This document shows positions 1 to 64,000 of a stretch of DNA of 64,000 nucleotides, in pieces (the first letter of the stretch is position 1; every line of letters starts with the position of its first letter). Origin of the DNA: Candidatus Hydrothermarchaeum profundi. GTDB lineage: Archaea; Hydrothermarchaeota; Hydrothermarchaeia; Hydrothermarchaeales; Hydrothermarchaeaceae. The stretch covers positions 648,889 to 712,888 of the forward strand of contig MTMF02000009.1 in assembly GCA_002011125.2 (NCBI GenBank). Reading direction: 5' to 3'. The notes beneath the pieces were generated by a model. It did not search any database. It was not told the DNA's origin and saw only the letters and a program-made list of their open reading frames with translations. A program made the position numbers and the translations under genes.

Positions 1-19020: not shown

Positions 19021-19053
19021 ACACAAACTATGGAAGAAGAAAAAATTTATATA
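19021..19053 (+). promoter_or_regulatory. BRE/TATA promoter of the propeller-ABC operon with upstream motif ACACAAACTAT
   Basis: GAAAAAA-TTTATATA at 19039-19053; the motif at 19021-19031 ends 14 bp upstream of the TATA. Confidence 0.6.
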
Positions 19054-19110
19054 TTGTTTAGGCAACCCCCTACTAGATTAGGTTAAAATTTTTGGATAGG
19101 AGGTGAAGAA

Positions 19111-20346
19111 GTGAAATATATTTTCAGCGCTACCTTTGTCGCTCTGTTGTTTATGGCCGTACTAGCATCGGGATGCATAGGGGGGGAAAAAGCAGCACCA
19201 TCTGAAACAGTAGCTCCTGAAGAAACTGCCCCGCCGGCTGTAACACTAGCTAAAGGAAGAGCTTTCACAGCGGGGCATGGGGGACACTTAGCGGTTATAG
19301 ATTTTGCGATAAATCCTAAAACTAAGGAATTTACAATATATAGCATAGGTAGGTTGGTGGCATATAGTCCTGATGGAAAAAAATACGGTGCAGAGAAAGC
19401 TTCTCATACAGTGTCTCTTTCTAAGGATGGCAAAACTCTCTACTGGGCGGCATTAGATGGAACGATAACTGAGATTGATCTGGATGCGGTAGGATTGACT
19501 CTAGATAAGGCTCCAGTAGGCACTCTGAAAGAATGGAGGACTTATAAGGCAAAGGATGTTGAGTGGGCTGAATTAGGTGGAGAAACTGATAATCTCCATT
19601 GTGGTTCAAGTCTAAGTCCTGATGGAAAGACGCTCTATGTTTCCAGTATAGGCAGCGGTGCAGTGCTCGTATATGATACCACAACGCATAAAAAAGTGGA
19701 CAAAATACCTGTAGATGCGTTTGGTTGTACTGCTGAAGTTACCCCGGATGGCAAATACTTATACTTCGCAAATATGGCGGCAGGCGTAGTCGACAAAGTT
19801 GACCTTTCTACTAGGGAGATCGTTAAGAAAATAGATACTACACAATACAATGGATATTTCTTGCATATAGGAGAGTTAGCGCCTGATGGTAGATACCTCT
19901 GGCAGACTGCGGCTAATGAATTTAAGGAAGGTAAGCCATACAATATACCCATCGAAGGAGCTTCAGGCATAGGCCAGGGCTATGTGATAATAATAGATAC
20001 GGTGAATGATAAAGTCGTAGATGCACTTAATGTCCCAGGTAACCCGCATGATGTGACCTTTACTAAAGATGGAAGGTTTGCCATTCTTTCAGCGAGGCAT
20101 CTGCCTGAGAATCCAACTAGTAGTGGCTTAGTCCTTGTTGATACTACTGAGAAAAAAGTTATCAGCGAGCATGATGTTTGTGGAGCATGTCATGATGAAC
20201 TAGGTGCTGATGTCAGCGAGTTTATAGATCCTGAGACTCAAGTGCTAACGAATCTAGGCTTGCTTGAACATCCTGAAACCGGACTCGCTTTGGCTTGCGG
20301 TATAGATATTACCTGGGAAAAGAGTACTACCTTAGGGTGCATGTAA
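19111..20346 (+). CDS. YVTN/YncE-type beta-propeller lipoprotein with one CxxCH heme site
   Basis: Lipobox ASGC, Pro/Ala/Glu linker, repeated S/T-P-D-G-K/R blades, CGACH; strong SD GGAGGTGA. Confidence 0.85.
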   Translation: MKYIFSATFVALLFMAVLASGCIGGEKAAPSETVAPEETAPPAVTLAKGRAFTAGHGGHLAVIDFAINPKTKEFTIYSIGRLVAYSPDGKKYGAEKASHTVSLSKDGKTLYWAALDGTITEIDLDAVGLTLDKAPVGTLKEWRTYKAKDVEWAELGGETDNLHCGSSLSPDGKTLYVSSIGSGAVLVYDTTTHKKVDKIPVDAFGCTAEVTPDGKYLYFANMAAGVVDKVDLSTREIVKKIDTTQYNGYFLHIGELAPDGRYLWQTAANEFKEGKPYNIPIEGASGIGQGYVIIIDTVNDKVVDALNVPGNPHDVTFTKDGRFAILSARHLPENPTSSGLVLVDTTEKKVISEHDVCGACHDELGADVSEFIDPETQVLTNLGLLEHPETGLALACGIDITWEKSTTLGCM

Positions 20347-20376
20347 AATAGACTGCACCCTTTTTTTTATTTTTTA
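20334..20376 (+). terminator. Hairpin plus T-tract after the propeller gene
   Basis: AGGGTGCA...TGCACCCT 8-bp stem followed by T8-A-T6. Confidence 0.65.
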
Positions 20377-20415
20377 AAAATATTTTTTTATTTTAATACT
20401 ATCTGAGGATTTTGC

Positions 20416-21633
20416 ATGGAAAAATTGAGCTTAACGTATGTAGCAAGGAAAAATATTAAGCGAAAGCTCTTTCGCAGTATTGCGTTAATACTAGCGGTAG
20501 GTATAGCAACTGGGGCTCTGTTTTCGAGTATTCTTATAATGAAAAGTGTGGAGCGTGGTTCTAAGACTGCTGTCTCCATGTTAGGGGCAGATTTAATGGT
20601 AGCACCTACTGGTTATGAAGCTGCGGCAAGAAGTTCTTTACTGGCTGGAGAACCACAGACCTTCTATATGGATCGCTCTATAGAAGAAAAAATAGCTAAG
20701 ATAGATGGCGTTGAAAAAACTTCATCACAAGTTTACGCGGAGACCTCTTCTTATCCCTGCTGTGGATTTAGGAAATCCTTTTTAGTCGGGTTTGATCCGA
20801 AAACGGATTTCACCGTCATGCCTTGGCTTAATAAAAAATTAGATAGGCCTTTTGGTGGGAATGATGTTATAATAGGCAGCGAGATTCCGGCTTACCCTGG
20901 ATTTACAACCTATGTGCATGGTCATGAGTTAACAATATGGGGGACTCTTCATCGCACAGGTCTGAAATATTTTGATAACACCATTTTTATTCCTATCGAG
21001 ACTCTCTATAAAATAGCCGAGGAAACTAGGCTGAATAGCAATGTAGCACCATTAGAAATCAACCGAAATCAAATTTCTGTAGTACTTGTTAAAGGAGAAG
21101 AGAAAGTCAGGCCAGACGTGTTAGAAGTTAGAATCGAAGGAAGAGTGCCCGGCGTTATTGCAATTCCTGTTGAGAGCGTAGTTCATACGGTTAAAATACA
21201 GGTTTCCTCTCTTTTTGGGAGCCTCTTCATTTTATCAGCGGTTTTGTGGGTTGCTAATACTCTTATGATTAGCGCTATTTTTTCTACGATCGTTTCTGAG
21301 AGGCAGAGGGAGCTGGGTATTCTTAGGGCGATTGGGGCTGATAGGAACGCGGTTTTTAGGCTTATAATATTGGAGGCGGTTATCTTAACAAGCATCGGAG
21401 GCATACTCGGAATAGCTTCTGGCCAGCTTATATTTTTAGCATTTAAAAATAGTATAACATCATCATTTACTTCTTTAAAAATACCATATATATGGCCTAG
21501 TGCCGTGAACATTTTGATGATTTCTCTGCTGAGTTTTATATCCGCGGTTAGTATGGGCGTCTTTGGGGCCATTTACCCAGCATTCAATAGCACTAAAATG
21601 GAGCCTTATCTAGCAATTAGGGCCGGTGAGTGA
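20416..21633 (+). CDS. MacB/FtsX (LolC/E)-type ABC permease
   Basis: TM1, large external domain, SERQRELGILRAIGA motif, 3 further TM; SYPCCG. Confidence 0.9.
   Translation: MEKLSLTYVARKNIKRKLFRSIALILAVGIATGALFSSILIMKSVERGSKTAVSMLGADLMVAPTGYEAAARSSLLAGEPQTFYMDRSIEEKIAKIDGVEKTSSQVYAETSSYPCCGFRKSFLVGFDPKTDFTVMPWLNKKLDRPFGGNDVIIGSEIPAYPGFTTYVHGHELTIWGTLHRTGLKYFDNTIFIPIETLYKIAEETRLNSNVAPLEINRNQISVVLVKGEEKVRPDVLEVRIEGRVPGVIAIPVESVVHTVKIQVSSLFGSLFILSAVLWVANTLMISAIFSTIVSERQRELGILRAIGADRNAVFRLIILEAVILTSIGGILGIASGQLIFLAFKNSITSSFTSLKIPYIWPSAVNILMISLLSFISAVSMGVFGAIYPAFNSTKMEPYLAIRAGE
21235..21416 (+). repeat. 182-bp exact direct repeat, copy 1 (copy 2 at 23130-23311)
   Basis: Identical nucleotide block TCAGCGGTTTTGTGG...CTCGGAATAGC in both permease genes. 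Confidence 0.92.
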
Positions 21634-22312
21634 AATGATAGTTACAGAAAATCTGACTAAAATATATAGGGTTGGAGACAGGGATATAGAGGCAGTCATT
21701 GATGTAGGACTTAGAATTAGTGATAATGAATTCGTATCTATTGTAGGCCATTCTGGTAGTGGGAAGACAACATTATTAAGCATGATAGGCGGTCTTACAA
21801 GGCCGACTAAAGGGAAAGTGTTTGTAGATGGTATAGATATTTGGTCGCTAGGAGATAAGGAACTTTCTAAGTTGAGGAATGAGAAGATCGGGTTTATTTT
21901 TCAGTTCTCAAGTCTAATACCTACTTTAACCGCACTTGAAAATGTCATGCTACCGGCGACCTTCAGCCAAAATAAGAAAAAAGAGGTGGCTATACGAGCT
22001 GAAGAAATGCTTGATCTTGTAGAACTCTCTCATAGGATCGATTCTTATCCATCACAACTTTCAGGAGGTGAGCAGAGGAGAGTTGCCATAGCTAGGGCGT
22101 TAGTAAATAAGCCAAAGATAATTCTCGCAGATGAGCCGACAGGCGATTTAGATCATGAAACGGAAAAAGATGTAATAGACCTCTTTCTCAAAATAAATAA
22201 AGAATTTAATACGACTTTTTTGCTCGTAACTCACAACATAGAATTAGCCATGAAGGCTGATAGAAAATTAGTGATGGATCAAGGTAAAATAATAGAAGAT
22301 CCAAATGACTAG
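21626..22312 (+). CDS. LolD/MacB-type ABC ATP-binding protein
   Basis: GHSGSGKT, GFIFQ, LSGGEQRR, LADEPTGDLD, VTH. Confidence 0.93.
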   Translation: MSEMIVTENLTKIYRVGDRDIEAVIDVGLRISDNEFVSIVGHSGSGKTTLLSMIGGLTRPTKGKVFVDGIDIWSLGDKELSKLRNEKIGFIFQFSSLIPTLTALENVMLPATFSQNKKKEVAIRAEEMLDLVELSHRIDSYPSQLSGGEQRRVAIARALVNKPKIILADEPTGDLDHETEKDVIDLFLKINKEFNTTFLLVTHNIELAMKADRKLVMDQGKIIEDPND

Positions 22313-23528
22313 TGTAAGTTTGTCTTATTTAGCACGAAGAAATATAGTTCGCAAATCTTTCCGGAGTATTGTACTTATATTTGCGGTGAGCATCTCAGTC
22401 GGCGTCTTATTCTCTACCACTTTGATGCTTAAAAGCATCGATAAAGGAATAAAAGTGGAAATGGAGAGGTTAGGGGCAGACTTACTTGTGGCTCCGGTAG
22501 GATATGAAGCTAAGGCCCGTACAGTACTTGTTAGTGGAGAGCCGCAAATATTCTATATGGGCGAAGAAGTTGTTGATAAAATAATAGCTATTCCAGGGGT
22601 TGTAGCTGCTTCTCCGCAGATTTTTATGGAAACCTCTTCTTATTTGCTGTGTTGCGAGATTTTAGAAACTTTGTTAGTCGGGTTTGACCCAGAAACAGAC
22701 TTTACAGTGACCCCATGGATAGAGTCTAGGGTAGATGGGCCTATTGATTATGAGCGTGACATTATTACAGGAGGGATGGTGGCTGTGTATGAAGGATATG
22801 CATATTATATCTACGGACAGGAGTTTAGAGTTTATGCGAGACTTCAGAAGACAGGGTTAAATTATTTTGATAGGACGATCTTTATCCCTCGAGCTCGAGC
22901 ATATAAGTTGGCACAGCAAACAAAAGAGAGGAAAGGGGTAGCTCCACTGAAATTATCTTCTGGAGATGTCTCGATTGTTTTAGTGAGAGTTTCGCCTAAT
23001 GCGAATGTAACAAAAATAGCGGAACAGATAAAGAGAGATATCCCTGATGTAAGTGTTTTAAAGATACAGGATATGCTTGCAAATACTAAACAGATATTCC
23101 TTAAATTGTTTGGAGGCTTACTAGTATTTTCAGCGGTTTTGTGGGTTGCTAATACTCTTATGATTAGCGCTATTTTTTCTACGATCGTTTCTGAGAGGCA
23201 GAGGGAGCTGGGTATTCTTAGGGCGATTGGGGCTGATAGGAACGCGGTTTTTAGGCTTATAATATTGGAGGCGGTTATCTTAACAAGCATCGGAGGCATA
23301 CTCGGAATAGCCGTGGGAAGTATTACTTTTACTATTTTTAAGAGCCATATATTATCCTCTTTTACTATGCTTAAGTTCCCTTATATCTGGCCTTCCTCTC
23401 CTGAAATTTTGGCAATCGGTTTAGGTAGCTTCTTGGCATCCCTAGCTATGGGGATTATTGGAGCATTATATCCTGGCTTTATATCTACAAAATTAGAGCC
23501 ATATTTTGCAATAAGAAAAGGAGAATAA
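22305..23528 (+). CDS. MacB/FtsX (LolC/E)-type ABC permease, paralog of 20416-21633
   Basis: Same topology; SYLLCCE. Confidence 0.9.
   Translation: MTSVSLSYLARRNIVRKSFRSIVLIFAVSISVGVLFSTTLMLKSIDKGIKVEMERLGADLLVAPVGYEAKARTVLVSGEPQIFYMGEEVVDKIIAIPGVVAASPQIFMETSSYLLCCEILETLLVGFDPETDFTVTPWIESRVDGPIDYERDIITGGMVAVYEGYAYYIYGQEFRVYARLQKTGLNYFDRTIFIPRARAYKLAQQTKERKGVAPLKLSSGDVSIVLVRVSPNANVTKIAEQIKRDIPDVSVLKIQDMLANTKQIFLKLFGGLLVFSAVLWVANTLMISAIFSTIVSERQRELGILRAIGADRNAVFRLIILEAVILTSIGGILGIAVGSITFTIFKSHILSSFTMLKFPYIWPSSPEILAIGLGSFLASLAMGIIGALYPGFISTKLEPYFAIRKGE
23130..23311 (+). repeat. 182-bp exact direct repeat, copy 2
   Basis: Identical to 21235-21416. Confidence 0.92.
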
Positions 23529-23554
23529 AGTAATTAAAACTAATTTCCTAACCT

Positions 23555-23950
23555 TTAAGAACGTTGGGCTTTTACTTCAACGCTGCCAAATTTTTCGAAT
23601 TCTAATATGAGAGTTATCTCATCTTCTGAAGGATCAGCTCCAAATGCCATTATATGATAGCCGCCTCTTTTAAGTGGCACCGTTTCTCCTTTTGGAATCT
23701 CAATTTTATCAACCTTTAGCATCATTCCGCCTGCTATGGTATGAAGCTCTACTTTTGCATTTGGAAACTCCTTTATTTTAGCCGAGATTAGATTATCTGC
23801 TCCTCCATGATTCTCTATAACCATAAAAATGGAGATAGCATTAGACATCCCGGAAGACATGAAATATACATCATGGACCTTGATCTCCGGAGGATTATTT
23901 ATGCATCCTGCTGCTACTATAAATATAGCGAGTAGAAGATATCTTCCCAT
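23555..23950 (-). CDS. Copper chaperone PCu(A)C family lipoprotein
   Basis: VELH...MM...LKRGGYHIM metal motif, D-N-L; lipobox AAGC; start placed at MGRYLL. Confidence 0.85.
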   Translation of the reverse strand: MGRYLLLAIFIVAAGCINNPPEIKVHDVYFMSSGMSNAISIFMVIENHGGADNLISAKIKEFPNAKVELHTIAGGMMLKVDKIEIPKGETVPLKRGGYHIMAFGADPSEDEITLILEFEKFGSVEVKAQRS

Positions 23951-24152
23951 ATTGGTTGAATAAGCGTAGAATAATCTAGAAAATTTCATATTTCAGAGGC
24001 CCCTAAATTGGATTTCTTTTATTCTTTATACGATTGATGTTTTAACTTTTTTGCTACTTACTGCTAAAAAGGCTCTGAGCTAGTCTTTAAATTTATTATA
24101 TTCAGAAGAAATAATAAAAAACTATATTAACCATAGGAAATACGCTGTTAAT

Positions 24153-25505
24153 ATGCCTATCCATCCTATTGATTTCAGGTACGGAAGTCCTGAGATGAAG
24201 GCTATTTTTGAAGAGGAAAGTAGGTTGCAGAAATTACTTGATGTGGAAGCGGCTTTAGCGAGAGCGCACAAGAAAGTAGGCAATATCCCAAAAGAAGCGG
24301 CTGATATTATATCAAAAAATGCTACCGTGGATAAAGTAAAACTATCGAGGGTTAAAGAAATAGAAAATGAGATAAAACATGATCTTATGGCGGTTGTTAA
24401 GGCTCTGTCGGAGCAATGTGGAGAAGCTGGAAAGTACGTTCACTTGGGCGCTACTTCATATGATATAATAGACACAGCTAATGCATTGCAGTTCAGAGAA
24501 GCTTTAGAGGTCGTTGTTAAAGACCTTTATACTTTGGAGGGTGTGTTGCTAGATCTTGCAGAGAGGTACATCGATACTGTAGCCGTGGGCAGAACTCACG
24601 GACAACACGCCACCCCTATTACTTATGGCTTAAAATTCGCTATTTGGGCGAGAGAAACTAGAAGACATATAAAGCGCTTGCAACAGATGAAAGAGAGGGT
24701 TTTGGTTGGTAAAATGACCGGAGCGGTTGGGACGCAGGCATCTTTCGGTACGCAGGGGCCTAGGATTCAGGAGCTAGTGATGGAAGACTTAGGACTCAAG
24801 GCAGTCATGGTGTCTAATCAAGTAGTGCAAAGAGATAGATACGCTGAACTCATATCTATGCTCGCATTGATAGCAGCGTCACTTGACAAGTTTGCTAAAG
24901 AAATTAGGAATTTAATGCGTACTGAAATAGCGGAGGTTAGCGAGCCTTTTGCAGTAGACAAGCAGGTGGGGTCTTCTACAATGCCTCATAAAAGGAATCC
25001 TATTAATTGTGAGAAGGTCTGTGGATTAGCGAGAGTAGTGAAGTCAAATGTATTTGTCGCTTTAGAAAATGTGGCTCTCGAGCATGAACGAGACCTTACT
25101 AACTCCTCTCCAGAGAGAGTTATCTTTCCAGAGAGCTTTATCCTATTAGATGAGATGTTGAAAACAATGATCAAGGTTCTTAGAGGCTTAGTTTTATTCC
25201 CGGATAATATAGAGAGAAACTTGATGATGACTCGGGGATTAGAGATGGCAGAGGCAGTGATGATAGCTTTGGTCGAAAAAGGATTAGGCAGACAGGATGC
25301 TCACGAAATGTTAAGGGAAATATCTATGGAGGCTTATAAAAAGGGAGAATCGTTAGAGGAGGCTTTAAAGAAGGACTCTAGGATAACACAGCTTCTAAGC
25401 GATGAGGAGATTTCAAAGCTTGTAGATCCTCATAACTATATAGGAACTGCTATAGAGCAGGTGAGAAATGTCCTCGAAGTTTCTAGAAGAGAAAGAATTT
25501 CGTAA
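24153..25505 (+). CDS. purB: Adenylosuccinate lyase
   Basis: KHD, HLGATS, GRTHGQHA, GSSTMPHKRNP signature. Confidence 0.96.
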   Translation: MPIHPIDFRYGSPEMKAIFEEESRLQKLLDVEAALARAHKKVGNIPKEAADIISKNATVDKVKLSRVKEIENEIKHDLMAVVKALSEQCGEAGKYVHLGATSYDIIDTANALQFREALEVVVKDLYTLEGVLLDLAERYIDTVAVGRTHGQHATPITYGLKFAIWARETRRHIKRLQQMKERVLVGKMTGAVGTQASFGTQGPRIQELVMEDLGLKAVMVSNQVVQRDRYAELISMLALIAASLDKFAKEIRNLMRTEIAEVSEPFAVDKQVGSSTMPHKRNPINCEKVCGLARVVKSNVFVALENVALEHERDLTNSSPERVIFPESFILLDEMLKTMIKVLRGLVLFPDNIERNLMMTRGLEMAEAVMIALVEKGLGRQDAHEMLREISMEAYKKGESLEEALKKDSRITQLLSDEEISKLVDPHNYIGTAIEQVRNVLEVSRRERIS

Positions 25506-26103
25506 TTTTTTCAACATACTTGGAGACTTGGAGCAAAGGGAAGAAATATTAGCCCAACTAGCAGAAAAAATAGAAGAGGGATCTAAAGTTGTAGATATAG
25601 CGACCGGCTCAGGATATTTTGCAAGGAATTTTTTAGAGAGAGAAGTATTCCTTGTATGCGTTGATATCGATACAAGGGCATTAATGTCTTTGAAAAAAGA
25701 GTTGTCCTCAATTTCTAAGAAAGCGCATTTTGAATTTATAATATCAGATGCCGCATGGTTGCCATTTAAAGAGCACGTGTTTGAGTACTCCATCGGCTGG
25801 TCAGCTCTTGTTCACATAAAAGACTGGAGAATCTCGGTTGAAGAGATGTTTAGAGTTTCTAGGAACATTATTTTAGCTGAGCCCTCCGGCGAGTATGCGG
25901 TTAGAGCGTTTAGAGATTTCATGTACAACTATAGCCCTCCTTCTCCCAGAGAGTGGTTAGGAGAATTTTATAGAAGGGGAAGTGTAAATATAAAGATAAA
26001 GGACTTTGTAATGGTGGTAGAGGTAAAAAGTGAGAATCGTAGTTGTGCTCCTAATGTTAATAGCAGTCTCTGGGTGCCTTCCTCAAAAGGTAGAGAGGCA
26101 TGA
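25468..26103 (+). CDS. Class I SAM-dependent methyltransferase
   Basis: VDIATGSG motif I, VDID, DAAWLPF. Confidence 0.8.
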   Translation: MSSKFLEEKEFRNFFNILGDLEQREEILAQLAEKIEEGSKVVDIATGSGYFARNFLEREVFLVCVDIDTRALMSLKKELSSISKKAHFEFIISDAAWLPFKEHVFEYSIGWSALVHIKDWRISVEEMFRVSRNIILAEPSGEYAVRAFRDFMYNYSPPSPREWLGEFYRRGSVNIKIKDFVMVVEVKSENRSCAPNVNSSLWVPSSKGREA

Positions 26104-26569
26104 GTTAGAGATTGAACCAGTTCTTGACCACTATGCCCTAAACGGCTATACAGAAAGTGCAGGGGAGGGCCTATACGTTATCCCAGGTTCCATAAAGGAT
26201 GCTAAGAGTGGACTACAGGAGATCGTTATTAACGGTGAGCCTCCTAAAACAGTATTTAGTACTGGTGATGAGCTAAATTTCGTAGTTTTCAGAGGAGTTT
26301 TTCCGACGGGCGGATTTAGTATTGAGATTAGAAGAGTTGAGAAGGAGAACACCTTTTTCTTCATTTTCGCTGACTATATAGATCCTGGGAAGGGCATGGC
26401 TGTGACTCATGCATATACATCACCTGCGGTGATAATACCTATAGGCAGGCTTGAAAGAGGCAACTACCGAGTAATGCTCCTTGTCACTAAAGTCCGTAGG
26501 ACCGCTGAGGGCGATGAAATAGTATATGAGGATAGGGAAAAAGCTATGGCGGAGTTCTCGGTAAAGTAG
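26030..26569 (+). CDS. PrcB C-terminal-domain lipoprotein
   Basis: Lipobox VSGC; RGVFPTGGFSIEI and VTHAYTSP resemble the PrcB_C pattern. Confidence 0.7.
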   Translation: MRIVVVLLMLIAVSGCLPQKVERHELEIEPVLDHYALNGYTESAGEGLYVIPGSIKDAKSGLQEIVINGEPPKTVFSTGDELNFVVFRGVFPTGGFSIEIRRVEKENTFFFIFADYIDPGKGMAVTHAYTSPAVIIPIGRLERGNYRVMLLVTKVRRTAEGDEIVYEDREKAMAEFSVK

Positions 26570-26574
26570 TTTCT

Positions 26575-29500
26575 ATGAAAAGAGTGGTAGCAGGATTTAT
26601 ATTGCTTCTCTTCCTGAGCCAGCATCTAGCATCTGGCGTGGCTAGTAATCACATTATAAAGGATTTTGGAGAAAAGAAATCAGAGAAATATAAAGAAAAG
26701 TTAAGCCCTGGCTTGCTTAAAAAAATAGAAATAACTGCAGAGGACGAAGAACTACCTATTATCATATTCTATGAAGAGAAGAAAAAGGCGAGATCAGCAG
26801 TAACAGTTGAATCGTCCATTAAGGTCCTCGGAGGAAAAATAAAGCACAAATACACTCTTGTGAAAGCGATCTCAGCTAGATTACCGGCTGGGAAAATAAA
26901 AAAGCTGGCCGAGTCTACAGAGATAAAGAGAATATACCCCGATGAGGTCGTCAGGCTTTCAATATTCTCCAGCAATACGTCAGCCAAACTCGAAACAAGT
27001 GTAAAAGCCATAGGCGCTGATTATGCATGGGAGACCTTGGGCTACGATGGCTCAGGGATAACTGTGGCGGTGGTTGATACAGGCATAGACTATACGCATC
27101 CGGACTTAGGGGGAGGCTTTGGCCAGGGTTATAAGGTAAAGGGGGGCTATGATTTTGTAAACGAGGATACAGACCCAAAGGACGATAATGGGCATGGCAC
27201 TCACGTGGCGGGCATAATAGCTGCTAACGGTACCGTGAAAGGTGTAGCCCCCGGGGCATCATTATTGGCTGTGAAAGTGCTTAATGCTCACGGATCAGGG
27301 TACTCTTCTGATGTCATCGCAGGTATAGACTGGGCAGTTTTCAATGGGGCTGATATAATCAGCTTGTCCTTGGGAAGCTCAGATCAGCCGAACGATGAAT
27401 TCGAGAGCCCTATAAATTTGGTAGCGGATGAAGCAGTGGCCAGGGGAGTTATAGTCGTAGTTGCGGCAGGAAATGAGGGTCCAGGAACCGGAACAGTAGA
27501 TCATCCTGGAGCAGCTAGCAAAGTAATAACAGTGGGAGCATCTGATGATAAGAACACAGTGTCTATTCTAGATGACAGTATATCAGCTATTAGTAGTAGA
27601 GGTCCCTCTGCTTTTGGAAGATTAGATCCTGATCTTGTAGCCCCTGGAGTAAGTATTAATTCCACTTACTTGGTTTCTAATGGTTCTTATGCGGTTTTAA
27701 GCGGTACCTCTATGGCAACTCCTCATGTTGCAGGGGCAGCCGCGCTATTATTGCAGAAAAATGCCTCTCTTACTCCCACCGAGATAAGATCTATTCTTAT
27801 GCGCACAGCTTCAGCCGTCCCAAATGCCCATATATTCGAACAGGGTGCGGGTGTAATAAATGTTACAAGAGCTTTGCTCCAGCGTTCTTCAGCGTTTATT
27901 AATGGAGATGATAGGTGGGAAGTAACTGTCCCTCATGGATTTAGTTCTACCGCTGAGCTGGTATTGGAAAACGATAATAACGCCGGTGTTACCTACTTCT
28001 TTAATTTGCAAGAGTTATTTGATCTCGAGGGAGACAACTATTTGTCTCCTTCAAAATTATTCTTTCCTCAGAGCGTCTACCTTCAGCCTTATAGTAGAAG
28101 AGCAGTCGATGTAATATTTTCTTCTACTGGTGATGAAAATGCGTCTATCTACGGAGGAGTTCTTAATATAACTACTAATAGTTCTGACTCTCTTATGATT
28201 CCAATTGTTATTAATATCCCTCTTCTCGGTAGCGGATTTATTACCGGCACAGTGGACGATAGCGATGGATCTTTAGAAGCCGGTGACTGGATTTACTATA
28301 ATGTCAAAACTCATAATGGGACATCCCTTACAGCTTCTATTAATTGGAGCAATCCAGCGTATGATTTAGATTTATACCTATTTGCTCCGAATGGCGAGCT
28401 TGTGAACAGTTCTAATTCCAGCGACCAAAGTTTAGAGCAGGTAACGCTGTCTGATATGGTCTACCATGAATATTGGCTGGCTATACACAACTATAATTCC
28501 CATGGAACCAAGGTTGTTTATGAATTGACTATAACCTATGATTCTAAATTATATGTGGAACCAGATTCATGGCAGGTTAAAGCTAGGAGGGGTGAAGTTA
28601 AGAACGCAACCTTTAGCCTAATAAACAATGGTGCAGGAAAAGCTGTGAATTTATCTGTTATGAGACTATCTCTTGGTACTAGCGGGTTTACTTCTGGGAC
28701 TTTAGAAAACACAGGAGAATACTATAGGGTGATATGGAATTCTAGTGGAATAGATGTGAAGAACGCCCACTATTTAAATGCTACACTCGTATGGAATGAT
28801 CCCGCAAAAGATCTGGACATGATGGTTGCATATTATAATGGAACCGGCTGGTCGGCCACAAGATTTCTGTCTGCGCATGATAACAAAGAGCTTGGAGAAG
28901 CCAGAGAGAGCTTAGAGAATGTGGACATCCAGTACTATATAAAGACCTACGGAGAAGTTGGCATAGCGGTGAAAAACTATGGTTCATCCGCAGATTATAA
29001 TTTGACGGTTAACTTCACAGAGTTGGTTCCTTGGGAGGCGGCAACTGTAAGTCCATCTAATCTGACATTTGAGCCAATAGGGAATGTAACTGTGAATATC
29101 TCGATCAACACTACTCCTCTAGAAGATAGAGAGACTTATGATGCGGTATTTATAGTATCTAATGCTACAGAGGATTTTGCCATTGTGCCAGTTAGAGTAA
29201 AAGTTCTACCAATAGTTGTAAACCAGACCACTCCAGCGGATGTCGAGGGCTATGTTTATTACTCTTCAATTCAAAACGCTATTGATGATGTAAACTCTGC
29301 ATTCTCCACAATCTATGTTTCTCCTGGAACGTATATTGAAAATTTAGATGTTAATGCTGGAGTAAAAATCATTTCATCTTCTGGGCCAAATTCTACTTTC
29401 ATAAAGCCTAGCACTCCATATGACCACGTAATAGATATAAAGGGGGATTATGCGATAATCTCTGGCTTCACCATTCAGGATGCGAACAAGGGGTATGCAG

Positions 29501-31023
29501 GCATATATGTCCGAGTTAATAACTCCCAAATCTCTAACAGCATTATAAAAGGTAACTATTTTGGTGTTTACTTTAATAGCTCAAGCGGAAACGTTTTGCT
29601 AGGGAATACTTTCGATAATATTTGGGATTATTATTCTACATCTTCATCGGTTAACAACTCTGTTATAAATTGCTATATTAATCAGACTAGAGTTACATTT
29701 AAAGCCACAGATGTAGCGGTTACTTCTGTTGCTTCTCCTCCGCCAGTAGGGGATGAGCTTTTTGATATAGGCAAATTCGTTAACATAACAAACACCTCTA
29801 ATAATAGCTGGATAAGCTTAAACATTTATTACGACTCATCAGAGGTCGGGAGGATTACAGAATCTACGCTGGGATTATATAGATTTAATGGAACCGAGTG
29901 GGGGAGAGTAGAGGGGAGCGGGGTTAATCTTTCTGAGAAGTATGTTTACGCTAATATATCCGAGTTCAGTGTGTTCGCCCCATTAGGTAAGGATCTGCCG
30001 CCTGCCATCTCACAAGTAGAGGCAACTTCGATAACCACAACCTCTGCCTTGATTATATGGAAAACAGATGAAGAGTCCGATTCGCTTGTGAAGTATGGTA
30101 CTCGGACGGGAGACTATATCTACACGGAGAGGGATTATTCTAATGTTACAAGTCATCAAGTTCAGCTTACTGACTTAAATCCAAGCACTAAGTACTATTT
30201 CGTGGTTAATTCTACAGACAAGAGTGGTAATTCAAATCAAAGCGGAGAATATACATTCACTACAACTGCCCAGGCGATAGTAGCGGTTGGAGGAGGAGGG
30301 GTAGCTCCAACCAAAGAAATTGTCACAGAGCCAGGGAGGGCAGTTATTACTCTTCCATCAATACCGGCTGGAAAAACTGAGGAGATAGTCTTCCCATCAA
30401 CTGAGGATTTCTACTTCACAAGACTTGAGATAACTACAAAGAAGACAGTTTCAGATGTAGAAATTACTATCAGCACTCTTTATAAAAAACCACAAGACTT
30501 AGCCGAAGATATTGAAGGGATAGTATACCGCTATATTAAAGTAACGCCCAAAAACCTTAGAGACGAAGACATCTTCAGAGTTAACATTTATTTTAAAGTA
30601 GAAAAGTCTTGGATAAAAGCTGGCAATATAGATCCTGCTTCAATATTTCTAGCGAGATATAAGAATGGGGAATGGAGAAATATTTCTACAGTAAAAATCG
30701 AAGAAGACGCAGAATCTATTTACTATTCAGCGGTATCACCTGGCCTCTCGATATTCGCTATATCCGGAGTTCCTATACCTATAGTTACTACGCCCCCACT
30801 GAGCACAGTACCTCCTCAAACTTTCCCACCAGTAACTGCCGAAGCGCCTTCGCAAACTGAAGCTCCTAAAATGACTCCGCAACCTTTGGAGATTCCAATG
30901 ACTCCTCCTCCAGAAATCCCCCGGCGAAATATAACTGGAATATTTTTTGGGGTAATAGCCTTAGTAGGTGTAGTAGGATATCTCTTCAGGAAAGCTCTAA
31001 AGAAGAAATTAATAAAAAGATAG
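26575..31023 (+). CDS. Multidomain membrane-anchored S8 subtilase (I9 propeptide, PPC-like, beta-helix, FN3, PGF-pre-PGF-like, Pro/Thr linker, TM)
   Basis: VVDTG, HGTHVAG, AAGN, GTSMATPH catalytic motifs; DLDLYL PPC repeats; SPGLSIFAI; C-terminal TM with basic tail. Confidence 0.92.
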   Translation: MKRVVAGFILLLFLSQHLASGVASNHIIKDFGEKKSEKYKEKLSPGLLKKIEITAEDEELPIIIFYEEKKKARSAVTVESSIKVLGGKIKHKYTLVKAISARLPAGKIKKLAESTEIKRIYPDEVVRLSIFSSNTSAKLETSVKAIGADYAWETLGYDGSGITVAVVDTGIDYTHPDLGGGFGQGYKVKGGYDFVNEDTDPKDDNGHGTHVAGIIAANGTVKGVAPGASLLAVKVLNAHGSGYSSDVIAGIDWAVFNGADIISLSLGSSDQPNDEFESPINLVADEAVARGVIVVVAAGNEGPGTGTVDHPGAASKVITVGASDDKNTVSILDDSISAISSRGPSAFGRLDPDLVAPGVSINSTYLVSNGSYAVLSGTSMATPHVAGAAALLLQKNASLTPTEIRSILMRTASAVPNAHIFEQGAGVINVTRALLQRSSAFINGDDRWEVTVPHGFSSTAELVLENDNNAGVTYFFNLQELFDLEGDNYLSPSKLFFPQSVYLQPYSRRAVDVIFSSTGDENASIYGGVLNITTNSSDSLMIPIVINIPLLGSGFITGTVDDSDGSLEAGDWIYYNVKTHNGTSLTASINWSNPAYDLDLYLFAPNGELVNSSNSSDQSLEQVTLSDMVYHEYWLAIHNYNSHGTKVVYELTITYDSKLYVEPDSWQVKARRGEVKNATFSLINNGAGKAVNLSVMRLSLGTSGFTSGTLENTGEYYRVIWNSSGIDVKNAHYLNATLVWNDPAKDLDMMVAYYNGTGWSATRFLSAHDNKELGEARESLENVDIQYYIKTYGEVGIAVKNYGSSADYNLTVNFTELVPWEAATVSPSNLTFEPIGNVTVNISINTTPLEDRETYDAVFIVSNATEDFAIVPVRVKVLPIVVNQTTPADVEGYVYYSSIQNAIDDVNSAFSTIYVSPGTYIENLDVNAGVKIISSSGPNSTFIKPSTPYDHVIDIKGDYAIISGFTIQDANKGYAGIYVRVNNSQISNSIIKGNYFGVYFNSSSGNVLLGNTFDNIWDYYSTSSSVNNSVINCYINQTRVTFKATDVAVTSVASPPPVGDELFDIGKFVNITNTSNNSWISLNIYYDSSEVGRITESTLGLYRFNGTEWGRVEGSGVNLSEKYVYANISEFSVFAPLGKDLPPAISQVEATSITTTSALIIWKTDEESDSLVKYGTRTGDYIYTERDYSNVTSHQVQLTDLNPSTKYYFVVNSTDKSGNSNQSGEYTFTTTAQAIVAVGGGGVAPTKEIVTEPGRAVITLPSIPAGKTEEIVFPSTEDFYFTRLEITTKKTVSDVEITISTLYKKPQDLAEDIEGIVYRYIKVTPKNLRDEDIFRVNIYFKVEKSWIKAGNIDPASIFLARYKNGEWRNISTVKIEEDAESIYYSAVSPGLSIFAISGVPIPIVTTPPLSTVPPQTFPPVTAEAPSQTEAPKMTPQPLEIPMTPPPEIPRRNITGIFFGVIALVGVVGYLFRKALKKKLIKR

Positions 31024-31176
31024 GATAAAGGCTAATTTTTTAAGCTAAATAATAAGAAATATTATTTTATATAATGTTTAAACGCATTATTTTTTCTAAA
31101 AAAACAAAACAAAAATTTTTTATACTCGATTAAGCAATAAAAAAACAGTTTAAAAATAGAGGAGGCTGGAGTTATA

Positions 31177-34100
31177 ATGAATTCTGGTAAACTATTGTTA
31201 TTATTTATTTTAATTGGAGGTACAGTAGGGGGGACTTCTATCGTAAGTGCTCAAGAGGAGCCGCCATCCCTGCCAAGTAGCTTTAATTTTTATGGATATA
31301 CTTATGATTTAAATCTCAATCCGCTTAATGGCACTAACGTAACGATAGAAGTCTATGAATTTCTCCCAGGACAGCCTCCTCAAATAAATAGTACGTATTC
31401 TACTCTCTCTAATGAATCAGGTTTTTTTAATATAAGCGATATTCCCGTTAGTGAGGAATTTTTTTACAAACCTGTTGTGAGATACTTTAATGGGTCAAAT
31501 TTAACCTATATGGGACAGAGCCTACCTCAATTGCCGATATTTGAGTTCCTCAATCTTGGGGCAGTTAAGTTCTATCTGCGGGAGGCAGCTACACTTAATA
31601 TTACTGCGGTGGGTGATGAGAGAGAGCTGGAAAGCATGATAGTCGGCACTTCTAATAGCGTTTCAAATTATGGTGTAGGATTAGAATGGCTTCAAGATGT
31701 AAATGGAGGAACTTGGTTTTACCTTAATCTCAGTGGATATGGTATTGAATATTCCTCTGATTTTTCATCTTTTGTAACTACTTCTCAGCCTATTCCCCTA
31801 CAGAATCCTACTGCTTTGGACTACAATGGGGGGAATATTTTCTATATAGCCAACGCTACGACAGTTATAGTATATAATAGAACTTCAGAAAGTGTTCTTG
31901 CTAGTTATAATGTATCGGGAAGGAATTATTATCAATTAGCGGGGCTTCAATATAATCCAGATGACGGGATGTTTTATATTAGTGCAACCAGAACAGCACC
32001 ACCAAACGTTGTTATAGATGTATATAACTCTTCTTTTGACTTAATAAATACGATATCAGGGAATATTCCATCCGGAACATTATTTAGATACGCTGGCGAA
32101 TGGTATCTAGCCTATAACGATACGTATGAAGGGGTCTATGCTTTAACAAAATATGATGATAATTGGGGGTACTTGTGGCGTTGGACTTTCTCGAAGAGTG
32201 TTGGAGGGATAGCTCATAATGGTATGAGCTGGTACTTTGCTTCTTCAAATGATAGCACTATAACTCCGATAACCCTAACAGATAAGGGCATTAAAAGTTT
32301 CATGTATATGGTTAAAGATACAAAGCTTGGGTATCCGGTTGCTGAATCCTTTAGCAGTTTTGTCCAGCAAGCCACGGTATATGTTCCGGCAGATAGAAAC
32401 TACTCTATAATGCTATATCCCAACATGGCAATGCCCGTAAGCTATGATTTGAATAATATCTCAGCATATGGCCCGTCTCCAAAGATTGATATAACTTTCA
32501 ACATTTCCGAAGACTTTAAGTGGGTGTCCGGCTATGTAAATTGCGGTGGCAGTTATAGCTTTGATGATCTAAAAGTGGTGCCCTACTTATTAGAGCCGGG
32601 AAATATGGTATTCCCGAGGGCTATGCCCTATAATATGAGTGCGTGGAGAGAGCCTTTTGCATCGCAGAGTGATGAATATAGTCCAAGCATTGGATTTTAC
32701 AATATAACGCTTATAGGCTCCGCGATGGGCGCAGATGTGATGCTATTCATAACAGCTAAGAATGGCACACAGTACTGCGGAGGCTTTCAGAATGTCACTC
32801 TCTACTATGGTGGAGGAGACTTAACTGGAATTAATATCACTTTGCAGCCGCTGATAGGTAGCGAGTCAAACATTAGCGTAGAAAATGCTGCAGATTTCAG
32901 TCAAACCGTTAATATCACAACTAAACTGAAGTCTTTCAGGCTTCAAAACTCGACAGGAGATGCACCTACCAATGCTTTCGTAGAGTTCACAATAGATTAC
33001 ACTTCTTACTTCCCCAATAGCACGAGTTTCTCATGGATGGTGGACGTAGGTCAAGACGACAACGGGATTTTTAAATTGCCTGTGTTGAGTGCAAACGTGA
33101 AAGAGATAAATATATATAGTGCCGAATTCGCGCCTAAGGAGACATCCTTGAAAGCTAGCGATCTCGCCACTGAGCCCGTGAATATTACCTTATCTTCCTT
33201 TAGTCCTGGAGCTATAGATCCTGAGGAAATATTTACTGACCTCTATCTAGACCTCCTGCAGAGTAATTCTACCTGTGACGTGCCTAACCCGCCACCCGGC
33301 TGTTCTTTAGTACCTTCTCAGGAAGAGATGTTATTAGAACAGTTCAATCCTATGACAGTGATAATGGGCGGGGGCGATATAAGCTTCAGAATGAAGAAGC
33401 TCAGCAATAATATCACGGTGCACTATGCGCTGGTAGATCTTCTTGCTTCAGGACCGCCAGATGCGTTATTTGATAGTAATGCTTCAGAAACAACTACTGG
33501 TGCTACATTAGCGGAGGCATGGAGATTTGGAAGCAGTGGACCGGATATATATGATCATGTCTTAATTGGTATACCCTATAATGAAAGCAAATATGATGAG
33601 AGTGGGAATTTCACTGTAAATATAAAGTACTTCTACGATGCGGATTGGAATGTTATCTGGAATATAAGCGAAAATACTACAGAGGAGTTGCCTGACGAGT
33701 ATAGTGAGTTCTTGCAGGATGAGTATCGACAGTACTTAAATCTTACAAACCCAATGCCATGCGATAAGACTGATCAGACTAGCACTTGCTACGTGGATAC
33801 AGTTAACAACATGGTATGGATGAAGATACCTCACTTTTCCGGTGTAGCTCCTCTTGTTAGCGGTGAAGCGGTTGATAGTACTCCTCCATCCGTTATACCT
33901 CATAGCGTATCATATCCGAGTGGACAGACTTTTGCTAAGCCTTCTGACACTATAACCTTAAATGCTACAGTGACAGATGACCTTTCAGGTGTAAAGAATG
34001 TAACAGTGGATGCAAGCGATATAAATGCTGGAGTCATCATCCTTCAAAATCTAACTTCCATGTACTACAACGACAGCGTAGTTATCGGGAGCAATGTTGA

Positions 34101-35370
34101 TTCTGGTGTTTATCAACTACCAATCTATGCATATGATAATGATGGGAACTTGAACAGTACTGAAAGAATAACTGTAATGATAGACTCAGATAACCCGAGT
34201 CTTACTGTGTATACGCCTACGGATTCCTATATCTCAACTAGCCCGAATGTCACTTTCACTTTCTTAGCATCTGACAATAACGCTACTACATTGCAGTATG
34301 AGCTAACATTAAATGGAACCGTTAACAAGACAGGAACTATAACGGCTGGAGAACTCAACAGCGTAACCATATATAACCTTGCTGACGGTTATTATACATG
34401 GAGTATAAGAGTATATGACGGGGCCAATAACACTAATACGAGTACAACTCAGGCATTTACTGTGCTGACCGAGATTGAGCTTCAGGTGCCGATAGCTTCT
34501 ATGCCAGCAAATTATTCTACTGAACTGGTTACTAATGAGACTCCAATCGGAAAAGTTGCGTACTCAATAACCACTAATGGCACTACGCCAGCTGTGAATC
34601 TAACCATTAAAGTTTCTATATCCCCAGTAGGTGGGGCCGAAAGCCTTTCCAGTAGTACAGATATCCCTGAGTTGTATATACAGTTCAGCATCAGCAATGA
34701 ATCTTGGTACTCGTATATATCCCATGTGCATGTTAGACTCTACTATAATGAGTCAAAGATACCTTCGGGAGTTAGCGAGAGTAGTCTTAGACCTAAGAGG
34801 TACACCAGTGGGAGCTGGGTTAGACTAACAGGAGCCGCAACTCTGGCGGATGGAACCGTTGTCTATGCTGCAGGGGTTGACGCTGATAATAACTATGTAT
34901 GGGCCAATATCTCTAGGTTCTCTGTATACGGTGTTGGAGGAACTATTGTTCAGGCTGCTGCTCCTAGCGGAGGTGGGAGATATAAACCCGATGTAGTAGT
35001 ACTTGCTAACTCTATTGATGCCGAGTTATCAGCTGACTTCCTAGGATTCCTTAAGACTCAGGCTCTCAATGTTATCTATGTCGATGCGAGCAACTTCTCT
35101 AAATACAAGGATAAGAAGTTTATAGTAATCCTTGGCGGTCCAGACGCTTATGAAGGAGTTGGCGAGATAGTGCAGGAAGTGTTAGATGATGCTGAAGAAG
35201 CTTTCCTTAGAATTCCTGGTAATAGGAAGATGTATGTTAAGACGAATGTTTGGGCTACCGGGCAGGTTGTTAGAGTGATCGCTGGCAGCGGCAGGACTTT
35301 AACTAGGGATGAAGCTTTAGAGAACCAGGCTGACGTAGCGTATAGGATCCGGTTTTATCCGGTAAGTTAA
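31177..35370 (+). CDS. Large secreted surface glycoprotein (Ig-like domains, C-terminal cell-wall-binding-2/S-layer-like domain)
   Basis: Signal peptide, many N-x-S/T sequons, D..PP Ig-like repeats, C-terminal ILGGPDAY...AGSGR..T; SD GGAGG. Confidence 0.7.
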   Translation: MNSGKLLLLFILIGGTVGGTSIVSAQEEPPSLPSSFNFYGYTYDLNLNPLNGTNVTIEVYEFLPGQPPQINSTYSTLSNESGFFNISDIPVSEEFFYKPVVRYFNGSNLTYMGQSLPQLPIFEFLNLGAVKFYLREAATLNITAVGDERELESMIVGTSNSVSNYGVGLEWLQDVNGGTWFYLNLSGYGIEYSSDFSSFVTTSQPIPLQNPTALDYNGGNIFYIANATTVIVYNRTSESVLASYNVSGRNYYQLAGLQYNPDDGMFYISATRTAPPNVVIDVYNSSFDLINTISGNIPSGTLFRYAGEWYLAYNDTYEGVYALTKYDDNWGYLWRWTFSKSVGGIAHNGMSWYFASSNDSTITPITLTDKGIKSFMYMVKDTKLGYPVAESFSSFVQQATVYVPADRNYSIMLYPNMAMPVSYDLNNISAYGPSPKIDITFNISEDFKWVSGYVNCGGSYSFDDLKVVPYLLEPGNMVFPRAMPYNMSAWREPFASQSDEYSPSIGFYNITLIGSAMGADVMLFITAKNGTQYCGGFQNVTLYYGGGDLTGINITLQPLIGSESNISVENAADFSQTVNITTKLKSFRLQNSTGDAPTNAFVEFTIDYTSYFPNSTSFSWMVDVGQDDNGIFKLPVLSANVKEINIYSAEFAPKETSLKASDLATEPVNITLSSFSPGAIDPEEIFTDLYLDLLQSNSTCDVPNPPPGCSLVPSQEEMLLEQFNPMTVIMGGGDISFRMKKLSNNITVHYALVDLLASGPPDALFDSNASETTTGATLAEAWRFGSSGPDIYDHVLIGIPYNESKYDESGNFTVNIKYFYDADWNVIWNISENTTEELPDEYSEFLQDEYRQYLNLTNPMPCDKTDQTSTCYVDTVNNMVWMKIPHFSGVAPLVSGEAVDSTPPSVIPHSVSYPSGQTFAKPSDTITLNATVTDDLSGVKNVTVDASDINAGVIILQNLTSMYYNDSVVIGSNVDSGVYQLPIYAYDNDGNLNSTERITVMIDSDNPSLTVYTPTDSYISTSPNVTFTFLASDNNATTLQYELTLNGTVNKTGTITAGELNSVTIYNLADGYYTWSIRVYDGANNTNTSTTQAFTVLTEIELQVPIASMPANYSTELVTNETPIGKVAYSITTNGTTPAVNLTIKVSISPVGGAESLSSSTDIPELYIQFSISNESWYSYISHVHVRLYYNESKIPSGVSESSLRPKRYTSGSWVRLTGAATLADGTVVYAAGVDADNNYVWANISRFSVYGVGGTIVQAAAPSGGGRYKPDVVVLANSIDAELSADFLGFLKTQALNVIYVDASNFSKYKDKKFIVILGGPDAYEGVGEIVQEVLDDAEEAFLRIPGNRKMYVKTNVWATGQVVRVIAGSGRTLTRDEALENQADVAYRIRFYPVS

Positions 35371-35423
35371 GGGGTAGTGCTAGGAATCAAAACTCTTCTA
35401 AATATTTTTTATTTTTAAAGATG

Positions 35424-35459
35424 TTAGGTATAACCTAAAGTTATACTAAAGTAATACTT
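35424..35459. promoter_or_regulatory. Probable VapBC operator/promoter
   Basis: Near-palindrome TTAGGTATAACCTAA plus tandem CTAAAGTTATA/CTAAAGTAATA just upstream of the antitoxin gene. Confidence 0.5.
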
Positions 35460-35468
35460 GAGGTATAA

Positions 35469-35729
35469 ATGGAAATTAAAGAAGAGATGAAAGTCGGTCC
35501 CAAGGGGCAGGTAGTAATCCCTAAAGTGTTTAGGAAAGCTCTTGGTATAGTGCCGGGGTCTACTGTAGTTATGAAAATAAAAAACGGCAATATAATAATC
35601 GAGAAACCAAAAAAAGACGTAGCTGGGATATTTAAAGAAATCGCTTTTTCAGGTACGGTTAAAAAAATTCATCCTCACTATGGCTATGAAACAAGTTTAA
35701 AAAAGCGGATTGAGAAGGCCTCTAAATGA
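35469..35729 (+). CDS. vapB: AbrB/MazE-family antitoxin (VapB)
   Basis: KVGPKGQVVIPK..RKALGI.PG swapped-hairpin signature; ATGA overlap with the PIN gene. Confidence 0.88.
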   Translation: MEIKEEMKVGPKGQVVIPKVFRKALGIVPGSTVVMKIKNGNIIIEKPKKDVAGIFKEIAFSGTVKKIHPHYGYETSLKKRIEKASK

Positions 35730-36151
35730 TTTATCTTGATTCAAATGTCTTCATTATAGCGGCACTTTACACTAATACATTAGCGGAAAAAGCAAGAGAG
35801 TTAATAAGGGAGGTGGAAGAGGGGAAGGTTAAAACTGCTACTTCTGCGTTAACCTACGATGAAGTTTATTGGAGCGTGAGAAAGATAAAGGACAAAGGTG
35901 CTGCCCTTAAAGCTGGTGATGCACTTCTCACACTTTCTAATCTCTCTATTATAGGGGTAGATAGAACCGTGCTTTTTAAAGCTCACGGCCTTTTAGAGGA
36001 GTATCTGCTACATCCAAGAGACGCTATCCACGTTGCTAGTGCTCTTTCTAGAGGTATAAAAACGGTAATCTCTGAGGATAAAGATTTTGATAAGGTTAAA
36101 AGTATTACGAGGATATCCCTGGGAGATTTCAGATTATCTACTATAAAATGA
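35726..36151 (+). CDS. vapC: PIN-domain toxin VapC
   Basis: IYLDSNVF, YDE, RDAIHVASA, SEDKDFD. Confidence 0.9.
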   Translation: MIYLDSNVFIIAALYTNTLAEKARELIREVEEGKVKTATSALTYDEVYWSVRKIKDKGAALKAGDALLTLSNLSIIGVDRTVLFKAHGLLEEYLLHPRDAIHVASALSRGIKTVISEDKDFDKVKSITRISLGDFRLSTIK

Positions 36152-36179
36152 GGCACAGATCAACATGGAGAACTCAATG

Positions 36180-36488
36180 TTAGTTGTATTCTCTCCATGT
36201 GAATTTGCACTTGGTACACCTAAAAAACCTTGTTTCTGCCTCATCAGCTTTCCTCGTCTGTAAGAGCCACCACTCCGCCTCGGTGTTTCCACATTTGCGG
36301 CATTCAGCCTTTGTCGTAGGCAGGGTATTAATATCCTCTTCAAGGATAAGGAGCTTTTTTTTCTTTTCTCTATTCTTAGTTAAAGTGAACTCTTTTTTAT
36401 CTGCTATTTCTTTGGTGGCTCCACATCTCTTACATACTAATTTATTATCTTTTGGAAGTAATAGACTTCCGCATTTTTCGCAGAACAT
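36180..36488 (-). CDS. tfs: Transcription elongation factor TFS
   Basis: Two zinc ribbons; QTRKADE acidic hairpin. Confidence 0.95.
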   Translation of the reverse strand: MFCEKCGSLLLPKDNKLVCKRCGATKEIADKKEFTLTKNREKKKKLLILEEDINTLPTTKAECRKCGNTEAEWWLLQTRKADEAETRFFRCTKCKFTWREYN

Positions 36489-36900
36489 TGTAATCCTCTA
36501 GAATCTTACCATGGTCAAAAGCTAGCTTTAAATTGGATATTTCTTCTATATTAAAAAATCTTGCATCCTCTGCGTCACTACCGGATTTTTCTTTACCTTT
36601 TGCTTTGGCGATATAGCATATAGATACTACATGTCCCCTAGGATCTCTTGAGGGATCGGAATAGACGCCGAGGAGACTTTCTACCTTCACATCTAGGCCT
36701 GTTTCTTCTTTAGCCTCTCTTATTGCAGCCTCTTCTGTGGTTTCTCCACACTCTACGAAGCCACCTGGAATAGCCCACTGCCCTTTGAACGGACTATTCT
36801 TTCTTTTTATAAGTAACACCTTATCATCTCTTTCAATGATTATATCTACTGTTAATGCTGGGGCTTCATGTCCGTTGCAGATACAGAAACAGCGTACCAT
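36445..36900 (-). CDS. NUDIX hydrolase (ADP-ribose pyrophosphatase-like)
   Basis: GGFVECGETTEEAAIREAKEETGL Nudix box, RDPRGH, LAFDH. Confidence 0.92.
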   Translation of the reverse strand: MVRCFCICNGHEAPALTVDIIIERDDKVLLIKRKNSPFKGQWAIPGGFVECGETTEEAAIREAKEETGLDVKVESLLGVYSDPSRDPRGHVVSICYIAKAKGKEKSGSDAEDARFFNIEEISNLKLAFDHGKILEDYNVLRKMRKSITSKR

Positions 36901-37036
36901 ATAGGTTCCTTTATTATTTAACTATAAAAGTTTGTGTAAGAGATTTTTCATCTATAACATAAGAAAACAAATATTAACGGTGCGGAAGTATTTCTAACTT
37001 AGTATTTTATAAAACCTAGATGATTGGAGGCAACTT

Positions 37037-38506
37037 ATGAGAAAGATACCTCGCTGTATGTCGACCCAGCATCCTGATAACGTGACGGTGCCTTTTTTCT
37101 CAGAGAATAGTGTTTTAGCGGGCGAGGACGAAATAAAAGAAGCTTACTATGTTTTCTCTTCGTTAGAGTGTGATGAGCAGATGTGGGATTTTGAGGGTAA
37201 AGAAGTAGACGCATTTGTCGTAAAGAAACTTTTTTCTAAGTATGAGCACTTTTTTAGGGATAAGATATTGGGCGAAGATGTATTTTTGACTTTTCGAGTT
37301 CCGAACCCTGAGGTAGAGAAGGCTGAGGCGAAGGTACTTTTGGAAACCTTGGAAAGCATTCCTCGTTGTTATGATGCTGCGAAGTTATTTTATGAAAGAG
37401 AGGTAATTCCGGTATTCGAAGTCATTTTGCCTATGACCACATCCTCTAGGGCTTTGAATAGGGTATACCATTTTTATAGGCGCTTTATCTCTGGGAGGCA
37501 GTGGGAATGTATCTCTAATGGTGATATCGAAGTTCATGAATGGATCGGGGATTTCAAGCCTGAGGAGATTAATGTGATACCTCTAATCGAGGATATGGAA
37601 CACCTTCTAAAGGCCCATACTATTGTCGGAGAATATGTTAAGGATAAAAGTCTTGAATATCAGCGGGTCTTCTTAGCAAGGAGCGATCCAGCCTTAAACT
37701 ATGGGCTAGTTAGCGCTGTTTTGTTAAATAAGATAGCGCTCCAAAGGCTGGCGGTGGTTGAAGAGGAAGAGAGCATACCCATATATCCTATTATCGGCGT
37801 TGGTGCAGCTCCCTTTAGAGGGAATTTTAGACCGGATTTAGTGGAAAATTGCCTTGCAGAGTATCCCAGTGTTCAAACTTTCACAATCCAGTCTGCCTTT
37901 AAGTATGATTTTTCAGAGCACGTTGTACGTAAGGGAGTGGAGCATATAAAGAAGGCTAAGAGGAGGAAACCTCTCCCGTTAGATGAAGAAAGATGTCTTG
38001 AACTTCTCACAAGGTTTTCATCTTCCTATATAATGCAGCTGAAAGATGTGGTTCCATTGGTAAGTGCTTTATCAAAGCATGTTCCCAGTAGAAGGGCTAG
38101 AAGACTGCATATAGGTCTGTTTGGGTACTCGAGAGAAGTTGAAGGCTTCCAGCTTCCTAGGGCTATTACGTTCTGCGCAGCATTATACTCTATGGGTCTA
38201 CCACCAGAGCTCTTGGGCATAAGCGCTTTAAGTGAAAAAGATTTGGACTACCTTTCTGAGGTTTATAAGAATTTTCATTCGGACATGGCTATGGCATTGA
38301 GGTATTTTAATAAGAACTCGCTCTCACTACTCCCAGATAGAGTTTCATCCAAGATTGAAGGAGTTTTAAGATTCTTCGATTACGAGGTCGATGAGGAACA
38401 TTCTAGGGCGGTTGACGATATTTTACAAAGTTTTAAAAGAGGTCAAACGGAGGTTCTCACGGAAAAAATAGCTAGAGCAGCATGGATAAGACATTTTCTT
38501 GGTTAG
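37037..38506 (+). CDS. ppcA: Archaeal-type phosphoenolpyruvate carboxylase
   Basis: IPRCMSTQHPDN, WDFEGK, FLARSDPALNYG, PFRG, LPRAITF. Confidence 0.95.
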   Translation: MRKIPRCMSTQHPDNVTVPFFSENSVLAGEDEIKEAYYVFSSLECDEQMWDFEGKEVDAFVVKKLFSKYEHFFRDKILGEDVFLTFRVPNPEVEKAEAKVLLETLESIPRCYDAAKLFYEREVIPVFEVILPMTTSSRALNRVYHFYRRFISGRQWECISNGDIEVHEWIGDFKPEEINVIPLIEDMEHLLKAHTIVGEYVKDKSLEYQRVFLARSDPALNYGLVSAVLLNKIALQRLAVVEEEESIPIYPIIGVGAAPFRGNFRPDLVENCLAEYPSVQTFTIQSAFKYDFSEHVVRKGVEHIKKAKRRKPLPLDEERCLELLTRFSSSYIMQLKDVVPLVSALSKHVPSRRARRLHIGLFGYSREVEGFQLPRAITFCAALYSMGLPPELLGISALSEKDLDYLSEVYKNFHSDMAMALRYFNKNSLSLLPDRVSSKIEGVLRFFDYEVDEEHSRAVDDILQSFKRGQTEVLTEKIARAAWIRHFLG

Positions 38507-38512
38507 TTTAAT

Positions 38513-38878
38513 CTAATTCTTCTCTCTTATATTTTTAAGCAAGTCTGCAAATCCTTCCACAGAGGATTTTCTAATGTTCTCAGCGTCGAGCTTGTTGGCA
38601 AGTATCCCGACACAGTCCTCTATACTAATTTTTCCCTCTATCCAGCCTTGGAAGATATAGCCCTCCGCGTAGTCAGCTAATCCATGCATATCGACTCGAG
38701 TACCAGCTAGGTCTCGCATCCCAGCTTCTATAATGGCCTCTCTTAAAATGTGGTTATGCACTCTTTTTCCTATAGGTTTTCCTGAAACCATTGATAGAGC
38801 TAGAGAATAGATAAGGTTTACAAAACTATCCCCCAAGCTAGAAAACTCTCTAACATCCTTTACCTTAAGCTTGAGCAT
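38513..38878 (-). CDS. Archaeal ribonuclease III-like protein
   Basis: LGDSFVNLIYSLA, DYAE; position downstream of rpoL; start placed at MLKLKV. Confidence 0.75.
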   Translation of the reverse strand: MLKLKVKDVREFSSLGDSFVNLIYSLALSMVSGKPIGKRVHNHILREAIIEAGMRDLAGTRVDMHGLADYAEGYIFQGWIEGKISIEDCVGILANKLDAENIRKSSVEGFADLLKNIREKN

Positions 38879-39347
38879 TAACCTTAGCCTCGGAAACAAC
38901 TCTTTGCAGGTCTTTTAAAGCTTCCTTTAGAATTATCCTTGGAATTGTATCCTTTGTGTAATCCAGTTTTTTTGCTTCTTTTATGTATTTTTCCAGCATT
39001 TTTTCAGTTATCCCTGTTTTTTCCGAAAGGGCTGTGACATCAGCCTTAAGTAAGGCATTAGCTGTGTCTATTCCTCCATCTTTTAGTTTTTTTTCCACTT
39101 TTGGGCCAATGCCTTTAACCTCGGTAAGTGGTACAATCCTCTCCGCTTTTTTGGGAAGAGGCTTATCTTTTGTCTTAATATAAATCTTTGGATTGCTTAG
39201 GAGGGGATGCTCAACCTTATATGATGCGAAAATCACATCTTTGTGTTTATTTAAAATATGGCGCAGAGCGTTGCAGAAAGTGTGGTCCTCTCCAATAAGC
39301 TCGAATTCCAGCTCGTTTTTACTTTCTTTAATAATTTTGATTTCCAT
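38865..39347 (-). CDS. rpoL: RNA polymerase subunit Rpo11 (L) with inserted HhH domain
   Basis: GEDHTFCNAL...SYKVEHPL core; about 70 aa insert with LTEVKGIGPK. Confidence 0.88.
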   Translation of the reverse strand: MEIKIIKESKNELEFELIGEDHTFCNALRHILNKHKDVIFASYKVEHPLLSNPKIYIKTKDKPLPKKAERIVPLTEVKGIGPKVEKKLKDGGIDTANALLKADVTALSEKTGITEKMLEKYIKEAKKLDYTKDTIPRIILKEALKDLQRVVSEAKVNAQA

Positions 39348-39358
39348 CGCAGATTCCT

Positions 39359-39928
39359 CTAGAGAGTTCCTTTCCCGTATTCTGATGATATCTTTCTATA
39401 AACTATTTGGTTGCAGTTACTGCATTTAAGCTTGTTGTTTATTTTTAAGAGAGGCATATTGCACTGGCTACAGTATCCCTTTATAACCCCTAATTCCTTT
39501 TCCACAGTGCTTAGAGCGAGAGGGGTTCTATCTGTATCAATTATCCTAGCTAGAATGATATCTCCGTGACCAAATTCCTTAGATAAATCAGGAACATAGC
39601 TATCCTTAGTCTTTGATATGTGTATGCTTCCTGAAACGCTACCGGATAGTTCTCGGTCAACACCCTTTATCTTGAGTATATCCACAATCGCAAACTGGGG
39701 TTTAATATCCACAATAGTTCCTACGATTATATCCCCTTTTTTAGGCACGGCAGGAGAGCTTGTTTTTGGTTCAACAGACATCTTCCTCTCTTTTAAATCT
39801 ATTTTTAGTGTCCCTGTTATAGAAGCGTATATTTTCCCATCTTCCTCATAAGTACCCTCTCCAGGTATAAATTCCTCTGCATATCCTACTTCCATGCCTG
39901 GTAAGACTAACTCTTCACTTTCAACCAT
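39359..39928 (-). CDS. csl4: Exosome RNA-binding protein Csl4
   Basis: VLPG..G..EE..PG.GT, S1 domain, CSQC/CSNC zinc ribbon, RKISSEYG. Confidence 0.93.
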   Translation of the reverse strand: MVESEELVLPGMEVGYAEEFIPGEGTYEEDGKIYASITGTLKIDLKERKMSVEPKTSSPAVPKKGDIIVGTIVDIKPQFAIVDILKIKGVDRELSGSVSGSIHISKTKDSYVPDLSKEFGHGDIILARIIDTDRTPLALSTVEKELGVIKGYCSQCNMPLLKINNKLKCSNCNQIVYRKISSEYGKGTL

Positions 39929-39930
39929 TT

Positions 39931-40533
39931 CTACTTCCTCCTTATTCTTAATACGATGACATTTATTTTTTTCAATTTTTTCCTATGGAACGCATACGTG
40001 TAGGGCAATTCGAATTCTAGCTTCATAGCCTCAGTTATTTCTCCACCTATATCTCTAATATATTCTTTGAGGAATCCCGAGGTTTCAGCTTTATGCATAG
40101 AGTATGTTATCATTCCAAGTTCCAAGGCTTTTTCTAGGAATACTCGGTCGGCACCTCTTCTTTTAACCCCGAAAGGGGGATTTTGAAATACTGTGTCGCA
40201 TTCTCCCTTTATATCCTTTACGTTGGATTTAACCCATTTCACGTTTACACCAAGGTTAGCGGAATTGTGGGATGCTATCTTTAGAGCTTCTTCATCTATA
40301 TCGACTCCCGTAATCTCCTTGGCCCCTAGGAGCGCACAGCCGATCGCAAGCCGGCCTGTGCCGCAACCTAGATCATATATCCTCTTATCTTTTATGTCTC
40401 CTTTCATGTACGCTAGATATAGTATCTCAGCTGCAGCCTTTGAAGGTATCGTGTATTGCTCTAAGACAGCTTTTGGGCTTTCAAACGCTTTACATTTCTC
40501 CAGCAGAATCTCAAGCCTCTTTTTAGTGAGCAT
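39931..40533 (-). CDS. METTL5-family N6-adenine methyltransferase
   Basis: LEQYTIP, DLGCGTG, QNPPFG. Confidence 0.9.
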   Translation of the reverse strand: MLTKKRLEILLEKCKAFESPKAVLEQYTIPSKAAAEILYLAYMKGDIKDKRIYDLGCGTGRLAIGCALLGAKEITGVDIDEEALKIASHNSANLGVNVKWVKSNVKDIKGECDTVFQNPPFGVKRRGADRVFLEKALELGMITYSMHKAETSGFLKEYIRDIGGEITEAMKLEFELPYTYAFHRKKLKKINVIVLRIRRK

Positions 40534-40652
40534 AATAGTTAACTTAGAGGGTTGTAGTGAATATAGTTTTATGCGACGGTAGAAAGTCTTCGCGCTTTTT
40601 CTAGCTGTTGATATAGCGGCAGACTACTGTAAGTATTCAATAATAAAACGGT

Positions 40653-41642
40653 TTATCCTATTTGATCTATTCGGTAGTCTTCCCAGCTTTCTTCTCCAAG
40701 TAGGACTTCTACTTCAAATGGTGTAAGCATGGGTTGCTGATACCTTGCTGCATCGTCGATCGCAATCCTCGGACAGGCTGTGTTAACGAGAGCATCAAGC
40801 TTCCGGAATGAGATAAGGTGTTCTGGTGTTATCTCCCGCAGCGATATGAGATAAGCCCTTTTACCTTTTTCTTCCAGTTTCTTTTTTAGCTTCAAGGCTA
40901 ATTGAACCCTCATTTGCCCTCTCTTTTCTCCAATAATGATCCCGAATGTATTAGCATCTTTAGCTTTTGCTATCCTCACGTATCTCTGGCGTAGAATTTT
41001 TTCCTTGAATTCATCCAGTTTTCTAACTTCACCTAGTATGGGGTCGAGAGCAAGAGTTGGCTTCTTGGTAGCTAGGCAGACCCCAAGAGGATGAAAGTTT
41101 CCGCTACCGATATAAAGAAAGCAGTCCACTTTATCTGCGATATCAGTTGCAGTCGTAAAGGAACATCCCAGTACCTGTCCAGGATATTTTACTCTACCTC
41201 CTGCTTTTCCTATGTGCACTTCAAATCCCTTGCTCACTAAAAATTCCTTTACTTCAGCTAGAATGTTGATATGTTGCACCGTACTAACAAGCCCAATTCT
41301 TGCGGGAAAGAGGTGGAGATTTTCTTCAATCAATTTCAATATGTTACTCCGTAAGTTAATCTCTATATAATAGACCGGTATAGAAGTATTTTTCAATATT
41401 TGTGAGTGACCAAAATGGAAGAGGCCATCACATCCGATGTTTTTCATTTCTTCATCAGCGAGATCGCAAGAGCCATAGCATGGATCGGAGGATATCACTA
41501 CTAGGCAGCCGGTCATAGAGGATATTTCGTCAGCAACTCTTACGGCGTGGTCTTTTATGCCCTCAGGGAACTGTAAGCCAACCATCCTATAGTTGTTCTC
41601 CTTTATTATCCGGCTAATGCGTTCTATTTCAAAATCATACAT
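40653..41642 (-). CDS. dph2: Diphthamide biosynthesis enzyme Dph2
   Basis: LQFPEG, YGSCD, HFGH, GQVLGC, TACPR Fe-S cysteines. Confidence 0.95.
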   Translation of the reverse strand: MYDFEIERISRIIKENNYRMVGLQFPEGIKDHAVRVADEISSMTGCLVVISSDPCYGSCDLADEEMKNIGCDGLFHFGHSQILKNTSIPVYYIEINLRSNILKLIEENLHLFPARIGLVSTVQHINILAEVKEFLVSKGFEVHIGKAGGRVKYPGQVLGCSFTTATDIADKVDCFLYIGSGNFHPLGVCLATKKPTLALDPILGEVRKLDEFKEKILRQRYVRIAKAKDANTFGIIIGEKRGQMRVQLALKLKKKLEEKGKRAYLISLREITPEHLISFRKLDALVNTACPRIAIDDAARYQQPMLTPFEVEVLLGEESWEDYRIDQIG

Positions 41643-41644
41643 AT

Positions 41645-42784
41645 TTATCTTTTTAAAATATCCTTCAAATCTTCTATGAATTGTATGATATTCTCTTCTC
41701 TAATATGGGGCATGATAACAAGCCTAATTTCCCCGCTTCTCGTCCTCGAAGTGACCCATCCTTTCTCTGCGAGTTTCTGAGAGATAATGTCTGCCTTATT
41801 ATGATTAAAAACAAGGATATTCATAGTGGGCTTTAAAACATCCATTCCCAACTCTTTAAGTTCATTATAGAGAAGAATAGTTCTATCCATGCATTTTTTC
41901 ACATTATCTCTGTAGCCCTTTTTTCCGAGTAGCTTCAATAAAGAAAAAGTAGTAGCTGCTGATGCTCCACTTCTAGTTCCTAATATAGTATGTTGAACTT
42001 TTTCAGTCAAATATGGTGCTTCTGTTTCGATGTATTTTAACAATTCTCTGTTTCTAAAAAGTATACCTCCGCTTGGGATTACAGATAGGCCCATCTTATG
42101 AGGGTCTATAGTTATTGATGACACTCCTCTGAGTGAAAAATCGAACTTTCTTACCTCATATCCTAGATCTCTAAGAAAGGGTATCACAAATCCTCCAAAT
42201 GCAGCGTCTACGTGAAGGTATATCCCCTCGTTTAAAGCTATTTCCGATAAAGCCTCTACGTCATCTATAGTCCCATACTCTGTGCTCCCGGCAGAAGCTA
42301 CTATTGCAACAGTTTTCTCCCCTATATTTTTCTTTACATCATTAATGTCAACTGATCTATCCTTTTTATTCCTAGCTTTTATCAACTTCATTCCAAGCAA
42401 ATTAGATGCTTTTTCTAAGGAAAAGTGGGCACCTTCTGATACTACTACTTCAGGTTTTTCTTTACCAGCTTTATTTCTAGCAACCCACAGAGCCATTAGG
42501 TTAGCTTCTGTACCCCCAGACACTATGAATCCACAAGCATCCTTATTGCTTAATAGTGATCCGAGCAACTTTATGCTTTGATCTTCCAATTCTTTAGTTC
42601 CCTTAAAAAGGCCCGCATCTCCTAGGTTAGTTTCCAGAAAAAAACGGTAGACTTTTCTCGCAAATATATGAGGCATAGTGCACATAGAACTCAGTATCTT
42701 ACCATCCGAATATTTCAAATCTTTACGCCTACTAAGCCCTAATATTTTCAGAACTTCTTTTTCGCTGATCCCGTCTTCTTGCAT
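41645..42784 (-). CDS. mfnA: PLP-dependent L-tyrosine/L-aspartate decarboxylase
   Basis: SSMCT.PH, NLGD.GLF, SGGTEAN, HVDAAFGG, DPHK. Confidence 0.92.
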   Translation of the reverse strand: MQEDGISEKEVLKILGLSRRKDLKYSDGKILSSMCTMPHIFARKVYRFFLETNLGDAGLFKGTKELEDQSIKLLGSLLSNKDACGFIVSGGTEANLMALWVARNKAGKEKPEVVVSEGAHFSLEKASNLLGMKLIKARNKKDRSVDINDVKKNIGEKTVAIVASAGSTEYGTIDDVEALSEIALNEGIYLHVDAAFGGFVIPFLRDLGYEVRKFDFSLRGVSSITIDPHKMGLSVIPSGGILFRNRELLKYIETEAPYLTEKVQHTILGTRSGASAATTFSLLKLLGKKGYRDNVKKCMDRTILLYNELKELGMDVLKPTMNILVFNHNKADIISQKLAEKGWVTSRTRSGEIRLVIMPHIREENIIQFIEDLKDILKR

Positions 42785-42812
42785 TATAGACCTCTACTGG
42801 GATATGTGTTTT

Positions 42813-45122
42813 TTATCTCTCTAAAGCTTTCTCTAGAAGGATCTTTTGCTCTATACTTGCAACCAGTTTTTTAACTGCAATGGCGGTATCAGGATTGACG
42901 GACATCGAATCTATACCTGCGCGAACCAGAAATTCACAGGCAGAGTAGCTTATAGATGGAAGCTGTCCACATATTGAAACGGTTGCACCATTTGCGTGTG
43001 CCTTCTCTATAAGTATTTGCATAGCTTTTCTTAATGAAGGATCATCTGCACCATACTTCTCTGCCAATATCTCATTATCTCTATCAGCTCCTAAGACCAG
43101 CATTAAAAGATCATTACTACCTATTGAGAACCCCATCGCACCTGCTTTAATGAAATCTTCCGCTAGAAGCACATTCGAGGGAACTTCAGCCATTACCCAC
43201 AGCTTGAAATCGTCACTAGGCTTCAATCCTTCCTCTTCGAGCAACTTCTTAACCTGCGCGAACTCTTCAACGGTCCTGCAAAACGGTACCATGACCCACA
43301 GGTTTGTTAGTCCCATTTCTTGCCTAATTTTTTTAACCGCCTTTACTTCCAGTTTAAATGCAGGCGCATATCGAGGATCAGTATACCGGGCAGCGCCTCT
43401 GAAGCCGATTAAAGGATTACTCTCCACTATTACGCTTTCATACTTATCCCCCCCCTTCAGCTTGGCGTATTCATTTGTCTTAAAATCACTAAAACGAAGT
43501 ACAACTGGCCGGGGGTAGAAGGCCCTGCAGAATGTAGCTATACCCTCTGCTAGCTTTTCTACGAATTCTTCTCCTCTACCCTCATCTATCATATGCATAG
43601 GATGTTCTCTTATATAGTCGTTTATTATAAACTCCATTCTAAGAAGTCCCACACCGTCTACAGGGAGTTTTGCAACCTTCTCAGCGAGCTCAGGCTCACC
43701 TAGGTTAACGTATATCTTAGTGCCTGTGATTGGGGCGATTTCGGATATAGCAGGAGTAATAGCCGCTTCTTCAGTTTTTTTCTCAACTAATTCTTCGACT
43801 ACCCCCTTATATACTACTCCTCTATGGGCATCTACTGTTACATAATCCCCTGTTTTAAGCACCTTAGTAGCATTTTTAGTACCAACTATACAGGGTATTT
43901 GCAGTTCTCTGCTTACTATTGCTGCATGGCAGGTTAGCCCCCCGCTATCAGTTATTATGGCTATACTTTTTTTCATCGCTGGCACCCAGTCTGGTGAGGT
44001 CATTTCAGTAACTAGTATCTCGCCTTTACGAAATTCAGATATTCTATCTGCAGATTCGATTACGTGGACTTTACCTGCCACAGTTCCAGGAGAAGCTGCG
44101 AGACCCTTCAATAGAATCTCTTTATCCTCAGTCTTTTCAGCTTCGAGTTCACTTTCATCTTTGTAGAATACGGTTATAGGCCGTGATTGAAGAAGGTAAA
44201 TATCACCGCTTTCTATAGCCCACTCTATATCTTGTGGAAAATCATAATGTTCTTCTACTTTTTTCCCTAAACGAGCAATCGCTTTAATTTCCTCTTCGGT
44301 TAGAACCTGAGCGTTCGCCTTATCCTTAGGCACTTTAACTTTGACTGTTTTACCAGTTTTTTTGTCTCGAACAAACATTACTTCTTTCCGTGAAATTTCT
44401 TTTTCCAAGATTTCACCGTTTTCTTTATCAACTACATAATGATCAGGTGTCACCGTTCCAGAAACAACACCTTCACCGAGGCCCCAGCCCCCCTCTATCA
44501 CTATTTTATTTTTATCTCCTGTAGCTGGGTGTACAGTAAACATGACTCCTGCTTTTTCGGAGTTAATCATCTTTTGAACAACGACAGCTATCAGCACCTT
44601 TTCATGAGGGAAGCCCTGTTTCTCTCTATAAAATATGGCTCTTGGGGTAAAAAGGGAGGACCAACATTTATGAACAGATTCTAAAAGGTTGTCTTTTGTT
44701 ATATTCAAAAAAGTTTCCTGCTGTCCTGCAAAGCTGGCATTAGGCAAGTCTTCCGCTGTTGCAGAGCTTCGTACCGCTACAAACTCTTTTTTTGTCCCTG
44801 TTAGCTTGCAAAGCTTATCGTAGCTACTGATAATTTTCTTCTGCAGATCCTTAGGCATTTCTGCTTTTAATATTATCTCACGTATTTTTTTGGAAGCGTT
44901 ATCCAGTTCCCCAGAATCGTCTACATTAGTCTTCTTTAGAACGTCCATTATTTGTTCGTAGATACCTCTTTCTTTCAGGAATCTTTTATAAGCTTCAGCG
45001 GTAACCACAAAGCCCGGCGGAACAGGTAAACCCGCCCGAGTCATTTCTCCAAGATTAGCTCCTTTCCCTCCAGCTATTCCAACGTCGTCTTTATTAAGCT
45101 CATTAAACCATACTACCTCCAT
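42813..45122 (-). CDS. ppsA: Phosphoenolpyruvate synthase
   Basis: GGKGANLGEM, VRSSATAED, SFAGQQET, GGLTCHAAIVSRE phospho-His, SIGSNDL. Confidence 0.96.
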   Translation of the reverse strand: MEVVWFNELNKDDVGIAGGKGANLGEMTRAGLPVPPGFVVTAEAYKRFLKERGIYEQIMDVLKKTNVDDSGELDNASKKIREIILKAEMPKDLQKKIISSYDKLCKLTGTKKEFVAVRSSATAEDLPNASFAGQQETFLNITKDNLLESVHKCWSSLFTPRAIFYREKQGFPHEKVLIAVVVQKMINSEKAGVMFTVHPATGDKNKIVIEGGWGLGEGVVSGTVTPDHYVVDKENGEILEKEISRKEVMFVRDKKTGKTVKVKVPKDKANAQVLTEEEIKAIARLGKKVEEHYDFPQDIEWAIESGDIYLLQSRPITVFYKDESELEAEKTEDKEILLKGLAASPGTVAGKVHVIESADRISEFRKGEILVTEMTSPDWVPAMKKSIAIITDSGGLTCHAAIVSRELQIPCIVGTKNATKVLKTGDYVTVDAHRGVVYKGVVEELVEKKTEEAAITPAISEIAPITGTKIYVNLGEPELAEKVAKLPVDGVGLLRMEFIINDYIREHPMHMIDEGRGEEFVEKLAEGIATFCRAFYPRPVVLRFSDFKTNEYAKLKGGDKYESVIVESNPLIGFRGAARYTDPRYAPAFKLEVKAVKKIRQEMGLTNLWVMVPFCRTVEEFAQVKKLLEEEGLKPSDDFKLWVMAEVPSNVLLAEDFIKAGAMGFSIGSNDLLMLVLGADRDNEILAEKYGADDPSLRKAMQILIEKAHANGATVSICGQLPSISYSACEFLVRAGIDSMSVNPDTAIAVKKLVASIEQKILLEKALER

Positions 45123-45128
45123 TTGTTT

Positions 45129-45563
45129 TCACGCTCCTCCTTTTATTCTCTTTATAATTTTATTTCGAGATTTTTGATATCCTCTGATGCCTATTTCGAA
45201 TATCAGTTTAAGATCATTTGGGGGTATTTTTAGATACACAGCGAGCATTGAAGTAGGGATAACGGCTGGATTTTTACCTTTTATTATAGAAACCTCCTCT
45301 AGGGCTTGTAAATCTCTTATAATTTTAGCCGCAGCCGCAATTTTTGAGAACTTTTTAACGAATTCGAAGGTAGGGGTTATGGCTCCACCTTCAATCCTTG
45401 ATATAGTTTCTCTCCTAAGTTTTACTAGGGTACCTAGGTCTTCCTGGGTCATTCCTAGAATCTTTCTGATATTCCTAATTTCCCTATTCGGATTTCTAGC
45501 TGAAACGATCCTACCTCCAATCTCTCGGAAATATTTCGTGAACTCTTCATCAATATTATACAT
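45129..45563 (-). CDS. XRE-family HTH transcriptional regulator
   Basis: IRKILGMTQEDLG...RETISRIE. Confidence 0.85.
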   Translation of the reverse strand: MYNIDEEFTKYFREIGGRIVSARNPNREIRNIRKILGMTQEDLGTLVKLRRETISRIEGGAITPTFEFVKKFSKIAAAAKIIRDLQALEEVSIIKGKNPAVIPTSMLAVYLKIPPNDLKLIFEIGIRGYQKSRNKIIKRIKGGA

Positions 45564-45604
45564 TCTCCCAAATTCCTAGTTGATGCGGGAGATTAATATT
45601 TGGA

Positions 45605-45646
45605 CAAGTATAAATAACTTTTGTTACGCAATACGTAACAAAAAAA
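45605..45646 (-). promoter_or_regulatory. Perfect 10-5-10 inverted repeat next to the BRE/TATA of the HTH-ppsA operon; overlaps the rpl10e T-tract
   Basis: TTTTGTTACG-CAATA-CGTAACAAAA at 45619-45643; minus strand AAAAGTTATTTATAC overlaps and follows it. Confidence 0.6.
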
Positions 45647-46177
45647 TTAGAGTTTTAATATTTCTTTGCCTTTATCGATGGAAATACCACAAGGCATAGG
45701 TAGTTTAGCAGCCGCTCTTTTAAGGGCATCCTTCGCCGTTTGGAAGTGTTGAGGATCTACTTTTACTGTTATAATTTTCTGTCCTTTTTGGACTTTAGCA
45801 GCCAAACTCACTGGCTTACCAAAGGCTCTCCTCATCCCGTCTGATACCCTATCTGCACCTGCTCCAGTAGCCTGCTTATTCTCTCTTAAAATCTCGTGGG
45901 GAAACAGTCTTGCCTTCATGTAGAAACCATATCTGCCAGCTCTGTTCACTAAGTATCTATTAGCAGCTATTCTACTGGCTTCTAACGCATTATGGGTAAT
46001 CTGCCCACTCTCCTTGGCATAAAGAGATAGCTCAAGAGCAAATCTATCAGGGTTTTTTACATCTCCCATATCGAATATAGTAATCTTTGGGGCAGGAGTT
46101 CCTTTCATATATTCCCGCCGAGTGTATGATCGATTTTTTGGTATTCGATAAATTTTTCCAGGTTTTTTAGTTGCCAT
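45647..46177 (-). CDS. rpl10e: 50S ribosomal protein uL16 (L10e)
   Basis: YTRREY, ALEASRI.AN, LRENKQATGAGADRVSDGMRRAFGKP. Confidence 0.96.
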   Translation of the reverse strand: MATKKPGKIYRIPKNRSYTRREYMKGTPAPKITIFDMGDVKNPDRFALELSLYAKESGQITHNALEASRIAANRYLVNRAGRYGFYMKARLFPHEILRENKQATGAGADRVSDGMRRAFGKPVSLAAKVQKGQKIITVKVDPQHFQTAKDALKRAAAKLPMPCGISIDKGKEILKL

Positions 46178-46236
46178 TTTTTTTAAACCTCAACGAAGCA
46201 AAGCTTTTCATGACGTCTGCAAATATAAAATTTTCT

Positions 46237-46590
46237 ATGGTATTTATATACAAAGAGGAACATTTAATATGTCGAGCTGAAATAGCCGATAGTTTCTTTG
46301 AGAGAGCAAGAGGGTTGATGTTCAAGAAAAGGCTAAAGAACAAAGAAGGCCTTTTAATTAAGTTTTCTGCTAAATTAAAATCTAGAACTATACATTCCCT
46401 TTTCATGAGATTTCCAATAGATTTAATATTTATTGATGAAAATCACTGTATAACTGAAGTAACAACACTGTATCCCTGGAGTTTTTATAAACCAAAAATT
46501 CGTTCCAGTAAAATGGTGCTGGAAGTTAATGCTGGAACAATTAACTCCCTTGGTCTAACAACGGGAGATAAGTTGAGATTCGTCAGATAA
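46237..46590 (+). CDS. DUF192 (UPF0127) protein
   Basis: ADSFFERARGLMF, IHSLFMRFPIDLIF, VLEVNAG; start placed at MVFIYK. Confidence 0.85.
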   Translation: MVFIYKEEHLICRAEIADSFFERARGLMFKKRLKNKEGLLIKFSAKLKSRTIHSLFMRFPIDLIFIDENHCITEVTTLYPWSFYKPKIRSSKMVLEVNAGTINSLGLTTGDKLRFVR

Positions 46591-47443
46591 CATTTTTCAC
46601 TAATCTTGGTATTTCGTATGGAAACTTTGCTATTGTTGCTCCTGCTTTTTTTAGCGCATTTATTTTACTAAGAGCGGTGCCTTTACCTCTTGATATGATA
46701 GCTCCAGCGTGACCCATTTTTTTCTCTTCTGGCGCAGTTATACCTGCAATATATCCTATCACAGGCTTACTCATTTCCTTTATAACTTCTGCTGCTTTTT
46801 CTTCCTCCTCTCCCCCTATCTCCCCAATTAGAACAATGGCTTTTGTTTCAGGATCTTCCTCAAATTCTCTAAGAACTTCAGACATAGATGTACCTAAAAC
46901 TGGGTCTCCACCTATCCCCACTAAGGTGCTCTGACCCAGACCTTCTTCCAATAAGGCGAGTGCGATTTCATAGGACAGAGTGCCGCTCCTGGAAACTAAC
47001 CCTACTTCACCTTCTTTAAAAAACATTCCAGGCATTATACCTACCTTACATTTACCCGGGGAGATTATACCGGCAGTATTAGGACCGATTAGCCTCGAAC
47101 CTTTTAATTCGGAAAAAGCTTTAATTTTCATAGAGTCATGCACAGGGATGCATTCAGTTATTACAACAACCATATCAAGATACTCTAAAGCAGCAAAAGC
47201 GGCGTCCTTGGCGAACATAGATGGCACAAATACTATAGAAACATCAGCATCATGCTCTGACAATGCGGCTTTCATGGTGTCATATACAGGCACTCCATTA
47301 ATGTGTTCTCCTCCTCTCCCGGGAGTAACGCCCGCTACAATCTTTGTACCATAATCTAACATAGCTTTAGTGTGGAAGCTTCCATGTTGCCCTGTGATCC
47401 CCTGAACAATAACTTTAGTGTCCTCATCTATATAGATGCTCAT
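46583..47443 (-). CDS. sucD: Succinyl-CoA ligase alpha subunit
   Basis: QGITG, GVTPG, GPNTAG, SRSGTL, GEIGG, MGHAGA. Confidence 0.93.
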   Translation of the reverse strand: MSIYIDEDTKVIVQGITGQHGSFHTKAMLDYGTKIVAGVTPGRGGEHINGVPVYDTMKAALSEHDADVSIVFVPSMFAKDAAFAALEYLDMVVVITECIPVHDSMKIKAFSELKGSRLIGPNTAGIISPGKCKVGIMPGMFFKEGEVGLVSRSGTLSYEIALALLEEGLGQSTLVGIGGDPVLGTSMSEVLREFEEDPETKAIVLIGEIGGEEEEKAAEVIKEMSKPVIGYIAGITAPEEKKMGHAGAIISRGKGTALSKINALKKAGATIAKFPYEIPRLVKNVI

Positions 47444-48504
47444 CTCGCTAGCTCCACCACTTTTTTTGCGGCCTTATCCATTGAAACCAAAATCTCAAAG
47501 CCCTTCGACTCTAGTAGTCTAGTAGCTTCTTTTTCATTTGTACCACGCAATCTTATTACTAAAGGTATATCGAGTAAGTCTTTGCTATCTATTATCCCTC
47601 TAGCAATTTCATCACATTTAGTTATTCCACCTAGAATGTTAATAAATACAGCTTTCAGTTGGGGGTGTGAGATTATTTTTTCTATCGCTTCTTTCATTTT
47701 TTCCTTTGAGGCTCCGCCTCCGATGTCAAGGAAATTAGCGGGCTTCCCTCCAAGATTTTTAATAGTATCCATAGTACTCATCGCTAGACCTGCCCCGTTA
47801 ACTATACATCCTATATCGCCGTCAAGTTCCACATAGCTTAAACTACTCTCAATTTTGATCCCCTGTCTAAATAAGGCATTGTCATCTACGACCATCCTAG
47901 CGTCCACAGCATAAGCGCCTTCATTAGTAATTCCAAGAGGATTAATTTCTAAGAGAATACAGTCTCTCTCTTCGAATATATTATAAAGTAAATAAAGAAT
48001 ATTACTTACAGATTTAAATTCCTCCCTTTTAAGTCCTAGGTTACCGATAATTTCTCTAGCCCTATGTGGGTAAAATCCGAGTAGAGGGTCAACGGTCTCT
48101 GAAAAAATACAGTCTTTCTTCACGGATTCTATATCTACCCCACCAAAACCACTAGCCATAACGACAGGTTTGCCCAAATTTCTATCGATTGTAATGCCTA
48201 AATATAGCTCTTTCTCAATCTTTATTTTTTCTTCTACTAGCAATTTGTCGACTGTGAAGCCCTTGATATTTGATTTAAGCAGTTTCTGTGCAATTTCATA
48301 GGCAGCTTGAGGATTGCTTGCAAATCTGATGCCTCCAGCTTTACCTCTGCCCCCAACCGGTATCTGGGCCTTTACTGCTACTGGAACCGCTAGTTCAGAA
48401 GCATATGCCGCAGCGGCTTCTGGAGTATATATGACTCTACCTCTAGGGGCCGGTATACCGTACTCTGTAAAGACTTCTTTGGCTTGGTATTCATAGAAAT
48501 CCAT
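47440..48504 (-). CDS. sucC: Succinyl-CoA ligase beta subunit
   Basis: EYQAK, KAQ..GGRGKAGG, EINPL, DDNALFR, NGAGLAM, NFLDIGGG. Confidence 0.93.
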   Translation of the reverse strand: MDFYEYQAKEVFTEYGIPAPRGRVIYTPEAAAAYASELAVPVAVKAQIPVGGRGKAGGIRFASNPQAAYEIAQKLLKSNIKGFTVDKLLVEEKIKIEKELYLGITIDRNLGKPVVMASGFGGVDIESVKKDCIFSETVDPLLGFYPHRAREIIGNLGLKREEFKSVSNILYLLYNIFEERDCILLEINPLGITNEGAYAVDARMVVDDNALFRQGIKIESSLSYVELDGDIGCIVNGAGLAMSTMDTIKNLGGKPANFLDIGGGASKEKMKEAIEKIISHPQLKAVFINILGGITKCDEIARGIIDSKDLLDIPLVIRLRGTNEKEATRLLESKGFEILVSMDKAAKKVVELAR

Positions 48505-48520
48505 AAGAAAGGTAAGGAGA

Positions 48521-49102
48521 TTATTTTCTTAAAGCTTTTTTTAATGCATTGGAGTGGACATCACCCGCTACGTGAAGTGGCGCCTTCTTTTTTGAAATAG
48601 AGTAACCCCCTTTTGCTTTGCAAAGATACTGGACCTCTAGTGCTATCCTAGGAATTGCTTCTTCTACCTTCATACCTTTAATTTTCTCTGCGGCAACCCA
48701 GGTAGCCCCACAGGGAGAGCCCTTCAGGACATCTATCTCCCATATTCTTCCATCTTTCACTTTCACTCTAAACTCTGGGTGTCCGAATTTAAAATCCCGT
48801 AAATTAAGAGAACAGCATACGGGAGGGGTTATAGCGCCTTTGACTTTCTTATTTGGTACTATTATGGGTATATTCTTTTCTCTAGCGATTTCTATGAGAT
48901 AGTCTGTTAGATCGCCATGATGCATGTGGTCAATTATTAATTCGGCTTCAAAATTTTCATCAATATACTCGGAGGGTTCATCTATTATCTGAGGTAGAAA
49001 CTCATCCACGGATATAGTTATGACATCTACATCACCATATTTCTTTAATCCCTCTACGATATGGTCGGCAGAATGTCCTCTCTGAAAAACTGCTACCTTC
49101 AT
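48521..49102 (-). CDS. DUF166 family protein
   Basis: PVCCSL, FG.PE, SPCGAT, YLC, LH.AG.VH; start placed at MKVAVF (ATGA overlap with the upstream small ORF). Confidence 0.8.
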   Translation of the reverse strand: MKVAVFQRGHSADHIVEGLKKYGDVDVITISVDEFLPQIIDEPSEYIDENFEAELIIDHMHHGDLTDYLIEIAREKNIPIIVPNKKVKGAITPPVCCSLNLRDFKFGHPEFRVKVKDGRIWEIDVLKGSPCGATWVAAEKIKGMKVEEAIPRIALEVQYLCKAKGGYSISKKKAPLHVAGDVHSNALKKALRK

Positions 49103-49242
49103 GGTCCCGGTTGAAAGTCTATACATTTTCTCTCCACTATAATGTCAAGATCAATCTCTCCGCTTATTGGGCATCTATTCCAAGTGGAGCCTTGGGATGT
49201 AGTGTGTATTTCTAATAAAACGCAGTCTTGACATTTAACCAC
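49099..49242 (-). CDS. Small Cys-rich protein (47 aa), not in ORF track
   Basis: MVKCQDCVLLEIHTTSQGSTWNRCPISGEIDLDIIVERKCIDFQPGP; SD GGTGAGG; start overlaps the previous TAG and stop overlaps the next ATG. Confidence 0.7.
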   Translation of the reverse strand: MVKCQDCVLLEIHTTSQGSTWNRCPISGEIDLDIIVERKCIDFQPGP

Positions 49243-49373
49243 TACTTCCTCACCACCGCCATCCTCCTTTTAGAAGGCTCCAAGCATGTTAAGTGATAAT
49301 GTTCGAACCTATAGAAGATGCTCGGCTGTGAAGATTCAATGATCCTCCCACATCTAGCGCATTTAAATGTCAT
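49242..49373 (-). CDS. Small zinc-finger protein (43 aa), not in ORF track
   Basis: MTFKCARCGRIIESSQPSIFYRFEHYHLTCLEPSKRRMAVVRK; CxxC...HxxC; GTGGT upstream. Confidence 0.7.
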   Translation of the reverse strand: MTFKCARCGRIIESSQPSIFYRFEHYHLTCLEPSKRRMAVVRK

Positions 49374-49434
49374 TTTTACCACGGTCTTGGAGAGCCCAAT
49401 CAACTTTAACGAGTTAAAATCAAGCTATAATTTT

Positions 49435-49959
49435 TTAGAAGGTAACAGATTTCAACCCTGCAGCAATAGCAGCGAGTATTATACTTTCTAAAATTTTTCT
49501 AACAGAATTTTTCTTTGGTGTTTCGTCATTTATGTAGCCTGTATCGAAAATGTCACGGTAATATAGATACAGATATAGGCCTCCTACAGAGGCGTAAAGG
49601 AATGAAATCGATTCTATTAAGCTTCTACAGACCTCTACTAAAGCATAAGCCGCTGATGGATCGACATTAGCTTCTTTTAATATAAAATAATCCCCACCAG
49701 CGATGTATCTGCCTATTAATATGCCGTTATTATTGCCTAGTATCAATATAGCGAGGAAAGGACCTACTCCACTGAAAATCATTCCTGACAGTATACCGGC
49801 AATAGGCCAAAACAAGGTTCCAATCCGAGTTTCAATAGTGAGAAAATGCGATGGATTATTTTGCTTTATCCCCACAACGATCCCTATTATAAGCGCTAGT
49901 ACATACCCTCTTATTAGAATCATCTGAAAACATTTTTTATTCATTTTTTTCTTTTTCAA
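49435..49959 (-). CDS. Membrane protein, possibly SpoIIM-like
   Basis: Several TM helices; NG..IG and IE motifs loosely resemble SpoIIM; start uncertain. Confidence 0.45.
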   Translation of the reverse strand: MKKKKMNKKCFQMILIRGYVLALIIGIVVGIKQNNPSHFLTIETRIGTLFWPIAGILSGMIFSGVGPFLAILILGNNNGILIGRYIAGGDYFILKEANVDPSAAYALVEVCRSLIESISFLYASVGGLYLYLYYRDIFDTGYINDETPKKNSVRKILESIILAAIAAGLKSVTF

Positions 49960-50410
49960 TATACCTCTGAATAGCCTTCCTAAGTTCCTCTAACTCTTTT
50001 TCAATGTCTTTTTGCTCTCTAAATGCTTCTCCGGAGTTCATTAGTCCTAATTTTTTAAGAAAAACCTCTTCTTCCTTTAATATCCCCTCTATTTCAGAGT
50101 CATCGATTTTGAATACTCCCCCATATTTCTCCTTTAAATCGGACTGTTCCGCTTGGAACTTCCTTGGGAATTTTGAGTTCAGTATTTTAGCGACCATCTT
50201 TTCAATTATTAAAGAGGAAATTATAGCAGCGGTATATAGCCCAAGATCAATTTTACTTAATGGATAAAGTGCTATAGTAGTAAATACCCCGATAGCAATG
50301 CCGGTAATTAGTCTTCTCTTTTTTGTCCATACCTCATACTTCCCTACTTCGATGAGTACCATCTGCCCCATAGTAAAGGACCCGCATAGAAAATATAGAA
50401 CATCGAGCAT
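49937..50410 (-). CDS. Hypothetical membrane protein with C-terminal coiled coil
   Basis: 2-3 hydrophobic segments, then a charged helical tail. Confidence 0.55.
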   Translation of the reverse strand: MLDVLYFLCGSFTMGQMVLIEVGKYEVWTKKRRLITGIAIGVFTTIALYPLSKIDLGLYTAAIISSLIIEKMVAKILNSKFPRKFQAEQSDLKEKYGGVFKIDDSEIEGILKEEEVFLKKLGLMNSGEAFREQKDIEKELEELRKAIQRYIEKEKNE

Positions 50411-50560
50411 GTTGCAAAGCTCTATAACTCCGTTAAATTAAATTTTCGAAAGCCGTTATAATTTTATGAATTCAAAAAGAAATGAAGTCAAATATATCCC
50501 ATAAGGATACCCAAAAATCTTTTTAATTAGAATTTAATATTATTATTTGAGGTGATTTCA

Positions 50561-50761
50561 ATGGGAGAACTTCCAATTGCAGCGTGTGATAGAATTATAA
50601 GAAAGGCAACCGGTTTGAGGGTGGGTAATGATGCAGCAGAAGCTCTTGCAGAATATTTGGAGGAGGTCGGAAAAGAGATTGCTAGAGAAGCAGGTGTTTT
50701 AGCCGAGCATGCTGGGAGAAAGACAGTTAAAGCTAGCGATATAAAGCTTGCTACTGAGTAA
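50561..50761 (+). CDS. Archaeal histone (HMf family)
   Basis: MGELPIAA..RIIR...RV...A...L...AEHAGRKTVKASDIKLA; SD GAGGTGA before the ATG at 50561. Confidence 0.96.
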   Translation: MGELPIAACDRIIRKATGLRVGNDAAEALAEYLEEVGKEIAREAGVLAEHAGRKTVKASDIKLATE

Positions 50762-50857
50762 ACCTTACGGGGGGAGGAAACTCTTTAAATTCTAAGAATT
50801 TTGGGACCCCTTGGAATAATACAAAATTTTAATTATTTGATATGCTATTTATTTTCG

Positions 50858-52900
50858 ATGCTCTCAAGTCTTACTGAAATAAAAGGAGTAGGTGAAAAAG
50901 TAAGGAAGGCTTTGGTAGAACATTTCGGTTCTGAAGAGACCGCCATAAACTCTTTTCTAAACCTTGAATTCTATCCTTTATTCTCATCTCCCTTACCCGC
51001 TCACAAAGCTCTTGAAATAGCGAGGGAAGTCTATTCTCAAGTCGAGGGGTTTCATTATCAGGACATGCTCAAAACACAAGAAATGCGGGAGATCTATACC
51101 GAGATATTTGATATTTTAAAGTCTTTTGCATCTACTGAATTCGGCAGGTTCAAGTTAGGCCTCTTCTTTCCAACTTGCTCAAAAACAGAGCTTGAGAAGA
51201 GGCATAGGCAGGTCAGAAAGGCGATTGAGCTAATTGAATCAACTGAGAGAGATAAAATTAGAGAAATAAAGAAGACGTTGCCTAAACTGCTGGCTGAAGA
51301 TGAAAACACCTCTCCAGAGACATTCTCGGCAGTTATAGTAACTGAAGATAAAAGTTTAACTCAAGAGTTGATTGAGAAAGTAAAAGGGCAAATAGAGGTT
51401 TTTTTATTAGAATCATCTGAGGATATTAGGTACCTCCTTGAATATAAGCACATTAGATACATCCAAACCGAGAATTCTAGGTTTCTGTCGCAGATAGAGT
51501 CTTTAGATAATGTCGAGGTCTTTTTTAATCCGAGAGATGAAGATTTAATCCCGGAAGTTGTTCTCTCTTATTATATAAAAAAAAGAAAAGCAATACTAGC
51601 TGGAAAGAAGATTATTGAATCCTTGGGCGTAGATAAACTCCACAGGCTGAAGCTGGATATAGATGTATCTGAGTTTTTATCTATCGCTGAAAAAGTTGAA
51701 CTTATAAACGGTAACGAAAGGGAATCCGTATTTAATAGGTTCTCGCTAGCATGTAAAAACTTTCACGAGGTAATTGAGCGGGTTTCAAATGAAATAAACC
51801 GAGAAATTAGGGCAATTCTTGAGCAAGATGTGGCATTAAGAGGTAAAGATGTTCTAGCTATACTAGAGAGGGGAGATGTATATAAGTCTCTTCCAAATAA
51901 GATCTTGGAAATCCTGAAGGAAGGAGCAGAAAAATGTGAGAGAGCTATAGCTAAAGAGTTAGGCCTAGAGAAAGAGAGCCTCATGTTTTCTGGGCTCTTT
52001 GATATAAGGTATCCTTTTCAGCCCAATCAAGAGAAGCAGATTGAGATCCTTAGGTGGCTAGAATCTAAGAGAGCTGAAAAAGAGTTTGAATTAAAAAGAA
52101 AGTTAGCACATGAGCTGGGTGACAGACAAGATATAGTAAGGCGGAGCATAGAAAAACTACTCGAAATTGATGTCTTAATAGCGCTGGGAGAATTTTCGAT
52201 AACATATAGAGGAGTTATCCCATCCTTTGGTGAGGAACTCAGTTTTAAAGGCGGCAGGCACATTAAACTTCAAGAACTAGAGCTGGCAGGAAACTATAAA
52301 GTGCAGCCGGTGGACTATAATATAAAAAAGATTTGTGTTTTGACAGGTGCTAACTCTGGGGGGAAGACCACTCTTTTGGAAACAATTGGGCAGATACAGG
52401 TTATGGCGCAATGTGGGCTTCCAGTATTGGCATCTAGTGCCGTGGTACCTATGATTGATGAAGTCTATTATTTTAGAAAAAGTATCCATGGGGCTAGTGC
52501 CGGAGCATTAGAAAACCTCTTAAAGTCCTTTGCAAGTCTCTCTACTTCTAGTAAAAAAAGACTAATACTTGCTGATGAGATCGAATCAGTAACAGAACCC
52601 GGCGCGGCTGCAAAAATAATCTCTTCCATCCTTGAATGGTTTTTGAAAGATGAAAATACTCAAATTGTCTTAGTTACTCACCTGGGAGAGGCTCTTAAAG
52701 ATATCCCTAATGTTAGAATAGACGGGATAGAGGCTAAAGGCTTGGACGAGAATTTAAATCTAATTGTAGACAGGAATCCTCGTATAGGCAGGATAGCTAA
52801 GTCAACGCCAGAGCTAATATTAGAAAGACTGAGGAAAAAAGAAAAATCAACTGACTTTTATCGATACATTTTAGGAAAATTCAATAAACACAACCCTTAA
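50858..52900 (+). CDS. Archaeal MutS2-like ATPase with N-terminal HhH
   Basis: LTEIKGVGEK HhH; TGANSGGKT, AQCGLPV, AGALE, ADEIE..TEPG, VTH. Confidence 0.88.
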   Translation: MLSSLTEIKGVGEKVRKALVEHFGSEETAINSFLNLEFYPLFSSPLPAHKALEIAREVYSQVEGFHYQDMLKTQEMREIYTEIFDILKSFASTEFGRFKLGLFFPTCSKTELEKRHRQVRKAIELIESTERDKIREIKKTLPKLLAEDENTSPETFSAVIVTEDKSLTQELIEKVKGQIEVFLLESSEDIRYLLEYKHIRYIQTENSRFLSQIESLDNVEVFFNPRDEDLIPEVVLSYYIKKRKAILAGKKIIESLGVDKLHRLKLDIDVSEFLSIAEKVELINGNERESVFNRFSLACKNFHEVIERVSNEINREIRAILEQDVALRGKDVLAILERGDVYKSLPNKILEILKEGAEKCERAIAKELGLEKESLMFSGLFDIRYPFQPNQEKQIEILRWLESKRAEKEFELKRKLAHELGDRQDIVRRSIEKLLEIDVLIALGEFSITYRGVIPSFGEELSFKGGRHIKLQELELAGNYKVQPVDYNIKKICVLTGANSGGKTTLLETIGQIQVMAQCGLPVLASSAVVPMIDEVYYFRKSIHGASAGALENLLKSFASLSTSSKKRLILADEIESVTEPGAAAKIISSILEWFLKDENTQIVLVTHLGEALKDIPNVRIDGIEAKGLDENLNLIVDRNPRIGRIAKSTPELILERLRKKEKSTDFYRYILGKFNKHNP

Positions 52901-52932
52901 ATAGATTGTAGAGGAATTCAGAAAGAAGGGAA

Positions 52933-53730
52933 ATGGCTAAGGTAAGTATAGTGAGGTCCAAGAAGCCTGATATCAGGCCAGCTCTTGATTTTATAAATTT
53001 TACTCCAAAAGAGTGCGAGATAGTGGCTATAAAGCCTAATATTTCTTCTCCAGACCCGTATAATACTGGCATCACTACTGACTTACGAATTCTCGAACAA
53101 GTACTGAAAATGTACGAGGGATTAGCCGAGAGAGTGGTTATAGAAAGCAATCCTTATTCTCATAAGATGGAGGAGGTCTTTGAAAAGACCGGTGCCCAAG
53201 AACTCTGCGAATACTACGGTGCGAAGATAGTAAACCTGAGCGAGGATCGCTTGATACCGGTAGAGCTAGATTACTTGGTTCTTAAAAATTTTAAAGCTCC
53301 CAGTACAATTCTGAAGGCCGACTTTCTTATAAATCTCCCTGTGATGAAGACCCATCCAATCACTAAAGTTAGCCTTGCATTAAAAAACATGATGGGGATT
53401 ATACCGGGCTCTAAAGCTATTTATCATCCTAGGATAAGTGAGGCTATAGTTGACGTAATGCGTGTGAGAAAACCGGATTTAAATATATTGGATGGTATTG
53501 TAGGAGTAGAGGGAAGAGCTGGGAGAAAACCTAAGGAGATGGATTTAATTATGGCCAGCACCGACGCGGTTGCTTTGGACACTATTGCCTGCAAAGTAAT
53601 GGGGGTTAACCCTATAAACGTTGAGCATATTTATATGGCTGGATACTACGGTATCGGGGAATATGTGGAGAGAAAAATTCAGGTGGTTGGGGAAACGGTT
53701 GAGAACGTTAGAGACAAATTCGAATATTAA
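52933..53730 (+). CDS. DUF362 domain protein
   Basis: IKPN, NLPVMKTH, LALKNMMG, LDG....G, DAVALD. Confidence 0.88.
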   Translation: MAKVSIVRSKKPDIRPALDFINFTPKECEIVAIKPNISSPDPYNTGITTDLRILEQVLKMYEGLAERVVIESNPYSHKMEEVFEKTGAQELCEYYGAKIVNLSEDRLIPVELDYLVLKNFKAPSTILKADFLINLPVMKTHPITKVSLALKNMMGIIPGSKAIYHPRISEAIVDVMRVRKPDLNILDGIVGVEGRAGRKPKEMDLIMASTDAVALDTIACKVMGVNPINVEHIYMAGYYGIGEYVERKIQVVGETVENVRDKFEY

Positions 53731-54716
53731 ATATCCCAGAATTCTAAAACTCTTCTTTTCACGGCTTGAAGCCTAGATTCTATGTAGTTAGTGACCATTT
53801 CTTCTTCGTTAATCGATTCTTCTAGCGGCTCGTCATATAGATCCATGATGGGAATTAAAGTAGCATAAACACATCTTGCTAAAGCGCTTAAGTTATATCC
53901 TCCTTCAAGTACGAAGATAGTGTTTGCCCCATATTCAACAAGTCTTTTTGATATCTCATAATAAGCCTGGGTTGTGAGCTTCATACCGCCAAGGGGGTCT
54001 TCATGGTGGGCGTCATATCCTGCGGAAACAAACACTAGTTTTGGTTTAAACTCCTCGAGCACTGGTAAGATGATTTCATCTATAGCCTTGAGGTAGCTGC
54101 TATTGCAGGTTCCAGGTGGTAGAGGAATATTTATTATATTTTCCTTTATTTCATCAATTCCGCCTGTTCCAGGGTAGAATGGATATTGGTGGAGAGAAGC
54201 GAAAAGCACGTGAGTATTGCTCTGAAAGATATCTTGTGTCCCGTTTCCATGATGAAGGTCGAAGTCTAATATGAATACTCTCTTTATTTTTCGTTTAGCT
54301 ATAGCGTATCCAGCTCCGACAGCTAGATTATTAAATAGGCAGAAGCCCATTGCCCTGTCCTTTTCAGCATGATGACCTGGCGGCCTCACTAAGGCAAAAG
54401 AATACTTATAATCGTCCATTTGATCTACACAAGTTATAACTCCTCCAGCAGCTAGCATTGCTACTTCATAGCTTTTATCGGTCACATACGTATCAGCATC
54501 TATCATGCCCGTTGGGAAATTTGCTATAAACTCAAGGTGTTCTTTCGTGTGGACTCTTAGTATATCCTCTTTCTTAGCGGGTGAGGGCTCTATGAGAGGT
54601 ATTTTTTCAAACGCATCTTTCTTAGTAAGAAAATTCATCACAGATTTTAGTCTTTTATTGTTTTCAGGATGGGTATCGTTATTATGTAGGAGATACTTTT
54701 CGGAGTAAACTATCAT
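53727..54716 (-). CDS. Histone deacetylase-family (acetylpolyamine/acetoin utilization) hydrolase
   Basis: HPE..RL, RPPGHHA, GFCLFNN, DFDLHHGNGTQ, SAGYD, LEGGY. Confidence 0.94.
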   Translation of the reverse strand: MIVYSEKYLLHNNDTHPENNKRLKSVMNFLTKKDAFEKIPLIEPSPAKKEDILRVHTKEHLEFIANFPTGMIDADTYVTDKSYEVAMLAAGGVITCVDQMDDYKYSFALVRPPGHHAEKDRAMGFCLFNNLAVGAGYAIAKRKIKRVFILDFDLHHGNGTQDIFQSNTHVLFASLHQYPFYPGTGGIDEIKENIINIPLPPGTCNSSYLKAIDEIILPVLEEFKPKLVFVSAGYDAHHEDPLGGMKLTTQAYYEISKRLVEYGANTIFVLEGGYNLSALARCVYATLIPIMDLYDEPLEESINEEEMVTNYIESRLQAVKRRVLEFWDI

Positions 54717-54717
54717 A

Positions 54718-55374
54718 TTACTTCCTCACTAGGAAAGATATTACATGATACATCACGATTAAAGTATCGTAGAATGGTCTTATTGAGGTTTTCTCTTTAG
54801 CGTAAATACAGGATATAGGTACTTCTTTTATTCTGAAGCCTTTACGGGCTGCTTCCAGTATCATGATATGCTCTATAGCATACCTTTCGGCCTTTAATTC
54901 TAGTTCTAAAAGTTTAGAGGTTTTTATAGCACGGAACCCTGACTGGGGATCTGTGATTTTAACTCCTCCGAGAATCGATATCAACGTACTTGCGATATAA
55001 TTAGAAATTCTATTTGCAAAAGGCATACCAGGGGTTTCGCTTAAAAACCTACTGCCTATACATAGATCGCAATCGCTGATACATTCCAAAAGTGAAGGTA
55101 TTTCCTCTGGTGGATGCTGCAGGTCTCCGTCCATTAATACTATGACATCAGAATCTTTCGCTTTTTCTAATCCACGTTTGATAGCTCTTGCTTTTCCTTC
55201 ATTTTTTGGAGACCTTATTACTGAGGCACCCGATGCCTTAGCCTCTCCATAAGTATTATCATAAGACCCATCATCAACTACTATAACGCGATCAACGTAG
55301 TGTGAAGCCTTTTTTACTACAGTACCAATATATTTCTCTTCGTTATAGGCAGGTATTATAGCAACAATTTCCAT
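54718..55374 (-). CDS. Glycosyltransferase family 2 (DPM synthase-like)
   Basis: IPAYNEE, VVDDGS.D, MDGDLQH, DPQSGFRA. Confidence 0.92.
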   Translation of the reverse strand: MEIVAIIPAYNEEKYIGTVVKKASHYVDRVIVVDDGSYDNTYGEAKASGASVIRSPKNEGKARAIKRGLEKAKDSDVIVLMDGDLQHPPEEIPSLLECISDCDLCIGSRFLSETPGMPFANRISNYIASTLISILGGVKITDPQSGFRAIKTSKLLELELKAERYAIEHIMILEAARKGFRIKEVPISCIYAKEKTSIRPFYDTLIVMYHVISFLVRK

Positions 55375-55642
55375 CTTCTAATATTAGCCCCCTATGACAA
55401 GTAAGATTTATTTTCATGCCGTAATACTTAACTCCTACGTCTACTAGGTATTATTTAATTCTGTTTCCGGTAATAAAAACATAAAAATAGATTACCCTAA
55501 GATAAATCAGTATTTCACTTTTATATGTTATCTCCTTCTGTTGTCCTGACCTTCAATAGTGGGGCTAGAGATTTCTTCAAAAGTCACTACTTGCTACTAA
55601 AGTTATTAGAACTAACTAGCTAGGCACAAAGCCCTTTTCCCC

Positions 55643-55658
55643 CGAAAAATTTAAATAC
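55643..55658 (+). promoter_or_regulatory. Orphan BRE-TATA promoter
   Basis: CGAAAAA-TTTAAATA, near consensus, with no plus-strand ORF downstream. Confidence 0.6.
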
Positions 55659-55680
55659 TGTATCCTATAATTATCACATT

Positions 55681-55745
55681 GCCTGGAGGACTGTGGTACT
55701 AGTTTTCCTTGTCCTCTAGGCCCCCTCCCCCTCCACTTATTTTTT
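55681..55745 (+). ncRNA. Candidate small RNA (hairpin, C-rich tail, T-tract)
   Basis: GCCTGGAGGAC/GTCCTCTAGGC 11-bp stem with a G-U pair only on the plus strand; begins about 24 bp after the TATA; ends in T6. Confidence 0.55.
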
Positions 55746-56949
55746 AAAATGATAAAAAATATAGTATAGTAGGCACCATTAACACAGACATACAATGTGA
55801 CCTTTTTATGCCGCAGAGAGGCGTAATGAAACCTATTGATGTTGCTGTAACAGCGATTATGAGACCTTTTACGCCTGTTATACCTAGGATTAAAATAGTC
55901 AAGAATATTACTACAGTGCTAGATAGCTTTGCGTAGTCTATCTTTTTCACGTATCTAATGGATATTTTAGCTAACCCTAGCGTTATTCCAACTGCAAGTG
56001 AAGTGGTTAGCATTACCAGCGAGATTACCAGCAGAAAATCCGTATAAGTGAAGTCTCTCAGAATATATTCTACGGCGATAGAGGCACCACTTCTCGGATT
56101 ATTTATCAGGTACAATGCAAGTATAGCGTATATGGACGCACTGGTATTAACACCTCCTTGGGCTACTAGAAACTGTTTTTCGTTCTTTTTTCCCAAGATA
56201 TTTTGCACTATTAGAGCGCTTTGAGATGCCCCAATACTGGGGAGAAGACCTGCCAATAGTCCAGCTACGGATCCTATTCCTATGCCTTTTGCGTACAATT
56301 CCTGTGGGGAGCTTATAATTTGTTCTGGAGGATTAGACTTGGTCTTTAGAGACATGAGCAATGTTGAGAATCCAAAGAGCCCAGTTAAGGCTGGGAACAA
56401 TGAGAATTTTGGTGCTAATATCTTGCCGTTTAACACGAGAATACCTAAAGCGCCTGAGTAGAGGGTAATAATAAGAGCAAAAATCTTTTTCTCCATTGTA
56501 TCCTCTATATAGATCATATAGAATATAATCCCGATTAGGATAAATGGAAGAAACCTTTTTGTAAAAGAATATAGCTCCGGGAGAGCAATTATTCCAACCG
56601 GTAAAAAAGCGCAGCTTAGGATTATAGAACCTAGGCCCCCTACTACAGTGAGCCATATAGCCTCATATCCCCTTCCTTGCATTAGTAATCTGTGTCCGGG
56701 CAGTACTGATAAGACACTATCTTCCTCTGGCGCTCCTATTAAAATAGAGGGTATATACGACACAAAGGAATGTGTAATGCTCATTGCAACAACTATTGAT
56801 ACAATCTCGCGAGGCGTGAAATATTCTAGGAGTTTTGGAAGGAATGATAAAATAACGAGCACCACGGTGTTAACATGAATGCCAGGTACTAGGCCTGTGA
56901 AAGTTCCAAGTAGAATTCCTAATAGGGCTAATACTAAAGTGGCTAGCAT
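55744..56949 (-). CDS. TctA-like (DUF112) membrane protein
   Basis: GLVPGIHVN, IPSILIGAP, SVLPGH...GRGYEA, PRSG; many TM. Confidence 0.88.
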   Translation of the reverse strand: MLATLVLALLGILLGTFTGLVPGIHVNTVVLVILSFLPKLLEYFTPREIVSIVVAMSITHSFVSYIPSILIGAPEEDSVLSVLPGHRLLMQGRGYEAIWLTVVGGLGSIILSCAFLPVGIIALPELYSFTKRFLPFILIGIIFYMIYIEDTMEKKIFALIITLYSGALGILVLNGKILAPKFSLFPALTGLFGFSTLLMSLKTKSNPPEQIISSPQELYAKGIGIGSVAGLLAGLLPSIGASQSALIVQNILGKKNEKQFLVAQGGVNTSASIYAILALYLINNPRSGASIAVEYILRDFTYTDFLLVISLVMLTTSLAVGITLGLAKISIRYVKKIDYAKLSSTVVIFLTILILGITGVKGLIIAVTATSIGFITPLCGIKRSHCMSVLMVPTILYFLSF

Positions 56950-57320
56950 CGTAAATCATCGGTGTTTCGTAGGATTAATTCTAAAGTGCCTTTGTAGTCT
57001 TCAATCTCGCCTGCGACCTCTATCTTATTCTTTTTTGATAGGCATTTTATCTTGTCTCCAAGCTTAGATGCTTGGGAACTGAATATAATCACATCTATTT
57101 TTCCCGAGGCATCTGCGACTTTTAGGAAAATGTGACCATCCTTATGAACTCTCTTTGATATTATTTGCCCCTCTATGAGTACTCTTTCCCCTATATCGTC
57201 GTAGGTAAGGTCTGCGATACTCGCATGAATAGGAGTTGAATTGAGGGATATATAATAAAGGAGGAGTACTCCAGCTGTAGAGATCAGGAATGATATGCCT
57301 ATTAGATGACGTTCTTCCAT
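56943..57320 (-). CDS. OB-fold protein with N-terminal TM helix
   Basis: V.IEG....GHIFL.V.D.SG.I...G.I..YKG.LE. Confidence 0.8.
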   Translation of the reverse strand: MEERHLIGISFLISTAGVLLLYYISLNSTPIHASIADLTYDDIGERVLIEGQIISKRVHKDGHIFLKVADASGKIDVIIFSSQASKLGDKIKCLSKKNKIEVAGEIEDYKGTLELILRNTDDLRC

Positions 57321-57367
57321 TTTATCCCAAGATCCCCCTCTACCGGTTTAATTCTATCTAATCTCGG

Positions 57368-58090
57368 CTAAATTTTTTCAAGGACCTCTATAACTCTGCT
57401 TCCCCGTAAATTAAAAAGCCCTCGTTTAGTAAGTAATTTTAATGTATCTCCTACCCTAGCGTTTATATTGTTTTCAAAAATGTATACTCCAGGCTTAGTC
57501 CCTGCCATTAGGTCGTAGTTTACTTTTACCATCATGCGCTCAGAGCTAACTTCAATTACTTTCCCGAAGGTGTAGTCCCGGCCATATTTCTTCTTAAAAA
57601 CTATCGATACTGCGCCTACTAATATAATAGAGATAGCAAAGAGATGAAGAAATTGAAATCCTACTTTTACTGTAGGCTTTATGATTTTAGTTATTAATAG
57701 GACTAGGGAGATTCCGAAGTAGGATAAGAAGAAATCTCTATAGGCTGGAAAATCGCTGGCATAATATTTTTTCAATGAGGTAAGCAGGCTTAAAAAGTAC
57801 GAGCCTATTAAAATCAATCCAACTATTATTACTTGGGAAGTTGAAAATTCGAAGATGTATATAACAGAGAGAAAGAGGAATAGCATCACAGAAATCTGGG
57901 TTTTTAGTACGGCGTAGTCTTTCTCTTCTATCCCTTTTTTTTCGAAATAATTGTAGAAGCTTATTCCAGTTTTCTCCTTTATTTTTCTAAATGCTCCTAT
58001 AACGAAGATTAGAAATCCAATTATGTAATAGGATACTCGATAGAAGAGTTTGATAACAGTCTCTCCGAGGTCCTCTATATAGCCCATCAA
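57368..58090 (-). CDS. DUF2101-like membrane protein of type IV pilus loci
   Basis: AYRDFF, KYGRDYTFG.V, YDL....KPG; position after the pilins. Confidence 0.75.
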   Translation of the reverse strand: MMGYIEDLGETVIKLFYRVSYYIIGFLIFVIGAFRKIKEKTGISFYNYFEKKGIEEKDYAVLKTQISVMLFLFLSVIYIFEFSTSQVIIVGLILIGSYFLSLLTSLKKYYASDFPAYRDFFLSYFGISLVLLITKIIKPTVKVGFQFLHLFAISIILVGAVSIVFKKKYGRDYTFGKVIEVSSERMMVKVNYDLMAGTKPGVYIFENNINARVGDTLKLLTKRGLFNLRGSRVIEVLEKI

Positions 58091-58108
58091 TAATCCCTCA
58101 ATATTTGT

Positions 58109-58588
58109 TCACCCACTTTCGAATTCAACTCTCACATAAAATTTATAATCAGAAATTGTTACACCATTGGCCCAAAGGTTGCTGTCTACCGTTGTCCAAT
58201 ATCCATTAAAACCATAGAATATGTAGTTTGTTGCGACTGCACCTAGAAATTTTCCAATATTGCTTTCAGAAGAGGGGGGATCATCCCCACCAGTTCCCAC
58301 TTTTAATGTTAGATTATAAATCTTTAAGCTATTTACCTCACCGGCGTAGGCTATTTCTACATCCTTTAACCTCCATTTATCTGTGGGATAGCTTATGTCT
58401 TGGTCAAAGCTTGTTGTATAACCCATATTCAATAGGGAAAGAGCGTAGATGCCTCCATCCCGCGCCATAGTGGTTGCCTTATTAAGAACATTTTGCTGCG
58501 AAAGATATGGAAAGAGAGATATAACGATTATGAAGAGCACTCCTGTAACTAGGATAAATTCAAGGGAAACTTGTCCTTTCTCTCCCAT
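58109..58588 (-). CDS. Type IV pilin-like protein (class III signal peptide)
   Basis: EKG/QVSLEF plus hydrophobic helix. Confidence 0.85.
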   Translation of the reverse strand: MGEKGQVSLEFILVTGVLFIIVISLFPYLSQQNVLNKATTMARDGGIYALSLLNMGYTTSFDQDISYPTDKWRLKDVEIAYAGEVNSLKIYNLTLKVGTGGDDPPSSESNIGKFLGAVATNYIFYGFNGYWTTVDSNLWANGVTISDYKFYVRVEFESG

Positions 58589-59068
58589 TTATAACACCCT
58601 AATATACGTTTGGTTAGCATAAATAATAACAAAGCTTCCATTATTTCTAATCGTAGTTTGAGGATACAATATCGTGGGATCTTCCCTCGTTATATTAGCT
58701 GGTATAATGGATATAGAAACATTCCAGACTTCCATCCCGGTTTTGCTTGAGTTTTTCGTAATATTAATAGTCCGACTGCTTGTATCTACAATTAGAGGGA
58801 GTTGAACTCCAAGTCCTTCTATCGTAGTAGAGTTAAGCAAAGTAAAATTTAGGGTAGCAGAACTCAGATATAGGCTGAATCCTTCACCATTAGCGTAGAC
58901 ATTGTTAATCGCGGTAGCCAAAAGTTCACCAATAATTCTCGCTTCACCAGCTTCTCCGATTTCTCTCGCAGTGTTCAGCCTCTCCAGATTTATGCTTACA
59001 AGTGAAGTTAGTATTATAATAGTCAGCCCAAGCACCATTATCGCTTCTAATGATATCTGGCCTCTCAT
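58589..59068 (-). CDS. Type IV pilin-like protein
   Basis: MRG/QISLEA plus hydrophobic helix; start placed at MRGQ. Confidence 0.85.
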   Translation of the reverse strand: MRGQISLEAIMVLGLTIIILTSLVSINLERLNTAREIGEAGEARIIGELLATAINNVYANGEGFSLYLSSATLNFTLLNSTTIEGLGVQLPLIVDTSSRTINITKNSSKTGMEVWNVSISIIPANITREDPTILYPQTTIRNNGSFVIIYANQTYIRVL

Positions 59069-59069
59069 T

Positions 59070-59645
59070 TTACCTTCCTCCGGGAACTCTAGCGGCAAAT
59101 CCTTGGGATGTGCAGTTATCAACAATCCATTCTAGTTCTGTTTGGGATGTAATATTCTTCCAGGAAATCACGAGAGTATAAGTGTATCCCTCATCTTCAA
59201 AAATTGGCTTTGGGGCAGTAGAGTTAGGTACATATATAGCCCACCCGGTACCAGGAAGGTCTTTTGTGAAACTATACTCCTCTTGCTTAGTGATTATGCC
59301 TTCATTACTGTACCTAATAGTTTGCACCGTAGTATTCAACACATCTCCATCCGTGCTGATGCACGATCTTATCCATATTAATGGATCTCCGGCCGGGGTC
59401 GTGCCAGAAGAGGAATATCCGGGTATATATATTCTTAATATTTTTTTTTCATAGGGGTTGGTTATTGAACTAGCATAGGTGGCTATTTGTTCTGCGACAT
59501 ATTTAGCGTCTGATACCACTCTAACGTCTCGTGTGGTGTCGACGGCTTCGAAAATATTGGAAATCGATACAGTAACCAGTATTAAGATAAAGACCCCCAT
59601 AATGAAAAGGGCCTCGATCGTTACCTCTGCTTTTTGATTAATCAC
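59070..59645 (-). CDS. Type IV pilin-like protein
   Basis: QKA/EVTIEA plus hydrophobic helix. Confidence 0.75.
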   Translation of the reverse strand: MINQKAEVTIEALFIMGVFILILVTVSISNIFEAVDTTRDVRVVSDAKYVAEQIATYASSITNPYEKKILRIYIPGYSSSGTTPAGDPLIWIRSCISTDGDVLNTTVQTIRYSNEGIITKQEEYSFTKDLPGTGWAIYVPNSTAPKPIFEDEGYTYTLVISWKNITSQTELEWIVDNCTSQGFAARVPGGR

Positions 59646-59654
59646 ACAATCACC

Positions 59655-60182
59655 TTAATCCTCAAGGGTAATCAGCACGGTAGTTCCATTTGCTGATATA
59701 CTAATTTCTGGCGAAGTTGTTGTAGCTCTATTCTCAATTTTTACTGAATAGGTGCCTGGGGAGAGATATCCACTCGAACTTTCATTGCCAGAGCTGGAAA
59801 CTCCCTCTATGGAATTTTTTCCAAGCCCTCCTGAAGAACCGTTTTTTATCAGCTCTGAAGGTACTCTGTCGGTAGTTTTCCATTTAATCCAGTAGGTGAG
59901 GATGTCGTTGTTTGGATTGTCCGAATCATAGGCAGAGATACTCCAATTTAAGCTTGAACTCTTTATGGTGACCGTCCTTATTGATCCATTTCCATTTGCT
60001 CTAACCATCTCGATTGCTTTCGAGATCTTATCCAAATTCTCCCGACTTTCAAGTATGATTGATGCATCATTACTCGCTTTGTAAACCTTGATCATTGCGG
60101 GAAAAGATATTCCTACGAATATGAGGATGAAAAAACCCATTATCAGGATCCCCTCCATCGTCATCTGTCCTTTATTATCCAT
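59655..60182 (-). CDS. Type IV pilin-like protein
   Basis: NKG/QMTMEG plus hydrophobic helix. Confidence 0.85.
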   Translation of the reverse strand: MDNKGQMTMEGILIMGFFILIFVGISFPAMIKVYKASNDASIILESRENLDKISKAIEMVRANGNGSIRTVTIKSSSLNWSISAYDSDNPNNDILTYWIKWKTTDRVPSELIKNGSSGGLGKNSIEGVSSSGNESSSGYLSPGTYSVKIENRATTTSPEISISANGTTVLITLED

Positions 60183-61254
60183 ACAACAGCACCCGTATCG
60201 CAGTAGGAATATCGCCTAAAAGCAATGAAATAGTTAACCCTATTGCTATAACTGGAGCAAAGGGCATGCTTTTTTTTATTTTTATTCTATCCTCCATCTT
60301 TCCCCTCCTGACCAGGTCTTTTAACATTTCAACTTCTTTCTGAGTCAGCCCAGCAGCACCCATTGAAATGCCCTTTCTTCTAAGTTCTGAGATATTTCCA
60401 TTTTTTACGGCATTCAGTATCTTTTCCGATAAGCTTCTCTCCTCCCTAATAATATCCTCTCCTTTGATATAAATTTCTTCTGCGGGAATCATGCCTTCTT
60501 GTAGGTTAGATATCTTTATTGTTTCTTGAAGGGCTTCCCTTCTCAAAAGTTTTATTGAATTCCAAAATATTCCAAAAATAATCATGACGACAAGTACCAA
60601 GAGATATGATGAAAAAATGAAGCCAGCTTCTGTGATGTTAGTTACCAGATAGGCTAGGGTTATCAGCAGAGATAGCGGTATAGCGAAGCTATTCCGAAGT
60701 CTATAAAGGAATATAATATATAAGACCCCAAGTATACTAACTCCGCTTTCCTTAGATATTACTATACCACTGACGAAAATCAAGGAAATTAAAGCGTACT
60801 CGCTAATATTCTTTAAAGGCTCTAAAAATCTTCTTGGATTTGTTTTAGATATTGAGAATAACAAAATAAATGGGAAGATTGCGATAAATGTATTAGCGAG
60901 GATGGATAATATAAAGGGGTAGGGTGGCAAGGCAGGGTTTAAATATTTAGCTAAAAACTCAGGGTATTTAGGAATCAGGGCAGCTATAAATAGGAACTCC
61001 TTAGCATCTCCAGCGCTCCAGCCTCCAAGGATCCAGAAAAGATATCCAATAATAAAAATAATAACAACGTTTTCTATAGTCAATACCAGAAGACTTAGGT
61101 CTCCTATATAGAGGCTATATGAGAAATATCCGGCTAACCCTAAAAAAGTTAAGGGGAAAGTAAGCTTGTTTGGGATTATTCCTTTCTTTAGGTCGGTAAA
61201 GCTGGCTATTAAAGCACCTAGGATTGCAATAGAAACAAAAAATTCTTCGATCAT
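60175..61254 (-). CDS. EppA-like prepilin peptidase (A24)
   Basis: FTDLK..IIPN and AGDAK catalytic Asp motifs, extra TM, GL...MPFAP; start placed at MIEEFF (ATGA overlap). Confidence 0.88.
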   Translation of the reverse strand: MIEEFFVSIAILGALIASFTDLKKGIIPNKLTFPLTFLGLAGYFSYSLYIGDLSLLVLTIENVVIIFIIGYLFWILGGWSAGDAKEFLFIAALIPKYPEFLAKYLNPALPPYPFILSILANTFIAIFPFILLFSISKTNPRRFLEPLKNISEYALISLIFVSGIVISKESGVSILGVLYIIFLYRLRNSFAIPLSLLITLAYLVTNITEAGFIFSSYLLVLVVMIIFGIFWNSIKLLRREALQETIKISNLQEGMIPAEEIYIKGEDIIREERSLSEKILNAVKNGNISELRRKGISMGAAGLTQKEVEMLKDLVRRGKMEDRIKIKKSMPFAPVIAIGLTISLLLGDIPTAIRVLLYG

Positions 61255-61445
61255 CGTGTGATCTTGGTTAAAGTAGCGTTTCTTTCTTTTTCCACCCAAT
61301 TCGTAGTTACATCTGCAAAGGATTTTATAGTGCCCTGCAGTGACCATATTGTAAGGGCCGCTACGACAATTCCCCCTGTAAGAAATATGAATTCTATACT
61401 AACTTGGGCTCTCTCATTGACAATGAAATCCTTCAAACGAAGCAT
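61251..61445 (-). CDS. Small class III signal peptide pilin (DUF361-like)
   Basis: ERA/QVSIEF plus hydrophobic helix; 64 aa. Confidence 0.85.
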   Translation of the reverse strand: MLRLKDFIVNERAQVSIEFIFLTGGIVVAALTIWSLQGTIKSFADVTTNWVEKERNATLTKITR

Positions 61446-61488
61446 ACTTTATTAATTTTCTCTTACAAGTATATAAAAGGGGAGTAGC

Positions 61489-61782
61489 TTAGAATGCAGA
61501 TTCTAGATCCGCTTCATTAACACTACTCTTATATTTATCTAATACCGCTTCAACTAAAATATCTCTTGCTTCCTTTGTTATTGGATGGAATATGTCTTTA
61601 AATTCTCCTCTTTTATTCTTATTGGCCGGCATGCTAACCCATAAGCCTGCCTCTCCTTCTATTACTCTTAGCCCATGCACAACATATGAATCGTCGAGGG
61701 TAACTGTGGCATAGGCTTTTAAGTTCCCTGTACCCTCCATTTTGTATATTCTAACGTCAGTTATTTCAGCCATTTGAGTCAC
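61489..61782 (-). CDS. spoVG: SpoVG family nucleic-acid-binding protein
   Basis: ITDVRI...LKAYA.VTLDD..VVHGL.VIEG..GL.VSMP...GEFKDI.HPI. Confidence 0.92.
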   Translation of the reverse strand: MTQMAEITDVRIYKMEGTGNLKAYATVTLDDSYVVHGLRVIEGEAGLWVSMPANKNKRGEFKDIFHPITKEARDILVEAVLDKYKSSVNEADLESAF

Positions 61783-61856
61783 CTGTGCTTAGTTAAAGAT
61801 TAGTGGTAAATAAAGATTATGCTAAAATTATATACCTGCTAAGCTAATATGATTTC

Positions 61857-62453
61857 ATGGACACTAGGACACTTAGGGAAATTCATCGAATGGAAAGAAT
61901 GCATGCTAAATTACAGAAGCTAGATAAGGATTTCTATGATAAAGTTGAAAACTCTATAAAAAATCTACACTCTCGATATCTAGAGCTTATGGAAAAAGGG
62001 GAGCTAACTAGGGCCGGGGTCCTGCTTGGAGAGCTAGAGAATATAAAGGCCGTGATAACTGATATTTATGAGATCAGAGAGAGGAAAATTGTTCTAGGGG
62101 CCTTAAATTATGCGCGTAGGGGAGATAGTTCTCAAATGGAGAATCTATTAGAACAGGAAAAAATTATGTTCAATAAGATCACAGAGCAACTTGGAAAAAA
62201 TCGTAAGGAGATATTGGAGAACCTCCTATCCGATAAGCCGATAAAAAAAGTACAGGACAGTGGATTACAAAGAAAAATAGAGTTTCCATTGATAACTGTT
62301 AGAATATTAGAAGATTTACCTCCTCTGGTTGGTATTGATGGTAAGATCTACGGTTCTTTCAGAAAAGAGGATATCGCCAGCTTGCCTGAGCCGAACGCTA
62401 GGGCTCTTATTAGCCGAGGGGCAGCGGAGGAAATCCGAGTCAGTTTAAGATAG
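61857..62453 (+). CDS. DNA replication GINS complex subunit (Gins51-like)
   Basis: LQKLDKDFY, IYEIRERKI, C-terminal VRILEDLP..VGIDG..YG...ED...LP.PNA..L. Confidence 0.88.
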   Translation: MDTRTLREIHRMERMHAKLQKLDKDFYDKVENSIKNLHSRYLELMEKGELTRAGVLLGELENIKAVITDIYEIRERKIVLGALNYARRGDSSQMENLLEQEKIMFNKITEQLGKNRKEILENLLSDKPIKKVQDSGLQRKIEFPLITVRILEDLPPLVGIDGKIYGSFRKEDIASLPEPNARALISRGAAEEIRVSLR

Positions 62454-62478
62454 GTCACTCCTAATTCTTCATCTATTA

Positions 62479-62835
62479 TTATCTAAGGAAGGGCAGCCGA
62501 ACTATAGCTTGTATAAAAGTACCCCATCCGATCCCCACCAGTAGGCCGACAATGAAAAATACCCATCGATTATTTAACTGACTTATAGTATTGAGTAGCA
62601 CGATTGTTGCGAATGTCAAAATAACTGCAAGAATAAATAAGGATTTCTTTTCTCTGCTGATAAATCCCCATATTCGTTCTCTTTTCTCAAGCTCTTCCTC
62701 TAGCTCATGTATTCTCCTTTCATATTCTCCAAAAACTTCAAACCTATCCTTAAATCGCTTATAGCACTCCTCCCACATCTCTAAATCTTCATCCAGTCTG
62801 CGCTTTTCCTCCTCAAGTTTTTCTTCGATGGCCAT
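62479..62835 (-). CDS. Hypothetical protein: coiled coil plus 2 TM
   Basis: Glu/Arg-rich N-terminus and two hydrophobic helices. Confidence 0.6.
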   Translation of the reverse strand: MAIEEKLEEEKRRLDEDLEMWEECYKRFKDRFEVFGEYERRIHELEEELEKRERIWGFISREKKSLFILAVILTFATIVLLNTISQLNNRWVFFIVGLLVGIGWGTFIQAIVRLPFLR

Positions 62836-62844
62836 TAAATACCC

Positions 62845-63540
62845 TCAGAATTTCCATAAAGTCATAGTCTCAAAGAAAACTCTATGGCAGCCGGTAAACG
62901 AGCACGTAGTATTAGATATTAGGCTGATGGCTTTTTTTGCTTCGGTTTCATTTCTTGATTCAATAGCTTTTTCGAGTTCTTTAAGATATTCGTCTCTCAT
63001 AAGGACTTCTGTGATCCTCGGCATTATTATGCTGACATCTTTCTTAGATTCGGTCCAATACTTTTTAAAGTCAGATAGGTGTTTTTCAGCTTCAGAAAGA
63101 TTGTCCTCTTCTATAGCTTTTTTTATGTTTCCGTACTCTACTTCCAATTTGGCCATGGAACTCCCTGCGCGAGCATGGCAGAATTTAACTCCACAGCCTC
63201 CTCCTATTTCAGCCGAGAGCAATTTTGCATCTTCTAAGTCTCCAGAGTCTAATTTTTCTCCTAGAAGCTCCAGCTCCTCTTCAAGTACAAAGAAATCCAA
63301 GTGTTCTTTACCTACAACATTTTTAGCCTTCTCATACATTTCAGTCATAGTGTGGTAGCTTTCTTCAGCTTCTTTAATATTGCCCGTGTCGAGAGCGGCT
63401 TTCATGGAAAAAAAAGCATTCTCAAAATTTTCTTGGATTTGAGTTCCATTAAGAGGAGTTGTTGGTTCGGATGGGGGAGATTGGCTAATACAGCCAATAA
63501 CAAATAACAAGAGTAGAAGAGATAACTTTTTAACATCCAT
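62845..63540 (-). CDS. Helical lipoprotein with two CX4CH motifs (putative diheme cytochrome c'-like)
   Basis: Lipobox VIGC; two similar helical repeats ending CGVKFCH and CSFTGCH. Confidence 0.6.
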   Translation of the reverse strand: MDVKKLSLLLLLFVIGCISQSPPSEPTTPLNGTQIQENFENAFFSMKAALDTGNIKEAEESYHTMTEMYEKAKNVVGKEHLDFFVLEEELELLGEKLDSGDLEDAKLLSAEIGGGCGVKFCHARAGSSMAKLEVEYGNIKKAIEEDNLSEAEKHLSDFKKYWTESKKDVSIIMPRITEVLMRDEYLKELEKAIESRNETEAKKAISLISNTTCSFTGCHRVFFETMTLWKF

Positions 63541-63611
63541 ATGCGATTCCTATTTTTCTTCAAATTTATATAAATGTTATTAAAAATACTTCAGTGAAAA
63601 GGAGAGGAAAT

Positions 63612-64000
63612 ATGAAAAATTTAGGTTTATACGTTATAGGGTTCTTAATTATTTCTATACCTACCTGCAGTGCAGTTGAGCCTCTTAGGGATTGGCCTAC
63701 CTTTCAACATGATTACATGAGAACAGGATATAGTGATATAAATTCTACTGATTTAACGGCTGGAGGCTATCTATTGTGGGACTTTGAAACAGAGGGAGTT
63801 ATTCGTTCATCAGCGGCAATAGCAGACATAAATGATGACGGAGTTCAGGAGGTGATAGTTGGCTCATATGATGGGAACTTATATGCCTTATCTGGCTTAG
63901 GGAGGGAGGCTGAAGAGTTATGGAGCTTCAAAACTAAGGATTGGATTTCTTCTTCTCCTGCTGTTGTTGATTTGGATGGTGATGGTAGGTTGGAGGCGGT
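63612..64000 (+). CDS. Secreted PQQ-like/FG-GAP beta-propeller protein, partial (runs off the window)
   Basis: Manual translation: signal peptide, DWPTFQHD..RTG, LWDFET...SSAAIADINDDGVQEVIVGSYDGNLYAL repeats; SD GGAGAGG. Confidence 0.8.
   Translation, partial: MKNLGLYVIGFLIISIPTCSAVEPLRDWPTFQHDYMRTGYSDINSTDLTAGGYLLWDFETEGVIRSSAAIADINDDGVQEVIVGSYDGNLYALSGLGREAEELWSFKTKDWISSSPAVVDLDGDGRLEA

Follow-up and report, generated by a model that had tools for sequence, protein, structure and literature searches.

Gene organization

The window, the whole stretch of 64,000 nucleotides that was analyzed, carries on its minus strand an open reading frame that, judged by its sequence, is the organism's one and only gene for Rpo11 (RpoL). 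This subunit is small and alpha-like, its pairing with Rpo3 initiates RNA polymerase (RNAP) assembly, and it is homologous to the alpha N-terminal domain. The gene, its neighbors, and the parts of its product are laid out as follows, in order of coordinates.

38513..38899, minus strand: Ribonucleas_3_2 (PF11469) gene, downstream of rpoL (4.9e-22, 79 bits, cut-off 25)
38865..39347, minus strand: rpoL (Rpo11) open reading frame, 160 aa plus stop, ATG start (ORF list, Pfam)
38865..38939, minus strand: C-terminal dimerization helix of Rpo11, residues 137-160, plus stop codon (AF2 helix 135-159)
38940..38963, minus strand: linker 2, residues 129-136 (DYTKDTIP), in which 'KD..P' matches the canonical pre-helix turn
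38964..39131, minus strand: predicted (HhH)2 domain, residues 73-128 (HHH_5; AF2 helices 82-90, 96-101, 104-111, 115-126)
39006..39017, minus strand: second hairpin T-G-I-T, residues 111-114 (aligned to its counterpart in P. furiosus RadA, 1pzn_A)
39105..39113, minus strand: first hairpin G-I-G, residues 79-81 (alignment of RpoL and ribosomal modules)
39132..39164, minus strand: linker 1, residues 62-72 (KPLPKKAERIV), basic (mean pLDDT 70 for block 61-70)
39165..39347, minus strand: N-terminal core, residues 1-61 (AF2 beta1 2-8, beta2 12-18, alpha1 22-34, beta3 38-44, beta4 54-59)
39359..39928, minus strand: csl4, exosome RNA-binding subunit (NF034126 Csl4 1e-60, 204.6 bits, cut-off 90)
39931..40533, minus strand: class I methyltransferase (MTS 1.5e-13; found at 31 of the 33 loci)

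These genes form a conserved block in the order methyltransferase, csl4, rpoL, and RNase III-like gene, with the methyltransferase first. The csl4 gene ends 11 nt upstream of where rpoL begins, and csl4 adjoins rpoL in all 33 of the 33 loci of the phylum, while the RNase III-like gene, which as called from TTG overlaps the 3' end of rpoL by 35 nt, lies beside it in 31 of them. Linkage of csl4 and rpoL is general in archaea with short RpoL and thus says nothing specific about the additional domain.

Identity and architecture of Rpo11

A preliminary description of this DNA had called the gene Rpo11/RpoL, and this identification is borne out by the invariable adjacency of csl4, by the RNA_pol_L_2 profile (PF13656; residues 12-68, E 5.2e-21, 74.6 bits, cut-off 27), and by matches to known Rpo11 chains. 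The core matches 4qjv_B in phmmer (E 1e-11), and Foldseek searches with the AF2 model match it at E values of about 1e-6 to 1e-5 to 4qiw_L (2.7e-6), 8cro_L, and 2waq_L and also find Rpb11 and AC19 chains, in alignments that extend over just the N-terminal 66-69 columns; for the C-terminal helix, the match to canonical RpoL comes from sequence alignment. The translated reading frame contains the motifs KIYIKTKD, LTEVKGIGPKVEKKLKDGGIDT, LSEKTGITEK, and PRIILKEALKDL that had been quoted for it.

Alignment with five canonical RpoL sequences of 90-99 aa places the extra segment at about residues 66-136, where the short forms have a 'G-x-x-D-P' turn, and together with the AF2 model it locates an insert of about 70 aa between strand beta4 and the C-terminal dimerization helix. 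Rpo11/Rpb11 is among the most uniform of the RNAP subunits, nearly all canonical archaeal RpoL matches being 83-102 aa long as against 160 aa here, in agreement with the original proposal that about 70 aa had been inserted into a protein normally of 90-100 aa. The RNA_pol_L profile (PF01193) is covered at positions 1-71 of 74 over residues 14-148 (29.2 bits versus a cut-off of 24), so that the family model continues straight across the insert. All nine NCBIfam RpoL equivalog models match from residue 1 to about residue 68 only and fall under their whole-protein cut-offs (best 66.2 versus 73), because the insert splits the model. The insert itself is matched by HHH_5 (PF14520) at residues 74-127 (E 4.1e-11, 43.6 bits, cut-off 27; profile positions 4-57 of 57), and its earlier reading as a tandem HhH domain is upheld by this HMM domain scan, by the AF2 model, and by fold searches.

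An intein or other mobile element was considered as well and was ruled out, as HhH-type families alone match the insert and its flanks rejoin the canonical RpoL alignment exactly.

Copy number and authenticity

In the genome, which is 97.65% complete, this rpoL is the sole PF13656 match above the cut-off, and the profile search found no separate canonical rpoL; among the three weaker matches, one frame is a normal Rpo3 and one is aIF2-alpha. The Rpo3 partner is present, with RNA_pol_L, RNA_pol_A_bac, and Fer4 matches. Since the gene is the only rpoL, its product would be expected to form the Rpo3/Rpo11 heterodimer and to be incorporated into RNAP.

The sequence recurs in an independent metagenome assembly: contigs from a run of another study (X2) are identical to positions 38513-39928 in 30 of 30 bins, with no indels, and two overlapping contigs span the insert. 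Runs X3 and X4 matched parts of the region, and a possible source run (X1) gave a single 37-nt piece that does not resemble it.

Distribution and conservation

Rpo11 of the long type gave a full-length match in 36 of the 38 genomes of the phylum, in all 12 families and on separate contigs, and the same architecture was seen in 21 public records. The remaining 2 of the 38 genomes gave no PF13656 match at all, that is, rpoL was not detected in them. Lineages other than those labelled Hydrothermarchaeota or unclassified showed, in the homologue searches, the short canonical form alone.

One record titled Hydrothermarchaeota (L075) has a canonical RpoL of 93 aa. The phylum is uncultured.

Among 30 genomes of the main order, the module has a mean pairwise identity of 0.50, compared with 0.55 for the N-terminal core, 0.40 for the C-terminal helix, 0.36 for linker 1, and 0.31 for linker 2. 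The module is thus about as conserved as the Rpo11 core, and these sequence comparisons place it under purifying selection. In an alignment that also includes modules fused to ribosomal proteins, G79 is kept in 96% of the RpoL rows and 100% of the ribosomal rows, G81 in 85% and 92%, G112 in 85% and 62%, and I113 in 77% and 85%, respectively. Basic residues occupy the same columns in both sets, at K83 (85% of RpoL and 100% of ribosomal rows), position 84 (73% and 77%), K110 (77% and 69%), and K120 (73% and 100%). The mean net charge of the module is +3.0 in RpoL, with a range of -3 to +11, and +4.3 in the ribosomal proteins. The other two orders, represented by three genomes (G035-G037), retain the insert in a shorter form that has lost the first G-h-G hairpin, and a canonical two-hairpin grip on DNA is therefore not universal in the phylum.

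Predicted structure and fold relatives of the module

AF2 modeled the whole of Rpo11 with a mean pLDDT of 89.8 and a pTM of 0.61, the linker being of low confidence, and the module alone with a mean pLDDT of 86.7. On these models, the core of the insert (residues 73-128) is a (HhH)2 domain of the RadA N-terminal type, with two helix-hairpin-helix motifs that a connector helix joins. The RadA/Rad51 N-terminal (HhH)2 domains (HHH_5; 2bke, 2z43, 1pzn_A, and 3lda) are the best structural and PDB-sequence matches of the module and differ from it in host protein and context. Foldseek superimposes the module on those of 2z43 and 2bke with an rmsd of 1.1-1.3 Å over 53-55 residues (TMq 0.64-0.76), every match listed for the module-only search lying above E 0.001; VIA-align gives Z scores of 8.6-9.1 with RAD51-family N-terminal domains, and phmmer aligns the insert with P. 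furiosus RadA 1pzn_A (E 2.6e-5) across both hairpins.

The module also matches further families, by sequence RadA, the topoisomerase I C terminus, Pol IV, and a Hel308-type helicase, and by structure Y-family polymerases and Pol X. Other matches are NusA AR2 in complex with the alpha-CTD (2jzb_B, Z 7.6), NusA AR1 with lambda N (1u9l_B, Z 6.8), SAM domains (Z of about 5-6 in VIA-align), and, in Foldseek, the RAD51 N-terminal lobe on the histone H4 tail (8xbw_L). In phmmer the insert matches the N-terminal HhH of the H. marismortui ribosomal protein L32e (E 0.0027).

Related modules on ribosomal proteins

Within the same phylum, eL13 and uL10/P0 bear C-terminal tails that are the closest relatives of the insert. 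In the organism's own genome an HMM of the insert scores 82 bits with the eL13 tail versus 34 bits with the RadA N-terminal domain; this eL13 tail is 55% identical to the Rpo11 insert over 58 aa, and another tail (P0051) is 67% identical to it over 60 columns. HhH fusions were found to eL13 in at least 12 genomes and to uL10/P0 in at least 2 genomes of the phylum. They share with Rpo11 the same module and the same conserved basic columns and differ from it in attachment, the ribosomal module being appended at the C terminus behind a long lysine-rich linker and that of Rpo11 being inserted internally.

In a tree of 60 module columns, the RpoL inserts, the eL13 tails, two uL10 tails, and an unplaced protein (P0183) are intermixed in one group of 46 rows (SH-aLRT 92); 53 of the 96 inner branches are without support, and the tree leaves the donor and the direction of transfer unordered. 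The only 3 proteins that a homologue search with the eL13-HhH protein returned, one of them listed as ribosomal protein L13e from a 'Methanomicrobia archaeon', are too small a set to show how far the fusion extends beyond the phylum.

Possible roles of the module

Our findings lead us to propose that the ancestor of the phylum gained, in the Rpo11 loop before the C-terminal helix, a (HhH)2 domain of the RadA N-terminal type, of about 56 aa and with two short linkers, and that this module would stand out from the RNAP face that serves as assembly platform, carried by a short stalk of two strands. There it might clamp the backbone of duplex nucleic acid irrespective of sequence, the likeliest ligand being DNA close to the polymerase, and through such an extra DNA contact the affinity for promoter or template could increase. 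Its action would be akin to that of the alpha-CTD, which contacts UP-element DNA in bacteria, or to that of engineered HhH fusions in DNA polymerases. Nonspecific contact of the module with duplex nucleic acid on the RNAP surface is our best guess, and we hold it tentatively. The kept hairpin glycines, the conserved basic columns beside both hairpins, and the relatives among DNA enzymes hint at nucleic acid binding. Against a DNA clamp, two linkers of about 8-11 residues would give it a short reach, the net charge of the RpoL modules varies widely, the paralogues on ribosomal proteins are no less compatible with RNA binding or with a shared protein partner, and (HhH)2 and SAM-like folds, as in NusA AR2 and SAM domains, also make protein-protein contacts.

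Alternatively, the module might pack on Rpo1 or Rpo3 and stabilize or regulate RNAP assembly without any nucleic acid ligand, as the Rpo11 counterpart of domain 3 (D3) of Rpo3, a reading that we consider unlikely and nonetheless serious. Rpo3 and Rpo11 form a pseudosymmetric alpha-like dimer, and the insert sits at the topological position of Fer4/D3 in Rpo3, which in the organism's own Rpo3 is matched at residues 166-219, immediately ahead of the C-terminal end of the RNA_pol_L match (14-252). For M. acetivorans, the available text of PMC5300874 places D3 at residues 171-221 and the dimerization helix at residues 227-262 and reports that loss of D3 weakens the association of the Rpo3/11 heterodimer with Rpo2', and it is this contribution of a domain at the same topological site that gives an assembly role its weight. 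The three genomes that keep the insert though its hairpin motif has decayed would fit such a role as well. On the other hand, the same module with its basic columns occurs at the free C termini of eL13 and uL10, where packing on RNAP is impossible, and the main order conserves both the glycines of the hairpins and the basic residues; moreover, the pTM value and the low-confidence linker suggest that the model predicts no fixed packing against the Rpo11 core.

Two further roles are each rather improbable in our view. In the first, the module would be a dock through which RNAP and ribosomes recruit one and the same factor, for instance, a regulator of transcription, a factor for elongation or termination, or a chromatin protein, in the manner of the alpha-CTD with activators or of NusA AR2. 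Such docking would account for one module on three unrelated host proteins and accords with the protein-binding members among its fold matches (2jzb_B, 1u9l_B, 8xbw_L, and SAM domains), but the conserved surface is basic and centered on the hairpins, and the conserved neighbors offer no candidate partner, as Csl4, the methyltransferase, and the RNase III-like protein accompany rpoL whatever the state of the module. In the second, to which we likewise assign a low probability, the module would contact RNA, structured or nascent, close to the surface of RNAP and might, for instance, hand the transcript over to the exosome encoded next door, while its eL13 and uL10 paralogues would contact rRNA. 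The position of its closest paralogues on ribosomal proteins, the match to the HhH of L32e, and the operon shared with csl4 and an RNase III-like gene all point in this direction; against it, the other sequence and structure relatives of the module are mostly DNA binding, and uL10 normally ends in a flexible C-terminal tail that recruits factors and is not an rRNA contact.

Highly improbable, on our estimate, is the idea that the module is a common tether of RNAP (through Rpo11) and the ribosome (through the large-subunit proteins eL13 and uL10/P0) to one scaffold, either chromosomal DNA or a shared partner. If it were true, ribosomes and RNAP would be colocalized, and transcription could be coupled to translation, or both machines associated with the nucleoid, in a way that is not known to have been described in any domain of life. 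Finally, an assembly chimera, a miscalled fusion, or a functionless, decaying insertion carried as a neutral passenger has a negligible chance of explaining the data, for although all of the genomes are metagenome assembled and the hairpin motif is degenerate in three of them, the gene is a single continuous frame without stops, its sequence is identical in an independent run, the architecture recurs on separate contigs across the phylum and in public records, the module is conserved like the core, and no alternative rpoL was found.

Novelty and significance

In searches of full-text articles we found no description of an HhH insert in Rpo11/RpoL nor of HhH fusions to eL13 or uL10, and by this search the insert is in no described archaeal polymerase. 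A paper on Rpo8 and Rpo6 (PMC13257274) mentions Rpo11, in the part of its text that was available, only in the introduction and references. A phylum-wide domain of a nucleic-acid-binding type in Rpo11 would be a new accessory element of archaeal RNAP and the first such element on the alpha-like assembly platform outside bacteria.

Should the favored DNA contact prove true, archaea and bacteria would independently have given one subunit family one fold class, a case of convergent evolution, and promoter-upstream or template contacts would be predicted that the Sulfolobus, Thermococcus, and Methanocaldococcus models lack. Should the module serve in assembly instead, it would make the Rpo3/Rpo11 pair more symmetric, with D3 on one side and the HhH domain on the other, and would inform how insertions at that loop tune assembly. 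The eL13 and uL10 fusions indicate a lineage that attaches one module to several of its information-processing machines.

Comparison with known systems

Canonical archaeal Rpo11/RpoL (4qiw_L, 8cro_L, 2waq_L, and 7ok0_L) and eukaryotic Rpb11/AC19 have the same N-terminal beta-beta-alpha-beta-beta core and C-terminal helix as the protein described here, and canonical Rpo11 shares with it the csl4-rpoL operon, the single copy, and a normal Rpo3 partner. What differs is the short turn before the last helix, in place of which there is the (HhH)2 domain with its linkers. D3 of Rpo3 is likewise an accessory domain in the equivalent loop just before the dimerization helix, but its fold is unrelated (4Fe-4S ferredoxin versus (HhH)2), and it is carried by Rpo3 and is widespread in archaea, whereas the HhH insert is carried by Rpo11 in one phylum.

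The preliminary description had likened the insert to the bacterial alpha-CTD, which is likewise carried by an alpha-family polymerase subunit and appears to share the helical (HhH)2/SAM-like fold class. In VIA-align, E. coli alpha 247-311 (4mex_A) superimposes on the module with Z 6.7 and an rmsd of 2.4 Å over 63 residues, and other alpha-CTDs give Z 6.2 (1z3e_B from B. subtilis and 8w9z_A), 5.3 (2max), and 4.9 with 32% identity (1doq_A from T. thermophilus), scores of 4.9-6.7 that are within the range common for small helical domains and below those of RadA/Rad51-type matches. By phmmer the insert matches Thermus alpha-CTD chains marginally (E 0.0026-0.0076, with 1doq_A at 0.0026 over 58 residues), as compared with 2.6e-5 for RadA. 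The alpha-CTD is not among the listed Foldseek matches of the module alone, nor is its Pfam family among the Pfam matches of Rpo11, and in the phmmer alignment its first hairpin reads 'G-L-S' where the Rpo11 module has the canonical G-I-G. It is thus more distant from the module than are the eL13 and uL10 tails and, after these, the RadA/Rad51 N-terminal domains.

The two also differ in attachment. The alpha-CTD is tethered at the C terminus by a single long flexible linker and is present in two copies per enzyme, whereas the alignment and the AF2 model show the Rpo11 module to be internal, in one copy and between linkers of about 11 and 8 residues. The likeness to the alpha-CTD is therefore partly supported: its nearer kin and its attachment set the module apart, while its host subunit corresponds to that of the bacterial domain and its fold class probably does so too.

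An inserted (HhH)2 domain in Rpo11

The open reading frame assigned to RNA polymerase subunit Rpo11 in the preliminary description is present with every motif quoted there, and it starts 11 nt past the stop of the upstream gene, with the purine-rich AGAGGAA ahead of the start.

Features of the rpoL locus in the window
36445-36900, minus strand: NUDIX hydrolase
37037-38506, plus strand: archaeal-type PEP carboxylase (PEPcase_2, E 1.3e-193)
38513-38899, minus strand: 128-aa Ribonucleas_3_2 (PF11469) protein, 3' of rpoL
38865-39347, minus strand: rpoL (Rpo11), ATG start, 160 aa (ORF listing)
40653-41642, minus strand: diphthamide synthase Dph2
41645-42784, minus strand: PLP-dependent decarboxylase

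Two Pfam families exceed their curated cut-offs, RNA_pol_L_2 (residues 12-68, E 5.2e-21) and HHH_5 (residues 74-127, E 4.1e-11). The older RNA_pol_L model spreads profile positions 1-71 of 74 over residues 14-148, which indicates that it is broken by the insert and picks up after it; the HHH_5 match lies inside this span, bearing out the tandem HhH domain proposed earlier. All nine NCBIfam RpoL equivalogs cover residue 1 to about 68 only, below their whole-protein cut-offs, and the insert matches the RadA N terminus (7.4e-8), the C terminus of a topoisomerase I model, and several Pol IV models. When 15 long forms were aligned with 5 canonical RpoL proteins (90-99 aa), the added segment (about residues 66-136) was found to replace the short canonical G-x-x-D-P turn that links strand beta4 (KIYIKTKD) to the C-terminal helix. 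The gene belongs to the Rpo11 family and its insert to the HHH_5-type (HhH)2 family.

AlphaFold2, run with a 74-sequence alignment (mean pLDDT 89.8, pTM 0.61), predicts strands at residues 2-8, 12-18, 38-44, and 54-59 and helices at 22-34 and 135-159, with four insert helices (82-90, 96-101, 104-111, and 115-126) between the last of these strands and the last helix; the linker block at 61-70 is less confident (mean pLDDT 70). In Foldseek searches against the PDB, the core matched archaeal Rpo11 chains (4qiw_L, 8cro_L, and 2waq_L, E about 1e-6 to 1e-5) as well as eukaryotic Rpb11/AC19 chains, and the insert matched RadA N-terminal domains at an rmsd of 1.1-1.3 A over 53-55 residues. RadA/Rad51 N-terminal domains also ranked first (TMq 0.64-0.76) for the module modelled alone (39-row alignment, pLDDT 86.7). 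A second structure search, independent of Foldseek, ranked the C-terminal domain of AF1548 (Z 9.1), RAD51-family N-terminal domains (Z 8.6-9.1), and NusA AR2 (Z 7.6) highest, and a sequence search with the insert retrieved P. furiosus RadA (2.6e-5), the T. thermophilus alpha-CTD (1doq_A, 0.0026 over 58 residues), and the N-terminal HhH of H. marismortui L32e (0.0027). Judged by these predicted-fold and sequence matches together, the module is a true (HhH)2 domain, and it is of RadA-N-terminal type.

A single, conserved rpoL

In the organism's own genome (2.19 Mb, 97.65% complete), the window rpoL is the single match to PF13656 over the cut-off, so that no separate canonical rpoL was found there. 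Three weak matches (E 0.24-0.51), all in longer frames, are a normal Rpo3 (RNA_pol_L, RpoA insert domain, and 4Fe-4S domain), aIF2-alpha, and a 630-aa frame. A methyltransferase gene, csl4, rpoL, and an RNase III-like gene form a block; csl4 and rpoL are adjacent at all 33 related loci, 31 of which keep the full block. The Ribonucleas_3_2 gene, which has no NCBIfam match, was called from TTG with a 35-nt overlap with rpoL and lies beside rpoL at 31 of the 33 phylum loci.

Among 40 proteins retrieved with Rpo11 in a word-indexed search (E <= 0.001), 34, the query counted, are long forms of 148-172 aa covering at least 93% of the query (PF14520 appears in the precomputed list for 29), and six are short forms of 88-99 aa covering 38-43%. 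Within the phylum, 36 of 38 species genomes, representing all 12 families, match from residue 1-2 to residue 123 or beyond, and the insert is thus present in relatives; the other two (93% and 86% complete) lack any match to PF13656, and no short rpoL was seen in any of the 38. In the three genomes that belong to the other two orders, the proteins are 147-149 aa long, with a shorter insert that has lost the first G-h-G hairpin. One genome of the window's own family, G015, has two long rpoL matches on different contigs (G015:C52:8236-8709 and G015:C89:310-783, with 61% and 57% identity to the query), which could reflect either a real duplication or a mixture of strains or bins.

When 1.84 billion representatives were searched exhaustively with HMMER, 660 reached E <= 0.001. 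Of the 150 hits listed, nine clusters (129-163 aa) have a match that extends past the core, eight spanning at least query residues 1-123 and the ninth (P0042, 129 aa) matching residues 1-99 and divergent after; the other RpoL-type hits among these 150 match the core only, at most residues 1-93, and are mostly 83-102 aa long (a few up to 145 aa, one 62 aa), in agreement with the usual Rpo11 length expected at the outset. Across one genome per species (185,579 species), the full length was matched in 21 of 80 kept loci, titled Hydrothermarchaeota, -ales or -aceae, or Candidatus Pyrohabitans (13), "Methanobacteriota archaeon" (3), or unclassified (5), and in the remaining 59, spread over many archaeal phyla, the match is confined to the core. 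In the ESM Atlas, a single cluster of 52 members combines RNA_pol_L_2 (100%) with HHH_5 (87%), most commonly from Candidatus Hydrothermarchaeota.

One of the 59 core-only loci, L075, is by record title a Candidatus Hydrothermarchaeota and encodes a canonical 93-aa RpoL (P0036). A search of its genome (G038) with the HhH module model found neither an RpoL-type nor an eL13-type module; the best match (E 7e-22, G038:C12:7059-7247) lies in a 978-aa open frame that may be a topoisomerase I type whose C terminus resembles the insert. Another RpoL with an accessory domain, P0053 (130 aa), carries a UBA domain (UBA_HYPK, 3.6e-7, over the cut-off) C-terminal to a complete RNA_pol_L_2 core.

Mean pairwise identity among 30 genomes of the main order is 0.55 in the N-terminal core, 0.50 in the (HhH)2 module, 0.40 in the C-terminal helix, and 0.31-0.36 in the two linkers, and the module is therefore maintained by selection much like the core.

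The same module on ribosomal proteins

Searching all ORFs of the own genome with an HMM of the insert returned RpoL (103 bits) and a 133-aa protein (82 bits), followed by RadA (34 bits) and a 370-aa ORF (19 bits). The 133-aa protein is eL13, with Ribosomal_L13e at residues 10-80 and a C-terminal HHH_5 sharing 55% identity with the RpoL insert across 58 residues (E 4e-18).

Ribosomal proteins carrying the module
G000:C9:1615425-1615826 (L035:1995-2396), minus strand: eL13-HhH of the own genome, 133 aa, outside the window
L052:581-1744, plus strand: uL10/P0-HhH of genome G028, ribosomal stalk protein
L053:276-1451, plus strand: uL10/P0-HhH of genome G026, ribosomal stalk protein

Such eL13 proteins (133-177 aa) occur in at least 12 phylum genomes, the own one counted; a public protein of this kind, P0192, is named L13e of "Methanomicrobia archaeon". 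The two uL10/P0 proteins (387 or 391 aa; Ribosomal_L10, RL10P_insert, and HHH_5 matches) carry the module after an Ala/Glu/Lys/Pro-rich linker at the C terminus, which in archaeal P0 is normally the factor-binding tail. In a tree of 99 modules, the RpoL inserts, eL13 tails, two uL10 tails, and the unplaced protein P0183 form one 46-row group (SH-aLRT 92), apart from multi-HhH proteins and RadA, and these modules are paralogous. The classes intermix inside this group and 53 of the 96 inner branches lack support, so that the tree points to no donor of the module. RpoL and ribosomal modules share conserved basic columns flanking both hairpins (83, 84, 110, 116, 120, 126, and 127), with mean net charges of +3.0 (range -3 to +11) and +4.3, respectively.

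Possible roles in the polymerase

Our results lead us to propose, tentatively, that the module may be an added DNA contact of the polymerase. It would be solvent-exposed on a short stalk and would grip the backbone of duplex nucleic acid, as suggested by its conserved hairpins and basic residues and by relatives that are predominantly DNA enzymes. Immobilization of M. jannaschii RNAP for smFRET through an Rpo11 cysteine, depicted as projecting out of the core (PMC11162788), is consistent with a peripheral Rpo11; this tethering does not give the position of the insert loop.

Rpo3 and Rpo11 are pseudo-symmetric partners, and the insert fills the loop topologically equivalent to that of Rpo3 domain 3 (D3), which indicates that the site tolerates a domain. 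The own-genome Rpo3 has its 4Fe-4S domain at residues 166-219, just ahead of the C-terminal end of the RNA_pol_L match; as described for M. acetivorans, D3 comprises residues 171-221, the Rpo11-binding helix comprises residues 227-262, and loss of D3 leaves the heterodimer able to form and weakens its association with Rpo2' (PMC5300874). This parallel makes an assembly role for the insert a real alternative, which we nonetheless regard as unlikely. Slightly less probable still, and equally so, are a protein-docking domain and an RNA-binding domain, as the ribosomal relatives might suggest. An artefact or neutral passenger is highly improbable: contigs of an independent sequencing run from another study (X2) are identical to the window, with no indels, in all 30 bins of 38513-39928, and the insert is covered by two contigs, 38797-38970 and 38950-39751, that overlap.

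Comparison with the bacterial alpha-CTD

In full-text searches of main texts we found no description of an HhH insert in Rpo11, and database records of long RpoL proteins bear automatic names only. As to the likeness to the alpha-CTD proposed in the preliminary description, a shared fold class is plausible: in the Foldseek-independent search, the module matched the alpha-CTDs of E. coli (4mex_A 247-311; Z 6.7, rmsd 2.4 A, 63 residues), B. subtilis and the chloroplast (both Z 6.2), H. pylori (Z 5.3), and T. thermophilus (Z 4.9), scores of a size common among small helical domains. We rejected membership of the alpha-CTD family, as the module is attached differently, and alpha-CTDs, by fold and by sequence, rank behind the RadA-N-terminal type. 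The module may nevertheless work like the bacterial alpha-CTD.
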